Positions 1 through 64,000 of a DNA stretch of 64,000 bases are shown here, piece by piece; the stretch's first letter is position 1; every line of letters starts with the position of its first letter. The position numbers were made by a program, and so were the translations under genes. Below the pieces are notes generated by a model that was given only the letters and a program-made list of their open reading frames with translations, had not been told where the DNA came from and searched no databases. Origin of the DNA: Candidatus Binatia bacterium (GTDB taxonomy: Bacteria > Desulfobacterota > Binatia > Bin18); assembly GCA_963664395.2 (NCBI GenBank), contig OY761159.2:2080001-2144000 (forward strand), given 5' to 3'.

Positions 1-82
1 CGCGTCCATCGCCAAGACCGTGGTGCGTGTAGACGCCGCGACTAACGCAGAGATGTTGTCCTTTGTACTGCCCGATCTGCAT
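1..82 (-). CDS. LRAT (lecithin:retinol acyltransferase)/NlpC-P60-like family protein, 5' part only (runs off window)
   Basis: Manual translation from ATG at 82: MQIGQYKGQHLCVSRGVYTHHGLGDGR, matching the LRAT-family N-terminal G(D/Q)HLxxxRxxYTHHG motif. Strong RBS (AAGGAGGA) upstream. Not in the ORF track. Confidence 0.7.
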   Translation of the reverse strand, partial: MQIGQYKGQHLCVSRGVYTHHGLGDGR

Positions 83-154
83 GAGTTGTCCTCCTTCAGT
101 GCAATGAACCCTTGTGTACCGCCCACTCGCTAGAATTGTCCTTCTCAGCTTCCT

Positions 155-2422
155 TCACATTCTCAACCGCCAGGGAATAGCGGCGAAAAAACTTTTCAAC
201 TCCTCATAGCGTTTCAGACGCTGTTCGAGAACCCGAAGGTCTTCTTGTGGGCCTCCGAAGGCAACTTTCAGCTCTTTGATGTGATTCTTGTATTGCTCAT
301 CAAGGCTGTCCGCAGCTTTTTGAAAGGCTTCCAGTGTTTCGTCCCAAAACTTCCTAACTGTCCCTTCAAGAGTCGACAAAACTCGTTCTTCAACAAACAA
401 TTCTCTAATTTTTTTGGCTAAACGATACTGCCAATTGCCTGCGAAAATCCGCCATACCAGTGCCCCGACTCCAACAGCTATTGCTAACCCCAAAGTAATC
501 GGCCCCCCCAAAGTGGCGACAATTGAGGTCACGCCAGCCGCTCCAGCCGCCGACGCGGAAGAGAGGCCTAATGCAGCGGCCGCCTTGGCAACTATGACAT
601 ACCCACCAAGATTTCCTAACGTGGCAGCCCAGGCTCCGAGCGCCCCAAGCGTTCCCAGCCCGGCTAACCCGCCAAGAAATGCTGCCTTTGCGTCAAATGA
701 AAACCCAGACTCTCCCGGTGCCGCATCGCTAAACTCTTCCATTTGCTCATCATAATCTTGCACGAACTTCTCAATGAGGTCCCGAGTATCGTCAATCAGT
801 CCAGAGCGAAAACGTGCTGTCTTGGATTGAATCTCTTCCAGGACATAGGAGGCCGCATACTTCTGCGCGGCCTTTTTATCGCTATAGCGCTGTTCAATCA
901 TCGCTTCCAAGTTTTCAATTTGCGTTTCATTCTCAAAGACTGCTCGTAGGTGTTCGAGGTCTCGTTCCTTAAAGGCTGTTATTTTCTGTCTTGTGTTCTT
1001 GACCTGTGCGCCGTGCTCCTTTTTTCTTACGGGCTCCGCCTTCTCCAACCTCTCAAGGAGACTCTTCGCCTCGCTTTTGTCTCTCAGGATTTTTTCATAT
1101 CGACCGACCTGCTTTGCGTAAGTGGCGGTTCCTTGCTCCTTAAACGAGAGAATCTCTTTTTCTATGCACTTCTCTCTAATGGACGGCATGTGTGTCCCAA
1201 GGAGAGCGTGCATCTCATCCTCTAGCTTTTTCCGCCGTACGGGAAGTTCCTGCCAGAAGCTACAAAAACGGGCTTCAACGTCCTCAAGTTGCACTGTCCG
1301 TTTAAGTTGAGGTTCTAAATCTTTGAGGAGGTTCTTTCTGAAGTGTTCATACAGACCTCGTGATCCACCTTCTAGTATCTCCTTATTGAGTTGGTCAGTT
1401 GTGATGTCCCGATGGGCATGCGAGGCAACGATGAAAAGGTTCCCAAGCGTGGGAAAATTCTTGTCAACTGCTTCATAGTGAGGAAGGTTACGTAATAAGC
1501 TACTAAGACGTGAAAAATCTCCACCATCAATAAACCCTTGAGCCCGGCATATGTATAATAAAACAGATGCTTGACGCCCTACCTTATCGATAAGCGTCTC
1601 CTTGGTCTGCTTGTCGTCATAGCCAGGCAAATCCACGAGGACGCAGGAGTGGAGCAGCGGGGCGTCAGTAAAGGCTAAGACGGCTCCTTCTTCACTGCCC
1701 TGATACCCTGCCACCCACGGAGTGGAGCTTGGGTCAACAGAACTGTCCCCTTTTACGACTTTCAGCGTCGCGTATTTTTCAAGCGTATCCCAGCTCCCGG
1801 CCAGGACGCGGTTTTGTGTACAGTGCTGTTCGTCCTGCCATTTCTCAGGCTCAAAATTTTGTCCCATAAGCCACAAGTCTTCCTTAAACCACTCGGGGCG
1901 ATCTGAAACATGATGTACAAAGGTCGGGTATTTGGTGGTTGGCCGGTAGCTGGCTGGCAGGAATCGCCCTCCCAGATAGAAGTTACAGAGATGGGATTTC
2001 CCGGCATCAAAATGACCGGTAACGGCGACCCACGGTTTTTCCTTGAGAGCCACTACACGGTCACGGAATTGTGCAACGGTCGGGCTGATAGATTCGTTAC
2101 TATGTTCCTCCGGGTTGGGAAATCGGTCTATGTATTGAAGAAGCAGATTCAGGTCTTCGGTCAGAGATGAATAGAGGCTTTCATCAAAGTTGAAACTTGC
2201 CTTTTCATTATCTCCCCCATCTCCCCCACCCGCCGCGGCTAGGAATTCCTCAGTCGTGACTCCGAGCAACTGTGCCCACGGATTTACTAGGCGAATAGGT
2301 ACGTCGCCGGTTTCCTCATACTTGGAGACCTGGCCCTGTGTTATGCCAAGCTGCTGAGCGAGAGCAGCCTGGGTCAGTCCCGCTTGCTTCCGAAGTTCCG
2401 CTAGTCTGGATTTTGAAGTCAT
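155..2422 (-). CDS. XRE-type HTH fused to a bacterial dynamin-like GTPase with C-terminal hydrophobic hairpin
   Basis: N-terminal HTH (RLAELRKQAGLTQAALAQQLGITQGQVSKYE), G1 GHFDAGKS, G2 PTT, G3 DLPG, degenerate G4 (VASHAH), coiled coils and a Gly/Ala-rich membrane paddle. Confidence 0.85.
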   Translation of the reverse strand: MTSKSRLAELRKQAGLTQAALAQQLGITQGQVSKYEETGDVPIRLVNPWAQLLGVTTEEFLAAAGGGDGGDNEKASFNFDESLYSSLTEDLNLLLQYIDRFPNPEEHSNESISPTVAQFRDRVVALKEKPWVAVTGHFDAGKSHLCNFYLGGRFLPASYRPTTKYPTFVHHVSDRPEWFKEDLWLMGQNFEPEKWQDEQHCTQNRVLAGSWDTLEKYATLKVVKGDSSVDPSSTPWVAGYQGSEEGAVLAFTDAPLLHSCVLVDLPGYDDKQTKETLIDKVGRQASVLLYICRAQGFIDGGDFSRLSSLLRNLPHYEAVDKNFPTLGNLFIVASHAHRDITTDQLNKEILEGGSRGLYEHFRKNLLKDLEPQLKRTVQLEDVEARFCSFWQELPVRRKKLEDEMHALLGTHMPSIREKCIEKEILSFKEQGTATYAKQVGRYEKILRDKSEAKSLLERLEKAEPVRKKEHGAQVKNTRQKITAFKERDLEHLRAVFENETQIENLEAMIEQRYSDKKAAQKYAASYVLEEIQSKTARFRSGLIDDTRDLIEKFVQDYDEQMEEFSDAAPGESGFSFDAKAAFLGGLAGLGTLGALGAWAATLGNLGGYVIVAKAAAALGLSSASAAGAAGVTSIVATLGGPITLGLAIAVGVGALVWRIFAGNWQYRLAKKIRELFVEERVLSTLEGTVRKFWDETLEAFQKAADSLDEQYKNHIKELKVAFGGPQEDLRVLEQRLKRYEELKSFFAAIPWRLRM

Positions 2423-2452
2423 GACCGCCCTTTCTCTATCTGGAATAGGGCG

Positions 2453-2504
2453 AATATAAATATCAAAATAATTCTTGTCAAGTTTTTATAGAGAAAATAA
2501 TTCT
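2453..2504 (-). promoter_or_regulatory. sigma70-type promoter of the HTH-dynamin gene with a candidate operator repeat
   Basis: Minus strand TTGACA (2476-2481), 17 nt, TATATT (2453-2458). Direct repeat AAAATAATTCT at 2465-2475 and 2494-2504. Confidence 0.6.
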
Positions 2505-2697
2505 AATATAGATATTTTAGTTAAATTTATACTGAGGTAGAGGGGTGCAATAGAATGGCCGCTCTGCGGTAATCCGTCGAGCCGTGACAGACTATTTATG
2601 CAATAAGCACCGGGAGGCGATTGCAGCAGCCTACCAACATGGCTATGGCAAACACTCGGAAGACTCAGACTTTGATGGCTGGGCGGATCAAGGTCTT

Positions 2698-3966
2698 TCA
2701 AGCCGAACGCCGTAAGCGGCCGGCCTTCCAGAGCAGGCTCAGCAGCATGACCCAGAATACCTGGGCACCAATAGCCGCGGCCCACAGAAACCAGGCCAGC
2801 TTGCCGGCAAGGGCACACAGCAGCACGAGCAGAGAATAATCGCGGCTGGTCAGCCCGGCGACCATCTTTTCAAGCCAGACATCTTCCCAGCCGCCACGCG
2901 CCCGGCCCTGTTCTTGTGTTTTTTCAGCTCGCGTCACTAATGGGAACGAAATGAACGCGGCGGCGGCCAGCAGACCGCCGAGCAGCGGAGCGGCGGCAAT
3001 CGCGTCCTGTTTCCACACAGCCACCCCGACCCCGAGAAAAATTGCGATATGGACAACCGTATCCAGGCTGATGTCGAGCCACTCCCCCAGCGGCGATTCC
3101 AGCATTTTGACTCGCGCCACCTCACCGTCCACGCAATCCAGGACCGTCGAAAACTGAAGCAGCAGCGCCCCCAGCACTGTCCCCCCATAACTGCCAAGCA
3201 GAAAGCAGCTCGCGCCAAGAAGTCCGGTCAGACATGAAAGGACGGTAATCTGATTGGGCGTCAACGGGGTGCGGAGAAAAAGGCGGGTGAGCAGCCGGGA
3301 GCAGGTACGATTGAGATAGGCATCAACCAGACCGTCATGCGGGTTTTCCAAGGTGAGGAGAAAGGCTTGCTCAATCGCACCATAGTCGTCGTGTTGGGTC
3401 AAACGATGCAAGAAGTGCGGACTCGGGGACAGGACCGGAAGCTGTTCGGGGTGCTCTGCCGGCAGGCTTTCCTCCTGCGTCCAGGCCATCACCAGCGAAG
3501 AGAGTTGCGCCAGCGGGACAACCGCCAGGGTTGCATGATTGAGCCCGCCCCGTACCAGCCAGCCGTCCTCACCTGCTTGCCCCACGTCCTGAATCAAGGC
3601 TGGGCGGAAAAGCGTATCGCACGAAAAAACCAGGCAGTGTCCTGCGTCGGACCTGTCCTGAGCCGGGTCGAAGGAGTCTATACTTGAGCCCTCACCCCTG
3701 TCCCTCTCCCAAAGGGAGAGGGGTTCTGACGGAGGAAGCGGACCGTGCGGAGTGATCCACACAATGTCCGCGGTCAGTCGCGTGTCATTCTCCAGCGAAC
3801 GTTGCAGCACTTCTGCCTCTTCATTCCGCGCCAATACGTAGCAGACCCGTGCGCCGGCTCGCTGGGCAGTCAGCAGCGCGCGTTTCAGCAGCGAGAGACC
3901 TCCAAATTGTGTCAGCGGGGAAAGGGCTCCTACTCCTCCGGTTGAGATAACGGCAGAGTTCACCAT
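2698..3966 (-). CDS. CDP-alcohol phosphatidyltransferase with degenerate N-terminal NTP-transferase-like domain
   Basis: Motif DCVDGEVARVKMLESPLGEWLDISLD, TPNQIT and several TM helices. Start placed at ATG 3966 (MVNSAVIS). Confidence 0.85.
   Translation of the reverse strand: MVNSAVISTGGVGALSPLTQFGGLSLLKRALLTAQRAGARVCYVLARNEEAEVLQRSLENDTRLTADIVWITPHGPLPPSEPLSLWERDRGEGSSIDSFDPAQDRSDAGHCLVFSCDTLFRPALIQDVGQAGEDGWLVRGGLNHATLAVVPLAQLSSLVMAWTQEESLPAEHPEQLPVLSPSPHFLHRLTQHDDYGAIEQAFLLTLENPHDGLVDAYLNRTCSRLLTRLFLRTPLTPNQITVLSCLTGLLGASCFLLGSYGGTVLGALLLQFSTVLDCVDGEVARVKMLESPLGEWLDISLDTVVHIAIFLGVGVAVWKQDAIAAAPLLGGLLAAAAFISFPLVTRAEKTQEQGRARGGWEDVWLEKMVAGLTSRDYSLLVLLCALAGKLAWFLWAAAIGAQVFWVMLLSLLWKAGRLRRSA
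3652..3723. repeat. Two palindromic repeat units lying in frame inside the CDP-alcohol phosphatidyltransferase gene
   Basis: 3652-3674 is the reverse complement of CCTTCGACccgGCTCAGGACAGG (21/23 identical to 18952-18974). 3689-3723 CCCTCACCCCTGTCCCTCTCCCAAAGGGAGAGGGG is the same family as 18937-18995 and 36992-37010. Confidence 0.75.
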
Positions 3967-4085
3967 ACGTGACCCAAACCGATATATACGGATGTTCCTG
4001 CTGACAAGCACGGCGGTCCTATGATTGCCTCGCATTTCTCGAACACTTACGATGCAGTCAGAATGCGTATGGAGAAAGGTCTTCT

Positions 4086-4877
4086 ATGAAGCAACGGTGC
4101 TCTGTGTCTTACTTGGTAGTGTACGGGCTGAGTTGCAGCCTGCTCCTGGTATCGTGCGGTACGGAGAAAAAGGACTTTATGGCCTCGGCGAAAGCGCTTG
4201 AAGGCCGGACGTTGTTTGCTCCGGCTATGGGCCAGTATGAGGAGGCAATCAAAGAGAACCCCGATAATGCCGAAGCCCATTATCGAATTGGGGCCTTGGC
4301 CAACGAGATTGGCAACAGTAATTTTGCAGCCCAAAAGTTTCGCGAGGCGCTGAATATCGATGCCAATCATCCAGGCGCGAAACGGGCGCTGACGACCTAC
4401 CATATCAATCGCGGGACAATTGCCCGGCAGCAAGGCCGGCTGAGCGACGCCCGCAGCGAGTTACAAGCGGCCGTGCGTATTGATCCGAGTTCAAGCCTTG
4501 CCCAGCTTGAACTCGGACGGGTCCATGAAGCCGATGGGCATCCGAACGACGCCATGCAGGCTTATGTGGCTTCGGCGGAGGCTGATCCGCAAAACAGTGC
4601 CACCCAACTGGCACTCGGACAGGGCTATCTTGCCCAAACGCAGTACGCTGAGGCAGTGGCTGCGTTTAACGCTGTGCTGGATGCCAATCCGGACAGGGCA
4701 GAAGCCCATACCGGTCTGGGAGAAGCCTATTTTCACCAAGGCAGGACACAGGAAGCAAAGCAATCCTTTGAGCAGGCCATTCGGCGCTACCTGCTCAAAG
4801 GGCGGCGGGACCTGGCGAAGCAGGTCAAAGAGACATCAGACGCCCTCTTACCGCCAACCTCAGGAATAACAAAATGA
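4086..4877 (+). CDS. TPR-repeat lipoprotein
   Basis: Lipobox LVS-C and multiple TPR repeats (AEAHYRIG, AQLELG, AEAHTGLGEAY). Confidence 0.85.
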   Translation: MKQRCSVSYLVVYGLSCSLLLVSCGTEKKDFMASAKALEGRTLFAPAMGQYEEAIKENPDNAEAHYRIGALANEIGNSNFAAQKFREALNIDANHPGAKRALTTYHINRGTIARQQGRLSDARSELQAAVRIDPSSSLAQLELGRVHEADGHPNDAMQAYVASAEADPQNSATQLALGQGYLAQTQYAEAVAAFNAVLDANPDRAEAHTGLGEAYFHQGRTQEAKQSFEQAIRRYLLKGRRDLAKQVKETSDALLPPTSGITK

Positions 4878-4925
4878 GGTCCTCACCGCATAAGGAGGAC
4901 GGCTTTCTGTCGGGACGATATGCGT

Positions 4926-5726
4926 CTAGGTATATCGCTGCAAAAACGAGACAGCCGCCCGATTGAACGTGTCCGACGCTTCAAGATTGACGGCGTGCCC
5001 GGCTGCGGCCTCAACGATTTCCAAATGTGGCAGGGTCTGCTCGGCAAAGCGGCGGCGCGGCGTAAAGCGCTCTTCCTGCGTGCCGCACACGAGCAGGGTC
5101 GGGACCCGATTGGTTTTCATCAATGCCGGCTCAATCGGGTCGGCGAGCGAGGTATAGCGCGCAGTATAAGCGGCACCGAGCGGGTCGTGCAGGGTCGCGT
5201 CCATACACAGCGCCTGTTTGAATTCCGGTGCCAGACGGCGCGCATTCTTTGGATGAACGGCTATTCTTTCGAGCGCAGCAGCCCCATCACGCTTCACCAG
5301 AGCAATCAGTTTGTCCGTCCCCGGACGCACCTCTTGCACCCACTCCACACTACTGAACGCAGTAGAGGAATTTGTCACAAGGTGAGCCAGGACTCGGTCC
5401 GGATGAGCCAGGGCATAGCGCAGGGTCAATCCAGCGCCAAGAGACTGACCAATGACAAACCAGTGTTCCACTCCGAGCGCTTCACGAATGTGTTCAAACG
5501 CCTCCACATACCGCTCCGGGGCATAGGCGTGGGGGTCTTGGGGGGCGGGCGAACGACCGTGGCCGAACAGCTCAACAATCACAGGGCGGCACACTATGGA
5601 AAGCGCCTCCAGATTAGGCAGCCACTGGGCCCGGCTTGAGAGAAAGCCGTGCAGCATCAGCGCATACGGCCCCTGCCCTTCTCGGACTTCGTAGTACGGC
5701 AGCAACATGGCTGGTTTTCTTATCAT
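4926..5726 (-). CDS. alpha/beta fold hydrolase (MenH-like)
   Basis: LHGF, GHGRS, GQSLG nucleophile elbow, AGH catalytic His. Confidence 0.85.
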   Translation of the reverse strand: MIRKPAMLLPYYEVREGQGPYALMLHGFLSSRAQWLPNLEALSIVCRPVIVELFGHGRSPAPQDPHAYAPERYVEAFEHIREALGVEHWFVIGQSLGAGLTLRYALAHPDRVLAHLVTNSSTAFSSVEWVQEVRPGTDKLIALVKRDGAAALERIAVHPKNARRLAPEFKQALCMDATLHDPLGAAYTARYTSLADPIEPALMKTNRVPTLLVCGTQEERFTPRRRFAEQTLPHLEIVEAAAGHAVNLEASDTFNRAAVSFLQRYT

Positions 5727-5735
5727 AAGTGGCGC

Positions 5736-5803
5736 TCACCCCAAGATTTACCCCCAAGATTCACCCCTAAGATTCACCCCAAGATTCACCCCTAAGATTC
5801 ACC
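5736..5803. repeat. 12-13 bp tandem repeat, about 5.4 copies (TCACCCC(T)AAGAT)
   Basis: Read directly. The array includes the stop codon of the 5799 gene. Confidence 0.9.
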
Positions 5804-6314
5804 ATTGTTGAACGGGCGATTCAGGCGACTGCGGACAGACACCGGGACACTCCTCCTGCTGAGGAAAATCAGGCAAGCCCTCAATCGAAACAGGGTTCAC
5901 CGCACTGAGCATAAAGGTGCGCCTTTTATAATACAGTCGGCCTTCAAAGCGCAGGGGCAGCCCTTCGGCGGCGTCACTTTGAAGGTATTCCATAATCGAG
6001 TCCGGACCAACAAAGAAGAGAAAGCGCCCAAAATGGCGGAGCGCAGCCGGATCATGGTTTCCTGCCGTCCGCACCTCGACGTCTCGGATGCGCATTTTCC
6101 ATACTTCGCCGTCCATACTAATTTCAAAGTACGGATACAGCTCGCTGATCTCATCGTCCGGGCGAATTAACACGCCAGTCAACATCATGGGGACGCTTTG
6201 CGCGGATGCGCTTAGCGCCTCAGACAGGAGGAGAATGACGATAAGGAGTAAACAAGCGGTCCAATGAGTAAACGCGCCCTCCACAGACATACAGATGTTG
6301 GCACGTTTACTCAT
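5799..6314 (-). CDS. Hypothetical exported protein
   Basis: Signal-peptide-like hydrophobic stretch ending ALSASA-Q. Start uncertain; ATG at 6314 lies inside a palindromic element. Confidence 0.6.
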   Translation of the reverse strand: MSKRANICMSVEGAFTHWTACLLLIVILLLSEALSASAQSVPMMLTGVLIRPDDEISELYPYFEISMDGEVWKMRIRDVEVRTAGNHDPAALRHFGRFLFFVGPDSIMEYLQSDAAEGLPLRFEGRLYYKRRTFMLSAVNPVSIEGLPDFPQQEECPGVCPQSPESPVQQW

Positions 6315-6316
6315 TG
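6262..6316. repeat. About 55-bp palindromic element (GAGTAAACG...CGTTTACTC family), copy 1
   Basis: CAATGAGTAAACGCGCC-N21-GGCACGTTTACTCATTG. Related copies at 18408-18459, 19983-20035 and 63461-63516, half-site at 13130-13145. Confidence 0.8.
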
Positions 6317-6440
6317 TCGCATACACCCTCTTTGTCTTCGTAGCGCGCCTGGTGAAGAGAGGAAAAGAATAAGGAAATACTATGGTCACAGGTCTGGATT
6401 CTGTTACAAGGCAGAGGAATCATACGTGCAAGGAGCGTCT

Positions 6441-6848
6441 ATGAATACCGAACACCTCAAGAGTGGCCTCAACACCGAAGGCGCGGCGGTCCTGTATTGG
6501 GTTTGCCTGATGATTGGTGTCCTCATGTGGACGATTGGAGAACTCACTACGACTTCACACCTCCGAGAGATAGCACGCAATGTTGAGGAGCTGAAGTCTC
6601 TTGTAGAGCAAGTACGGGAACAGACCGAGTGTGTGGAAATGGCGCAAGAGACCGACCAGAAGCGAAACGTATCCAGCCAGACGCACTATAGGGAAGACAG
6701 AGAGCACCCTCCACGCATAGACGCGGACAGTGCTCTTCCCGTATGTTGTGCGCCTATTCAACACACCTGGAAGAAGGACGCACAGTATGCACTTATACGA
6801 TTTTCCGCAGTCGCCCAACTGTCGTCGGGTGCGGATGTATCTGGCTGA
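6441..6848 (+). CDS. Possible small membrane protein (one TM plus short coiled coil)
   Basis: RBS AGGAG before ATG 6441, TM segment AAVLYWVCLMIGVLMW. The 3' end overlaps the GST gene by about 60 bp, so doubtful. Confidence 0.3.
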   Translation: MNTEHLKSGLNTEGAAVLYWVCLMIGVLMWTIGELTTTSHLREIARNVEELKSLVEQVREQTECVEMAQETDQKRNVSSQTHYREDREHPPRIDADSALPVCCAPIQHTWKKDAQYALIRFSAVAQLSSGADVSG

Positions 6849-7392
6849 AAAAGGGATCGATATCGCACTCAAGTCGCTTGACTTGTCTGCCGGGGAGCAG
6901 AGAATGTCCGGATTTCTCCTCAAGAACCCATTTGGCGCAGTCCCGCTCCTTGAACTTGACGATGGTTCAGTCATTCCGGAATCGCTGGCCATTATCGAGT
7001 ATCTGGAAGAGCTGCACCCCGACCCGCCGCTGTGTGGCACGACGCCATTTGAACGAGCCCAGGTTCGGGCGTGGGAGCGCCGAGCGGAGTTTGGCGTGTT
7101 GCTCCAGGGCACCCGACGCTTTTTGCATACCAACCCGTTTTTTGCCTCGCGGGTCGAACAAAGTCCAAAAGTTGCGGAGGAAGCCGGTCAGGTGCTCACC
7201 GACCGGCTCTCCCTCTTCAATACTCATTTGAAAGACAACGAGTGGCTGGCCGGCGCGTGCTCGGTAGCAGACATCACTCTGTTTGTTTCCACTGAATTTG
7301 CTGCCAGGTCAAACTTTCAACTTGATCCCGCCTGGGAGCACCTGCAGCGCTGGTATGGAGCTATCAAGAAACGGCCGAGCGCAGAGGCATGA
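6787..7392 (+). CDS. Glutathione S-transferase family protein
   Basis: SPNCRRVRMYLAEKG, NPFGAVPLL, ESLAIIEYLEE, SVADI. Confidence 0.9.
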   Translation: MHLYDFPQSPNCRRVRMYLAEKGIDIALKSLDLSAGEQRMSGFLLKNPFGAVPLLELDDGSVIPESLAIIEYLEELHPDPPLCGTTPFERAQVRAWERRAEFGVLLQGTRRFLHTNPFFASRVEQSPKVAEEAGQVLTDRLSLFNTHLKDNEWLAGACSVADITLFVSTEFAARSNFQLDPAWEHLQRWYGAIKKRPSAEA

Positions 7393-7447
7393 CGGTCCGG
7401 CGTGCGCCGAAGGTGCGCTCTGTCTGCTCAAGAAAGGGAGGATTGCT

Positions 7448-7984
7448 ATGTCTCCATCCGAACTCTTTCACACTGACCACCTGAAAAGTGCGGTCATCCC
7501 GGGCTCTGTCCCGCTGGAAACGACCAATCCTGATTTCGAGACCTTTGAGGTCCTGGGCGTTGATCACCTTGATCTGACGGTGACGGATTTGAGCCGTTCT
7601 TTGCCCTTTTATACAAAGATTCTTGGCGCGCTGGGATTTCGCAAGCTCGTCCATCCGCATTACAACGGCTTCCATAACGCCCACTTGATTATCGGCATCA
7701 AGGCAGCCGCGGCAGAAGAAAAAGCAGCCGGCCATAACCGCTTTCGCGCCGGACTGCACCACCTGGCGCTCAAAGCCAAGCGCAAGGCAGATGTGGACCG
7801 CTTCCACGATTTTCTGGTTGCCGAAGGCATGCCTGTCCTTGATCCGCCAGCGGATTATCCCGAATACGGCCCACATTATTACGCCGTATTCTTTGCTGAC
7901 CCGGACGGCGTGAAGTTAGAGTTGGTGCACTATCCTGTGCCGTGGAGCTATTGGCGAGACACGCAAATGGCAGGCAATGGCTAG
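7448..7984 (+). CDS. VOC/glyoxalase family protein
   Basis: DHLDLTV, GLHHLAL, YYAVFFADPDGVKLELV. RBS GGGAGG. Confidence 0.85.
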   Translation: MSPSELFHTDHLKSAVIPGSVPLETTNPDFETFEVLGVDHLDLTVTDLSRSLPFYTKILGALGFRKLVHPHYNGFHNAHLIIGIKAAAAEEKAAGHNRFRAGLHHLALKAKRKADVDRFHDFLVAEGMPVLDPPADYPEYGPHYYAVFFADPDGVKLELVHYPVPWSYWRDTQMAGNG

Positions 7985-7987
7985 GTC

Positions 7988-8027
7988 CCAATACTCCCCA
8001 ATACCCCCCAATAACCTCCAATAACTC
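7988..8027. repeat. 10-bp imperfect tandem repeat x4 (CCAATAnnnn)
   Basis: Directly after the VOC gene stop codon. Confidence 0.8.
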
Positions 8028-8043
8028 CATTGAGAGGACACGC

Positions 8044-9039
8044 ATGACCACAGTGAGTATTTCGTTTGCAGGCGCCTCCGGGCTGACCGGCTTTCCGGAT
8101 TTCCCCGTGACGCTCGCCAGTCAGTTGCAAGAAGAATTTCCCCAAGCACACATCAATCTGATCCAAGACCCGGACCGGCGGCTGGCCGCACTCGCTGAGA
8201 CGGACGTGCTGTACGCCGTGCGGTTTAGCAAAAAGGACTTCGCCGCCGCCAAGCAGCTCAAATGGCTCCACCTCACTTCAGCCGGGGCCACGCATGTCTT
8301 GTTTCCGGAAATGATCGAGAGCGATATCGTTGTCACCAACTCGCGCGGCCTGTACGGCATTCCGATTGCCGAGCATGTGCTGGGTGTAATGCTCATGTTT
8401 GCCCGGCGCTTTCATGAGGCGTATCCCTTACAACGCGAAGGCAAGTGGGCCCGCCCGGAAATGCTCAGCCGCTTTGCGCTGATTGCCGAGCTGCATAGTC
8501 GGACCGTTGGCATTATCGGGCTGGGCAGTATTGGCCTGGCCGTGGCCGAACGCTGTAAGGCACTGGGCATGCGGGTTGTCGCCAACAAACGCCGAGGTGG
8601 AGACAAGCCGGCCTGTGTCGATGAACTCTTCGGCCCCAACGATCTGCCCCAACTCTTGGAGCAGTCGGACTATATTGTCATTGCCGCGCCGTTGACGCCG
8701 GAGACACAGGGCATGATCGGAGAGCAGGAACTCCGGCTGATGAAGCCCAGCGCTTTTATTCTGAATGTCGGACGCGGAGCGATCATTCAGGAAGCCGCCT
8801 TAATCCAAGCCCTCAAAGAAGACCGTCTCGGCGGCGCAGGGCTGGATGTCACCGACCCCGAGCCGCCGGAGGCGGACAGCGAGTTGTTTCACCTGCCGAA
8901 CGTCATTCTCACGCCCCATTATTCCGGCATTCGCTCACACTATTGGGAGCATTCGGTTGCGTTGTTCCGACCGATTCTCGGCCAGTATTTACGCGGCGAA
9001 CCGATGGATAACGTCGTGGACAAACGCGGCGGGTATTAG
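8044..9039 (+). CDS. D-2-hydroxyacid dehydrogenase (NAD-dependent)
   Basis: GIIGLGSIG, PLTPET, NVGRG, LDVTDPEP, TPH. Confidence 0.9.
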   Translation: MTTVSISFAGASGLTGFPDFPVTLASQLQEEFPQAHINLIQDPDRRLAALAETDVLYAVRFSKKDFAAAKQLKWLHLTSAGATHVLFPEMIESDIVVTNSRGLYGIPIAEHVLGVMLMFARRFHEAYPLQREGKWARPEMLSRFALIAELHSRTVGIIGLGSIGLAVAERCKALGMRVVANKRRGGDKPACVDELFGPNDLPQLLEQSDYIVIAAPLTPETQGMIGEQELRLMKPSAFILNVGRGAIIQEAALIQALKEDRLGGAGLDVTDPEPPEADSELFHLPNVILTPHYSGIRSHYWEHSVALFRPILGQYLRGEPMDNVVDKRGGY

Positions 9040-9045
9040 GAGTTG

Positions 9046-9141
9046 GGGAACCCACCCCGGCCTACGGCCACCCCTCCGAGGAGGGGACAGAAAAATTCCC
9101 CTCTCGGGAGGGGTGCCGCGCCAGCGGTGGGGTGGGTTCCC
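9046..9141. repeat. About 96-bp multi-hairpin (cruciform) intergenic repeat
   Basis: Terminal IR GGGAACCCACCCC/GGGGTGGGTTCCC with internal CCCCTC..GAGGGG hairpins. Related copy at 17753-17846. Confidence 0.85.
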
Positions 9142-9153
9142 TCTACTAATCGC

Positions 9154-10020
9154 TCAGGCGGCAAACGCATCATGGCCTTTTGCGTAGGCAAAGATGCTCT
9201 GGCCGGCGTTGCGGTTCACTAATTCCCGTTCGTACATGGGATGAAACAGGCTGCGGACCTCATGTTCAAGCTCGCATAACAGCTTGCCCGTTTTGGGATG
9301 GACGATGGCCTGAAAGCGATACTGATGATCGTCGCTCTCCTGGGTGATCAGTTTGTGACGTTTCAAAAATGTATGCGGGGCTGAGAAGTTGGCAACGTAG
9401 ACGGCAATGTGATGCCCATCATAGGCGGGAATCGCCTTCGAGGTTTCTCGAAAACGTAAGACCTGAGAACGCCCGACCTGGACGTGGGCAACCGCTGTGC
9501 CGCGCTCTTGGATGACCGTGGCCGGTGTGTTCATCACTTCCTGATAGAACTGGCAAATCCCGCGGGCGGTGCGTGGTTCGACTGGCATCTCGATATAGGG
9601 CAGCCCCAGCGTCATGCTCCCGAATTGCGGACTCGGCGCGTAACAGCGCAACTGATTCCCCCACGGACACGTCACCGCGACATGGCCTTTTTTGGCCGAC
9701 CACCGAAAGGCCGTACTGGCGAGTCGCTTCTGCACCCGCTCAAGCCGGGTCTGCAACGCCTCCAAGTTTGGAACCACCACCCCGATGTGGCCTCTGAACA
9801 CCTGCGGCTCACTCGCCGGGAGGTGAAACTGCTGCTGGCCAACGTTCACCCACATATTGCCCGGTCCGACCATCATATACGGGTCGCGGGTAAACCCGAG
9901 GCCGGAGACATAGAAGGTCGAAGCAATCGCCTGGTCCGGAACGGTGACATTCACATGTTCCATTCCGAGTATGTTCCCAATATCCTGCGTGGTGCGATCA
10001 TATTTCTTTTTGTCTTGCAT
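9154..10020 (-). CDS. Conserved hypothetical protein, glyoxalase/VOC-like fold
   Basis: EHVNVTV, FYVSGLG, QQFHLP, GHHIAVY repeated VOC-like modules. Confidence 0.7.
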   Translation of the reverse strand: MQDKKKYDRTTQDIGNILGMEHVNVTVPDQAIASTFYVSGLGFTRDPYMMVGPGNMWVNVGQQQFHLPASEPQVFRGHIGVVVPNLEALQTRLERVQKRLASTAFRWSAKKGHVAVTCPWGNQLRCYAPSPQFGSMTLGLPYIEMPVEPRTARGICQFYQEVMNTPATVIQERGTAVAHVQVGRSQVLRFRETSKAIPAYDGHHIAVYVANFSAPHTFLKRHKLITQESDDHQYRFQAIVHPKTGKLLCELEHEVRSLFHPMYERELVNRNAGQSIFAYAKGHDAFAA

Positions 10021-10172
10021 AGCCTGCTATCCCTCCCTGATAGAAAATCTGCCCAAAATCTGCCCTGATAGAAAATTTGCGTTCTGATTATCTCTCGCCT
10101 CTCTCCATTTGACAAGCTTGGCAGAGAGGCTACCCGAATGGTAGGCTGTCAGGTTCAACCAAGGAGAAAACT

Positions 10173-11369
10173 ATGCTCGCCCTCGATCACGTGCGTATTC
10201 TCGATTTGTCGCATTTTGAGGCCGGTCCGTCGTGCACGGAGCTATTGGCCTTTCTTGGTGCGGATGTCATTAAAGTCGAGCCGCCCCACACCGGCGAGTC
10301 AGGCCGCAACTTTCTGACAAACGAGCCGGGACTCGATTCTCACTTTTTTATTCTGCTGAATGCCAATAAACGCAGCGTCACCCTCAATCTCAAAACCGAG
10401 CGGGGCCGTGACCTCTTCCGTTCTCTGCTGTCTCAGGTCGATGTCGTCTTGGAGAATTTTTCTCCGGGCACCATGGAGAGGCTCGGGCTCGGCTACAAAG
10501 ACCTTCAGCAGCTTGAGCCTCGGATTATCTATGCCACGATTAAGGGCTTTGGCACGTCCGGGCCGTGGAGTGGGTATAAGAGTTTCAACTCGATTGCCCT
10601 GTCAACCGGCGGGGCCATGAGCATTACCGGCTTACCCGACTCGCCGCCGCTCAAACCCGGCCCGACTATCGGGGATACCGGCACGGGCATCCACTGCGCA
10701 GTCGGCATTCTTGCCGCCCTGCTGCAACGCGGCAAGACGGGCACGGGACAGCACGTTGAAGTATCCATGCAGGATGCGGTGGTGAATTACATGCGTGTGC
10801 CCATGCGCCACCATCTCCAGGCCGGTGCCGTGGTGCAGCGCAGCGGCAACCGTCTCAGCCATGCTGCTCCCACAGACACCTATCCCTGCGCGCCGGGCGG
10901 CCCAAACGACTATGTCTATCTCATGTCCACGACGCCGCGGATGTGGGAGAGTTTATTGCGTACGATTGAGCGTGAAGATTTGATTGGCGACCCGCGCTAT
11001 ACCGCCACGTCCGAGCGCAACGCCCGCTTTGACGAGGTGTATGACATCATTCGCGCCTGGACCACCCAGTACACCAAGTTCGATGTCATGGAGCGATTTG
11101 GAGCAGTCGGCGTGCCGTGCGGGGCGGTCTTTGATTCGCACGATATTTTCACCCATCCGCAGTTGCGTGAACGCGGCATGGTCGCCACGGTTGAACATCC
11201 GACCCGAGGCAGCATCACCATGCCCGGCTGCGCGGTGCAGCTCGACGACTCTCCGGTCGAAGTCACCCCGGCCCCGCTGCTCGGTCAGCACAACAGCGAG
11301 GTCTACCGGGGCTTGCTGGGTCTTTCGGACGAGCAGTTGCAGGGGCTGGAAAAAGAGGGCGTTATCTAG
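10173..11369 (+). CDS. Family III CoA-transferase (CaiB/BaiF, formyl-CoA transferase-like)
   Basis: RILDLS..AGP, LGADVIKVE, NANKRS, ENFSPG, IGD, APLLGQH. Confidence 0.9.
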   Translation: MLALDHVRILDLSHFEAGPSCTELLAFLGADVIKVEPPHTGESGRNFLTNEPGLDSHFFILLNANKRSVTLNLKTERGRDLFRSLLSQVDVVLENFSPGTMERLGLGYKDLQQLEPRIIYATIKGFGTSGPWSGYKSFNSIALSTGGAMSITGLPDSPPLKPGPTIGDTGTGIHCAVGILAALLQRGKTGTGQHVEVSMQDAVVNYMRVPMRHHLQAGAVVQRSGNRLSHAAPTDTYPCAPGGPNDYVYLMSTTPRMWESLLRTIEREDLIGDPRYTATSERNARFDEVYDIIRAWTTQYTKFDVMERFGAVGVPCGAVFDSHDIFTHPQLRERGMVATVEHPTRGSITMPGCAVQLDDSPVEVTPAPLLGQHNSEVYRGLLGLSDEQLQGLEKEGVI

Positions 11370-11411
11370 TGCCACCCCGGCGACACCCACAGGGCAATCC
11401 TGCCGTACACC

Positions 11412-11711
11412 CTAGCTCTGGCCTGTGGCGAATTCTTCCATCTTCCCAGCCAGGGTAAAGTCCAGTTCGGTGATTCCGCCGGCATCGTGGGTTGCCAGGT
11501 CAACGTTGACCGTGCTGTAGACGTTGAACCACTCGGGATGGTGATTCATGGATTCCGCCACCAGGGCTGCACGTGTCATAAAACCAAAGGCTTGCACAAA
11601 GTCCCTGAACTTGTATTCCCGGTGCAACTTCCCGTCGGCCACTGTCCAGCCCGGCATACTACTCAGCCTGGCCTGAATGTCCGCATCCGATAGTTTCTGT
11701 CGGTCTGCCAT
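11412..11711 (-). CDS. phhB: Pterin-4-alpha-carbinolamine dehydratase
   Basis: [25 protein letters not shown]. Confidence 0.92.
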
Positions 11712-11748
11712 AGTCTCCTCCTGTCTGCGCTTTCTTTCACTTACGGTG

Positions 11749-13035
11749 TCAGCTCATGGGCGGCGCTGCTTCGGCCAGAGCAACATCTTCTACTTCGATC
11801 TTCTTAATTCTGACCACAAATAGGATGAGTGCACTGACTGCCCCAACCCCGGCGGCGACAAACAGCGGGACGGTCCAATCTCCGCCGCTGCGCTCAATCA
11901 TCTGCCCGGCCGACCAGGGACCCAGAACCCCGGCGAAGGTCCCGAGCGTATTCATCATACCGAAAATAGCGCCGGATTGGTGCGGATTAAACTCCAGGGC
12001 AACAGTGGTAAACACGCCTATACCCATGCTGAACAACCCATAAAAAATGACGAGAAAAACGGCACAGGTCAGCGGCGAGGAGGTCTGCGCCGCCAGAATA
12101 AGACACGGCAAGGCCAGGGCGAGACCAAAACCGCCAAAGCGCACGCGGGCAAACTGCGCACTCCAGCCGTTGCGCAGCAGCCAGTCCGACAACATCCCGG
12201 CACCAACGACCCCAAGAAACGCCGCGCCATGCATGAACACACCGACCGTGCCCATGACCCCCAGGGACATGCCGCGCGCCTCCACCAAATAGGTCGGGAA
12301 CCAGAACAGGAACATCCACAGCACATAGGCAAAACACATATAGGCCAGGGTCACGGTCAGCAGCGACGTGTTGGCAAAAACAGTCCGCAACGGCAGCGGG
12401 GCAGCCGGGCGGGGGAGCAGGTTAGCTTCAATATAGGTGCGTTCTTCTTCACTGATTTGAGGATGCTCACCTGGCGTGTCTGTGGCAAACCACAGCCACA
12501 GCGCCGCCCAGACAAGGCCGAGCAGGGCATTGAAATAGAAGACGAGCTGCCAGGAAAAATTAAGGATAATCCAGGTGGTGAGTGGGTAGGCAATCATTTG
12601 ACCGACCGTCACGCCGGACACGCTCAGGGTCTGCGCGCGGCCAAACTCGGCCCGCGGAATCCAGCGGGCATTGACAGAAGTCAGCGCCGGAATGGTGACG
12701 GACTCAAACATGCCGACCAGAAAACGGGCGCTGAGCAGTAGCCAAAAGGCGGAAACGGCCGGCGGGGTCAAGGCGGTGAACAGCGAGAAGCCACAAAAGG
12801 CGATGGCCAGCACTTTCCGCGCGCTCCAGCGGTCGGCCACCAGACCGCCCGGCAACTGGAGCACGGAGTAGCCAACCAGGAAGGCCGAGAAGACCAGCCC
12901 AAACTCACTCTTGCTCCAGCCGGAAGCATCCATGATAACCGGCGCCGCAACGGAGATATTCACCCGGTCGATGTAGTTAATGACGGTGCCGGAGAACAGC
13001 AGTCCAACAATTTTATACCTGACCGGCCTCGCCAT
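11749..13035 (-). CDS. MFS transporter (anion:cation symporter family)
   Basis: [12 protein letters not shown], about 12 TM helices, GLVADRWS. Confidence 0.9.
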
Positions 13036-13159
13036 CGTCCCTCCTTGTGTGATGACCGGTGTCTGCGCCCCGTGCGGTCGAATCTGCCATGCGAGTGCTA
13101 TGTATGATAGATGCGTGCCTGTGGGTCAAGCGCGTTTACTCATTTGAGGAGGGCACCCA

Positions 13160-13708
13160 ATGCAACCGACCGGTGTGGTGATTAACCGAGAAAGCTGGCT
13201 GCTCTTAATGGAAGAGCCCTTGTATTCCGTCCGGTTTATTGACCGTGAAGGCACACAGGAGCTGGCCGTTGTCAGCCGGGTCGAAGACCTCGACTGGTTT
13301 ATCCAAGCGCCCCTGCCGCTCTCCCTGAGCCTGTCTACGTGGCAGAGTCCCGAGCAGGTGTGGGTGGTTGCCATCGGCTACCAACTGCATCCGACGTTTG
13401 GGGGGAGCAAAGGGGGCGTGTTCTATCTCAATCCGAGACAGGCGAGCGACGCCGCAATTCTGCACAAGCTCATCCGGCAGGATAACCTGGCGGTTATTTT
13501 GCTCAGTGAAGATACCGGACTGCATTACACCGTGTCCGTTCCCCTGTCCCCGCAACAACTGGAGCGCTGGCAAGCGGCCGTGCTTGGTCTGCCTGCGGAG
13601 GGCGAGCCGCTCGACGCGGAAGAAGACCCCGCCTTCAACCGCGCGCTTCAGGCGTTTCAGGAGCAGCATAGTCCGGACGATATTTTCGCAGAAAAACCGC
13701 ACCGCTGA
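13160..13708 (+). CDS. Hypothetical protein
   Basis: 182-aa ORF with RBS GAGGAGG and typical codon style. No family recognised. Confidence 0.65.
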   Translation: MQPTGVVINRESWLLLMEEPLYSVRFIDREGTQELAVVSRVEDLDWFIQAPLPLSLSLSTWQSPEQVWVVAIGYQLHPTFGGSKGGVFYLNPRQASDAAILHKLIRQDNLAVILLSEDTGLHYTVSVPLSPQQLERWQAAVLGLPAEGEPLDAEEDPAFNRALQAFQEQHSPDDIFAEKPHR

Positions 13709-14335
13709 GCAGGCCGGCCCGCAAGGCTGACAACCGTCTCCAAGAGGACACAGGGAAGCGCGCCTGGAGGGTTTCCTTTTCCTGGGCGTCAAGCGCCTGC
13801 ATAAACTCGTCGCGCGCCTCTTGCGCCTCCCCGCCGTGGAGCGTAATCGCCTCGGTGAGGGTCAGCGCTCGTTGGCAATATCGTCTTGGCTCATCTGGAG
13901 ATCGCTCATTGCGGAGCCTTCCCCAGGTGGGTTTTGTGCAGAGCTTCCTACGGGCAGAGCGAAGAGGAGAGCCAGTTGCAGGATAATAAGAGACCGGGAG
14001 AGGTGGCGCATGAATAAGTAAATTTTCTATATTTCTGAGAACTCTGCCCCCCTGCAATCCACATATGACCGTGGACCGCCGTTAGGGATTTTCTGAAAGT
14101 CGCTTTGACGAATGGTGCATAGGCGATGCCCATAAACATGTAATGCTGTATGGTGTCAATTATCCCTCGTTTCCTGAGTAAATATAGATAGTTGCGCGGA
14201 TATTTAGAGTTAAGAAAATGAGTATTGTATGTTTCTTTTCCGATTCAGGGTGCATTGCACTGACTTCTTGATTGACATGCACTCTGCCTCGCCCGTCTTG
14301 TCCAACGATTTCTTCAGCGCTAGACAGACGGACAT

Positions 14336-15229
14336 ATGAGTTACACCGTTATTGCAACAGGCTTGGCATTCCCGGAAGGTCCGGTGTGCGACCCGGACGG
14401 GAGTGTGTATTGTGTGGAAATTCGCGCGGGCCGCGTGCGGAAAATTGTTCCTGATGGAACGCTCTCCACCCTCGCCCATCCGGGTGGTGGTCCGAACGGG
14501 GCAGCCCGGGGGCCGGACGGAGCTCTCTACGTCACGAATAACGGCGGCTTTCGCTGGCGCAATGGGCTGCCGATTGGGCCGGCTGCGGACTACGAGACCG
14601 GACGCCTTGAGCGTATTGACTCCGGAGGCAAGGTCGAACGCTTGTACACTTCGTGTGACGGCGTACAACTCAGCGCGCCCAACGATCTGGTCTTTGATGC
14701 TGAAGGAAATTTCTACTTCACCGACCCGCTCCAGCGTGATCCCGCACGGCCTGAGCCGTTAAATGAGCCAACTCGGCGCCAGGGCAGTGTCTACTACGCC
14801 AGCCCGGATGGGACATGGATTCGGCGTGTCGCCACCAACCTGCAACATCCGAACGGCATTGGCCTCACCCCGGACGGCAAAACCCTGCTCGTAGCGGAAA
14901 CCTTTGCCTCGGCCCTGTGCGCCTTCCCCATTCTTGCCCCAGGCGAGCTCGGCCAGCGCCGGCCGTTTTGTCAACTCCCGGGCGGCCATTATCCCGATGG
15001 CTTTTGTCTGGATGAAGAAGGCTATGTCCTGGTCTGCGGGGTTCTGGGAGGGGGCATTATTGTCTTTGATCCGAAGGGGTATCAGGTCGATCGGATTCCG
15101 AGTGAAGACAAAGCAGTCACGAACATCGCCTTTGGCGGTGTCGATGCGAAGACCTTGTATATTACTGAGTCGGGGTTGGGCCGTGTTGTTGCGATGGAAT
15201 GGGAGCGGAGGGGGTTGGAGTTGCTTTAA
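14336..15229 (+). CDS. SMP-30/gluconolactonase/LRE family protein
   Basis: FPEGP, PNG, PNDL, FTDP, PDG, TNIAFGG. Confidence 0.9.
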   Translation: MSYTVIATGLAFPEGPVCDPDGSVYCVEIRAGRVRKIVPDGTLSTLAHPGGGPNGAARGPDGALYVTNNGGFRWRNGLPIGPAADYETGRLERIDSGGKVERLYTSCDGVQLSAPNDLVFDAEGNFYFTDPLQRDPARPEPLNEPTRRQGSVYYASPDGTWIRRVATNLQHPNGIGLTPDGKTLLVAETFASALCAFPILAPGELGQRRPFCQLPGGHYPDGFCLDEEGYVLVCGVLGGGIIVFDPKGYQVDRIPSEDKAVTNIAFGGVDAKTLYITESGLGRVVAMEWERRGLELL

Positions 15230-15230
15230 G

Positions 15231-15250
15231 GGTGGGTCCGAAGACCCACC
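15231..15250. terminator. Perfect hairpin between convergent genes
   Basis: GGTGGGTC-CGAA-GACCCACC; no clear U-tract. Confidence 0.45.
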
Positions 15251-15256
15251 AAACGC

Positions 15257-15886
15257 CTACAGATTGGTCCGGTAGTCCTGTTCGACAAATTCGTCAATCT
15301 TGTCGGCCATGCCGGCATCGCCGCCCATCTTGGCTGCCAGAATCTTGCCGAACGAGATTTTCAAGCGATCCTCCCAGGTATCGGGCTTCCAGAGTTGGGA
15401 CCGAATAAACGCCTTGGCGCAGTGGTAGAACACTTCTTTGATGTGGACTCGGATGGCAACCACCGCGAGTTTTCCACGCGCGGACAGACCTTCCAGAACT
15501 TCCGGGTCGGCCGTGAGTTCGGCCGTGCCATTGATACGCATTGTTTCCGGCGTTCCCGGCAACAGGAAAATAAGGCCAATATGCGGGTTCTCAATGATAT
15601 TGGTCAGACCAAAGATAAGCTTGTTGCCCGACCGATCGGGGATGAGCAGCGTGTGCGCATCCTCAATACGGACAAACCCCGGCCCATCCCCTTTGGGTGA
15701 GACATCCTGATTCCCTGCGACATCTGCCGTGGCGAGTAACAGAAACGGCGAGCGTTTGATGAAATCCGTGCACGACTCATCCAACTCTGTCCAGAGCTTA
15801 TGCGGGACAAGCTCACTCGGTGAGCCAATACGTTCGCGAAGCTGTTCCACACTCGTAATCCGATGCGGGTCTGCTGTTGCCGTCAT
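15257..15886 (-). CDS. Pyridoxamine 5'-phosphate oxidase-like FMN-binding protein (MSMEG_1061 family)
   Basis: DVSPKGDGPGFV, PDRSGN, ETMRING, YHCAKAFIRS. Confidence 0.88.
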   Translation of the reverse strand: MTATADPHRITSVEQLRERIGSPSELVPHKLWTELDESCTDFIKRSPFLLLATADVAGNQDVSPKGDGPGFVRIEDAHTLLIPDRSGNKLIFGLTNIIENPHIGLIFLLPGTPETMRINGTAELTADPEVLEGLSARGKLAVVAIRVHIKEVFYHCAKAFIRSQLWKPDTWEDRLKISFGKILAAKMGGDAGMADKIDEFVEQDYRTNL

Positions 15887-15983
15887 AGTGTCGTCTCCTT
15901 TTGCGGTGGCCTTGTCCCTTCCTTTCTACGCAAAACGCGATAAAGTGCAAGCTTCATTCACACGGAAACAAGGAGGATTACAG

Positions 15984-16781
15984 ATGGCTGATCTCAATAT
16001 CGGAGTCACAAACCGCGTCGGCGTTCTGACCATGAATCGCCCGGATAAGCTTAATGCGCTCACCAGAGACATGAACCAAGCGGCGGTTTCGACCCTGCGT
16101 GAGATGGCAGAAGATCCCGATATTGGCGCCATTGTTCTGACCGGCGCCGGCCGAGGCTTCTGCGCTGGGGGAGATGTGTCGGCCATGCAAAAGGGTGAAG
16201 AAATCGGCACACAGGATTCTACCCTTGAGCAACAGATCGACGAACTCCGCGAAGGACATACCTGGCCCTGGCTGCTGCACCATATGCCGAAGGTCACGAT
16301 TGCGGTGATTAACGGGCCGGCCGCCGGCGCAGGATTAGGCATCGCCTTGTCGTGTGACCTGCGCTTTGCCTCCGACCAGGCGCGTCTCGGGACGGCCTAT
16401 GCGCGGGTGGGCTACGGCGGCGATTATGGGACGACCTGGCAACTCAGCCGTTTGGTCGGACAAGCCAAGGCCAAGGAATTATTCTTTTTGCCGGACATGA
16501 TTACTGCGGATGAAGCCCTGCGGATCGGCTTGGTCAATCGCGTCTTTGCGCACGACCAACTCATGAACGAAGCCATGAAACTGGCCGAGCGTATCGCAGC
16601 CGGCCCCCTGGTCAGCTACCGCTATATGAAAGCCAACGTGAATGCGTCGGGTGGGGTAGATTTTCGCACCATGCTCGACCGGGAGGCGGAAACGCATCTG
16701 CGCTGTGGCCAAACGGAAGATCATCAAGAAGGCGTCAACGCATTTATGGACAAACGGCAACCGGTCTTCCGTGGCCGCTAA
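15984..16781 (+). CDS. Enoyl-CoA hydratase/isomerase family protein
   Basis: NRPDKLNAL, GFCAGGDV, GPAAGAG, EGVNAF. RBS AGGAGG before ATG 15984. Confidence 0.9.
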   Translation: MADLNIGVTNRVGVLTMNRPDKLNALTRDMNQAAVSTLREMAEDPDIGAIVLTGAGRGFCAGGDVSAMQKGEEIGTQDSTLEQQIDELREGHTWPWLLHHMPKVTIAVINGPAAGAGLGIALSCDLRFASDQARLGTAYARVGYGGDYGTTWQLSRLVGQAKAKELFFLPDMITADEALRIGLVNRVFAHDQLMNEAMKLAERIAAGPLVSYRYMKANVNASGGVDFRTMLDREAETHLRCGQTEDHQEGVNAFMDKRQPVFRGR

Positions 16782-16798
16782 GCATGAAAGGGGACAGC

Positions 16799-17641
16799 AT
16801 GGCTACGCAGCTCCTTGCAGATGGATTTATTTTTCTTGAAGGCCCGCGTTGGCACGATGGCAAACTCTGGGTCTCGGACATGTTTGCCGAGAAAGTGCTC
16901 ACGGTTGACACGCAGGGCAACACCGAGTTGGTCGCAACGGTTCCGCAGCGCCCGTCAGGACTGGGCTTCCTGCCGGATGGACGCCTGCTCATCGTTTCCA
17001 TGCACGATAAGAAACTGCTTCGGCAGGACCCGAACGGCCTCGCAGAAGTCGCGGATGTCTCTGCACTCGTCCGGGGCGATATCAACGACATGGTCGTTGA
17101 CGCCCAGGGCCGGTCCTATATCGGGAGCTTCGGCTACGACCTGATGGGTGGTGAAGACGCCCAGCCGGCAAACATTGTCATGGTCACGCCGGACGGACAG
17201 GCACGCGTGGTCGCGGACGGTCTGGGCTTCCCGAATGGCAGCGTGATCAGTCCGGACGGGAAGACCTTTATTGTTGCCGAAACGTTTGCGAACTGTTTAA
17301 CCGCCTTCAGTGTTGCAGACGACGGTTCGTTGTCGAACCGGCGCGTGTTTGCCCAACTGGACGAAGCGACACCGGACGGGATTTGTCTGGATGCCGAAGG
17401 GGCGGTCTGGGTGAGTTCGTTCGTGACTGGCGAATTTATTCGGGTCAAAGACGGCGGAGAGGTCACGCAGCGTATTCCTGTCCCGGACAAACGGGCCGTT
17501 GCCTGCATGTTGGGCGGAGAAGGGCGGCGCACGCTCTTCATGCTGACCGCGGCCACAACCGTAGAGGAGTTAGCCCAGGGGAAGTCCGAGGCGTGTATTG
17601 AAACGGTCCAGGTTGAGGTGCCGGGCGCCGGATTGCCCTAA
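16799..17641 (+). CDS. SMP-30/gluconolactonase/LRE family protein
   Basis: FLEGPRWHDG, IND, FPNG, PDGICLD. Confidence 0.9.
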   Translation: MATQLLADGFIFLEGPRWHDGKLWVSDMFAEKVLTVDTQGNTELVATVPQRPSGLGFLPDGRLLIVSMHDKKLLRQDPNGLAEVADVSALVRGDINDMVVDAQGRSYIGSFGYDLMGGEDAQPANIVMVTPDGQARVVADGLGFPNGSVISPDGKTFIVAETFANCLTAFSVADDGSLSNRRVFAQLDEATPDGICLDAEGAVWVSSFVTGEFIRVKDGGEVTQRIPVPDKRAVACMLGGEGRRTLFMLTAATTVEELAQGKSEACIETVQVEVPGAGLP

Positions 17642-17684
17642 GCCGGAGCCATAAAAAGAGGGCCTATGCCCTGATCCCCTCTCG

Positions 17685-17864
17685 GGACGTGTGATGCACA
17701 TTCCCAGGAACCCGCGCTCGCCAGACGCGCGGTGGCCCGCAGGGCCGGGGACAACCCACCCCGGCCCTGCGGGCCACCCCTCCAGGGAGGGGAGTTTTTC
17801 CTATCCCCTCTTGGGAGGGGTGCCGCTCAGCGGCGGGGTGGGTTCCTTTTTGCATCACACGTCC
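17685..17864. mobile_element. About 180-bp MITE-like element with 14-bp terminal inverted repeats, carrying a cruciform repeat copy
   Basis: GGACGTGTGATGCA (17685-17698) and TGCATCACACGTCC (17851-17864). Internal 17753-17846 resembles 9046-9141. Confidence 0.65.
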
Positions 17865-17927
17865 AAGGAGGGGAAGCGGAGTCTCCAAACCCTAGCCGCC
17901 CGTCCGGTCATGCGCTACGCTCGGGGC

Positions 17928-18359
17928 ATGGCAGAGACAATCTTTCTGAAAATCATTGTCGGCGAGATTCCGTGTCACAAAATCTATGAAGACGACCAGG
18001 TCTTCGCCTTTCTCGATATTGGTCCGATGAGCAGCGGCCATACCCTGCTCATCCCAAAAGAGCCGGCAGAAACGCTCGACCAGCTTTCGGATGAATCCGC
18101 GGCGGCCCTGGGCCGAGTGCTCCCCCGGCTGAGCCGGGCCGTTCTCAAAGCCAGCGGAGCCACGGCATTCAACATCCTGCAAAACAACGGCGCCAGCGCG
18201 CATCAGGCCGTTATGCACGTTCACTTCCATATTATTCCCAGATTCCCAGAGGCGGCTGAGGGCTCAGGTCTCGGTATCGAATGGCCGGCAGGAACGCTTG
18301 AAAATGAGGCAGGCCAGCGGCTGGCGGCAGATATCGCAGCGGCGTTGGACGAAGAGTAA
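17928..18359 (+). CDS. HIT family nucleotide hydrolase
   Basis: IFLKII.GEIPC, GHTLLIPK, HVHFHIIPR. Confidence 0.92.
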   Translation: MAETIFLKIIVGEIPCHKIYEDDQVFAFLDIGPMSSGHTLLIPKEPAETLDQLSDESAAALGRVLPRLSRAVLKASGATAFNILQNNGASAHQAVMHVHFHIIPRFPEAAEGSGLGIEWPAGTLENEAGQRLAADIAAALDEE

Positions 18360-18407
18360 GTTGACGCGATGGCAGGGTGGTCATACACTCCCAATATGCG
18401 TGCCAAA

Positions 18408-18459
18408 ATGAGTGAATGTGTCAGCATCTCCATGTCTGTTGGAGGGCGCGTTTACTCAT
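18408..18459. repeat. About 52-bp palindromic element (GAGTAAACG family), copy 2, upstream of apaG
   Basis: Reverse complement closely matches 6264-6314. Confidence 0.8.
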
Positions 18460-18483
18460 CTGAGAGAAAGAGGAGGAGACAGC

Positions 18484-18873
18484 GTGCCAGCCTCTGAAAC
18501 AGTTACACGAGGGATTCGCATCAGCGTGGAAACTACATACGATCCCACCCGCTCTTCTCCCCAGCAGAGCCAGTGGTTCTTCCTGTATACCATCCGCATC
18601 ACCAACGAAGGGGCAGTCACCGCCCAGCTCATGACCCGCCACTGGATTATTACCGACGCGACCGGCCATGTGGAAGAAGTCAAAGGACCGGGCGTGGTGG
18701 GCGAGCAGCCCATCCTGGCTCAGGGCCAATCTTTTGAGTACACGTCGGGCTGTCCTCTTCCCACACCCTTTGGTTCCATGCGCGGCAGCTATCAGATGAC
18801 CACGGCTGACGGAGAGCAGTTTGATGCCGAAATCAGCGAGTTTATTCTGCGCGAACCGCACGCCATGCACTAG
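18484..18873 (+). CDS. apaG: ApaG (Co2+/Mg2+ efflux-associated) protein
   Basis: YTIRITNEG, RHWIITD, GPGVVGEQP, FEYTSGC. GTG start with RBS GAGGAG. Confidence 0.93.
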   Translation: MPASETVTRGIRISVETTYDPTRSSPQQSQWFFLYTIRITNEGAVTAQLMTRHWIITDATGHVEEVKGPGVVGEQPILAQGQSFEYTSGCPLPTPFGSMRGSYQMTTADGEQFDAEISEFILREPHAMH

Positions 18874-18936
18874 GGAGCTCGAAGCGGACGGAACCCTCAG
18901 CCATGACCACACAAAAGAGTAGTATCTCACTTTTCC

Positions 18937-18995
18937 CCCTCACCCCAACCCCCTTCGACTCTGCTCAGGACAGGCTCTCCCCTGGGGGGAGAGGG
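18937..18995. repeat. Nested palindromic repeats
   Basis: CCCTCACCCCAACC...CTCTCCC..GGGAGAGGG element interrupted by CCTTCGACTCTGCTCAGGACAGG (18952-18974). Confidence 0.75.
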
Positions 18996-19018
18996 AGTAG
19001 AAGAATAGCGATTCCACT

Positions 19019-19933
19019 ATGACTTCCTCGATTGGCTTTATTGGACTGGGCAGGATGGGCCTGCCTATGGCGCAACACCTGCTTGACGCCGATTTTTCAC
19101 TCACGGTTTTTAATCGAACGGCCTCACGGGCCGACACTTTGCGCCAACACGGAGCGCGGTGGGCCAATTCTCCCCGCGAGCTGGCCGAGCAATCCGACAT
19201 TGTGATCAGCATTATTGCTGATGATGCCGCGCTGCGGGCTATTGCGCTGGGTGAGGACGGCATTCTGGCCGGCCTCAAGCCGGACGGTATTCACGTTGAT
19301 ATGAGTACCGTCTCACCCGATATCACCAAAGAACTGACGCCGCGCTATCACGACCGGGGGACGCATTTTGTGGCCGCTCCGGTCTTCGGTCGTCCGGAGG
19401 CCGCGGCTGCGGCAAAACTGTGGATTTGTCCGGCTGGCTCAGCCGCGGCCATTGCCCGCTGCCGACCTGCGTTTGAGGCCATGGGTCAAGGGGTCATCGT
19501 AGTGGGTGAAGAACCCCACCTCGCCAACGTGCTCAAGCTGGTGGGCAACTTCTTTGTTATTGCCGCCATCGAAACCTTGGGCGAGGCGTTTACCCTGGCC
19601 GAAAAAGGCGGCTTACAAAATGAGACCGTTCTGGAGTTGCTCCGGGCGCTGCTGCCGGTCCCTCTGTTTCAAGGCTATGGCGACCGGATCGCAAAGCAGA
19701 AGTTTTCTCCGGCCGGCTTTGCGCTGGCGCTTGGCCTGAAAGATGTCGGGCTGATGCAAAAGCTGGCCAAAGATGTTTTTGCGCCTTTACCGCTGGCCGA
19801 CCTGGCTGACAATCATTTGCGGGCCGCCTTTGCCAGAGGACGGGGCGACCTCGACTGGGGCGCTCTGGCGACCGTTATTCGAGAGATGGCCGGACTCCCG
19901 TCCGGAGCTGCAAGTAGCCCGTGCACGAAATAG
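19019..19933 (+). CDS. NAD(P)-dependent beta-hydroxyacid dehydrogenase (3-hydroxyisobutyrate dehydrogenase family)
   Basis: GFIGLGRMG, DMSTVSP, APVFG, KLVGN, KD. Confidence 0.9.
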   Translation: MTSSIGFIGLGRMGLPMAQHLLDADFSLTVFNRTASRADTLRQHGARWANSPRELAEQSDIVISIIADDAALRAIALGEDGILAGLKPDGIHVDMSTVSPDITKELTPRYHDRGTHFVAAPVFGRPEAAAAAKLWICPAGSAAAIARCRPAFEAMGQGVIVVGEEPHLANVLKLVGNFFVIAAIETLGEAFTLAEKGGLQNETVLELLRALLPVPLFQGYGDRIAKQKFSPAGFALALGLKDVGLMQKLAKDVFAPLPLADLADNHLRAAFARGRGDLDWGALATVIREMAGLPSGAASSPCTK

Positions 19934-19982
19934 GCGCACTGCAAGCACCCAGACAAGAGAGCGCTTGCTTGTACCTGCCTTC

Positions 19983-20035
19983 AAAGAGTAAACGTGTCCT
20001 TCAGTCGTACAAAGCTGTTGACACGTTTACTCTTT
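19983..20035. repeat. About 53-bp palindromic element (GAGTAAACG family), copy 3, upstream of hpnL
   Basis: Perfect 16-bp IR AAAGAGTAAACGTGTC / GACACGTTTACTCTTT. Confidence 0.85.
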
Positions 20036-20069
20036 CTCCCCGTCCGCTGTTCAGCAGAGAAATGCACGC

Positions 20070-21092
20070 ATGACAGCGGATCAGAAAAAGAGCCGGGCCC
20101 TGAAGATTGGTGCAGCTCTACTTGGACTTGGCCTGCTTGGGTTTCTCTTTTGGAAGATCGGCATTGCTGAGGTCGGGCAGCACCTGTACCACATTGGCTG
20201 GCTCGCCCCCCTGGTCCTCATCCCCCAGAGCCTTGTTGCGCTGTTTGATGCCAGGGGCTGGGGCTGTACCATGGTTGGCTCGGCGTCCGCCAGGCAGCTC
20301 TCCATTATTCAGCTCTCGTTCACCCGACTGGCCGGCGAGGCCATTAACAATCTGACGCCAACCGCGAATATGGGGGGCGAGGCAGTCAAGGTCTACCTCC
20401 TGCGACAATACGGCGTAACCTCCGATGTTGGTGCGGCGTCGGTTGTTGCTGCCAAGACCGCCCTCACCGTCTCCCAAGTCGCCTTTATTGTGATTGGCTT
20501 ACCGTTCTTCCTGTATCGCCTGGATATCGGCTACCATGCGTGGTGGATATTCAGCGCCGTTTTTGTCCTCGCGTACGGATTTGTGATGATCCTCGTTCGC
20601 TGGCAGCGGCGGGGAATCGTCGAAAAATTCGTCGGTTGGCTCCAGCGGCGCTTTCCTCGCTGGAGCCGCTTGGCGCACTGGCAGGAACGGGCCAAACAAA
20701 TTGATGTACATCTCTTTCATTTGTACGACGGAGACGCCAAGGATTTCATTGCCGCCAGCCTGTATCACTTTCTGGGGTGGGCGGTTGGGGCGGTAGAAGT
20801 CTATGTTTTTTTTACCTTAATCGGCACCCAAGCCAGTTGGATGGACGCCCTCATCATTGAAACCATGATTCAACCCATTACGGCCGCGGCGTTGATAATC
20901 CCCGGCGCGTTGGGGGTGCGTGAAGCGGGCGGGGTATTCCTGTGCCGTCTGCTTGGTATTGGGGAGGGCGCCGGCCTGACGCTCATGATCCTCAAGCGGG
21001 CGCGAGAGGCCGTCTACAACCTGATCGGATTGATCATCCTGGCCCGAGCCGGGTATTCCTTCTTTCCGGACAATGAACAATCCTCCGGCTAG
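20070..21092 (+). CDS. hpnL: Lysylphosphatidylglycerol synthase TM/flippase-like protein (HpnL-like)
   Basis: GEAINNLTP.A.MGGE..K and IPGALGVRE motifs, multi-TM, close to hpnJ/I/K. Confidence 0.75.
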   Translation: MTADQKKSRALKIGAALLGLGLLGFLFWKIGIAEVGQHLYHIGWLAPLVLIPQSLVALFDARGWGCTMVGSASARQLSIIQLSFTRLAGEAINNLTPTANMGGEAVKVYLLRQYGVTSDVGAASVVAAKTALTVSQVAFIVIGLPFFLYRLDIGYHAWWIFSAVFVLAYGFVMILVRWQRRGIVEKFVGWLQRRFPRWSRLAHWQERAKQIDVHLFHLYDGDAKDFIAASLYHFLGWAVGAVEVYVFFTLIGTQASWMDALIIETMIQPITAAALIIPGALGVREAGGVFLCRLLGIGEGAGLTLMILKRAREAVYNLIGLIILARAGYSFFPDNEQSSG

Positions 21093-23704
21093 AATTCGAA
21101 CCCGGCCCGCAGATAGTAGAATCCGCCGTTGAAACCGGAGGGTGAGGAGTGGGGGTATTTTGCACCAAGAATCCGCGCGTGTGGATTTCTGGCCGGATAT
21201 TGATCGAACAGGTTTTCCGCACCAAAGGCCACGGTTGCCGACTCCATGACCGGCAGGTTCATAAACGTGTACGACAGTTCCGCGTCCACGAGCCAGCGTT
21301 CGCCGGCGTCGATCGGCATGGTCGGGTTTCCATTCGCATCAGCGTCGGTGATATGCGCTTCAAAAAAGCTGTCGTAGAAATGCAGCCGGGTCAGGAAGCG
21401 CCACGGTCCGTAGCGGTGATCGGCCGTCAGTGAGAAACGGAATTCGGGCAGGTTTTCTTCGAGTTGGAGTACGCGCGTATTATTGATGATTTCAGGATTG
21501 CGGCTATCGACCTTGGTGTCGTTCCAGTTCCCGACTAAGGTAAACAAGGTCTCACCAGCAACCGTCTCCAGCGGGTAGGTCGCCACCATATCGACCCCTT
21601 GGGTGGTCGTGTCGAAGGCGTTGGTGAAGAACCGCGCCTTTGAGCCAGGCACGGCTGAAACCCCCCGGGCCAGGAGTATTGCGGTATCACTGGCAGTCAA
21701 GGGGAGAGAACTGCTCTGCGCGACGCGATCCTGCACCTTGATGCGGTAATAGTCGACGGTGACGTTAAGGTTGCCCAGGCTGAACACCGTGCCCACGGAA
21801 TAGTTGACCGATTTTTCCGGCTCCAGCCCTTTGCCACCCTTCAGAACCGAGATCGGGTGGTCCGGGGGCAACGTGGCTTCATCTACCAGTCTTCCTTCGG
21901 CGAAATTCGTCGACACGACCTCGAGGTTGGCCTGTCCCACGGTCGGGGCGCGAAACCCCGAGCTGACCGAGCCGCGCAGGGCCACAGCTTCCAATAGCTG
22001 CCAACGCGCGGACGCCTTGCCGTTCAGCGTATCGCCGACTTTTTCGTGATCCTCATACCGCCCGGCGAGGCCGATGGTCAGGTTTTTGATTACTTCGGCT
22101 TCCAGGTCCAGGTAGCCGGCATAACTGCCCCGGTTGAACGTTCCCGCCGTATCCGCCCTGAAGCCCTGAAAGCCATTGGAACCGATGCCGAAGCCCTGTC
22201 GCGCGAGGCCGTTGGGGCTATCGTCTATAGACCAGGAGTTCTTGCCCCCGGCTTTGATCTCAAACTCTTCCTCGCGGTATTCCAGCCCAAAGGCGAAGTT
22301 CAGCGCCGAGTAGAATAACCCCACATCGAACGGTCGGGAAATATCCACGTTAAACACCTTGTCGAACTCCCGGTAGCCGCCCGGTTTGTACGAGGTCGGA
22401 ATCGCGGTTCGCAGGCGGGCGAGCTGGGGATTGATGGTGTTATGCATGAAAAAGTCCACGCTGTTATGGCCAAAGCTGGCACTGGCGTCATAATACCAGC
22501 CATTGAGCAGCGCGTAGGCGCTCTCGACCTCTCCGCGCAGCCCAAAGGCGATGCTCCAGTCCTGCACATAGCCACCGAAACGCGGTGTGAACCCGCCCGG
22601 AAAACGCTCGTTAAAGGCGAAGCAGTGGGCAGGCAAGCCCGCCAATGCCGTGGCGTAGTCGGCCGCCGGGTTCTTTGCAATTGGAGGACAGCCACGACGG
22701 GCGTCCGACAGATCGGCGACCAAGAGATTCTCGCCGCCATCGAAGATCCCGCCGCGGGTGTTGGGGTTACGGAAGAAGAAGCCGCCCTCGACCTTGCGCT
22801 CCGCATAGTTGCCGAACGCATACAGCCGGCTGTTGAGGTCCTCCAGGTCGAGGCCCAGGTTGCCGAAGAATTTATAGTCGTACCGCACTTCCGGCGCACC
22901 CCAGATCTGCGCCGCCGGCTGCCGGACCTCCGTATTGCCCGCTTCAATTAAGCCCCGGGCGTCACCGCGCTGTACGCTGCGACTGGTCTCGTCCGCATTG
23001 GTGAACTCAAAGCTAAAGTTGGCAAAGCCGTTGTCGGTCAGCGGCAGGCCGAGATTAGCGGCCACATTCACCTTGTCCCCGTCGCCGTGGTAGTTCTGCC
23101 CGTAGCTCGTCTGGACCCTCAGGCCCTCCCGGTCTTCGCGCAGCTTGAAATTCAAGATACCGGCGATGGCGTCCGAGCCGTACTGGGCCGCCGCTCCGTC
23201 GCGCAGCACTTCGATGCGGTCGAGCGCGATGGCTGGGATGACAGAAATGTCGGGCCCATGGGAGCCGTCCGAAATGCCAAACCCCCCAAAAAGATGGACA
23301 ACCGAGGCACGATGCCAGCGTTTGCCGTTGACCAGGACCAGGGTGGAGTCGGGCGGCAGCCCGCGCAGGTTGGCCGGCCGAACGAGGGTCGAGGCGTCGC
23401 TGATGGGCTGCCGGTTGACGTTATAGGACGGCACGGTCGCGGACAGCAGCGAGTCCATGTCTCGGATGCCGTAGGTCTGCAAGTCTGCTCCCTGAATGAT
23501 ATCTACCGGCACCAGCGAATCCTGGGCCGAGCGCCCCTGAAGACGCGAGCCCAGCACCGGGAGGGCTTCTAAGACGTAGACCTCGTCTGGTCGCTCGGCG
23601 ACCGGTTGGGCTTCACCGGCGGCCATGTCCTGCGGCTCGGCGGCTTGCGCCGGCGTGGCTCCCAAGCAGATGCCCAGAACGATCAGCAGACCGTAGGTCC
23701 TCAT
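21089..23704 (-). CDS. TonB-dependent receptor
   Basis: Signal peptide, plug (LVLVNGKR, IEVLRDGAAAQYGSDAIAG), C-terminal GFEF. Confidence 0.92.
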   Translation of the reverse strand: MRTYGLLIVLGICLGATPAQAAEPQDMAAGEAQPVAERPDEVYVLEALPVLGSRLQGRSAQDSLVPVDIIQGADLQTYGIRDMDSLLSATVPSYNVNRQPISDASTLVRPANLRGLPPDSTLVLVNGKRWHRASVVHLFGGFGISDGSHGPDISVIPAIALDRIEVLRDGAAAQYGSDAIAGILNFKLREDREGLRVQTSYGQNYHGDGDKVNVAANLGLPLTDNGFANFSFEFTNADETSRSVQRGDARGLIEAGNTEVRQPAAQIWGAPEVRYDYKFFGNLGLDLEDLNSRLYAFGNYAERKVEGGFFFRNPNTRGGIFDGGENLLVADLSDARRGCPPIAKNPAADYATALAGLPAHCFAFNERFPGGFTPRFGGYVQDWSIAFGLRGEVESAYALLNGWYYDASASFGHNSVDFFMHNTINPQLARLRTAIPTSYKPGGYREFDKVFNVDISRPFDVGLFYSALNFAFGLEYREEEFEIKAGGKNSWSIDDSPNGLARQGFGIGSNGFQGFRADTAGTFNRGSYAGYLDLEAEVIKNLTIGLAGRYEDHEKVGDTLNGKASARWQLLEAVALRGSVSSGFRAPTVGQANLEVVSTNFAEGRLVDEATLPPDHPISVLKGGKGLEPEKSVNYSVGTVFSLGNLNVTVDYYRIKVQDRVAQSSSLPLTASDTAILLARGVSAVPGSKARFFTNAFDTTTQGVDMVATYPLETVAGETLFTLVGNWNDTKVDSRNPEIINNTRVLQLEENLPEFRFSLTADHRYGPWRFLTRLHFYDSFFEAHITDADANGNPTMPIDAGERWLVDAELSYTFMNLPVMESATVAFGAENLFDQYPARNPHARILGAKYPHSSPSGFNGGFYYLRAGFEF

Positions 23705-23753
23705 GCTCGATTTCTCTATCACTTCTCTTTCTTATGGGGCGACAGGAATCAAA

Positions 23754-23791
23754 CAAAAAGAGGGATGGGTTCACACCCATCCCTCTTTTTG
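23754..23791. terminator. Rho-independent terminator between the two TBDR genes
   Basis: CAAAAAGAGGGATGGGT-TCAC-ACCCATCCCTCTTTTTG, with T-tracts on both strands. Confidence 0.8.
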
Positions 23792-23814
23792 CAACCATGT
23801 TTATCAGACTGTGC

Positions 23815-26454
23815 TTAGAACTCGAAGCCGGCGCGCAGGTAGTAGAAACCGCCGTTGAAGCCGTACGGTGAGGTTTCCGGGTATTTCAGACCGGCATCAG
23901 ACGCTTTCGGGTTTCTGCGCGGATATTGGTCGAACAGGTTTTCCGCGCCGAATGCGAAAGTTGCCGCCTCCATGAACGGCAGGTTCAGGAAGGTGTACGA
24001 GAGTTCCATATCTACCAGAAGGCGCTCGCCGGCATTAAGGCCGAAACTGCCATCGGTCGGGTAGTCGCGGAAGTCGTCGTAGTAGTACAGCCGGGACAGG
24101 AAGCGCCACGGCCCCCAGTTGTGATCGGCCGTCAGCGAGAAGCGGAACTGTGGCAGGCCCTCTTCGATTTGCCGTACAAGCTTATCACTGATGAACTCCG
24201 GGGTACGGCTGTCCACCTCGGTCTGGTTCCAGTTCCCGACCAGCGTGAATTGGGTGAAGCCGGCAACCGATCGCAGCGGATAGGTCGCCACGACGTCGAC
24301 ACCCTGGGTGGTGGTGTCGAAATCGTTGGTATAGAAGCGGAGCACCGAGATCTGATTCGGCCCAACTACCGCGTCGAATTCCGCCCGGGTAATGCCCCTA
24401 TTGGCGAGTTCTTCCGCAACATTAAATCGGCTGCTACGGACGATGCGATCCTGCATCTTGATACGGTAGTAGTCGACGGTGACATCGACATCGGCCACGT
24501 TGAAGACAATGCCCGCCGAGTAGTTGACGGATTTTTCTGGAGTCAAATCGCTGGCGCCGAAGAAGGCCGAAGCGGGATGGTAGCCAGGAAAGGTTGCGTC
24601 GTCTATCAACATGCCGTCTTGAAACGAAGTGGTGATTTTGTTCACGTTGGCCTGACCGGGCGTCGGAGCGCGGAAACCAGAGCTGATCGCACCGCGCATG
24701 GCAAGCATCTCCAGCATCTGCCACCTGGCCGACACCTTACCGTTGACGGACTCGCCGATCGGCGCGTCAAAGTTTTCGTACCGCCCGGCCACGCCGATGG
24801 TGACAGATCTAATCACCTCGGCTTCCAGGTCCATGTACAGGGCGTAGTTGTTCCGTTGGTAGTCGCCGACAATGCTGGGTCCGAATCCGGTAAACCCGTT
24901 CGAGCCGACACCGAGCCCCTGAGGTCCGAATCTGTCAAAATCGGAAGACCAGGAGTTTTCGTCCCCGAGTTTCACCTCGTACTCTTCGATGTGGTACTCG
25001 AACCCGAACGCCATGTTCAGGTCGGAGTAGAAGATACCGACATCAAACGGTTTGGAAATATCCAGGTTAAACGTCTTCTCAGACTGGGAGACGCCGCCGG
25101 GCCGGTACTCAGTTGGGATGCCGGTCCGCATATCGGCCAACTGCGGGTTGATGGTGTTGAGCATGAAGTAGTCAACGCTGTTCTCGCCGAAGTACGCGCT
25201 CACGTCGTAGTGCCAGCCGTTGAGCAGCGAGTAGCCGCTCTCCAGGTTTCCGGTCAGGCCGAAGGCGATGCTCCAGTCCTGCACGTAGCCGCCGAAGCGC
25301 GGCGTGAACCCGCCGGGAAACCGATCAATGAACGAAAAGCAGTCCGGGCCGTTCCCGGAGACTTCCCCAAACTGGGGAACGTTGCCTCGGATGGGAATGT
25401 CACGGCAGCCGCCGGACCTGCCGTCGCGCGACAGGTCAATCACCTTGACGGATGGCGTGCCATCCTCAAGAGGGTCACCCTTGAACACACCGCTACGGGT
25501 GTGGGGATTCCGAAAGTAGAAGCCGCCTTCCACCTTGCGCTCGGCATAGTTGCCGAAGGCGTATAGCCGGGCGTTGATATCCTCCAAGTCGAGGCCCAGG
25601 TTGCCGAAGAATTTATAGTCGTACTGCACCTCGGGCGCGCCCCAGATCTGGGCCGCGGGCCGTCGTACGTCGGTATTGCCGGCCTCAATCAAGCCTCGTG
25701 CGTCGCGGCGCTGCACGCTGCGGCTGGTTTCGTCCGCGTTCATGAACTCGAAGCTGAAGTTGGCAAAGCCATTCTCGGCCAGCGGCAGGCCGAGATTGGC
25801 GGCGACTTTCACCTTATCGCCGTCCCCGTGGTAGTTCTGGCCGTAGCTCGTCTGCACCGACAGGCCCTCGGTGTCTTCCCTCAGCTTGAAGTTCATCACG
25901 CCGGCAATGGCGTCCGAGCCGTACTGGGCGGCGGCCCCGTCGCGCAGTACTTCAATCTGCTGCAGGGCGATGGACGGGATGGTAGAAATGTCGGCCCCCT
26001 GTGACCCCCTGGAATTAGGGGCACCCAGGAAATTGATCACCGACCCACGGTGGCGGCGTTTGCCGTTCACCAGCACCAAGGTGGAGTCCGGCGGCAGACC
26101 GCGCAGCGTGGCCGGCCGGGAGAAGGTGGCCTCGTCGCTGATGGGCTCCTGACTGACGTTGTAGGACGGCACGGATGCGGACAGGAGCGAGTTCATGTCC
26201 CGGATGCCATACGTCTGCAAGTCTTCCCCCTGAATGACGTCCACCGGCACCACGGAATCCTGGGCCGAGCGGCCCTGCACCCGGGAGCCGATCACCCTGA
26301 GTTCTCCGAGTTCCAGGACTTGCTCTTGCGGCTGCGCGTCTTGCGCTCCGACCGGCTCTTGCGGCTCAGCGTCTTGCGCGCCGACCGCAGATGCTCCCGT
26401 CAAGGCTAGTAAACCCACCAGAAGAAAAGATTGCCAACCCTTCGGCTTATTCAT
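23815..26454 (-). CDS. TonB-dependent receptor (paralogue of 21089-23704)
   Basis: Same plug motifs and identical C-terminus GFNGGFYYLRAGFEF. RBS AGGAGG. Confidence 0.93.
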   Translation of the reverse strand: MNKPKGWQSFLLVGLLALTGASAVGAQDAEPQEPVGAQDAQPQEQVLELGELRVIGSRVQGRSAQDSVVPVDVIQGEDLQTYGIRDMNSLLSASVPSYNVSQEPISDEATFSRPATLRGLPPDSTLVLVNGKRRHRGSVINFLGAPNSRGSQGADISTIPSIALQQIEVLRDGAAAQYGSDAIAGVMNFKLREDTEGLSVQTSYGQNYHGDGDKVKVAANLGLPLAENGFANFSFEFMNADETSRSVQRRDARGLIEAGNTDVRRPAAQIWGAPEVQYDYKFFGNLGLDLEDINARLYAFGNYAERKVEGGFYFRNPHTRSGVFKGDPLEDGTPSVKVIDLSRDGRSGGCRDIPIRGNVPQFGEVSGNGPDCFSFIDRFPGGFTPRFGGYVQDWSIAFGLTGNLESGYSLLNGWHYDVSAYFGENSVDYFMLNTINPQLADMRTGIPTEYRPGGVSQSEKTFNLDISKPFDVGIFYSDLNMAFGFEYHIEEYEVKLGDENSWSSDFDRFGPQGLGVGSNGFTGFGPSIVGDYQRNNYALYMDLEAEVIRSVTIGVAGRYENFDAPIGESVNGKVSARWQMLEMLAMRGAISSGFRAPTPGQANVNKITTSFQDGMLIDDATFPGYHPASAFFGASDLTPEKSVNYSAGIVFNVADVDVTVDYYRIKMQDRIVRSSRFNVAEELANRGITRAEFDAVVGPNQISVLRFYTNDFDTTTQGVDVVATYPLRSVAGFTQFTLVGNWNQTEVDSRTPEFISDKLVRQIEEGLPQFRFSLTADHNWGPWRFLSRLYYYDDFRDYPTDGSFGLNAGERLLVDMELSYTFLNLPFMEAATFAFGAENLFDQYPRRNPKASDAGLKYPETSPYGFNGGFYYLRAGFEF
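26322..26386. repeat. 33-bp in-frame tandem duplication at the TBDR N-terminus
   Basis: Encodes VGAQDAEPQEP / VGAQDAQPQEQ. Confidence 0.85.
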
Positions 26455-26787
26455 ACAAAACCCCTCCTATTCGGGGTAACATTCCTACTAGCCTTTAAGG
26501 TATAAAAAAAACAAGGCGCTTACGATAGTGTCTCAGTTTGAGAATTGCTACCCAGTAAAGAAACAGCTTATGCGCTATCCCTACTCATGCATCCAGAATG
26601 TATATATTCTATATCTTGATATATACAAGTCGTGTGGCGTCTGTCCCTCCCCACTCCGCCATTCAGAGTGAGGCAGTATTTGAAACACTACTCGCTTTCC
26701 TTCTTTATTCGCATGTGTATAATACCATCCCCTTGGGGGAGGTGCTCACGCTCATAACATGCCGCGGCAGGGAAGGAGAGAAGCACG

Positions 26788-28230
26788 ATGCGTACATTGT
26801 TTTTAAATCCGCCTGCATATGAAAACTTTGACGGTGGAGCGGGTTCACGCTATCAGGCGACTCGTGAGGTCTGGTCGTTCTGGTATCCAACCTGGCTGTG
26901 TTATCCGGCCGGCATGATCGAGAATAGTCGCGTTCTGGATGCTCCGCCCGAAGGATTAAACCAGGCGCAGACCGTTGAGATCGCCAAAGAGTACGACCTT
27001 ATTGTGTTGCACACCAGTACGCCGTCGGTGAAGCTGGACGCGCGTACCGCGGAGCTGATCAAAGAAAAAAATCCGGATTGCCACATCGCGTTTGTAGGCG
27101 GCCAGGCCACGGCTGAGCCGGAGCAGACCTTACAAATCTCTGAAGCCATCGATATTGCCGCTCGGAGAGAGTTTGACTACTCGATGAAAGAGGTCGCCGA
27201 GGGACGGGACTGGAAAGACATCTGCGGCATCAGCTACCGCAAGGATGGACACATCCATCACACCCTTGAACGTCCCGCGCTTACCAATGCAGAGCTCGAC
27301 CAACTGCCCTTTGTCACCCAGATTTATAACCGCGATTTGGACTTCCGTAAGTATAACAGTCCGTATTGCCAGTACCCGTATGTGTCGTTGTATACCGGAC
27401 GGGGGTGTCCTGCGCGCTGTACGTTTTGTTTATGGCCGCAGGTGACCACCGGCCATTCCTACCGCACCCGCTCGGTTGGCAATGTCATTGAGGAAGTGCA
27501 GGAAATGAAGCGTCTCTTTCCCGGCATGAAAGAGGTCTTTTTTGATGATGATACGTTTACGGCCGACCCGAAACGGGCGCGTGAAATCGCAAAAAAAATG
27601 GGCGCCCTCGGCCTGTGCTGGTCTACCAACGCGCGCGGGAATGTTGATTACGAGACCCTCAAGGTGCTGAAAGATGGCGGGCTGCGGCTGTTTGTGGTCG
27701 GTTATGAGTCCGGGAATGCCGCCATTCTCAAGAATATCAAGAAAGGCGTAGCCCTCGAAACCTCGCGGCGTTTTACTCAGGACTGCCACACGCTCGGCAT
27801 CTTGATCCACGGCACCTTTATCCTGGGCTTACCGGGAGAAACCCGTGAGACCATGCAGGAGACCATGCGTTTCGCCCGGGAGATGAATCCGGAAACCATT
27901 CAGGTCTCTTTGGCTTCACCCTATCCTGGCACCGCCTTTTACGATTTTGCCCTCGACCACGGCTACATCAAAGCCGGCGATCTGGTGGGCGAGTCGGGCT
28001 ATCAGAAATGCGTGATTAACTATCCGAACCTGTCTGGGGAGGAAATTTTTGAAACGGTTGAGAAATTTTACCGTTCGTATTACCTCCGCCCACGCTACAT
28101 TTTCAAAGCCGTGAAAAAGATGGCGCGGGACCCGGAAGAGCGGAAACGGATGTGGCAGGAAGGCAAGGATTTTTTCCGCTCCATGCGGAAACGGCGGGAG
28201 ATGAATATCGCCTCTTCCCCGGCTGCCTAA
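26788..28230 (+). CDS. hpnJ: Hopanoid biosynthesis-associated radical SAM protein HpnJ
   Basis: MRTLFLNPP..FDGGAGSRYQA, RGCPARCTFCLWPQ, FDDDTF, GYESG. Confidence 0.93.
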   Translation: MRTLFLNPPAYENFDGGAGSRYQATREVWSFWYPTWLCYPAGMIENSRVLDAPPEGLNQAQTVEIAKEYDLIVLHTSTPSVKLDARTAELIKEKNPDCHIAFVGGQATAEPEQTLQISEAIDIAARREFDYSMKEVAEGRDWKDICGISYRKDGHIHHTLERPALTNAELDQLPFVTQIYNRDLDFRKYNSPYCQYPYVSLYTGRGCPARCTFCLWPQVTTGHSYRTRSVGNVIEEVQEMKRLFPGMKEVFFDDDTFTADPKRAREIAKKMGALGLCWSTNARGNVDYETLKVLKDGGLRLFVVGYESGNAAILKNIKKGVALETSRRFTQDCHTLGILIHGTFILGLPGETRETMQETMRFAREMNPETIQVSLASPYPGTAFYDFALDHGYIKAGDLVGESGYQKCVINYPNLSGEEIFETVEKFYRSYYLRPRYIFKAVKKMARDPEERKRMWQEGKDFFRSMRKRREMNIASSPAA

Positions 28231-28271
28231 TGCGCCTCCTCCCTCTCGGGAGGAGGCCGTGTCTGTACTCA

Positions 28272-29435
28272 ATGTCCCTTATCATATTCTGGCTCCTATG
28301 CGGCCTCCTGTGTATTGCCCTGCTCTATTACTTTTTTAGTGTGTACGCGGCTTGGCGTTTTTTTCGCCCGAGGAGGGGCAGCCGGCCGGTTGCCCCTCCA
28401 TATCTCACCACCCTTCCCCCAGTCACTATTCTCAAGCCGCTCAAAGGCGCACCGTCCGACCTGTACGACAGCCTGGTAAGTTTTTGTCGACTCGATTATC
28501 CAACCTTTCAGATCATGTGTGGCGTACGTGACCCCAATGACCCGGCGATTGCCATAGTCACGAAAGTGCAGCACGACTTTCCCCGGTGCGATATTGCGCT
28601 GGTTGTTGAACCCCAGGTGATCGGGACCAATTACAAGGTCAGCAGCCTGCATCATCTGACGCCGCAGATGAAGTATGACTATCTCGTCATTACCGACAGT
28701 GATGTTTGTGTTGAGCCGAATTACTTGCAGACGATTATCCCCCCCTTAACGAGTCCTGAAACGGGCTTGGTCACGTGTGTGTATCGCGGCGGCTCCGCGC
28801 AACCACTGCCGGCCCTGCTGGAATCGCTCATGATCAACACGGTTTTTACCCCCCAAGTCGTAGTCGCCAGCCAAGTCGAACAGCCGTCGTATGCCTTTGG
28901 GGCAACCATGGCGCTCAAACGCACCTGCCTCGAAGCTATTGGGGGATTTGCACGGCTGTCTGATTATCTGGCGGATGATTATTATCTTGGGTATCTCATT
29001 GCCCAGGCTGGGTATCAGATTCGAGTCCTCCCCACCGTTGTTGAGACCCGTCCCGATGCGGGATCGCTGAGCGACTTGTTTCACCATCAGTTACGCTGGG
29101 CGCGGACGCAACGCAACTGCCGTCCCAGCGGGTATATCAGCACATGTGTGACGTTTGGCACTGTCTGGGCATATGTGGGCCTGCTCTGTTTTTGGTCGTC
29201 TGTAGAGATGACTATTCTCGCCCTCAGCGTCATTGGGGTACGTCTCCTGACGGCAGCCCTTACGAGCACGGCCTTTCTGCAATCGACCCTGCCGCTCCCT
29301 GCCATTCTGCTGACCCCACTCACAGACCTCCTCTCTTTTGTGATCTGGTGTGTCAGCTTGCAGGGCGACACCGTCCAATGGCGCGAGTATACCTTTCGGG
29401 TCCACAAGGATGGTCGAATGGTCCGCGTCAGTTAA
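28272..29435 (+). CDS. hpnI: Bacteriohopanetetrol glucosamine glycosyltransferase HpnI (GT2/ceramide glucosyltransferase-like)
   Basis: PVTILKPLKG, NYKVSSL, DSD, LADDYYLG, HQLRWART. Alternative start at 28230. Confidence 0.88.
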   Translation: MSLIIFWLLCGLLCIALLYYFFSVYAAWRFFRPRRGSRPVAPPYLTTLPPVTILKPLKGAPSDLYDSLVSFCRLDYPTFQIMCGVRDPNDPAIAIVTKVQHDFPRCDIALVVEPQVIGTNYKVSSLHHLTPQMKYDYLVITDSDVCVEPNYLQTIIPPLTSPETGLVTCVYRGGSAQPLPALLESLMINTVFTPQVVVASQVEQPSYAFGATMALKRTCLEAIGGFARLSDYLADDYYLGYLIAQAGYQIRVLPTVVETRPDAGSLSDLFHHQLRWARTQRNCRPSGYISTCVTFGTVWAYVGLLCFWSSVEMTILALSVIGVRLLTAALTSTAFLQSTLPLPAILLTPLTDLLSFVIWCVSLQGDTVQWREYTFRVHKDGRMVRVS

Positions 29436-29447
29436 CCGCCAGTTCCT

Positions 29448-30332
29448 TCACTTAACGTAAGGGAGGGCGTTGTAATTCACGAGCCGAATATTCTCTTCTG
29501 CGGCCGCCACCCGCACCGTCGGACTTGTGAGCGCCGCAAGCTCAACGTCTCTTTGATACGTTGGCGTCCAGCGTTCGACCTCGGGACAGGGTAGGAAGGC
29601 CGGGTGGCAGTACAGCTCCGTTACGCCGGCTTGGAGTCGCGGAAGCAGGCCGAGCAGGTAAGATTCATCCACAGCGCCACTTTGATGCAGGCCAAACAGA
29701 TGATCCGGGTGCAGAATAAAAGCATTATGCAGCTTTTTCTCTGTCGTTCGAGCCAGAGATGTAAAGACAACGGACTCCCAGCGTTTCCTCAAGGCATGGC
29801 GCGGATCGAGCGTCAGGCTGGTCGTCAGGTCTTCTCGGGTCAGGCGTATGGCAGGAATATGGTATTCCTGTGCGAGTGCCAGGAGAGCGTCCATAACGAC
29901 TGGATGCATATGGATATTGAGATGTCCATCAACATGGGACAGGGCTAAGCCCGTTTCCAGAAAACGTTCAAGCTGGGCTCGGCACTCGGCCTGGACCTCT
30001 TCCCGCGCCCGGCGGGAGAAATAATACTGCAATCCGGCCCGGATTGGATCGCGGGTAAAGTCTCCCTCGCTATCGATGATCACGCGGAGGTGCTGTCGGG
30101 AGAGAGCAGCCCGTCCCTGGACTAATGTCACATGCAGTCCAACCCCGAGGCTGGGTGTCGAGCAGGCAAGCTCGACCGCTTCCTCCCAGGCCGGAGCAGT
30201 GACCATGAGGCTGGTATTCGTCAGAATGCCCTGCTGATGGGCGCGCAGTATGCCGGCATTGACCTGAGCGGACAGGCCGAAGTCGTCCCCGTTGACGATC
30301 AGATAGCGGGCGACACGGACGGGAGCAGGCAT
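29448..30332 (-). CDS. hpnK: Hopanoid-associated YdjC-family deacetylase HpnK
   Basis: IVNGDDFG, VGLHVTL, HVDGHLNIHMHP, ELYCHP. Confidence 0.9.
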   Translation of the reverse strand: MPAPVRVARYLIVNGDDFGLSAQVNAGILRAHQQGILTNTSLMVTAPAWEEAVELACSTPSLGVGLHVTLVQGRAALSRQHLRVIIDSEGDFTRDPIRAGLQYYFSRRAREEVQAECRAQLERFLETGLALSHVDGHLNIHMHPVVMDALLALAQEYHIPAIRLTREDLTTSLTLDPRHALRKRWESVVFTSLARTTEKKLHNAFILHPDHLFGLHQSGAVDESYLLGLLPRLQAGVTELYCHPAFLPCPEVERWTPTYQRDVELAALTSPTVRVAAAEENIRLVNYNALPYVK

Positions 30333-30335
30333 AGC

Positions 30336-31094
30336 TCAGGCCGAGCGGGTGGCCAAGTCAAACGCGTCGAGCCGTTCGATAGCGGGCAGGATGTCGCGTT
30401 CGGCGTGTTCGAGGTCTTGCGGAAAATCGATTTCCGTCCAGGGCAGGTCGTCAACCTGCTCAAAGCCAACCTGGTGCTGGGCCAGAAACACCGGGAAGGC
30501 TTCTTCATGCTCAATCGTGTCTCGACCCTGAGCCACACAGTCATCGAGAATAGAGCGCAGCAGCGGCACCGCGTCTCGCGCGACCTTGAGAAAACCGACC
30601 GACTCGCCAATCAGGTCGTAATCGCCCGCGCCGCCCCGGATGATCGTCAGCACCCGCCCGGCGCGGGTGAGCAGCATTTGTTCTTCGCCGCTATTTTCGG
30701 AGCTCGCATCGAGTAAAAAACAGCTGGCGTGCGGGGATTGCACCAAGCGTTGCAGCAAACGCACCGGGAAGAGCACATCGGCATCCATGATAAGCAGGTC
30801 AGTGTCGAACTCTTTGCGCGCGCTCCAGAGAGACAGGATGGCGCCCTTTTCGTACTGCGCGTTCCTGATGTAGCGCACGGACACCGCGCCGTAGCGCTCG
30901 CCGATTTCTTCGACAATCATGTCCCCACGATAGCCTATCACGATCACTGCCTCTCTGACTCCAGCGGCTCCGAGAGCAGCCAGGGTGCGTTCGAGCAGGG
31001 TTTTTCCGCCGACCGCTATCAAACATTTGGGCCGGTGGTCGGTGAGGGCCTTAAATCGTTTGCCAACCCCGGCCGCGAGGATAATCGCCTTCAT
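30336..31094 (-). CDS. Phosphocholine/phosphonate cytidylyltransferase family (LicC/PntC-like)
   Basis: AIILAAGVGKR, PKCL, MDADV, GESVG, WTEIDFPQD. Confidence 0.88.
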   Translation of the reverse strand: MKAIILAAGVGKRFKALTDHRPKCLIAVGGKTLLERTLAALGAAGVREAVIVIGYRGDMIVEEIGERYGAVSVRYIRNAQYEKGAILSLWSARKEFDTDLLIMDADVLFPVRLLQRLVQSPHASCFLLDASSENSGEEQMLLTRAGRVLTIIRGGAGDYDLIGESVGFLKVARDAVPLLRSILDDCVAQGRDTIEHEEAFPVFLAQHQVGFEQVDDLPWTEIDFPQDLEHAERDILPAIERLDAFDLATRSA

Positions 31095-32191
31095 ATACTT
31101 CCGCCTGGCCTCCCGCCTGACAGCACGTCTTTGAGGGCGTCAAGAAAACGCCGAAAATCGTCCAGGGTCAGATGTCCCATGTTTGCGACTCGGAAAATAT
31201 CGGTTCGGAGCTTTCCCTGCCCCTCGTAAATGACAAAGCCCTGTTGTTTGAGACCGTCATGTAAGCCCGGATACGAAGTGCCCTGGGGCAGGAGCAGAGA
31301 GGTCAGGGAGTTGGAACGGAGTTCCGGGGGAAGGAGGAATTCGAGTCCGAGTTCGGCAAAGCCGTCGCGCAGGAGCTGGGCGGCGCGACGATAGCGTTTT
31401 ATCCGTCCTGCCGGCGTTTCCTCCAGGAGTTCATCCAGGGCCGCATCGAGCGCATACCAGGCCGGGATGGCTGGCGTAAATGGAATACTCCGGCGTTCTT
31501 GCGCTTCCCAGTACAGCGGTAGATGGAGATACAACGAACGGCGGGGATAGTCCTGCATAGCCGTCATGACTTCGTTCCGAACCAACACAAAGGCGACACC
31601 CGGCTGGCCTTGGACGCATTTGTTGGCCGTACAGGCACACAGGTCCACACTGTCGCGCACGACATCGAGGTTTTCACCACCAAGCGCGCTCACCGCGTCA
31701 AGCAGAAACAGTCGGCCCGCCTGACGCACAACAGCGCCAATTTCAGTCACGGGATTGAGCAGGCCGGTTGTGGTCTCATGCTGGACCACGGTCACTGCGG
31801 CGATAGCGGGGTCGTTCCTCAGGGTGGCTGCAATCTGATCCGGGTTCGGCGCTTCGGTCCAGGCATAGGTCAATTCTACGGTCGGGATACGGTGGGCTTC
31901 GGCCATTTGGCGCATCCGGTCGCCATAGACCCCGTTGTTAATCACTAAGAGTTTCTCTCCCTCCGCCAGCGCCGACGAGACCATGGCCTCGACCGCCAGG
32001 GTGCCTGAGCCGCTCACCACCACCGCGGTATAGCCCTGCGGGGCAAACGCCTGCAGGAGCTTGGTTCGAACCGCAGCCAGAAGGTCGGAAAACTCTTCTT
32101 CCCGATGGCATAGGTCTCCACGCAGGAGAGCCTGCCGGACACGCGGAGAAACGTTGACGGGGCCGGGATTCAGAAGGATGTATTGCTGCAT
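31091..32191 (-). CDS. 2-aminoethylphosphonate aminotransferase (PhnW/AepZ-like, class V)
   Basis: LLNPGP, GSGT, NGVYG.R, HETTTG, DAVS, ANKCVQG, FTP. Confidence 0.85.
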   Translation of the reverse strand: MQQYILLNPGPVNVSPRVRQALLRGDLCHREEEFSDLLAAVRTKLLQAFAPQGYTAVVVSGSGTLAVEAMVSSALAEGEKLLVINNGVYGDRMRQMAEAHRIPTVELTYAWTEAPNPDQIAATLRNDPAIAAVTVVQHETTTGLLNPVTEIGAVVRQAGRLFLLDAVSALGGENLDVVRDSVDLCACTANKCVQGQPGVAFVLVRNEVMTAMQDYPRRSLYLHLPLYWEAQERRSIPFTPAIPAWYALDAALDELLEETPAGRIKRYRRAAQLLRDGFAELGLEFLLPPELRSNSLTSLLLPQGTSYPGLHDGLKQQGFVIYEGQGKLRTDIFRVANMGHLTLDDFRRFLDALKDVLSGGRPGGSI

Positions 32192-32230
32192 AGCTTTAGC
32201 GGGGAAAGATACAGAATAGGGATAGAGACT

Positions 32231-32827
32231 CTATCTCCCTTCTCTATCTCCCTTCTCTATCTCCTCCATAAAGCGACTGACGATCTGCCGTGGCTCGTGC
32301 GTAATCCGACCAATCTTACGCTCTTCCCGGTCCGGCTCAATTTTAATCAGAAGAAATGACGGCCCATTTTTTTCGGACAGATCTCGTGCCAGCAGGTCCC
32401 GCGCGGCCGCGCGCAGTTGGTCGGCATCCTCCGCGCGGCGCACGTCAGCATAGCCGCTCGCGCGCGCCACTGCATCAAGCGCAACGCGACTGGAAATAGT
32501 CGGCTGGTTTCCCGTCGAACCGTAGGCTTCGTTGTCAAAAACAAGATGCACCAAATTACGCGGCTGCTGCGCTCCGATCAACGCCAGTGAGCCCATATTC
32601 ATTAAGACATTGCCATCCCCGTCAAACACGACAACACGCCGCTCAGGTTTACTCAGGGCCACGCCGAGCGCAATGGACGAAGCCAGGCCCATTGAGCCAA
32701 TCATATAGAAATTGCCGGGACGATCTTCAAGATTGAAAGACTCGCGAGAGATAAACCCATTCGCATGGACAACCAGGGCGTCCTGCAAAACAGGCACAAC
32801 CACACTCAGTGCCCGCGCTAGATTCAT
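32231..32827 (-). CDS. TPP-dependent phosphonopyruvate/sulfopyruvate decarboxylase, beta subunit
   Basis: NFYMIGSMG, DGDGNVLMN...DN..YGSTGNQ TPP motif. Confidence 0.85.
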   Translation of the reverse strand: MNLARALSVVVPVLQDALVVHANGFISRESFNLEDRPGNFYMIGSMGLASSIALGVALSKPERRVVVFDGDGNVLMNMGSLALIGAQQPRNLVHLVFDNEAYGSTGNQPTISSRVALDAVARASGYADVRRAEDADQLRAAARDLLARDLSEKNGPSFLLIKIEPDREERKIGRITHEPRQIVSRFMEEIEKGDREGR

Positions 32828-33309
32828 GCGGCGACTCCGGGCGGGAGGACGAGCGCCGTCGGACGGCTCGTCTGCTTCAGGGTCGAGGCCGCCCAGACGA
32901 TAGCCTCCTCAAGGGTCGGCTCTTCAAGCACTCGATACGGAATCTTCAAGGTGGATAACAGCTCGGGCAGAATGTCTCCCATAATGATATGCTCCGGCGC
33001 GTCCTTGCCCTGATACCCGCGCCACGTGATCAGCAGCAGACAGGGCAAGTCATAGATCAAACTGAGAGAGGACAGCGCATTCAGGCAGACCCCCAGGCCC
33101 GAATTCTGCATGATGACAACGGGTTGTTTGCCGGCCATATAGGCTCCCGCCGCCAGACCCACCGCCGCATCTTCGCGCGTCTCGGCAATATAGCCGCCCC
33201 GTTCTTCAAGCGTGGCAATTACGCCCTTGACCAAAGAGCAGGGCACACCGGTGAAAAAGTCAAATCCGACGGCGCTGAGGTGTTGAACAAAGTCTGGTCC
33301 GCTGATCAT
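32824..33309 (-). CDS. Phosphonopyruvate/sulfopyruvate decarboxylase, alpha subunit
   Basis: FFTGVPCS, REDAAVGLAAG, MQNSGLG, WRG...DAPEH. Confidence 0.85.
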   Translation of the reverse strand: MISGPDFVQHLSAVGFDFFTGVPCSLVKGVIATLEERGGYIAETREDAAVGLAAGAYMAGKQPVVIMQNSGLGVCLNALSSLSLIYDLPCLLLITWRGYQGKDAPEHIIMGDILPELLSTLKIPYRVLEEPTLEEAIVWAASTLKQTSRPTALVLPPGVAA

Positions 33310-33349
33310 AGGTGGTGAGACTCCAAGCTCCAGAATATCCGAATAAGGG

Positions 33350-33385
33350 CTCTGCAAGAACTCTACAAGAACTCTACAAGAACTA
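33350..33385. repeat. 11-bp tandem repeat x3 (CTCT(A/G)CAAGAA) abutting the hpnN stop codon
   Basis: Read directly. Confidence 0.8.
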
Positions 33386-36256
33386 CGATAAGTCCCCTTG
33401 GGCTGAGTCTTGCACAGAGAGTTCCGGAGCGACGGCATCTGACTCCTGCCCGATTCTTTCCGGCCGGTAGAGAAGCAGCGGTAAGACTACAATGGACGCG
33501 ATAAGGACACTACCTACCGCCAGGGTAAGCAGGAGGCCCATACTGAAAATACCATAGTATTGAGCGACCATGAGACTGCCAAACCCGACCATGGTCGTCA
33601 GCGAGAACAGGACAACCGCCTGGCCGGTACTTCCGGCAATCAAGTTGGCGACCGAGCCGTCACTTCCCTCTCGGAAACGATGGACGAGATGGATGCCGTT
33701 CTCCACGCCGATGCCAATAATCAGGGGCGCTGCAACCATATTGGCCAGATTGAATTGCACGCCCCCCAGCCACATCAGTCCCGCGGTCCAGATCATACCA
33801 AGACCGAGCGGCAGGACGGCCAGCAGTGCATCCCCGACACGTCGCAGGGCCAGAAATGTGACGACCAGGATAGCGAGGAAGGCATACCAGGCAGCCTCAA
33901 CATAGCCGTCCTTCATCGCCCCAATAGACTCATAGCCAATAATCGGGGAGCCGGTGACATCTGGGTCAACGGTGCGCAACTGCCGAATGAACTCCGTCAG
34001 GGGCTCGCGCTCCCAGATGTTTTCTTTGGGATAGATCTGTAAAAGAAACCGCTGGCCGTCACTGCTGACAAAGCGGCTGCGCAACTGAGGCGGGACATCG
34101 GCAAATGTGATCGGACCAACCGGAGACAGGTTCTGACTGAGGAGAGACCATTTATCCTGAAAGTCGAGAAACAGGGCGTTCTGAAAAAGGGTCAGGCTCT
34201 GTTGGGCGTTGTGTACCGGCAGCGTTCGGAGGGTTTCAAAAACGGCCAGGAGATGTTGGCGCGCCTCGTGCAGGATCGTCTCACCGCCATTTTCCTGGGT
34301 ACGAATTTTGAGTCGAAGTTTATCAAGGGTGCGTTCGAGCTGCCGGACCTCTACCGCGCGGGGAGCGTTGCGGAGCGGGGGCAGAGTACTCAGCAGCGGG
34401 CGGATCGCTGCGAGGAGAGGGAGGCGTTCCTGTTGTCCGTCCGGAATCAGCGCGGCAACGCTTTCAACGGTCTCCACGCTGGGCAGCGCGGCAAATGCTT
34501 GGGCCTTTTGACGCGCAGCTTCGGGCGTGGGAGCCGTCGCCAAGGCATTCCAGGACGAGCGTTCGGAGTTTTCAATAATACGCTTTTCCCACTCAACCGA
34601 CTCGGTGCCGTGGGCTTGGAGGTTCAGCAAATTATAGTCAAAGGAGACCCACGGCAGAGCCAGGAGTCCCGCCGCCGTTCCAAGTCCGGCGATCCAGAAG
34701 AGAACACTTCTCTTCTGTTCGACGTACTTGCCCAACCCGGAAAAAGTTGTCCGTAGGACTCTCGGCTGTGCTACGGAAGCATCGAGAATCACCTGCTGGT
34801 TCGATTTGATATTCTCGATACTGCTGACGGAAACCCGCCACGGCCAGAACGAGTCCATCCCTACGATCAAGGCTGGCAGGAAAGTGAGGACGGCGAGAAC
34901 AGACAGCAGGATACCCCCGCCCGAAATGATGCCGAGTTCCTGAACCCCGCGAAAGTCGGCCAGTATGACCGAAAAAAAGGCCAGCGCCGTGGTCAACGCG
35001 CCCGCAATAATACTGGGCACAGTCTGTTCAAACACGATCGTAATAGCCTCGGCTTGGTCTTTTCCTTTGCCGCGCTCTTCCTCATAGCGCGTCATAAAGT
35101 GGACCCCAAAGTCGTCGGCCAGGCCGAGCAGCATAGGGGCGATAAAGACGGTAATAATCGTGAGATGACCGACTGAGAGAGTCACAAAGCCCAGCGTCCA
35201 GCTCAGACCGATCATGAGCGCCGAGATAATGCAGAACGGATGCCGAATGCGGCGGAAAAAGAGCAGGTAGAGGAGCGCAATACCGGACAGCGATACGACC
35301 GTTGCCACTGCCGTATCGTGCTGGGCGCTGAGCATTTCATCATTGCCCAGTGCTTTTGTTCCCGTTACACCGGCATCCAGACCAGGAAATTCCACTTTGA
35401 GATCAGTAATCGCCTGCCGAATAGCAGCCATTGAGTCTTGGAGGTCATTGAAGCCCGCAGCTGCATCTTCTTTCGCCTCAACCATGAGGAACATGTATTT
35501 GCGATTCTCGGTAATCAGGAAGCCCTCATCATCGAGCTGTCCGGTACCCCCAAAAAACTCGGCCCAGGGAGAACGGTAGCGGTAGTCTTTGCCATTCAAC
35601 GCCCGCGCGCTCTCTTGTAACAGCGCGTTCAGAAAGGACAGCTGAGAGTCAGAGAACTCGCCCGACTCTTCATCTGTTGCTGTTCCCAGCCCGAGGAGAT
35701 CCTCAACTAGATGCGAAACAACGGCGCTACTGACCTGGGTGTTAATCGCCTCGAACAGGGTATTCAAGCCAGGGTTCGCAAGCAGCTCATGAATAATCTC
35801 TTGAGAGTCTTCAAGACTCCGCCGTAAATCACGCAGATTCTCGGGCGACAGGTACAGCAGCTTTTTGCCTTCCAAGGAGGAAACATCGACCCGGTAAAAA
35901 ATCTCAGCAATATGCTCCCGCTCTTGGGCGAGTCGTTCACCGAGGCGAGTAACAAAGGCTTTGCCTTGCGGGATGTCTTGCGGTTCAACAACAACGACGA
36001 CCTGATCCAGGCCGATAAACTCTTCGGAATATTCCTCATCGAGTTGCAGGTAGCGCTTTTCGGTCGAAATCAGATCATTGCGGCCAGTCACGAGTTCGAG
36101 ATGCTGCGCTGTGTAAATTGACGCCGCAACAGAAATAAGGAGACAGAGACTCAGGATAGTCTTTGCGTACGCAACCACACCCTGGGCGCACGCGCGCAGG
36201 ACGCGTTTTTCCAGGGCACCCAAGCGCTGTTTCAAAGATGGGGGGATTGCCGGCAC
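33383..36256 (-). CDS. hpnN: Hopanoid transporter HpnN (MMPL/RND family)
   Basis: Two TM blocks with GLADDFGVH and GIGVENGIH motifs, large periplasmic loops, hpn context. Confidence 0.88.
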   Translation of the reverse strand: MPAIPPSLKQRLGALEKRVLRACAQGVVAYAKTILSLCLLISVAASIYTAQHLELVTGRNDLISTEKRYLQLDEEYSEEFIGLDQVVVVVEPQDIPQGKAFVTRLGERLAQEREHIAEIFYRVDVSSLEGKKLLYLSPENLRDLRRSLEDSQEIIHELLANPGLNTLFEAINTQVSSAVVSHLVEDLLGLGTATDEESGEFSDSQLSFLNALLQESARALNGKDYRYRSPWAEFFGGTGQLDDEGFLITENRKYMFLMVEAKEDAAAGFNDLQDSMAAIRQAITDLKVEFPGLDAGVTGTKALGNDEMLSAQHDTAVATVVSLSGIALLYLLFFRRIRHPFCIISALMIGLSWTLGFVTLSVGHLTIITVFIAPMLLGLADDFGVHFMTRYEEERGKGKDQAEAITIVFEQTVPSIIAGALTTALAFFSVILADFRGVQELGIISGGGILLSVLAVLTFLPALIVGMDSFWPWRVSVSSIENIKSNQQVILDASVAQPRVLRTTFSGLGKYVEQKRSVLFWIAGLGTAAGLLALPWVSFDYNLLNLQAHGTESVEWEKRIIENSERSSWNALATAPTPEAARQKAQAFAALPSVETVESVAALIPDGQQERLPLLAAIRPLLSTLPPLRNAPRAVEVRQLERTLDKLRLKIRTQENGGETILHEARQHLLAVFETLRTLPVHNAQQSLTLFQNALFLDFQDKWSLLSQNLSPVGPITFADVPPQLRSRFVSSDGQRFLLQIYPKENIWEREPLTEFIRQLRTVDPDVTGSPIIGYESIGAMKDGYVEAAWYAFLAILVVTFLALRRVGDALLAVLPLGLGMIWTAGLMWLGGVQFNLANMVAAPLIIGIGVENGIHLVHRFREGSDGSVANLIAGSTGQAVVLFSLTTMVGFGSLMVAQYYGIFSMGLLLTLAVGSVLIASIVVLPLLLYRPERIGQESDAVAPELSVQDSAQGDLS

Positions 36257-36283
36257 AGATGGAGTCTCCCTGGGAAGTGGGGG

Positions 36284-36883
36284 TTAGGGATTGGGGGTCG
36301 GGGTGAGGGCCTCATTATCAATCTTCTGCTGCATACGCTTCACCAGCTCTTCATACGACTGTTTGGACATAAGCGCTTGGACTTGTTTGCGCAGGTTACC
36401 GGCCATACTCACCCCGTCAAGCCGGACATCCCAAATCTTCCACACGCCCTCCGATTGATTGAGCCGAAAACCGATGTCAACGCGACCTTCGTCAGGATTC
36501 ACTACCGAGACCTCGACAAGGGCCTCATTCCCGCTCAGTTGCGTGTCGCCGTATTCGAATTGAATCTCGGCAAGAAATTCCGACGCTCTCGGATAGGCGA
36601 GCTCGCGCAGCAAGCGCACGAGGAGGCCGCTAAAATCCTCCTGCTTCTCTTGGCCGAGGGTGTCCCAGTGCGGTCCCATCAGCCAGCGCGCAAGTTGGGC
36701 AATTGCCAGGTTTTTTTCGATTTCTTCCTTCGTACAGGGCGGCGGGGCTGAGGGAGAGCCCAATTCCTGACCGCACGATTGCATGGCAGAAAGCAGCCGT
36801 TTGGTCACGTCGGCCGGAGAATCTGCCCAGCCGAGCTGAGGGAAAAGGATACATATCGTCAAAAGAAGAGTTTTTCCCACCAT
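36284..36883 (-). CDS. MlaC/Ttg2D-family lipid shuttle (HpnM-like)
   Basis: Signal peptide, WKIWDVRLDGVS motif, located between mlaA and hpnN. Confidence 0.82.
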   Translation of the reverse strand: MVGKTLLLTICILFPQLGWADSPADVTKRLLSAMQSCGQELGSPSAPPPCTKEEIEKNLAIAQLARWLMGPHWDTLGQEKQEDFSGLLVRLLRELAYPRASEFLAEIQFEYGDTQLSGNEALVEVSVVNPDEGRVDIGFRLNQSEGVWKIWDVRLDGVSMAGNLRKQVQALMSKQSYEELVKRMQQKIDNEALTPTPNP

Positions 36884-37052
36884 AAAGCTCCTCGATACGC
36901 CAACCACTGTCTTTCTAATCTTTTCAATTTCAATAAGGAAAGGGATGTCAGTTCTTATGACGCACACACGAGGCGCGCGGAACGGGACTCTCTCTCCCAG
37001 AGGGAGAGGGAATACCACCCAATCCCTACTCCCCAATCCCGAGACCCGCGGA

Positions 37053-37823
37053 TTATTCTGCGACTTGCCTCTCCCGATTTTGCAGGTAGAAGTCCTGCAC
37101 CGCACTGTACAAATCAAGGGAAAAACGGTTCACACTCTCGAAGAGTTCAAGATTGAGCGAGCGTTCGTTGACCGCGTCTGTTCCCGTTGTTCCAGCGTCC
37201 GTTGCCACAATTTCCGTTGGGGATAAAAAGTATGATCTCGGGTCCATGGCTCCGTCGGCTACTCGGCCAATGGCATCACGGAGCGTGGAGGGTCCGATAA
37301 AGGGGAGTACCAGATAAGGGCCCGGTCTGACGCCATATTTTCCGAGCGTTTGGCCAAAATCTTCTTCGCTCTTTTCGATGCCGAATTTCTCTTTGGCGAT
37401 ATCAAAAAAGCCGAGCCCGCCAATAGTCGTATTGATCATAAAGCGGCCGGCTTCCCGTGCAGCGCCGTTCAGCTTGAGTTGAAAGAGGCTATTGGCGAAG
37501 CGAGGCACGACACTGATATTGTCGAAAAAACGGCGGACACCGAGCCGCGCATTCTCCGGCACAGCCCCGGCATAGGAACGCGCCACCGGTCTGAGGATAT
37601 GTTCGTCCATCCAGATGTTGAAGGAGAACATCTTCTCATTAAAGGGTTCAAAAACGGACGGTTCGTAAGCCGGAGTGGTAGCGTCAAGGGTGTCCAGGGG
37701 GCCAGTCAGCCCTCCCTGAAATGCGCCATTCTGGGCAAAGGCTGAAGAAACGGTCAGCAAGCCAAGTCCGAGCATACTGACCACACAGAAAGCGGCAACA
37801 GAGAAAAAGCGTCTTTTTTGCAT
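37053..37823 (-). CDS. mlaA: MlaA/VacJ family protein
   Basis: EPFNEKMFSFN, RFMINTTIGGLG, EDFGQTLG, YLVLPFIGPSTLRD. Confidence 0.9.
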   Translation of the reverse strand: MQKRRFFSVAAFCVVSMLGLGLLTVSSAFAQNGAFQGGLTGPLDTLDATTPAYEPSVFEPFNEKMFSFNIWMDEHILRPVARSYAGAVPENARLGVRRFFDNISVVPRFANSLFQLKLNGAAREAGRFMINTTIGGLGFFDIAKEKFGIEKSEEDFGQTLGKYGVRPGPYLVLPFIGPSTLRDAIGRVADGAMDPRSYFLSPTEIVATDAGTTGTDAVNERSLNLELFESVNRFSLDLYSAVQDFYLQNRERQVAE

Positions 37824-37846
37824 TGTTCTATACTCTGAATAGCGTC

Positions 37847-38269
37847 CTAGGCGTCCTTGGTTGGCAACAGAACAGTCGCCGTTCCAATGGCCCAGCGTTC
37901 TTCATCATCGTTCTCCATCCAGATATCGCACTCAGCAATATGCCGCTCTGCATCCTTCTGCGTGACAAAGCCAAGCAGGTGAATAGTACAGTCAGGCACG
38001 ACCGGGCTGCGAAACGTCGTGCCGATCCGTGTAATCTGCGCCGCTTGGTTCCACTCGCTTATCAGGCGGGCCAGCAGCCCCATACTTAATACCCCAGGCG
38101 CGATCATGCCCGGCAAGCCCTCTTTGCGGGCGCCTTCATCGTCTGTGAAGCGGGGGAAATCCATGCCGACCGTTTTGGCGTACTTGCGGACGAAGTCTTT
38201 GGTCAGGAGCAGGTCAATGGGTGGCAACTCGTCGCCTTCTTCTATGTCTTCAAAATAGACTGTCTTCAT
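37847..38269 (-). CDS. MaoC-like (hot-dog) dehydratase
   Basis: YFEDIEEGDELP, IAPGVLSMG, hot-dog fold length. Confidence 0.85.
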   Translation of the reverse strand: MKTVYFEDIEEGDELPPIDLLLTKDFVRKYAKTVGMDFPRFTDDEGARKEGLPGMIAPGVLSMGLLARLISEWNQAAQITRIGTTFRSPVVPDCTIHLLGFVTQKDAERHIAECDIWMENDDEERWAIGTATVLLPTKDA

Positions 38270-38709
38270 CGCTGCATAATCCTGTGGTCAACAATGGCAA
38301 CCTGCTCACCGTCCTGGTTGGTGATCTCATTCCGCAGGACGATGAAATACATGGAGCCACTGCGTCCGGTTTTCTCATAAATATCGTGTATGGTGCTGAC
38401 CATTTTCAGCGCGTCACCGGGCCGGACCGGCGCAAAAATTTCAACATCACGTCCGCCATCAAAGCCGACCTTGCCAAAGCGTGGCATATGCTCGGGCGTC
38501 ATTTTTTTGGGGCGGAAGCGGGTCACATAGGTCGGTGGCGCAACGAGACCGCCATGGGGTCCGTTCGCGGCAGCTGCTTCATCCGTGTAGAGTGGGTTGG
38601 TTTCTCCAAGCGCGTCCGCAAATTTCAGGATGTCTTCTTTGTCAACCGGCGGGAAGTCAGTTTCGTCAAACACCTGGCCTAACATGGACCGATCAAATTC
38701 AAGAGCCAT
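38266..38709 (-). CDS. MaoC/FAS1-like dehydratase N-type subunit
   Basis: FADALGETNPLY, APPTY, PVRPGD, NQDGE. Confidence 0.85.
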   Translation of the reverse strand: MALEFDRSMLGQVFDETDFPPVDKEDILKFADALGETNPLYTDEAAAANGPHGGLVAPPTYVTRFRPKKMTPEHMPRFGKVGFDGGRDVEIFAPVRPGDALKMVSTIHDIYEKTGRSGSMYFIVLRNEITNQDGEQVAIVDHRIMQR

Positions 38710-38730
38710 GCGAGTGTCCTCTATGCGCCC

Positions 38731-39408
38731 CTATGCGCCATTAGCTGCCGGCCGCGCCGGGGCGCGCCGGACACGAAAATCAACCGGACGATAGCCACCG
38801 ACTCGAAGCGCCTCAACCAACTCTTCCGTATTCGTAATATCTTTCTCAAACTCCGTAGCGCAAATCCCGACAAAGCTCACCAGATGGGCATCACTCCCAC
38901 CAAAGGCATGGTAACCATACGAATTAATAAGCTCGGCCACGCGCTCGTTTTCGCCTTTTTTGCTCCCGCCGTTCAGGGCCTCGACGCCAACAACCCCCCG
39001 GAGTGGAGGGCGGTTTTCATAGTGCTCAATCAATCCAATAGTGGGCCGACCCGGGTGACACGGCATGGCAACACCGCCCAGGCGCGCCACTTCGTCAATC
39101 AACTCTTGGGCCCGCAGCCGCACGTTGGAGAAGTCGAAGCGTTGCAGCATAGCGTCGTTCACCCCATACACGAGAACGTGGCCGTACTCAGTCTCGACTT
39201 CCGCGGCTTTGAGGATCAGCATGCCATACTTATCTTCAAGCGCTCGGTAGTCACTGTGTGTGTCGAACTGGCGGTGCTCGGTCAGAACGATGCCGTCCAG
39301 CGGCCGTTCGTCTCGTTTGCGGGCCAGCCATTTGAGGTAGGCCTCAACCGGCGCACGGCTGTCGTCTGAGACTTCAGAGTGGAGATGGAGGTCAATTACT
39401 CGTGCCAT
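38731..39408 (-). CDS. PHP-domain metallophosphoesterase-like protein
   Basis: DLHLHS, LTEH, GH, CHP, GGSDAH. Confidence 0.85.
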   Translation of the reverse strand: MARVIDLHLHSEVSDDSRAPVEAYLKWLARKRDERPLDGIVLTEHRQFDTHSDYRALEDKYGMLILKAAEVETEYGHVLVYGVNDAMLQRFDFSNVRLRAQELIDEVARLGGVAMPCHPGRPTIGLIEHYENRPPLRGVVGVEALNGGSKKGENERVAELINSYGYHAFGGSDAHLVSFVGICATEFEKDITNTEELVEALRVGGYRPVDFRVRRAPARPAANGA

Positions 39409-39603
39409 TGAGGATGTTCCAGAGCCGGCTGTCTGGCCCGACTCTTCTGTCTCCTTTTGTCGAAGAGATTTTTTCCGGTTGCGGAATAGTGCCCTATAGT
39501 GCCAGAAGTGAACGATTGTGGCAATGCAAAGTGGGGAGGGGCAGCCGGCTCCTGTCCCTCCCCATTCCAGCATCAGGCGGTTATCAACAGGCTCCCAGGA
39601 AGA

Positions 39604-40026
39604 CTAGGCGGTCGGTTTGAACAGCGGCACCGCAACCTCCGGCGTCACGTCCTCGAAGGTAACTTCGACCGGCATTCCTATGGTGACGCTCTCCGGGTCA
39701 CAGTCCACGATGTTCGTCAGCATCCGCACCCCTTCTTCCAACTCAACATAGGCCATGACATAGGGCACTTTGTTGCGAAATCCCGAACTTTGATTCTGAC
39801 GGGTGATGGTAAAGGTGTAGACTGTGCCCTTGCCGCTACAGCGTAGCCACTCAAAGTCCTGCGACAGGTCTTCGGGACAAAACGCCCGTGGATAGTAAAA
39901 GACCGTTCCACACCTGCGGCATTTCTGGACATACAGTTCGTGCCGGGCACAGGCTTCCCAAAACGGGCGCGACTCTTCATCTACCCGCGGAACCGGACGT
40001 TTCGATTTCTTTTGCTCATCAGCCAT
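39604..40026 (-). CDS. Zn-ribbon/OB-fold protein (DUF35)
   Basis: PFWEA, CxxC...PRxxCP, GTVYTFT, VELEEG. Confidence 0.9.
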   Translation of the reverse strand: MADEQKKSKRPVPRVDEESRPFWEACARHELYVQKCRRCGTVFYYPRAFCPEDLSQDFEWLRCSGKGTVYTFTITRQNQSSGFRNKVPYVMAYVELEEGVRMLTNIVDCDPESVTIGMPVEVTFEDVTPEVAVPLFKPTA

Positions 40027-40063
40027 AATCAATTCCCCACTATCGGCATTATCGGCCTGCTGC

Positions 40064-41212
40064 CTAGACTCCGAGGACCAGAGAGGCACCGCTGTGCCGC
40101 AGCCCGAGTGTCCCGCCCGTTCCATGGCAAAAGGCGAGTGCACAATCTTTGACCTGGCGCTCCCCACACTCACCTCGCAGCTGCTTGACCGCTTCGATCA
40201 CGAGAAAAATCCCGCGCATACCGGGGTGATTAGACGAGAGCCCCCCACCGTCGGTGTTAATCGGGAGCTCGCCGCCCAGACCAATACGACCGTTCTGGAT
40301 ATACGAGCCCCCCTCGCCTTTTTTGCAAAATCCCAGACTTTCCAAGGTCACACACACCGTAATGGTAAATGAGTCATAAATCATGGCCATGTCAAAGTCG
40401 GTATGACTCACGCCGGCACGCGCCATGGCCTTCGGGCCGGACTGCTTGGCAGCCGCGTCGGTAATATCGCGCATCCCAGCGCTGGTATGCGCACAGGCCT
40501 CTGCCGCACTGAGGATATGGACGGGCTTCTTTTTGAGATCGCGCGCCCGTTCAGCGGACGTGACAACCAGGGCGCCGCCGCCATCCGAGATCATGCAGCA
40601 GTCCAAGAGATGCAGCGGTGAAGACACCTCGCGCGAGGCGAGCACGTCGTCAACGCTAATCGGGTCACGAAACTTTGCATGTGGATTCAGGGACGCATGT
40701 TTGCGGGTGGTCACGGCAATCTCGGCCAGTTGCTCACTGGTTGTGCCGAATTCGTGCATATGGCGCTGCGCGGTCAGAGCGTAGTCGCCCACGGTTGTCG
40801 GGCCGTAGCAGCCCTCAAACTGTTCGGGCGGATCGCCGCTCCCGCCGCCTCCTGTGCCAACGGCAAAACGGTCTGAGGACCATTTGCTGCCGTATAGGAT
40901 CAGGGCAACATCGCAGTAGCCGGCGGCAATCGCCGCCGCCGCGTGAGCCGTATGCGAAACAAAGGACGAGCCGCCGATCGAGTTGGAGTCCAGGAAATCG
41001 GGGTTAAGATTCAGGTGCTCGGCCAGGGCGATAATCCCCATGCCACCCACCCCCGAGGTAAACAGGCCGTTCACATCTTTTATGCTCAGCCCGGCATCGT
41101 CCAGGGCGCCGCGCGCACTCTCGGCCATGATCTGGTATTGGGTTTTATGCGGTGCCCAACGCAGCGGGTGCTCGTACACGCCGGCCAATGCGGCTTTTCG
41201 ACTGATACTCAT
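40064..41212 (-). CDS. Thiolase-fold protein, SCP2/Ltp type, lacking the N-terminal catalytic Cys
   Basis: GGSS in place of CxSG, DCC..SDGG, IYDSFT, NTDGGGLS. Confidence 0.88.
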   Translation of the reverse strand: MSISRKAALAGVYEHPLRWAPHKTQYQIMAESARGALDDAGLSIKDVNGLFTSGVGGMGIIALAEHLNLNPDFLDSNSIGGSSFVSHTAHAAAAIAAGYCDVALILYGSKWSSDRFAVGTGGGGSGDPPEQFEGCYGPTTVGDYALTAQRHMHEFGTTSEQLAEIAVTTRKHASLNPHAKFRDPISVDDVLASREVSSPLHLLDCCMISDGGGALVVTSAERARDLKKKPVHILSAAEACAHTSAGMRDITDAAAKQSGPKAMARAGVSHTDFDMAMIYDSFTITVCVTLESLGFCKKGEGGSYIQNGRIGLGGELPINTDGGGLSSNHPGMRGIFLVIEAVKQLRGECGERQVKDCALAFCHGTGGTLGLRHSGASLVLGV

Positions 41213-41223
41213 ACTATGCCTCT

Positions 41224-42021
41224 TTAGTTGAAGAACGCCTGAATGGCGTCGCAGGCGGCCTGCGGTTTTTCGATCGGCAGCCAGTGCCCGGCCTCGGGAA
41301 TCACCGCCAGTTGGGCGTTCGGGATATTGTCTCGCAATTCTTCTGCCTGAGCGACTGGCGTGGTGGCATCATCCGCTCCAGCCAGCACCAGCGTGGGCAG
41401 GGTGATCTGTCCGAGTTGCGCCGTCAGGTCAACCTGCTGGCAGGCCATCAAATCAAAGCAGCGGACGCGCGGGTCGGTCTTGATCTGCTCCATCCAGCCC
41501 TCTTGGATGATCTCCTGCGGCGTTTGAGGCGAGCACGAAACCTTGGTAAACGGCTGTCCCTGGCGACCTTTCATCACCGCTTGCCAGGTCTTGATGAGCT
41601 CGTCCGGGATATTGAACTTTGCCGCGGTGCAGGTCAGCGCCAAGCCTTCCAGCATATCAGCATGGCGCAGAGCCAGATCCAGGGCAATTGCTCCACCCAT
41701 GGAATGGCCAACAATAACCACTGGGCGCACACCCAACGCCTTCCACAGCATATAGGTGAAGTCGCTATACGCGGCCACGCTTTTGAGACTTTCCGTTCCA
41801 CTCGAACGCCCATGTCCCGGAAAGTCGAACGACAACGGACTGTGGTTGGCGGATAGCATATCGAGCATCTTATGGGCGAAATGGCCGTTACTGCCCGCCC
41901 CATGGACGTACAAAAAGAGCCGGCCCTTGCTCACATCAGGAACAACAGGCGGCAGCGTCGTCTGGCCGGTGTGAAAATAATTCACCGCATAGCCTTCAAC
42001 ATCAACATACTTGGTTGGCAT
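41224..42021 (-). CDS. alpha/beta fold hydrolase
   Basis: VHGAG, PGHGRS, GHSMG, D, AGH. Confidence 0.88.
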   Translation of the reverse strand: MPTKYVDVEGYAVNYFHTGQTTLPPVVPDVSKGRLFLYVHGAGSNGHFAHKMLDMLSANHSPLSFDFPGHGRSSGTESLKSVAAYSDFTYMLWKALGVRPVVIVGHSMGGAIALDLALRHADMLEGLALTCTAAKFNIPDELIKTWQAVMKGRQGQPFTKVSCSPQTPQEIIQEGWMEQIKTDPRVRCFDLMACQQVDLTAQLGQITLPTLVLAGADDATTPVAQAEELRDNIPNAQLAVIPEAGHWLPIEKPQAACDAIQAFFN

Positions 42022-42169
42022 ATCCCCTCGCTTTGGAAAAAACTGTCAACTGACTAATCGGGCGGGGTCGAGTTTGTCAAGGGTTCCGGCCTGCGCGCTG
42101 GCCCAATCCAGCCGAGACCCTCGCGCCTCAGCCTTCTAGCGGCATCTTGGCTGGGACTCTCCTCCTCCC

Positions 42170-43330
42170 TCAGACTCGCGCCAGCTCGCGCACCAAGACC
42201 TGCAAGGATTGGGCATTATACGCCAAAAATGGTCAATATAGGGCAGGGCGGCCTTCATGCCCTGGGCGCGCGGTTCAAAGCTGGCGGCGCCGTACATGGG
42301 ATTGATCCAGACCACGCTGCGCACGCGTCGCCGCAGGGCGCGCATTTCGCGTTCAATGATCTCGGTGCGGCCGCTGTCATAGCCGTCACTGATAATAACG
42401 GCCCCCGTTGAGCGGGCCGAGCCTTCACGCAGAACACTCCGGTTCAACTTGGTGAGTGCTCCGCCGATATCCGTGCCGCCGGACCAGTGGCGGACCGTCT
42501 CGCCGACCTGCTGCAAGGTGTGTTGCACCGAGCGGCGGCGCAGCACGGACGTGATCTCAGTGACAGCCGTGCTGAAAACCACCGTGCGCGCGTTCTTGAG
42601 CTCCTTCTGAATCCCCAGCATGAGCTGCAAAAGAAACGGATTAAACGCATCCATGGAGCCACTCACGTCGCACAACATCGCACAACAGGACGAGGCGAGT
42701 CTTGCGTACGCGGCGCTGGACCCGGGCGAGTTCAACCATATCCATGCCGTGCCGCATATTACGCCGGAGTAAGCGTCGCAGGTCTATCCGCCGGCCGCGT
42801 GGGGACGGTTTGAGACGCCGGCTGGGGCGGGTGGCGAGACGCCTGGCTAGGGCACGGACGATGTGTTCGATGGGGGGCGCTGCCTCATCCCAACGCGCCG
42901 TCAGGTTCAGGTCGCGCTGGGTCTCCTGTGCACTGGTATCTTCAAGCTGGCCAATAATGTCCTGGTGGGCCTCCTGCAAGCCCTGGTCGAAGTCGCCGCG
43001 GAGCAACTCGGTCTGCACGCCTATGCGGTAGCCTGCGTTCTCCGCTTCCCCGTACCAGTAGGCCTTGAACACCCGGTCAAATCGTTGTTCTGCCGCTTGA
43101 CTGCTGGCCAGATTCGTCCGCAGGGCGAGGCGGAAGTCGTCCTCATTGACAAACTGAATACTACGCAGGGAGCGGGCGACATCAATGACGCGGCCTGGGG
43201 TCACACCGAGTTGCGCCGCCTTGGCTAATCGACACAGCTCCAGCGTGCGTGTGAGCAGCGTCTCGGGTAGCTGACTCAGAGCGGAGGGGGCTTCTTTGGG
43301 GGGTTCCGCTGGAGGCGTATCCCCACTCAC
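42170..43330 (-). pseudogene. coxE: CoxE-like VWA domain protein, doubly frameshifted
   Basis: CoxE motifs (IDLRRLLR, WSGGTDIG, IISDG, WINP). An exact 10-bp duplication TCGCACAACA (42668-42687) breaks the MIDAS motif LCDVSGSM. A second shift lies near 42225, with the restored tail AYNAQSLQVLVRELARV*. Confidence 0.85.
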
Positions 43331-43548
43331 TCCGTGCCACCCTTCAGGATGGTAGCCGCCCCAATGGTGTGTAAGCGCTCAATATCGTCATGGTATTTCA
43401 GAATCACACCGGCAGTGTCCTCCAGAGTTTCCGCCCGGAGTTCGTCAATCTCCAGTCCGAGCGCCCGGTCGGCGATATAATTCCACTGGGCAAATTGTGC
43501 CTGGACGGCCTCAACCGATTGAAAGACTGGACGGTTCTGTTCCGACAT
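43327..43548 (-). pseudogene. coxD: CoxD/MoxR AAA ATPase remnant with internal deletion
   Basis: CoxD-like N-terminus (FQSVEAV...NYIADRAL) joined directly to CoxD-like C-terminus (LEDTAGVILKYHDDI), with no Walker motifs. Directly upstream of coxE. Confidence 0.75.
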
Positions 43549-43628
43549 GATGATTCCCGAGTTTTTCTTCCTGGTCGGGCTGAGTCAGGGCTTCATCTCC
43601 CTGCCCGACCGAGTATCTGGAGAGCCGG

Positions 43629-46600
43629 CTACAGTGCCGCCACGCTGAGCGCGTTTGAGCGCTCGGCCAGCCGCTGCTCAAAAGCGGCCAGCTCGTCATC
43701 CAGGATACTGAAGTATGTGGCTTGGGGATGATGAAAGACAAGCGCCGAGACCGAGGCTTCCGGTTCCATCATGTATCCCTCGGTCAGCTCGACGCCGATT
43801 GAGGCGGTGATTGGCAGCAACTGAAACAGGCGTTCCTGGTCTTCGAGGCGCGGACACGCCGGATAGCCGAAACTCACCCGGACACCGCGATACCGGGCCT
43901 TGAAGCGATCCCGCATGGTCAGCTCCGGCGGGTCGGCAAAGCCCCACATCTCGCGCAGGCGCTGATGGAGCAGTTCGGCAAACGCCTCCGCGCTTTCAAT
44001 AGCAAGGGCTTGCAGGATATGGGACTGGAGGTAGTGGCCCGCTTGGCGGTACTGTTCCGACAGTTCTCGTACACCGTGGCCACAGGTCACGACGAACAGC
44101 GCGATATAGTCCGGTTTGCCAGCGCTCGTCGGAGCCACGAAATCACTCAGACAGCGGCCCTCTCCATGCTGTTGACGGGGGAAGAGAAATGTCTCGACAA
44201 TATCTTTTCCGTTCGCCTGGTACAGCCGCAGGCTGTCGCCTTCTGCCTGGGCCGGAAAGAATTTATAGACCGCTTGAGCGCGCAGCAGTTTTTTTGCAAT
44301 AACCTCATCCATCACGGCTTCGACCTGTCGGTGTAACGCGACGGCTTTCTCGTTGCCCTGCGCTAATAAGGTCTCAAGATTGCCCTTGAGCCCCAGGTGC
44401 TTGCCGTACAGCATGCTCGGGTTGAGATAGGCGAAGATCGCCTCCAGATCATAATCAGCGAGCGTATGCGGACGCAGATCGGGCGGGAGTGGGGCGGGCT
44501 GTTCGTGTGCCAGCACGGCCGGTTGTACTCTGGGTGCAGATTTTCGCGGCTGAGACTTGCGGTCCTGCTGGGCTAAACGGGCCCGTTCTTTTTCAAGGTC
44601 CAGAATGAGCGCCGCGTGCTTGTCTTCATCCACAAGCCGGTTGGCCAGATCGAGTCCGCGCATGGCATCGTGAGCGTAACAGACCAGGCCGTCGTACTCG
44701 GGGGCAATTTTATTGGCGGTAAAACGTGGGGTGAGCGCAGCTCCACCAACCAGAATCGGACAGGCGACCTGGGCATTCTTGAGGTCCTGGGCCGTCACCA
44801 CCATCTGTTGGGCCGATTTGACCAGCAAACCGGACAGGCCCACAATATCCGGCTGATGTTCACGGACGGCTTCTATGAGTGTCTCAGGTGCGACTTTAAT
44901 ACCGAGGTTCACCACGCGGTAGCCGTTGTTTGACAGGATGATCTCAACCAGGTTTTTCCCGATATCATGCACATCGCCCTTGACGGTGGCCAGGATGACG
45001 GTGCCTTTGAGTGCACTGTCAGTTTTCTCCATAAAGGGTTCGAGATGACTCACCGCAGCCTTCATTGACTCAGCGCTTTGCAAGACCTCGGCCACAATGA
45101 GTTCATTGTTGTTGAACAGTCGTCCGACTTCATCCATCCCGGCCATGAGCGGCCCATTGATGATATTCAGTGGCAACTGATCGCGGAGGGCGGTGTTGAG
45201 GTCGGCAATCAGGCCGTCTTTTGAGCCTTCTATGATATAACGAGCCAGCCGTTCGTCCAGCGGAAGGGCGGCGTACGTATCCTCAATCACAGTTTCTTTT
45301 TTCTGTCGAAAGTGTGCGGCAAAAGCAGCCACCGGGTCCTCACTGCGCCAATAAATCAGATCATCCGCGAGTTGTTTTTCTTCTGCGGCAATCGAGGCGT
45401 AGCGTTCCAACCTTTCCGTGTTCACAATAGCCAAGTCGAGACCGGCTTTGACACAGTGGTAGAGAAACACGGAGTTCAGCACCTCTCGGCCGGCCGGCGG
45501 GAGGCCAAAGGAGACATTGCTGATACCCAGGATGGTCTTGCACGCCGGCAGCTCTTGTTTAATCAGCCGGACGCCTTCAATCGTCTCTTCCCCTGCGCCA
45601 ATATAGTTGTGGTCACCGGTTCCGAGTGGAAATACCAGCGGATCAAAAATGAGATCTTCAGCCGACAGGCCGTATTTGTGGGTGAGCAGCGCATAGCTCC
45701 GTTTCGCAACTGCGAGTTTTCGCCGCCGGGTGACCGCCATTCCCTGTTGCGGGTCTTCATCAATACAGCCCACAACCACCGCCGCGCCGTAGCGTTTGAT
45801 GAGCGGCACGACCTGCGCAAACCGTTCCTCGCCGTCTTCCAGGTTGATCGAGTTGACAATCGCTTTGCCCTGTGACTGTTCAAGCGCGGCTTCAATGACC
45901 CGTGCGTCAGTCGAGTCGATCATCAGGGGAACTTTGATCTTCCGCACCAGAATGTCCAGGAAGGCGGTCATATCGCTGAGTTCTTCGCGGTCCGGGTCTG
46001 CGACGCACACATCCACGATTTGGGCTCCACCCCGCACCTGCCGGCGGCCGATTTCTGCGCCTTCTTCAAACGCACCCTCAGTGAGGAGCCGCTTGAATTT
46101 GCGTGACCCAATCACGTTCGTTCGCTCACCGACCAGCACCGGACGTTTGTCGTCGTCAATCACCAGGGGTTCGAGCCCGGACACCACACTCCGTTTGGTC
46201 GTCGGCAGGGTCCGCGGCCGCTTGCCCTCCAGCATGTGCCTGAGCAATTCGATGTGGGCCGGCGTCGTGCCGCAGCAGCCGCCCAGCATATTGAGCCAGC
46301 CGGCATCAACAAAACGTTCGAGCTTGGCCGCAATCATCTCGGGCGATTCGTTGTAGTGTCCTTCTTCATCCGGCAACCCGGCGTTCGGAATACACACTGC
46401 AGGGAAACGAGAGAGCGCAGCTAAGGTCCGTAAATGATCGGTCATAAAATCGGGGCCGGTGGCACAGTTCAGTCCGAGCGCGAACAGGTCATGGTGCGCC
46501 ACGGAGGTATAGAGCGCCTCCACCCCCTGCCCGGCCAACATCGTCCCCATCGTTTCAATCGTGATGGAGACGGCGACCGGCACGCGCTGCCCGACCGTCC

Positions 46601-47186
46601 GAAACGCGTCGTCGATTCCCACCAGGCCCGATTTCAGATTGAGCGTGTCTTGGGTGGTTTCCATCACCAGCAGGTCCACGCCACCCCGCAGCAGACCTGC
46701 TGCTTGTTCGGCATAGGTGTGCCGCAGTTGGCTGAAGGTCACACCGCCCGTGACGGAAATCGTTTTTGTGGTCGGCCCCATGGAGCCGGCCACAAAGCGA
46801 GGCTTTTGGAGTGAGCTATACCGTTGGGCACTGGCCCGAGCAAGCTGGGCCGCGGCCTGGTTTATTTCTCCCGCTTTCTCTTGCAGACCATATTCGGCCA
46901 GAACGATACTGGCAGCGCCAAAGGTATTCGTCTCAATAATATCCGACCCGGCCTGCAAGAAGCCGTCATGAATCTTCGTAATCGCCGCGGGGCAGGTCAA
47001 TACCAGGTGTTCATTACAGCCTTCGTACTCAAGGCCGCCGAAATCTTCGGCGCATAGATTTTGGGCTTGGATGGAGGTCCCCATTGCGCCATCAAAGAGC
47101 AGCACCCGTTCGCGCAGGAGGGCGTACAGTTCCGTTGTCGTAGCCGATAAGGAAGGCCGTGTGTCGTTCAAATCTCTTATCCTCAC
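43629..47186 (-). CDS. metH: Cobalamin-dependent methionine synthase
   Basis: DGAMGT, NCATG, GGCCGTT, GERTN, KGDVHDIGKN, SFGYPACP. Confidence 0.96.
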   Translation of the reverse strand: MRIRDLNDTRPSLSATTTELYALLRERVLLFDGAMGTSIQAQNLCAEDFGGLEYEGCNEHLVLTCPAAITKIHDGFLQAGSDIIETNTFGAASIVLAEYGLQEKAGEINQAAAQLARASAQRYSSLQKPRFVAGSMGPTTKTISVTGGVTFSQLRHTYAEQAAGLLRGGVDLLVMETTQDTLNLKSGLVGIDDAFRTVGQRVPVAVSITIETMGTMLAGQGVEALYTSVAHHDLFALGLNCATGPDFMTDHLRTLAALSRFPAVCIPNAGLPDEEGHYNESPEMIAAKLERFVDAGWLNMLGGCCGTTPAHIELLRHMLEGKRPRTLPTTKRSVVSGLEPLVIDDDKRPVLVGERTNVIGSRKFKRLLTEGAFEEGAEIGRRQVRGGAQIVDVCVADPDREELSDMTAFLDILVRKIKVPLMIDSTDARVIEAALEQSQGKAIVNSINLEDGEERFAQVVPLIKRYGAAVVVGCIDEDPQQGMAVTRRRKLAVAKRSYALLTHKYGLSAEDLIFDPLVFPLGTGDHNYIGAGEETIEGVRLIKQELPACKTILGISNVSFGLPPAGREVLNSVFLYHCVKAGLDLAIVNTERLERYASIAAEEKQLADDLIYWRSEDPVAAFAAHFRQKKETVIEDTYAALPLDERLARYIIEGSKDGLIADLNTALRDQLPLNIINGPLMAGMDEVGRLFNNNELIVAEVLQSAESMKAAVSHLEPFMEKTDSALKGTVILATVKGDVHDIGKNLVEIILSNNGYRVVNLGIKVAPETLIEAVREHQPDIVGLSGLLVKSAQQMVVTAQDLKNAQVACPILVGGAALTPRFTANKIAPEYDGLVCYAHDAMRGLDLANRLVDEDKHAALILDLEKERARLAQQDRKSQPRKSAPRVQPAVLAHEQPAPLPPDLRPHTLADYDLEAIFAYLNPSMLYGKHLGLKGNLETLLAQGNEKAVALHRQVEAVMDEVIAKKLLRAQAVYKFFPAQAEGDSLRLYQANGKDIVETFLFPRQQHGEGRCLSDFVAPTSAGKPDYIALFVVTCGHGVRELSEQYRQAGHYLQSHILQALAIESAEAFAELLHQRLREMWGFADPPELTMRDRFKARYRGVRVSFGYPACPRLEDQERLFQLLPITASIGVELTEGYMMEPEASVSALVFHHPQATYFSILDDELAAFEQRLAERSNALSVAAL

Positions 47187-47429
47187 CCTTTCATCATACG
47201 GAGGCCGACGTGGGGGATAAAGAGACTGGAGACGGTCGTGTCAAAAAGACCCGGCTCTCGGCAGCCGTCGGCAGCTCCACGTGAATAAGGGGCGCTCCGC
47301 TTAATGCAGTGCCTCTTATATACGCCAGGAATTTTCTTGTCTAATAGGCCGCGCCTGCAGTGCGGACACAAAAAGGGGATTGCCACAACATAGTGGAGGC
47401 GTTAGGGGGAGAAAAATGGGAGAATACTC

Positions 47430-49055
47430 ATGCAGCCTTTTTTTGAAGAATCGTTAGCCGAACATTTGACGCGTATCGAACATTATATGCGGGGGTGTGA
47501 GTTGCTTGATTTCCCGCGCGAAGCCAGCGTCTTACGGGCCGAACTTGCCGCGTTCATGCGAGCCCACGCGACCTCCGTTGTACAAGAATGGGTCGGACTG
47601 ATTGCACCGACGTTCCCGATTCCAACCGATCGCGTCCTTGGGGTCACACGCGATATGCGGGCCGCCCTCCTGCGTTGGGCCCAGCATATCGAGGCCCCCC
47701 ACGATACGCAGACCTACGAATATCTGCGCGAACATGCCCGGCAGGGGTTTATCTCTCTTTTCCCGGCCTCCCGTTTCCTGGCCAGCCAGATGAAAATTCG
47801 CCTGCTGATCGCGGAGCGTTTACGCGGCGCGTATGCGAAAGATCGGAAGAAACTCGTTGCCCTGCTGACCTTGCTGGACCAGGAGTTCTCCGAACGTCTT
47901 TTGCATATTACGGACTTCTTTGTTGAAGCCCGAGAAGAAGCGCTGCGGGATGAAGAGGAACGTCATCGCAAGGCGGTTGATTATGCCCCGGCGCCAATCT
48001 TTCAGATCAGCGGCTCTGACGGCACGATTCAGCAGGCCAATCGAGAAGCGGAGAAAGCCACCGGTATGTCCCAGACTGAGCTGGCGGGGCGGGCCATTTG
48101 GGACCTTCATCCCCCAGAGGAAAAAGCCCACGTCCGCCAGCTCTATCACGAGACATTGAAACGGGGCTATCTGGGCTGGGAAGACCTGCGTCTGGGAACG
48201 AAAAAGGGAGGGGACGTTGTTCCGGTCTCTGTCTATTTTGGGGCGATCGAGCATCGCGGAGAAAAAACCATCCAGGGCATCTATGTGGACATTTCCGATC
48301 GGCGCCAGTTGGAGAGCCAATTGATCCAATCAGAAAAAATGGCGGCAATCGGACAGCTGGCAGCTGGTATCGCCCACGAAATTCGCAATCCCCTCGGTAT
48401 CATTTTGAATGCGTTATACGATCTGGACCACATCGCAGATACAACCAACCCGGAGATTCATGAGGATCTGCACATCGCCAAGGAGGAAATTACTCGCGCC
48501 CAAGAAATCATCACCAATCTGCTTGAGTTCTCACGCGAGGGCGGGACCGATATGGAAGAGGTCGCCCTTGACGATCTGCTTGGGAAAACGCTCCAATTCA
48601 TGCGGAAATATTTGGAGACGCATAATATCCAAGTCGCGACCCACTTTGGTGATGTTGGCCGCTGTCTGACCAACCAGAACGCCCTGCGCCAAGTCTTTCT
48701 GAATCTCATAACCAATGCGGTTCAGGCCATGCCGCAGGGGGGCGAGTTGCGCTTACAGACCAAGCGGAATGCTCACAATCACGTCACGATTGAATTCAGC
48801 GATACGGGTGTCGGCATTCCCGCACATCAGCTGAACAGCATCTTCAACCCCTTTTTTACGACAAAGGAGCCCGGCCAAGGGACCGGCCTCGGCCTCTCGA
48901 TCGTTCATTCAGTGATCAAACGCTACCAGGGGGATATTGTCGTGCACAGCGCGGTGAACCAGGGCACGACGTTTCTCATCGAGCTTCCCTGTCCGTGCGC
49001 GAATGAATCCCCGGTTCTGGAAGCAGCCTCGACTGAACGGCTGTCCGTTCCCTAA
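47430..49055 (+). CDS. Cytoplasmic PAS sensor histidine kinase (NtrB-like) with helical N-terminal sensor
   Basis: AHEIRNPL H-box, NLITNA, DTGVGI, FFTTK, GTGLGL, PAS domain, no TM segments. Confidence 0.92.
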   Translation: MQPFFEESLAEHLTRIEHYMRGCELLDFPREASVLRAELAAFMRAHATSVVQEWVGLIAPTFPIPTDRVLGVTRDMRAALLRWAQHIEAPHDTQTYEYLREHARQGFISLFPASRFLASQMKIRLLIAERLRGAYAKDRKKLVALLTLLDQEFSERLLHITDFFVEAREEALRDEEERHRKAVDYAPAPIFQISGSDGTIQQANREAEKATGMSQTELAGRAIWDLHPPEEKAHVRQLYHETLKRGYLGWEDLRLGTKKGGDVVPVSVYFGAIEHRGEKTIQGIYVDISDRRQLESQLIQSEKMAAIGQLAAGIAHEIRNPLGIILNALYDLDHIADTTNPEIHEDLHIAKEEITRAQEIITNLLEFSREGGTDMEEVALDDLLGKTLQFMRKYLETHNIQVATHFGDVGRCLTNQNALRQVFLNLITNAVQAMPQGGELRLQTKRNAHNHVTIEFSDTGVGIPAHQLNSIFNPFFTTKEPGQGTGLGLSIVHSVIKRYQGDIVVHSAVNQGTTFLIELPCPCANESPVLEAASTERLSVP

Positions 49056-49078
49056 GACATCCCGTTGAGACTACTATC

Positions 49079-50440
49079 ATGCCTGGACATCTTCTCCTGG
49101 TCGAAGACGAAGCGAATATGGCCAAGATGCAGACCAAGATTCTGCAACGTAAAGGCTATACGGTAGAAGCCGTCTGTCATGGCCAAGCAGCACTCCAGGT
49201 GCTTGGCCAGACAAATTTTGACGTCGTCATCACTGACCTCAAGATGCCGGTCATGGATGGGATGCAACTCCTGGGCGAGATGCGGGCGCGCTCCTATGAG
49301 TGTCCGGTGATTGTCCTGACCGGCTACGGCACAATTGAAAGCGCGGTTGAAGCCATGCAGTCCGGAGCGGCGGATTATCTCACCAAACCCTGCAACCCGG
49401 ATGAGCTGCTCCTCAAAGTCGAGAAGCTGGTTGAAACACGTCGTCTCCGCCAAGAGGTGGCGCAACTCCGGCACGAGGTACGGAGCTATAAGCGCTTTGG
49501 TGAACTCATCGGACACAGTGCGGCCATGCGTCGCCTGTACGCCACTATTGGCTCAGTCAGCAGCAATAAAAGTACGGTGCTCATCACCGGAGAAAGCGGG
49601 ACCGGCAAGGAACTTGTGGCACGCACAATTCACCTTAAAGGACCGTGGGCCGGTCAGCCATTTCTCGCCCTCAACTGTGGCGCCATGTCTGAGACCCTGC
49701 TTGACAGCCAACTCTTTGGCCATAAGCGGGGCGCTTTTACCGGAGCCATTGCGGATCACGACGGCGTGTTCCAAGCGGCCAGCGGCGGCACCCTGTTCTT
49801 GGATGAAGTGGCGGAAATTCCGCTGGCGCTCCAGGGCAAATTTCTGCGCGCCATTCAAGAGCGGGAAGTCACGCCGTTAGGGGCCAGCCGCCCGATCAGG
49901 GTCGATGTCCGCATCATCGCGGCGAGCAATACCAACCTCGAACAGGCCCTCGCGGCTGGAACATTTCGGAAAGATTTATTCTATCGCCTGAATGTTGTCC
50001 CCATAGATATCCCGCCGCTCAAGGAACGGCGGGATGACATCCCCCTGCTGGTCGATCACCTCGTTGCGGTGTTCAGCACCGCATACAAGGTCCAACCAAA
50101 ACGCTTGACGGCCGAGGCCATGGACAAGCTTGTTGCGTATCCGTGGCCGGGGAATGTGCGTGAGTTACAAAATGTGATTGAGCGCCTGTTCGCATTACAT
50201 CACGGGCAAGAGATTACCCATGCCGACCTGCCGACTCCTATTAGCGGGTTTGCGCACTCCGAACCACATTTTGAGGCGTGGGCGGACATGCCTTCCTTAG
50301 CCGCTATGGAACGGGCTCTCATCCTGGCAGCCCTGCGTCGGGGACACGGCAACAAAAACGAAGCCGCGCGCCTGCTCAAGATTGACCGCCAACGCCTGTA
50401 TCGGAAGATGGAGAAGTATCAGCTCGAGAGCGGAGACTAA
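49079..50440 (+). CDS. Sigma-54-dependent response regulator (NtrC family)
   Basis: REC (VEDE, DLKMP), GESGTGKE, GAFTGA, WPGNVREL, Fis HTH. Confidence 0.95.
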   Translation: MPGHLLLVEDEANMAKMQTKILQRKGYTVEAVCHGQAALQVLGQTNFDVVITDLKMPVMDGMQLLGEMRARSYECPVIVLTGYGTIESAVEAMQSGAADYLTKPCNPDELLLKVEKLVETRRLRQEVAQLRHEVRSYKRFGELIGHSAAMRRLYATIGSVSSNKSTVLITGESGTGKELVARTIHLKGPWAGQPFLALNCGAMSETLLDSQLFGHKRGAFTGAIADHDGVFQAASGGTLFLDEVAEIPLALQGKFLRAIQEREVTPLGASRPIRVDVRIIAASNTNLEQALAAGTFRKDLFYRLNVVPIDIPPLKERRDDIPLLVDHLVAVFSTAYKVQPKRLTAEAMDKLVAYPWPGNVRELQNVIERLFALHHGQEITHADLPTPISGFAHSEPHFEAWADMPSLAAMERALILAALRRGHGNKNEAARLLKIDRQRLYRKMEKYQLESGD

Positions 50441-50507
50441 TCCGGCTGCCTGCTCCTGGGTTTTGAGGACATTTCGCGCCGCAGAAGCGAGATTGCGGAA
50501 TAATCCT

Positions 50508-50541
50508 CATGGTGAACGACCTGAACATGGACAAGAAGGAG
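50508..50541 (+). repeat. Orphan copy of the hicA 3' end at the left edge of the defence island
   Basis: 31/34 identical to 58518-58551. Confidence 0.75.
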
Positions 50542-50614
50542 CAGGAGTATCTGGCCGTTGGCTCTTCTCAAACTATTGCCTTGCCGTACTCTATAATATG
50601 GGTAATATGGGAGC

Positions 50615-50863
50615 GTGAAAACGACGATTGATATCCATGACGAACTCCTGGCGCGGGCGAAACGTCACGCCAAGAAGACAGGTCGCCCCTTGCGTGCCGT
50701 GGTTGAGGACGGACTCCGTCAGGTCCTCGCCGCGCCCGCCTCCCGGAACCGCTACCGGCTGCCCGATTTGAGCACTGGCCATGCCGGCGCGGAGGACCCC
50801 CTCGAAGCCTACTCGTGGCAGGACCTGCGCGGGTTGGTCTACGGAGAGACTGAAACACAGTGA
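50615..50863 (+). CDS. vapB: VapB-type antitoxin (RHH/DUF2191-like)
   Basis: MKTTIDIHDELL.RAK, overlaps the downstream PIN gene. Confidence 0.85.
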   Translation: MKTTIDIHDELLARAKRHAKKTGRPLRAVVEDGLRQVLAAPASRNRYRLPDLSTGHAGAEDPLEAYSWQDLRGLVYGETETQ

Positions 50864-51294
50864 TTGCGGTCGATACGAACCTGCTCGTGTACGCGCACCG
50901 CAAGGAATCCCGCGTGCACGAAACAGCCTTTACGATCGTGCGGGCGCTTGCCGAAGGGAGCCAAGTGTGGGCGATTCCCTGGCCCTGCTGCTACGAATTC
51001 CTGAGTGTTGTAACAAACCCCCGAATTTGGAAAGACACGGCAACATCGCCGGAGCGCGCATGGCGGCAACTCGAAGCCTGGGCCACATCGCCAAGCAACC
51101 GCCTGCTCGGCGAGACCGACGACTTTCTCAAGGTTTTGAGCAGCCTCGTGCAGCGGCCGCGGGTGCGTGGTGCGGTTGTACACGATGCCCGGATCGCCGC
51201 GCTCTGTCTGGCGCACGGTACTGAAGCGCTACTCACCCGTGATCGCGATTTCTCGTTATTTCCAGAGCTGCGAACACGTGATCCATTCAGTTAG
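50860..51294 (+). CDS. vapC: VapC PIN-domain toxin
   Basis: IAVDTNLLVYA, EF, HDARIAA, TRDRDF. Confidence 0.92.
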   Translation: MIAVDTNLLVYAHRKESRVHETAFTIVRALAEGSQVWAIPWPCCYEFLSVVTNPRIWKDTATSPERAWRQLEAWATSPSNRLLGETDDFLKVLSSLVQRPRVRGAVVHDARIAALCLAHGTEALLTRDRDFSLFPELRTRDPFS

Positions 51295-51450
51295 GAAAAG
51301 GTTGAAGAATTATAGGGACGAAAGGATCGAGAGGGCCATGTCGGTTCAACACGAACCGAGCAGCGGCAGCGGCAGCGGGTAGAGGAGCCTTGTGGAGACT
51401 GGTACATACAGGGGGAAAACCGGCCCGCAGCATAGAGCGGAATCCCCATT

Positions 51451-54400
51451 ATGGACAACCGATTCTTCGAGCAGCCGATCTTGAACTCACCCTACGAGTA
51501 TCCCACGCAACACTGGGAGCTTGATGACCAGGGACAGCCAACACAGCAGATCATCGAAAGCCGCCGTCGGGCCGAGTTTATTACTCCCATTCCAAAGCCG
51601 AGAAAACGGAAAGGCTCATCGCACCAGCAGCAACTCGTCTTGGATGAGGGCAAAGGACTCTCAACCGCTGAGCAGCAGTACGACTCCACGTCAATTATCA
51701 CCGCGCTGCGCCGTCAGGTGGACCAGTGGCGCAGCCGACCAAATCGAGCCGACTGGCAGGTGACGCCCGAAACCGCTCGTCTGCTTCAACACTGGCGACA
51801 GCATACGTTCAACACTATCCGGCCCTTCTTCTGTCAGGTGGAAGCAGTTGAAACCGCTATCTGGCTGACCGAGGTCGCCCCGAGCGCGGGCAAGACCGGC
51901 AAAGACTTTCTGGACCATCTCACGAATGCCAATAACGACGCCAATCCGGGCTTGCTGCGCCTGGCGCTCAAACTCGCTACTGGCGCGGGTAAGACTACGG
52001 TTATGGCCATGCTGATTGCCTGGCAGACCATCAACGCAGTCCGCCGCCCAACGAGCAGAAGATTTACCCGAGGCTTTCTGATCGTCACGCCTGGCTTGAC
52101 GATCCGCGACCGGCTGCGCGTCCTGCAACCGAACGACCCGGACAGCTACTACGAAAGCCGAGAGCTGGTGCCGAACGACATGCTCGGCGACCTCGACCGG
52201 GCCAAGATCGTCATTACCAACTACCACGCCTTTAAGCTGCGTGAACGGATGGCGCTTTCAAAGGGTGGCCGCTCGCTACTCCAAGGCCGAGGCGCGGAGT
52301 TGGACACCTTGGAGACTGAAGGACAGATGATCCAGCGCGTCATGCCCGACCTCATGGGTATGAAAAATATCGTGGTGATGAACGACGAGGCACACCATTG
52401 CTACCGTGAGAAACCGGAAAAAGACGACGAAGGAACTCTGAAAGGCGACGAGCGAAAAGAAGCCGAGAAGAACAACGAGGCTGCGCGGCTCTGGATTTCC
52501 GGCCTGGAAGCCATAAACCGCAAGTTGGGTGTTGCACGGATCATGGATTTATCGGCCACCCCGTTCTTTCTACGCGGGTCGGGCTATGCCGAGGGGACAC
52601 TCTTCCCCTGGACGATGAGCGACTTTTCACTCATGGACGCCATCGAATGCGGCATCGTCAAACTGCCCCGCGTGCCTGTGGCCGACAATATCCCTGGCGG
52701 CGACATGCCCAAGTTCCGCAACCTGTGGGAACATATTCGCTCCCGGATGCCGAAAAAGGGCCGAGGCAAGGCCAAGACCCTCGACCCGCTCAGCCTGCCG
52801 GTTGAACTCCAGACCGCCCTGGAAGCCCTGTATGGTCATTACGAGAAGACCTTCAAGCTATGGCAGCAGGAAGGCATTCAGGTTCCGCCCTGTTTTATCG
52901 TGGTGTGCAACAACACCTCTACATCCAAGCTGGTCTACGACTACATCTCGGGCTTTCGGCGGGACAATGGGAACGATTCGACGGCGTTTGAGAATGGCCG
53001 CCTGCCGCTATTCCGGAACTATAATGCGGACGGGACTCAACTGGCGCGTCCACGTACTTTACTCATCGACAGCCAACAGCTCGAATCCGGTGATGCCCTG
53101 GACGCCAATTTTCGGGCTATGGCCGCGGGCGAGATTGACCGCTTCCGGCGGGAGATTATCGAACGCACCGGCGACCGCGGTCAGGCCGAGAATCTTTCCG
53201 ACCAAGACTTGCTTCGGGAAGTGATGAATACGGTCGGTAAACTAGGTCGGTTGGGCGAGTCGATTCGCTGCGTTGTCTCGGTATCCATGCTGACCGAAGG
53301 CTGGGACGCCAACACGGTCACGCATGTCCTGGGCGTGCGCGCCTTTGGCACTCAACTGCTGTGCGAGCAAGTCATTGGGCGCGCCTTGCGTCGGCAATCC
53401 TACGCTTTGAATGAAGATGATCTGTTCAATGTGGAATACGCCGATGTCCTGGGGATTCCGTTCGACTTCACCGCCAAGCCGGTCGTCGCCCCACCCCAGC
53501 CGCCCCGCGAGACTGTTCAGGTTCGAGCGGTGCGGCCCGACCGCGACCATCTTGCAATCCAGTTTCCACGTGTCGAAGGCTATCGCGTCGAACTGCCGGA
53601 GGAGCGGCTCAGCGCCGAGTTCAACGACGATTCCATTCTGGAGTTGACCCCGGACCTCGTTGGCCCCTCGATCACACGGAACGCGGGAATTATTGGAGAA
53701 GATGTTGACCTCAACCTCGTTCACACCGACGACCTACGGCGCTCCACCGTGTTGTTCCACGTTGCCAAGCGTTTGCTCTACACCAAATGGCGCGACCCTG
53801 GCGAAGAGCCGAAGCTCCACCTATTCGGCCAGTTGAAACACATCACCACACAATGGCTCGATACCTGCTTGATCTGCAAAGGCAGCACCTATCCTGCCCA
53901 GCTCATGTACCAGGAACTGGCCGACATGGCCTGCGAACGCATTACTGCCGGCATTACCCGCTCCTTCGTAGGCAGCCGACCCGTGAAAGCCGTATTGGAC
54001 CCGTACAACCCCACCGGCTCTACCATGCATGTGAACTTCAATACCTCAAAAGCGCATCGCTGGGAGACGGATGCACGGCGGTGTCACATCAACTGGGTTA
54101 TCCTCGACAGCGACTGGGAGGCCGAGTTTTGCCGCGTGGCCGAGTCGCATCCGGCCGTGCAGGCATACGTGAAGAATCACAACCTCGGTCTGGAGATACC
54201 CTACCGCTACGGCTCAACCCTGCGGACCTATATTCCTGACTTCATCGTCCTGCTGAATGACGGTCATGCCGATCCGTTGCACCTGATTGTTGAGATCAAG
54301 GGCTATCGGGGTGAAGACGCCAAGGAAAAGAAGTCTACCATGGAGACCTACTGGGTGCCTGGGGTGAATCGTCATGGGCAATATGGGCGTTGGGCCTTCG

Positions 54401-54543
54401 CCGAATTCACGGAGGTGTATCAGATCGAGGCCGACTTTCAGGCCACGCTCGAAGCGAGCTTCGACAGGCTTATCAATCGACCCCCTAGCCACTCCCCACT
54501 GAACAGAGGAGAAGATCATGAAATTGGAGGTAGTCGTCCATGA
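51451..54543 (+). CDS. res: Type III-like restriction endonuclease subunit (SF2 helicase plus PD-(D/E)XK nuclease; BPTD_3080-like)
   Basis: LATGAGKT, NDEAHH, SAT, LTEGWD, IGRALRR, PDF...IVEIKG. Confidence 0.92.
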   Translation: MDNRFFEQPILNSPYEYPTQHWELDDQGQPTQQIIESRRRAEFITPIPKPRKRKGSSHQQQLVLDEGKGLSTAEQQYDSTSIITALRRQVDQWRSRPNRADWQVTPETARLLQHWRQHTFNTIRPFFCQVEAVETAIWLTEVAPSAGKTGKDFLDHLTNANNDANPGLLRLALKLATGAGKTTVMAMLIAWQTINAVRRPTSRRFTRGFLIVTPGLTIRDRLRVLQPNDPDSYYESRELVPNDMLGDLDRAKIVITNYHAFKLRERMALSKGGRSLLQGRGAELDTLETEGQMIQRVMPDLMGMKNIVVMNDEAHHCYREKPEKDDEGTLKGDERKEAEKNNEAARLWISGLEAINRKLGVARIMDLSATPFFLRGSGYAEGTLFPWTMSDFSLMDAIECGIVKLPRVPVADNIPGGDMPKFRNLWEHIRSRMPKKGRGKAKTLDPLSLPVELQTALEALYGHYEKTFKLWQQEGIQVPPCFIVVCNNTSTSKLVYDYISGFRRDNGNDSTAFENGRLPLFRNYNADGTQLARPRTLLIDSQQLESGDALDANFRAMAAGEIDRFRREIIERTGDRGQAENLSDQDLLREVMNTVGKLGRLGESIRCVVSVSMLTEGWDANTVTHVLGVRAFGTQLLCEQVIGRALRRQSYALNEDDLFNVEYADVLGIPFDFTAKPVVAPPQPPRETVQVRAVRPDRDHLAIQFPRVEGYRVELPEERLSAEFNDDSILELTPDLVGPSITRNAGIIGEDVDLNLVHTDDLRRSTVLFHVAKRLLYTKWRDPGEEPKLHLFGQLKHITTQWLDTCLICKGSTYPAQLMYQELADMACERITAGITRSFVGSRPVKAVLDPYNPTGSTMHVNFNTSKAHRWETDARRCHINWVILDSDWEAEFCRVAESHPAVQAYVKNHNLGLEIPYRYGSTLRTYIPDFIVLLNDGHADPLHLIVEIKGYRGEDAKEKKSTMETYWVPGVNRHGQYGRWAFAEFTEVYQIEADFQATLEASFDRLINRPPSHSPLNRGEDHEIGGSRP

Positions 54544-54700
54544 AGCGGAGGAAGGTGGTTATTGGGCAGAGGTGCCCGCTATCCCCGGCTGCACGACTCA
54601 GGGAGAATCTTTTGAAGCACTGCTGAGCAATCTCTACGAAGCGGTTGAAGGGTGTCTGTCCGTGGATGTCCAGGAGATTCCCGCGTCGGACAAAGGTTAA
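54518..54700 (+). CDS. hicB: Short orphan HicB-family antitoxin, probably truncated
   Basis: EEGGYWAEVPAIPGCTTQGE..E...NL.EAVE; 60 aa, no adjacent hicA. Confidence 0.8.
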   Translation: MKLEVVVHEAEEGGYWAEVPAIPGCTTQGESFEALLSNLYEAVEGCLSVDVQEIPASDKG

Positions 54701-54705
54701 ATTCA

Positions 54706-57477
54706 ATGGCTCAATCCCGTGGCAAGAAGACGGCCAAGACCGTCGCAACACTCACGCACCCCGCCGCATCGCGCAAGAATATCCCCACGGCCGAGTTTCA
54801 GTCGGTGATGCGTAAGGACGAACAAAGTCCGATTCAGGTTGCCTATGAGCGTCGCAACCGCGATTTGGACCCGCAGTTGGTGTGGCGGGGGAAGGACGAA
54901 CAGGACTGGTCGGACTTGGTCGTCCAGGCACCACCGCTCTACATCCAGGAGAAAGTTCATCCCAAGGTCCTCATCGACGACCTGCTCCGTCAAACCAAAA
55001 CCGACGACAAAGCCGCCGACGCCCAATTCGACCTGTTCGCCGACTTCAACGGTCTGCCCGACGAGGCCCGCTCCACCGATTTCTACCAGCACGACGCCAA
55101 CTGGACCAACCGCATGATTCTGGGTGACTCACTCCAAGTGATGGCGTCGCTGGCGGAGCGGGAGGGGCTGCGCGGCAAGGTGCAGTGCATCTACATCGAT
55201 CCGCCCTACGGCATCAAGTTCAACTCCAACTTCCAGTGGTCCACGACCAGCCGCGATGTCAAGGACGGCAACACCGGTCACATCACCCGCGAGCCCGAAC
55301 AGGTGAAGGCGTTTCGGGATACGTGGCGGGATGGGATTCATTCGTATCTGACATATCTGCGGGACCGGCTGACCGTTGCACGGGATTTGCTGACGGAGAG
55401 CGGTTCTGTGTTTGTTCAGATTGGGGATGAGAATGTGCATCGGGTTCGGGCGCTGATGGATGAGGTGTTTGGAGAGGACAACTTTGTCTCCTGCATCTCA
55501 TTTAAGAAGACTTCTGGCTCAGGCGCAGCGTACTTGGAGAATATCTATGACATGCTTCTTTGGTATGCCAAGAAGCGCCCACTTATGAAGTATCGTAGGG
55601 CATTCTTGCCGAAGGCGGCTCAGTTGTTAGACACGCAATACACTGAACAGGACTCCATTCGGAAAGCGTACGTCCTTGGCGATCATCGATATATGCCGGA
55701 CACTATTAGCTCACAGGGAGCCAGCGAGTCAGGGACTTACCCGATAGAACTTGAAGGTAAGATTTTTGAATTACCGCCAAATACACATTGGAAGACTTCG
55801 CGAGAAGGGATGCCACGCCTGAAACTCGCTGGCCGGCTAATAGGGGTGGGTAGGCGCATCCGGTACAAGCGGTATGCCGACGATTTCTCTGTCACGACGT
55901 TCAGCAATAGCTGGGATGACACGATTGTGTCTGGATATACAGATCCAAAAATCTACGTTGTCCAGACATCACTAAAAGTTACTCAACGCTGCATCCTCAT
56001 GGCCACCGATCCCGGCGACCTAGTTCTCGACCCCACCTGCGGCGCAGGCACCACTGCCTACGTTGCCGAACAATGGGGCCGCCGCTGGATCACCATTGAC
56101 ACGTCTCGTGTGGCCTTGGCGCTGGCCCGTGCCCGCATTATGGGTGCGCGTTACCCTTACCACTTGCTGGCCGATAGTCGTGAGGGGCAACGTAAAGAAG
56201 CTGAAGTCACTCGGACTGCTCCCTCTGAAACGCCGGTGCATGGCAATATCCGTCAGGGGTTCGTCTACGAGCGTGTCCCGCATATTACGCTCAAATCCAT
56301 CGCCAATAATGCCGAGATCGATGTGATCTGGGAGAAGTTTCAGGCAATGCTCGAACCGCTGCGCGAGCAACTGAATTGTACGCTAGGACAAGAGAAGACG
56401 CCGTGGGAGGAGTGGGAAATTCCTCGTGAGGCTGACGCTGGCTGGTCGGAGGAGGCGAAGAGGCTCCATGCCGAGTGGTGGGAGCAGCGGATTGCGCGGC
56501 AGAAGGAAATTGATGCGTCTATCGCGGCCAAGGCCGACTATGAATACCTGTACGACAAACCCTACGAGGATAAGAAAAAGGTGCGGGTTGCCGGGCCGTT
56601 CACGGTCGAAAGTCTGTCTCCGCACCGGGTGTTGAGCGTGGACGAAGACGACGAATTGATCGACGGCGTTGCCGAGCCGGAAGCCGGGTACGGCGAAGAG
56701 CATGACTTCGCCCGGATGATTCTGGAAAACCTCAAGACCGCCGGCGTGCAGCAGGCGCATAAGGAAGACAAAATCGCCTTCACCGCAATCACCCCCTGGC
56801 CGGGCGATTTGATCTGCGCCGAGGGCCGCTACCTCGAAGGCGACCAGGAAGCCGGCACGGAAAAGCGCGCGGCAATTTTTATCGGCCCGGAGTTTGGTAC
56901 GGTCTCTCGTCCGGACTTGGTCCAAGCGGCCCGTGAGGCAGGTGACGCGGATTTCGACGCGCTGATTACCTGCGCCTTCAACTACGACGCGCGCTCATCC
57001 GAGTTTGACAAGCTCGGCCGCATTCCCGTGCTCAAGGCCCGCATGAACGCCGACCTGCACATGGCCGACGATCTGAAGAACACCGGCCAGGGCAATTTAT
57101 TCGTTATCTTCGGCGAGCCGGACATCGACATCCTGGACGCTGAGAACGGACAGGTTCGGGTCAAGATTAACGGCGTGGACGTGTTCCATCCGAACACCGG
57201 TGAAATCCGTAGCGACAACGCCGACGGCATCGCCTGCTGGTTTATCGACACCGACTACAACGAAGAGAGCTTCTTCGTTCGCCACGCCTATTTCCTCGGA
57301 GCCAACGACCCCTACAAAGCCCTCAAGACCACCCTCAAGGCCGAGATCAACGCAGACGCCTGGGCGACCCTCAACAGCGACACCTCCCGCCCGTTCGACA
57401 AACCCACGTCCGGGCGGATCGCCGTCAAGGTCATCAATCATCTGGGCGACGAGGTAATGAAGGTGTTTCGGGTATGA
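54706..57477 (+). CDS. mod: Site-specific adenine DNA methyltransferase (type III Mod-like, beta class)
   Basis: DPPY motif IV precedes DPTCGAGTT motif I, with a variable TRD in between. Confidence 0.93.
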   Translation: MAQSRGKKTAKTVATLTHPAASRKNIPTAEFQSVMRKDEQSPIQVAYERRNRDLDPQLVWRGKDEQDWSDLVVQAPPLYIQEKVHPKVLIDDLLRQTKTDDKAADAQFDLFADFNGLPDEARSTDFYQHDANWTNRMILGDSLQVMASLAEREGLRGKVQCIYIDPPYGIKFNSNFQWSTTSRDVKDGNTGHITREPEQVKAFRDTWRDGIHSYLTYLRDRLTVARDLLTESGSVFVQIGDENVHRVRALMDEVFGEDNFVSCISFKKTSGSGAAYLENIYDMLLWYAKKRPLMKYRRAFLPKAAQLLDTQYTEQDSIRKAYVLGDHRYMPDTISSQGASESGTYPIELEGKIFELPPNTHWKTSREGMPRLKLAGRLIGVGRRIRYKRYADDFSVTTFSNSWDDTIVSGYTDPKIYVVQTSLKVTQRCILMATDPGDLVLDPTCGAGTTAYVAEQWGRRWITIDTSRVALALARARIMGARYPYHLLADSREGQRKEAEVTRTAPSETPVHGNIRQGFVYERVPHITLKSIANNAEIDVIWEKFQAMLEPLREQLNCTLGQEKTPWEEWEIPREADAGWSEEAKRLHAEWWEQRIARQKEIDASIAAKADYEYLYDKPYEDKKKVRVAGPFTVESLSPHRVLSVDEDDELIDGVAEPEAGYGEEHDFARMILENLKTAGVQQAHKEDKIAFTAITPWPGDLICAEGRYLEGDQEAGTEKRAAIFIGPEFGTVSRPDLVQAAREAGDADFDALITCAFNYDARSSEFDKLGRIPVLKARMNADLHMADDLKNTGQGNLFVIFGEPDIDILDAENGQVRVKINGVDVFHPNTGEIRSDNADGIACWFIDTDYNEESFFVRHAYFLGANDPYKALKTTLKAEINADAWATLNSDTSRPFDKPTSGRIAVKVINHLGDEVMKVFRV

Positions 57478-57872
57478 CAATACCATCGCCGAAACAAGTC
57501 TTTGACGACCCGACAGAGCATTGGGCCTTTCTCACCCAAAGCTCTGATGACGATTTCGAGGGTCAGTATTTCGACCGTAAAGAGGCTGGCCGGGCGGGCG
57601 TTGACGCAAAAAGGCTGGAGAAGCAACTAGGAGGCATACGGGGTCAGATCAAAGAGACGATTTCTGCATTTGCCAACACAAACCGCAAGGGCGGGCTGCT
57701 CGTTCTCGGGATCGCCTCCAATGGAACCGTGAACGGCATTGACCACCTATCAGAACAGCAAAGGAACAGCCTGACAGATTTTGCGACACTCCTTCATCAT
57801 CAGGCAGCGGAACCCAAACTACATGAATGTGTGGATACTCAGGACAACTCTAAGACTATCTGTCTAATATTC
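57474..57872 (+). pseudogene. Schlafen/AlbA_2-domain gene, 5' fragment
   Basis: EGQYFDRKE...ETISAFANT..GGLLVLGI. Family resemblance ends at ICLIF (about 57872), after which the ORF runs out of frame over another gene. Confidence 0.8.
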
Positions 57873-58252
57873 GATTCTACGATAACCGGCCAGAAACAGA
57901 TGGTAGTCTGCGCCGCGGAAGCTACGTCGAAGCAGCGAAGAACAAAATCTACCTCTCGACGACCGGCTACAACCCGTTTCGTCGGGCGCTGGGAACACCG
58001 AAACCGCTGGAAGTCTCAGCGTGGGTCCATCGGCCAGAAGAATTACCGAGAGCGGAACTCGACCTTCGTGTTCTCGCAGTGCAAGTTCTAAACCTGACCA
58101 AGTTGAACTGGGCGTCTACAGATTCGTTCTGTGGAGAGCCTATTACTCTGAAGTACGCCGGAAACATTGCTTACTTAACCGCCGCATTTCTAAGACAATC
58201 CGAACCATTCAACCTCCACCCTGTTCTGGAAAAAACACCGTGGTTCATTTGA
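57866..58252 (+). pseudogene. C-terminal PIWI-domain fragment of a prokaryotic Argonaute
   Basis: Manual translation, with no start codon at its 5' end: NIRFYDNRPETDGSLRRGSYVEAAKNKIYLSTTGYNPFRRALGTPKPLEV...QVLNLTKLNWASTDSFCGEPITLKYAGNIA...EKTPWFI*. Shows PIWI motifs RG.Y, G.P.P, LTK.NW, P.T..YA and a C-terminal aromatic/hydrophobic tail. Confidence 0.85.
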
Positions 58253-58314
58253 TTCCGTAAGGACGGCCCCACTTGTGATGTAAGCTGCGCAGGTTGATCT
58301 ATGCCAAGTCGGGC

Positions 58315-58339
58315 TTGACAATCGTGCAAAAATGCACGA
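58315..58339 (+). promoter_or_regulatory. hicAB promoter -35 and palindromic operator
   Basis: TTGACA (58315-58320) followed by perfect IR TCGTGCA-AAAA-TGCACGA. Confidence 0.65.
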
Positions 58340-58350
58340 CGTAGCGTCTG

Positions 58351-58557
58351 ATGAAGAGCGGCGAATTCGTCAGACGGGCCTAGCGCTATGCAAAAAGAGT
58401 CGGGCTTGTATCCCACTTTAATCCGAGCCGAGGCAAGGGCAGTCACGGACGGCTTCACGTCGGAGATCGCTTGACTACCGTGCCGCGCAAGGAAATTGGG
58501 CCGGGCCTGTTGGCCGCCATGTTGAACGACCTTAACATCGACAAGAAGGAGTTCTGA
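58351..58557 (+). pseudogene. hicA: HicA toxin with in-frame TAG at codon 11
   Basis: MKSGEFVRRA*RYAK...RGKGSHGRL...TTVP.KEIGPGLLAAMLNDLNI. TGATG overlap with hicB. Confidence 0.85.
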
Positions 58558-58985
58558 TGCGGTACGCTTATCCATGCGTCTTGACGCCTGAAGAAGGCGG
58601 GGGCTTTTTCGTGCGTTTCCCCGATGTGCCGGGAGCGCTGACCTGTGGCGAAGACCGGACCGAAGCGTTGATGATGGCCGAGGACGCCTTGGCTGTAGCT
58701 CTCGCCGGTTACGTTCAGCAGCGGCGGGACATTCCCGCCCCAAGTCCTGTTAAAGCCGGCCAGGCAATCGTGACCCTGCCGCCACTTGTCGCCGCAAAGC
58801 TCGCGCTGTACACGGCGATGCGTCAGCAGGGCGTCACCAAGGTGGCCCTTGCAACTCGTTTGGGCCTGAGTGAGTCCGTCGTGCGCAGGCTTGTGAATCC
58901 CGAGCATCGCTCCCACATCAGCCAGATCGAAAAAGCCCTCCGCGCCGTCGGGCGCAAACTCGCAGTTGAGGATCAGGCGGCGTGA
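58557..58985 (+). CDS. hicB: HicB antitoxin with C-terminal HTH
   Basis: EEGGGFFVRFPDVPGALTCG..R.EAL.MAEDAL, HTH TKVALATRLG. Confidence 0.92.
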   Translation: MRYAYPCVLTPEEGGGFFVRFPDVPGALTCGEDRTEALMMAEDALAVALAGYVQQRRDIPAPSPVKAGQAIVTLPPLVAAKLALYTAMRQQGVTKVALATRLGLSESVVRRLVNPEHRSHISQIEKALRAVGRKLAVEDQAA

Positions 58986-59096
58986 GGAAGAGTCACTATT
59001 GGACAGAAGTTGGAAATCAAGCAGCAGGTGTTTCGGGTAAACTAAGGAGTGGGTGGAATTCGGCTTGATGTCAGGGGCACAGGCGGCCGGCCCGGC

Positions 59097-60062
59097 TCAG
59101 CGTATCTTGCCTTCAACAAAGGGGACTTCGTAGGCTTTTTCATGATTGATAGGACCGTGCCCGAAATAGCCCTCTTCGCCGAATAACTCGCCGTGGTCTG
59201 CGGTAATCGTAATATAGGTATTTGGGGGGACGATGTCGAAGAGGCGTTCAAACACTTCGTCAAGGTAGCGGACGGCATGGACCTGTCGCTTGCGGAGACG
59301 GTCGAGTTTGTCTTGATCGAAGAACCGCTCCCCTTCTTCATCTTCAATAAGCTTCCCGCCGACGACGGCGTCATCAAGATGCTTAAAGACCCCGTGGACG
59401 CCGTGAATCTTCGGCCACTCCTCGCTGGGCTCGTTGGGTAACGCGTACGGATAGTGCGTCTCTCCGACATTCAACAAATAAAACGACGGCCGGTCAGGAG
59501 AGAAAGATAACCGCTCAACCATAGCAGCCATGTCATTATGGGTTGGCATCAGTGTAAATGAGTCGAAGTCCTTATTGAGCAGCGTGGCGGGGTTCAAAAC
59601 GGGCAAAGAGACCATCGCATGCGTATGGTAGCCCAGCTTCCATTTTAAGAATGTGGGTAAAAAGAGCTGCGGAACCAGGCTTTTGAACTCAATCCGTTCT
59701 GCTCCGAGGCGTTCCTGGTATTTGAAAAAATCCCGTTTGTAATACTCGGAAGCATAGACTTGCTGCGGGCTGGAGTGGGGCAATAAGCCCATCAGCAGGT
59801 TGTAATGAGACGGGGCTGTCCAAGACGCATAGCTCCAACGACGCTGTACCTCACCCAGGGCACTGACCGTTCTCGGCCGGGCTTCCATAAAGGCATCATA
59901 CCGGCAGCTGTCAAGGATCACGATGAGGTAATTATTCCTGCCCTGGGGGGGAGGAAGCTGCCGCTCCGCGGCGACTTGGGACGGCGTAGCCAGCCGTGTC
60001 TCAGCCGGCTGGGGCACCTCCCCAGACCCGCCCCGATTGAAGAGCCGCTTCAAAATACCCAT
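59097..60062 (-). CDS. Sulfatase-like/alkaline phosphatase superfamily hydrolase or transferase
   Basis: ILDSCRYD, SWTAPSH, THYPY, TADHGE, GHG. Confidence 0.82.
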   Translation of the reverse strand: MGILKRLFNRGGSGEVPQPAETRLATPSQVAAERQLPPPQGRNNYLIVILDSCRYDAFMEARPRTVSALGEVQRRWSYASWTAPSHYNLLMGLLPHSSPQQVYASEYYKRDFFKYQERLGAERIEFKSLVPQLFLPTFLKWKLGYHTHAMVSLPVLNPATLLNKDFDSFTLMPTHNDMAAMVERLSFSPDRPSFYLLNVGETHYPYALPNEPSEEWPKIHGVHGVFKHLDDAVVGGKLIEDEEGERFFDQDKLDRLRKRQVHAVRYLDEVFERLFDIVPPNTYITITADHGELFGEEGYFGHGPINHEKAYEVPFVEGKIR

Positions 60063-60091
60063 GCCTGCTCCTTACTGGCGATCCTTACTTT

Positions 60092-60805
60092 TCAAGACTT
60101 TTCAAGAGAAATATCGACCGGCTGCCGGTGTGCCGGTTCAGGAAAAGAATGGGAGAGAACGCGTTCAGGATCGTGTCCCCCAGCGCGTAATAAGCGGACC
60201 ACTTCTGTCTCTGGTAGAGGCGTTCCTCCCCCAAGGAGGCGCGCCCGGAAGAGAATCTGGGCGGCGTGCTCAAGCATCTCCAGCTTTGAGTAGGCCTCTT
60301 GGAGAGTCACGCCTACCGTTACAGATCCATGCCGAGCTAACATAAGCGCGTCGAATTGGCGGATGAGGGGACAGATTGCCTCACCGGTATCACGCGTACC
60401 GGGCGTGACATACGGGACAGTCGGAATGGCGCCCAGGGCAGTGACGACTTCGGGCAATGTACCGTCGGCAAGCGAGATGCCGGCTAAGGTGCACGCAACC
60501 GCTGTTGTCGGATGGGCATGAATGACCGCCGCAACATCCGTCCGCTCTCGGTACACAGCAAGGTGGAGGGCGATTTCCGATGACGGCAAGCCCTCGTCAC
60601 TCACCGGCTTCCCCTCTAAATCGGTCTCAATCAATTGCTCGGGTCGCAGAAAGCCTTTGTGCACCCCTCGGCACGTGACCAGGATACGGTCCGGACCAAG
60701 GCGGACGCTGACATTCCCTTCTGAAGACGCAATGAAGCCCTTGTGGTACATGGCGTGGCAGATAGTCACGAATTCAGTCGTTATAGCAGGCCGGTTGGTA
60801 TTCAT
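60092..60805 (-). CDS. Class II aldolase/adducin family protein
   Basis: EGNVSVR, PSSEIALH, HAHP, RHG. Confidence 0.9.
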   Translation of the reverse strand: MNTNRPAITTEFVTICHAMYHKGFIASSEGNVSVRLGPDRILVTCRGVHKGFLRPEQLIETDLEGKPVSDEGLPSSEIALHLAVYRERTDVAAVIHAHPTTAVACTLAGISLADGTLPEVVTALGAIPTVPYVTPGTRDTGEAICPLIRQFDALMLARHGSVTVGVTLQEAYSKLEMLEHAAQILFRARLLGGGTPLPETEVVRLLRAGGHDPERVLSHSFPEPAHRQPVDISLEKS

Positions 60806-61045
60806 AGCTGTTCAGGAGGGCCAGGGTCCTCTCTCTGGTATGGAGATAGCGTTTCATTCACCAGACTGTCGTAAATCTGTTCAGGCTTTTTTACAAGAGA
60901 CTGGACAGAAAAATGGGCACTATCCCCGGTCAGAGAGAATGCGTCCGAGCCTGTGTGGTGGAAGAGGTCGGTCCGGCTATTCAGGCTTTGTAGAATTCTG
61001 ATAGGCTAAACGGACAGCAGACAAGGAAGGTGAGGAGGTGCATAC

Positions 61046-62224
61046 GTGACTGCGGACGCTGATCTATTTCATCCCTCTGCAGAGCATCGTCTTTTACGCC
61101 GGACTATTCGGGAGTTTGTCAAAAAACGGGTTGAGCCGCAGGCGCTTGAGCACGACCGGCAGGAACGCTTCAATATCACGCTCTTTCGCGAGCTCGGTGC
61201 ACTCGGACTCCTGGGCATTACTGTGCCGGAACAGTATGGCGGCGCAGGCATGGATGCGGTGGCGGCCGTTATCGCTCATGAGGAACTGTCCGCCTCAGAC
61301 CCCGGTTTCTGTCTGGCCTACCTGGCACACGCCATGCTCTGTGTCAATAATTTCTGTCGCAATGCCAATGCCGAACAGCGACAGCGGTATTTACCCGCCC
61401 TCCTCTCCGGCGAATGGGTCGGAGGGATGTGTATGACGGAGCCCTCAGCCGGTACGGATGTGCTCGGTATGAAAACTCGGGCGGTCCGCCGTGGGGACAC
61501 CTATGCCATTACCGGTCGCAAGATGTTCATTACCAATGGCGCTCTTGACGACACGACGTTAGGGAACTTCTTTCTCGTCTATGCGCAAACGGAAAAGGGC
61601 CTGAGTTCGTTTGTTGTTGAGAGGGACTTTGCCGGCTTTTCGCTGGGCCAACGGCTCCACGGGAAAACCGGCATGCGCGCCTCAATGACCGCCGAGCTCG
61701 TCTTTGAAGACTGTCAGGTTCCGGTCGCAAATCGCCTGGGCCAAGAAGGCGATAGCGTGCTCCACATGATGCGCAACCTGGAGATCGAACGGGTCACTAT
61801 TGGAGCCATGTCCACGGGCATCGCCGGGCGGTGCGTCGAAGATATGACCCGCTATGCGAGTGAGCGTACCGCCTATGGGCAGCCGATTAATAGCTTTGGT
61901 CAGATCCAGCGCTACATCGCTGATTCCTATGCGCAATACATGGCTGCTCGGACCTATGTCTATCACACCGCGGGGATTATGGACCTGGATACACCCGGCC
62001 ACCGGGTTGACTCGGATGGCGTCAAGCTTGTCGCTACGACAATGGCGAAAACCGTCGCCGACAACGCCATGCAGGTGTTAGGTGGCTATGGCTATTTTAA
62101 CGAGTACGTTGTTGAGCGCTTATGGCGGGATGCGAAATTGCTGGAGATTGGAGGCGGCACCCTGGAAGCGCATCAAAAGAATATCACCAAAGACCTGACG
62201 CGTCACATGGACCTCATCCGCTAG
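61046..62224 (+). CDS. Acyl-CoA dehydrogenase (isovaleryl-CoA dehydrogenase-like)
   Basis: CMTEPSAGTD, KMFITNG, LEIER, QVLGGYG, RDAKLLEIGGGT. Confidence 0.92.
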   Translation: MTADADLFHPSAEHRLLRRTIREFVKKRVEPQALEHDRQERFNITLFRELGALGLLGITVPEQYGGAGMDAVAAVIAHEELSASDPGFCLAYLAHAMLCVNNFCRNANAEQRQRYLPALLSGEWVGGMCMTEPSAGTDVLGMKTRAVRRGDTYAITGRKMFITNGALDDTTLGNFFLVYAQTEKGLSSFVVERDFAGFSLGQRLHGKTGMRASMTAELVFEDCQVPVANRLGQEGDSVLHMMRNLEIERVTIGAMSTGIAGRCVEDMTRYASERTAYGQPINSFGQIQRYIADSYAQYMAARTYVYHTAGIMDLDTPGHRVDSDGVKLVATTMAKTVADNAMQVLGGYGYFNEYVVERLWRDAKLLEIGGGTLEAHQKNITKDLTRHMDLIR

Positions 62225-62234
62225 GGAGAAAGAC

Positions 62235-62426
62235 ATGCGCTACCTATGGGACCGCATCATGATTGCCCTCATGGTTGGGGTGATTGGCTTTTGCATGTTT
62301 GAGATATGGAACGAAACCCTGGAGCCCCTCCGGTGTACGGTTGGCATCGGGGGAGCCGTGCTGGTGATTATCCTCAAACTGAACGCACTGAGGAAGCCGC
62401 AACAGGAGACACCCTCCAAGCCGTGA
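62235..62426 (+). CDS. Small two-TM membrane protein
   Basis: RBS GGAG, two hydrophobic segments, fills the operon gap. Confidence 0.55.
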   Translation: MRYLWDRIMIALMVGVIGFCMFEIWNETLEPLRCTVGIGGAVLVIILKLNALRKPQQETPSKP

Positions 62427-62440
62427 ATTCTGCATTCTCC

Positions 62441-62956
62441 ATGCGAAAAAGAATATCCAACGCGGGCTTTACCTTTATAGAACTGATCCTGGTCCTCGTC
62501 ATTATCAGTATTGCCTTTGCCATTGTCGCGCCTGCTGTCGGGAATCGTCTTAACCGTGGTGACCCGAAACGGACGGCGGCGCAGTTACGGACCACACTGG
62601 AACTCTTACGCCTGCGGGCAATCACAGGCGGCACAGAACAGCGGCTCATCGTTGACCCGCAAGACAATCGGTATTGGCAAGAGTCCGGGCGTCATGTTGC
62701 AGCTCGGGATGACAGTAAAAATGAGTCCGACCAGGACGATGAGCAGACCACTCCCTCGGACGAAGATGTCCAGCTATCAGCCACGAGTCTGTGGGTGCGG
62801 GAGGAGGGGGAAGTTGAGTTCCGCTTTTATTCGGACGGGACAAATTCCGGCGGGAAGATAACAGTGGAACAGCAGCGGGGAACGAACGTGGTCGCGTATA
62901 CCATCGCGCTCAATCCGCTGCTTGGAACCGCCACCGTCCACTATGCCGGAGAATAG
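62441..62956 (+). CDS. gspH: Type II secretion minor pseudopilin GspH-like
   Basis: G|FTFIELILV prepilin motif and FYSDGTNSGG. Confidence 0.85.
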   Translation: MRKRISNAGFTFIELILVLVIISIAFAIVAPAVGNRLNRGDPKRTAAQLRTTLELLRLRAITGGTEQRLIVDPQDNRYWQESGRHVAARDDSKNESDQDDEQTTPSDEDVQLSATSLWVREEGEVEFRFYSDGTNSGGKITVEQQRGTNVVAYTIALNPLLGTATVHYAGE

Positions 62957-62996
62957 TCAGAGGGCGGAGGGGAACCGCCACCCAGAGAGGGAGTCC

Positions 62997-63461
62997 GTGA
63001 AGTTGAGGGCTGCGCACATCGGGCGGGCCGGGTTTACTCTCTTAGAGGTCATGGTCGCGCTCTCTATCCTGGCGGTCGGCCTGGTGGCCGTGCTTGAACT
63101 CCTTGCCGGCAGTCTCCGTCTCACAGGCAAGGCCTCACACCGCACCCAGGCAGTCATCCATGCCCAGAACGTGATGGATGGGTTTTTTGCCCCGGATTTC
63201 CTGGAAGATGGAGAGGAAAGCGGAGAGCTGCCGGATGGTTTTTTTTGGCGGGCGCAGGTGCAGGAAATCTTTCCGGATGAAACCGAAGAAGAGGCCGCGG
63301 AAAGGGAAAACGATGCGCTGGGCGGCCAAACATCCTTGCTTCACATCAAGGAGATCACCGTCAGCCTCGGCTGGGAGGAAGGGGAGAGCCACCGGAGTTT
63401 CGAGCTGCGTTCCATGCGCCTCATGTACGAAGAGCCCGATAGCCTCAAAGAAGAGGAATGA
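62997..63461 (+). CDS. gspI: Type II secretion minor pseudopilin GspI-like
   Basis: G|FTLLEVMVAL. Start uncertain (62943 or 62997). Confidence 0.85.
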   Translation: MKLRAAHIGRAGFTLLEVMVALSILAVGLVAVLELLAGSLRLTGKASHRTQAVIHAQNVMDGFFAPDFLEDGEESGELPDGFFWRAQVQEIFPDETEEEAAERENDALGGQTSLLHIKEITVSLGWEEGESHRSFELRSMRLMYEEPDSLKEEE

Positions 63462-64000
63462 AAAGAATGAACGTGTCCTCCAATGATCCAAAGCTGCTGG
63501 ACACGTTTACTCTTTTAAGCGTGCGATCCGCCCGCGGCTTTACCCTGCTTGAACTCCTCATCAGCCTGACGCTGATGAGTCTGGTCACCCTCGGCGTCTA
63601 TGCCGCGCTCAGCTTTGGCGCCAACGCGATCGAACGCGGCGAATCCCGGAGTATTGAGAACCAACGTGTCCGGGCGGCCCTTTCACTGATTGTCCGCAAA
63701 CTGAAGTCCGCCTACCCGCTCATGCTGCTGGTCGATGGCAAGCGCCTCGTCTACTTTTTTGGTGACGAAGAGGAACTCCGTTTCGTGGCCTCTGCCGACC
63801 GGCCTGAAATCGGCGGGTTGGAGAAGGTCTCCTACTTCATCAAAGAAGAAGACGGAGCGCGCGAACTGTGGATGCGTATTTCGGCGCCGACCTTACCGGC
63901 AGATCTAGCCGAAGAGCGCGAGGGAAGTTTATCCTTGGAGGCCGAGGTTCTGTCCGATGTTGACGAGCTGGTCTGGGAGTATTTCGGGCAGCGGCAAAAC
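63458..64000 (+). CDS. gspJ: Type II secretion minor pseudopilin GspJ-like (runs off window)
   Basis: Manual translation RG|FTLLELLISLTL. ATGA overlap with gspI, or alternative GTG at 63521. Confidence 0.82.
   Translation, partial: MKRMNVSSNDPKLLDTFTLLSVRSARGFTLLELLISLTLMSLVTLGVYAALSFGANAIERGESRSIENQRVRAALSLIVRKLKSAYPLMLLVDGKRLVYFFGDEEELRFVASADRPEIGGLEKVSYFIKEEDGARELWMRISAPTLPADLAEEREGSLSLEAEVLSDVDELVWEYFGQRQN
63461..63516. repeat. About 56-bp palindromic element (GAGTAAACG family), copy 4, at the gspJ 5' end
   Basis: AAAAGAATGAACGTGTCC...CAAAGCTGCTGGACACGTTTACTCTTTT, most similar to 19983-20035. Confidence 0.8.

Follow-up and report, generated by a model that had tools for sequence, protein, structure and literature searches.

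Positions 57474–58252 of the analysed DNA (hereafter the window, a stretch of 64,000 nucleotides) very probably hold a recently inactivated SLFN-pAgo gene that has suffered a 2596-nt deletion, overlaps an intact res-mod pair and still has an undeleted allele in the population. The features concerned are as follows:

51451–54543, plus strand: res, an intact gene for a restriction endonuclease (1030 aa) that combines a ResIII helicase at the N-terminus with an endonuclease domain at the C-terminus.
54518–54700, plus strand: a HicB-like/UPF0150 ORF of 60 aa between res and mod (Pfam UPF0150 1.8e-6, HicB_lk_antitox 2.4e-5).
54652–57477, plus strand: mod, an intact DNA methyltransferase, with an ORF from GTG 54652 and a likely start at ATG 54706.
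57474–57873, plus strand: the 5' SLFN-pAgo remnant, residues 1–133, covering the initial two thirds of the Schlafen domain (AlbA_2).
57866–57873, strand not applicable: the deletion junction AATATTCG, with the perfect microhomology TTCG at 57870–57873.
57866–58252, plus strand: the 3' SLFN-pAgo remnant, which reads in frame +3 and comprises the final 128 PIWI residues and the stop.
57874–58091, plus strand: the out-of-frame tail of ORF 57474, 72 codons and a stop without homology, a by-product of the deletion.

Both remnants match P0001, an intact metagenomic protein encoded by a single 1124-aa ORF. The 5' piece is identical to it at 133 of 133 residues, with identity ceasing at residue 133, and the 3' piece agrees with its residues 997–1124 at 127 of 128 positions (99.2%). 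They also match the same 1121-position PADLOC pAgo profile, PDLC02394, at opposite ends, the first at positions 2–148 (E 3.3e-47) and the second at positions 995–1121 (E 2.6e-67, the best of the 16 PADLOC Argonaute profiles matched). The Schlafen/AlbA_2 fragment that the initial annotation had recognised in ORF 57474–58091 is confirmed by Pfam SLFN_AlbA_2 (PF04326) at residues 29–118 (E 9.7e-9, 77 of 118 profile positions), and the translation of the 5' piece carries the motifs E29-x4-D34-x-K36 (EGQYFDRK) and S64AFAN68. The same annotation had proposed an open frame for a PIWI end at 57866–58252, absent from the ORF list. This frame exists: frame +3 is open from 57854, directly after a stop, and 57866–58255 translates as NIRFY...RGSY...GTPKPL...QVLNLTKLNWAS...EPITLKYAGN...PWFI followed by the stop. 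Its absence from the list is explained by its sole start codon, a GTG at 58079 that yields a 57-aa ORF. The PIWI assignment, also made there, is upheld by the PDLC02394 match and by that of the 132-aa piece alone to a solved short pAgo, 8fex_B (E 2.1e-5), at the end of its PIWI domain (residues 399–492 of the 507 in the chain). The suggested check against Pfam Piwi (PF02171) gave nothing, since the fragment matched no Pfam family at E ≤ 1 and full-length P0001 had no PF02171 match at E ≤ 0.1; many relatives in the cluster carry a precomputed PF02171 match. The PIWI identity is thus based on PADLOC pAgo profiles, PDB sequence matches and fold. A scan of the genome itself located the SLFN-pAgo family nowhere but here and on C7, the co-binned strain contig described below.

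The ancestral gene belongs to the known SLFN-pAgo family, defined in a May 2026 preprint (bioRxiv 10.64898/2026.05.29.728809), in the part of it consulted, as an autonomous defence system with phage protection in which DNA is sensed by a long-B Argonaute with an RNA guide, assembly is driven by a GHKL ATPase, and infection is aborted through tRNA cleavage by the Schlafen domain. The novelty first attached to a Schlafen-Argonaute defence therefore does not hold, because the family had already been published. By analogy with the Runella zeae homologue, the intact protein would load small RNA guides and stay inactive in filaments; pairing with complementary invader DNA would free ATP-assembled tetramers, whose Schlafen domains would cut tRNA and abort the infection. 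Members have an SLFN-pAgo frame of ~1071–1187 residues, and the window copy, which lacks such a frame, is a pseudogene of the family and not a working member. Left over are a Schlafen stub of 133 residues that runs into 72 nonsense codons and an untranslatable 128-residue PIWI end; with ATPase, PAZ and MID gone along with most of PIWI, the copy should be non-functional. It is very improbable that the remnant retains some function, for example as a 205-aa Schlafen stub translationally coupled to mod and acting as a small nuclease or regulator. The preserved E-x4-D-x-K and SAFAN motifs and the 4-nt overlap with the mod stop would suit such a role, as would an in-frame deletion in a sister genome (G001) that leaves a 487-aa open frame, but the AlbA_2 domain breaks off at position 77 of the 118 in its profile and the tail is frame-shifted nonsense. 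Moreover, according to the consulted part of the preprint, an ATPase-dead mutant of the R. zeae protein RzAgo is unprotective and the nuclease requires ATP-driven tetramers (10.64898/2026.05.29.728809).

The sister copies also point to decay of the SLFN-pAgo gene. This lineage is present in three species-representative genomes of the genus, and the internal deletion differs in each; cuts at three different places look like decay and not like a selected form. The R-M pair, intact in the window, has been destroyed in G021 and is missing at least in part from G001. None of the genes flanking the remnant in the window was found within 19 kb in G001, so that no shared insertion site is claimed for it. 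The intact SLFN-pAgo of G008 is from another clade (43% identity). Weak matches to the PIWI region in G008, G011, G017 and G023 (E 1.8e-8 to 2.2e-6) seem to belong to Argonautes of other types. Matches in the genus scan confined to profile positions ~50–450 were set aside as stand-alone Schlafen-ATPase proteins, which are not Argonautes.

The segment lost from the window copy measures 2596 nt (gene nt 401–2996, residues 134–996), and the loss of the middle through a microhomology deletion, as initially proposed, is borne out by a perfect 4-nt microhomology (TTCG) within a 7/8 match, AAT[A/G]TTCG. A single deletion between the two TTCG copies would have removed residues 134–996 and shifted the frame, 2596 not being a multiple of 3. 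The arrangement that the initial annotation proposed to look for, both fragments plus an intervening stretch, is found in P0001, and the missing middle is also carried by C7, a co-binned strain contig 98.06% identical across 19.7 kb to C1, the contig of the window. The window and C7 agree up to ...CTAATATTCG and then diverge; the left side of C7 reads ...AATATTCG followed by TTCC, and its right end stops at ...CATAATGTTC, exactly at the right breakpoint and inside the microhomology. This coincidence, together with the 13 strain-variant contigs and 5.37% contamination of the bin, would be compatible with an assembly chimera in a genome that really has the full gene as on C7, an explanation to which we give extremely little weight. 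The junction is crossed by contigs of two runs from other study codes, which extend at least 35 letters to either side and differ in one letter at most: record 31 of X17 (57831–58646) bridges it without mismatch, and record 5 of X1 (57831–58109) does so with one differing letter. X1 and X17 have study codes different from each other, although one best-matching run may be the source sample. In addition, a match of 8 nt is too short to mislead an assembler working with long reads or k=31, and C7, ~2% divergent from C1 over the 19.7 kb, is a different molecule from another strain. The junction is therefore not an assembly error.

The evidence on the junction comprises Logan contigs of four runs (X1, X15, X16 and X17), assembled sequences that carry no allele frequency, read starts or strand. 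Contigs of X16 end at 57873 and begin at 57870, the pattern expected where deleted and undeleted alleles coexist, and record 16 of X15 has 123 unmatched letters ahead of 57870. A further joint, 57760 to 57831 (a 70-nt skip), occurs at low depth in X1, X15 and X17; at 92% likeness such joints may be those of other organisms.

C7, in which the same three genes (res, hicB-like and mod) come first, runs on from the junction through residues 134–998, and we read its end as a branch point of the assembly graph. The undeleted allele is thus still circulating in the same population. C7 contains three 1-nt frame breaks, two of them pAgo insertions in short base runs (A7GGG and GGAAAC), near residues 580 and 752, and one in mod, near residue 579, which may be consensus errors or real; given either origin, the co-occurring undeleted allele is not proven intact. 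The window copy is, in itself, a dead copy of a defence system characterised in 2026 and holds no new biology, but deleted and undeleted alleles in one population, with an R-M neighbour intact in one genome and destroyed in another, constitute a natural experiment, and a dated, traceable case for the rate at which abortive-infection genes are lost.

The intact allele indicates what was lost. The ancestor would be one 1124-aa protein that joined an N-terminal Schlafen (AlbA_2) nuclease to a GHKL-type ATPase and a complete long-B Argonaute core devoid of catalytic residues. In P0001, AlbA_2 (PF04326) occupies residues 29–163 (E 1.4e-10) and HATPase_c_4 (PF13749) residues 340–433 (E 4e-5, 24.0 bits, below the Pfam cut-off of 26 bits), a precomputed PF13749 match being present in many relatives. 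The nearest structure to its modelled fold (mean pLDDT 81.1) is that of the long-B Argonaute RsAgo (6d8a_A, E 1.8e-26, target TM 0.64), and against whole RsAgo chains the model reaches a target TM of 0.61–0.66, so that a complete long Argonaute core is present, in the intact allele only. With phmmer, residues 700–1123 match EcAgo, AaAgo and CpAgo; the PDB copy searched contained no solved SLFN-pAgo chain, the best match being EcAgo 23wq (2.6e-14). An earlier suspicion of a slicer-dead pAgo agrees with the phmmer alignment to the Aquifex Argonaute 1yvu (AaAgo), whose three aspartate positions, which we take to be catalytic, correspond to S895, S963 and G1095 of P0001. Among 29 relatives S895 is invariant, S963 nearly so, and the consensus is KYAGD; E29, K36, S64 and F66 are likewise invariant. 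Read from sequence at these three aspartate positions, the ancestral Argonaute appears slicer-dead, without the DEDX tetrad, which the part of the preprint consulted likewise reports as absent from the SLFN-pAgo clade (10.64898/2026.05.29.728809). The ancestral succession of res, mod, Schlafen and Argonaute envisaged by the initial annotation stands, as does the fusion, but not its operon version: separate Schlafen-containing partners of short Argonautes do exist (Ryazansky 2018, in the part consulted), yet an ancestor with a separate Schlafen effector and a separate Argonaute, fused by the deletion, deserves practically no credence given that P0001 is one 1124-aa protein matching both ends, that 23 fetched loci encode the whole SLFN-pAgo length in one stop-free frame and that the PADLOC profile covers 1121 positions.

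We likened P0001 to RzAgo through the published description and not through the RzAgo sequence. As described in the consulted part of the preprint, the shared characters are an AlbA_2 Schlafen domain, a GHKL ATPase (putative in P0001, where the match is below the cut-off), a long-B core, a length (1124 aa) within the published 1071–1187, the absence of the catalytic tetrad, the E(x)4(D/E)xK and SAFAN motifs and location in a defence island. The window copy differs in being a deletion pseudogene. RsAgo is catalytically inactive. This protein of Rhodobacter sphaeroides (PDB 5awh, 6d8a), solved according to the entry titles in complexes with guide RNA and target DNA, gives the P0001 Argonaute core its best fold match, but it has neither a Schlafen nor an ATPase part and its sequence identity to P0001 is only ~15%. 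Short Argonaute systems (SPARTA, 8fex_B) resemble SLFN-pAgo in using an inactive Argonaute as sensor and a separate domain as effector. They lack PAZ and act with TIR, SIR2 or nuclease partners through APAZ, whereas in SLFN-pAgo a Schlafen RNase is fused N-terminally to a long pAgo.

Immediately upstream of the remnant, the R-M pair is of a type III-like kind, a Res (helicase and C-terminal endonuclease) and a Mod (N6/N4 methylase) lying adjacent on the same strand. The res product passes the equivalog cut-off of the NCBIfam BPTD_3080 family restriction endonuclease (NF046055; 1403.9 bits for a cut-off of 800, profile positions 1–968 of 970) and matches Pfam ResIII (3.9e-8) and RE_endonuc (3.3e-5); the PADLOC REase_III match in the pair is weak (2.3e-7). 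The mod product matches the PADLOC type III profile MTase_III PDLC03632 (E 0, positions 74–983 of 983) and Pfam N6_N4_Mtase (2.4e-32), and the mod stop and the Argonaute ATG share 4 nt (ATGA). The pair thus resembles systems combining a BPTD_3080-family endonuclease with an N6/N4 methyltransferase, from which it differs in its order, res followed by mod, with the small HicB-like ORF (100% conserved in C7) in between. The classical type III gene order is mod-res, the reverse of that in the window. Planctomycetota relatives have a GmrSD gene between res and mod and, in some of them, also a reverse transcriptase.

A homologue of the window methyltransferase is found directly upstream of SLFN-pAgo in 10 of the 15 tree rows of one subclade, which spans several phyla, and in 0 of the 12 rows outside it; in the subclade the spacing from mod to SLFN-pAgo ranges between an overlap of 4 nt and a gap of 155 nt. 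The tree includes L027 and L028 as partial sequences and omits L016, L020 and L021 (broken) as well as L033 and L036–L044 (cut by contig ends or truncated). The idea that intact relatives could form an R-M-coupled system is borne out insofar as an intact SLFN-pAgo follows the same R-M pair at L008, L010 and L025, but the coupling itself is seen only as adjacency; at L014 and L028 both R-M genes are upstream and the Argonaute gene has a stop or frameshift. At the level of sequence, R-M coupling would thus amount to a conserved adjacency in one subclade only. In the part of the preprint consulted, no conserved linkage of SLFN-pAgo to any partner is reported (10.64898/2026.05.29.728809), so that the published survey does not bring out the methyltransferase linkage, though its neighbourhood figures may already show it. 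What is added here is this subclade-specific upstream methyltransferase and the three copies in the genus with three different deletions. A more ambitious reading, which we regard as rather unlikely, is that in this subclade res-mod and SLFN-pAgo make up one co-inherited, interdependent module that moved between at least four phyla, the repeated pAgo deletions reflecting selection against an autoimmune cost once the module decays. In such a module, what the Argonaute takes for foreign DNA could be set by methylation or by restriction products or, alternatively, shared transcription could tie a costly tRNase to the R-M system. If functional, the tie would be a novel way for restriction-modification to cooperate with an Argonaute sensor.

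The runs containing the window sequence are sponge metagenomes, a habitat reading that leaves out runs X5–X14 (small word shares). Poribacteria are a group of sponge symbionts. In a Poribacteria operon illustrated in the preprint (Fig. 1f, in the part consulted), SLFN-pAgo likewise lies beside restriction-modification genes, with a type I R-M specificity subunit there as opposed to the type III-like pair of the window.

The interval 57474-58252, downstream of a type III-like restriction endonuclease (res) and methyltransferase (mod) gene pair, is a pseudogene freshly created by deletion. The gene belonged to a known defence family, the Schlafen-fused prokaryotic Argonautes (SLFN-pAgos), and the pseudogene is therefore of low novelty. 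Its two remnants are:

57474-58091, 5' remnant ORF of 205 aa, beginning at an ATGA that overlaps the mod stop codon
57854-58249, frame +3, 3' remnant open frame of 132 codons, ending in PWFI and a stop

Since the 3' frame has no start codon before a GTG at 58079, the ORF list gives only a 57-aa ORF there. The Schlafen stub retains the motifs EGQYFDRK and SAFAN, which a preprint (10.64898/2026.05.29.728809) names for the nuclease site, and matches Pfam SLFN_AlbA_2 at residues 29-118 (E 9.7e-9), covering profile positions 1-77 of 118 only. The Pfam test for a PIWI profile that the initial annotation proposed for its 128-aa peptide came out negative, no family matching the 132-aa piece at E≤1. 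The same piece matches 16 PADLOC Argonaute profiles, best PDLC02394 (E 2.6e-67, last 127 of 1121 positions), and alone aligns with 8fex_B, a short Argonaute of solved structure, at its PIWI end (E 2.1e-5). Positions 2-148 of PDLC02394 are matched by the 205-aa ORF (E 3.3e-47), so that the suspected hidden PIWI end behind a Schlafen fragment is borne out, both pieces matching the ends of one profile and of one intact protein.

That protein, the metagenome-derived P0001 (1124 aa), is the best of 824 longer proteins that proved related to the 132-aa piece. The best 120 of the 824 are mostly 1120-1126 aa long with PF04326, often also with PF13749 and PF02171. Window positions 57474-57872 and 57866-58249 are identical to P0001 at 133/133 and 127/128 residues, respectively, the two matches overlapping by 7 nt in different frames. 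Gene nucleotides 401-2996 are absent; as these 2596 nt are no multiple of three, the 5' ORF continues into 72 nonsense codons. Judged from sequence, the near-identity of both ends to the intact allele says that the deletion is recent. A profile scan of the own genome found no family match besides the window remnant and C7, a strain-variant contig of the same bin. Of the operon or fusion initially envisaged, the fusion stands, P0001 being one protein, and the operon does not. Its regions are:

P0001 residues 29-163, AlbA_2 (E 1.4e-10)
P0001 residues 340-433, HATPase_c_4 (E 4e-5, slightly below the cut-off)

Solved Argonautes match residues 700-1123 by phmmer. The AlphaFold model of P0001 (alignment of 29 relatives, mean pLDDT 81.1) has its closest fold match in RsAgo, a long-B Argonaute (E 1.8e-26, target TM 0.64), which ranks above other prokaryotic and eukaryotic Argonautes. 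Three aspartate positions of Aquifex Argonaute, which we take to be catalytic, align with S895, S963 and G1095 (in KYAGN) of P0001, and these positions are non-acidic across SLFN-pAgo relatives, in agreement with the slicer-dead pAgo deduced earlier.

The novelty originally hoped for does not hold. Several long-B pAgos with fused AlbA_2 Schlafen domains appear in Ryazansky et al. 2018, and the preprint (10.64898/2026.05.29.728809) defines SLFN-pAgos as 78 long-B proteins of 1071-1187 aa with Schlafen, GHKL ATPase and PAZ-MID-PIWI regions but without the tetrad. There, RzAgo uses RNA guides against DNA targets, forms guide-induced filaments and ATP-driven tetramers, cleaves tRNA upon target recognition (abolished by D32A), and protects against phage in a manner requiring nuclease and ATPase. 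A literature search for Schlafen-Argonaute fusions by name gave no match besides this preprint.

The undeleted allele survives in the same bin, which comprises one 4.8-Mb contig, C1, holding the window, and 13 small contigs (10-26 kb). Each of the small contigs corresponds to part of C1, mostly at ~94-99% identity, so they are strain variants. Several differ from C1 by insertions or gaps of their own, and together the 13 probably explain the bin's 5.37% contamination figure. As far as the junction, C7 (22.3 kb) shares 19.7 kb with C1 at 98.06% identity, with the same res, a small hicB-like ORF and mod upstream; past it, C7 has 2.6 kb absent from C1 that encode P0001 residues 134-998, the intervening stretch that the initial annotation had predicted. 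At the left breakpoint both read ...CTAATATTCG, followed by TTCC... in C7 versus ATTC... in the window, and C7 ends in ...CATAATGTTC, inside the right-hand motif copy. From these sequences the perfect microhomology is TTCG, within a 7-of-8 match AAT[A/G]TTCG, which upholds the proposed loss of the middle by microhomology deletion. Three 1-nt frame breaks occur in C7. Two are insertions at A7GGG and GGAAAC within the Argonaute gene, the third lies in mod, and all may be consensus errors or real.

An assembly artefact would also join the two fragments. Part of the stretch occurs in 20 listed public runs, those named being sponge metagenomes, and we checked contigs, not reads, of four runs with four study codes, one best-matching run possibly being the source sample. 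Two contigs run through the junction, each starting 35 letters to its left: X17 record 31 (57831-58646, 0 differences) and X1 record 5 (57831-58109, one other letter). In X16 one contig stops at 57873 and another begins at 57870, which is what k-mer graph branching of deleted and undeleted alleles gives, and X15 record 16 reaches 57870 with 123 extra letters not on the window. The window junction is no assembly artefact. Contigs of X1, X15 and X17 also join 57760 to 57831 (depths 2.9-11), so that 70 nt within the Schlafen stub are missing; the population may hold this as another deletion variant, or it could be another organism's sequence, contigs having been matched at 92% likeness.

Two modest points are added to the published family, the first a methyltransferase-linked subclade that may already be visible in the preprint figures. 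In the window, res encodes an intact restriction endonuclease of the BPTD_3080 family (1403.9 bits vs cut-off 800) and mod a full-length type III-like methyltransferase. Among 17 loci of species-representative genomes, a mod homologue lies directly upstream in four (L006, L008, L010, L014) and only a mod remnant in two (L016, L020), with res upstream in three in full and as a remnant in L020. The corresponding figures for 22 metagenome loci, nine of them lacking upstream sequence, are four (L023, L024, L025, L028), one (L026) and two. In a 27-row tree, 10/10 mod-linked rows fall in one 15-row clade (support 100/100), and 0/12 rows outside are linked; within it, L007, L018, L009 and L022 lack the link and L027 lacks upstream sequence. 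The methyltransferase always ends in ...HLGDEVMKVFRV, the Argonaute starting -4 to +155 nt after it on the same strand. Members of the clade come from the window's own lineage and from Planctomycetota, Pseudomonadota, Acidobacteriota and Thermodesulfobacteriota, and their other neighbours vary (GmrSD, reverse transcriptase, UvrD-like helicase). This pattern is a conserved adjacency, which may or may not reflect dependence. Between res and mod in L025 (4434-6681), two stretches are 25-27% identical to P0001 in its Schlafen-ATPase part. This R-M unit therefore contains another Schlafen-ATPase gene, a stand-alone one, reminiscent of the R-M/SLFN-pAgo module exchange described in the preprint (10.64898/2026.05.29.728809).

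The second modest point is recurrent, polymorphic loss. Strong Argonaute-core matches occur in three of 24 other genus genomes (G008, G021, G001). G008 was rejected as the same lineage, its intact SLFN-pAgo being only 43% identical and thus of another clade. In G021, a Candidatus Binatia MAG whose locus L020 is syntenic with the window (flanks 96.7% and 87% nt identity), scraps of res and mod only remain at this site, and the Argonaute is frameshifted around residue 258 and lacks roughly residues 400-1023. In G001, which has a 37-aa mod remnant upstream, residues 1-51 run in frame into 686-1124 (92% identity). The three genus genomes with this lineage, those of the window (G000), G001 and G021, thus each have a different internal deletion. 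Elsewhere, L016 has a 1.6-kb insertion, L014 a stop codon and L028 a frameshift, L021 and L039 keep the C-terminal part alone, and most other loci are intact (13/17 genomic loci). The G001 copy (L054, G001:C1:678000-697000; 7281-8741, minus strand) is a 487-aa open frame after its in-frame deletion, with a predicted short-Argonaute-like product of the first 51 Schlafen residues and the MID-PIWI half.

Toxin-antitoxin genes also lie at this site:

50615-51294, VapB antitoxin (Pfam 2.1e-5) and VapC PIN toxin (NCBIfam TIGR00028, 89.7 bits vs cut-off 73.6), just upstream of res
58351-58557, toxin frame of hicA, immediately before hicB
58557-58985, hicB (HicB_lk_antitox, 1.2e-9)

Ten codons into the hicA frame comes an in-frame TAG (58381-58383), and the part behind it matches Pfam HicA_toxin below the cut-off (6.1e-5); the toxin thus seems to have been inactivated by a nonsense mutation, with the antitoxin next to it intact. 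The syntenic relative L020 is without VapBC and HicAB at this site. A 34-nt direct repeat (50508-50541 and 58518-58551, 91% identical, 8010 nt apart), whose right copy coincides with the hicA 3' end, brackets VapBC, res, mod and the Argonaute remnant, and could be a trace of island or toxin-antitoxin gene insertion.
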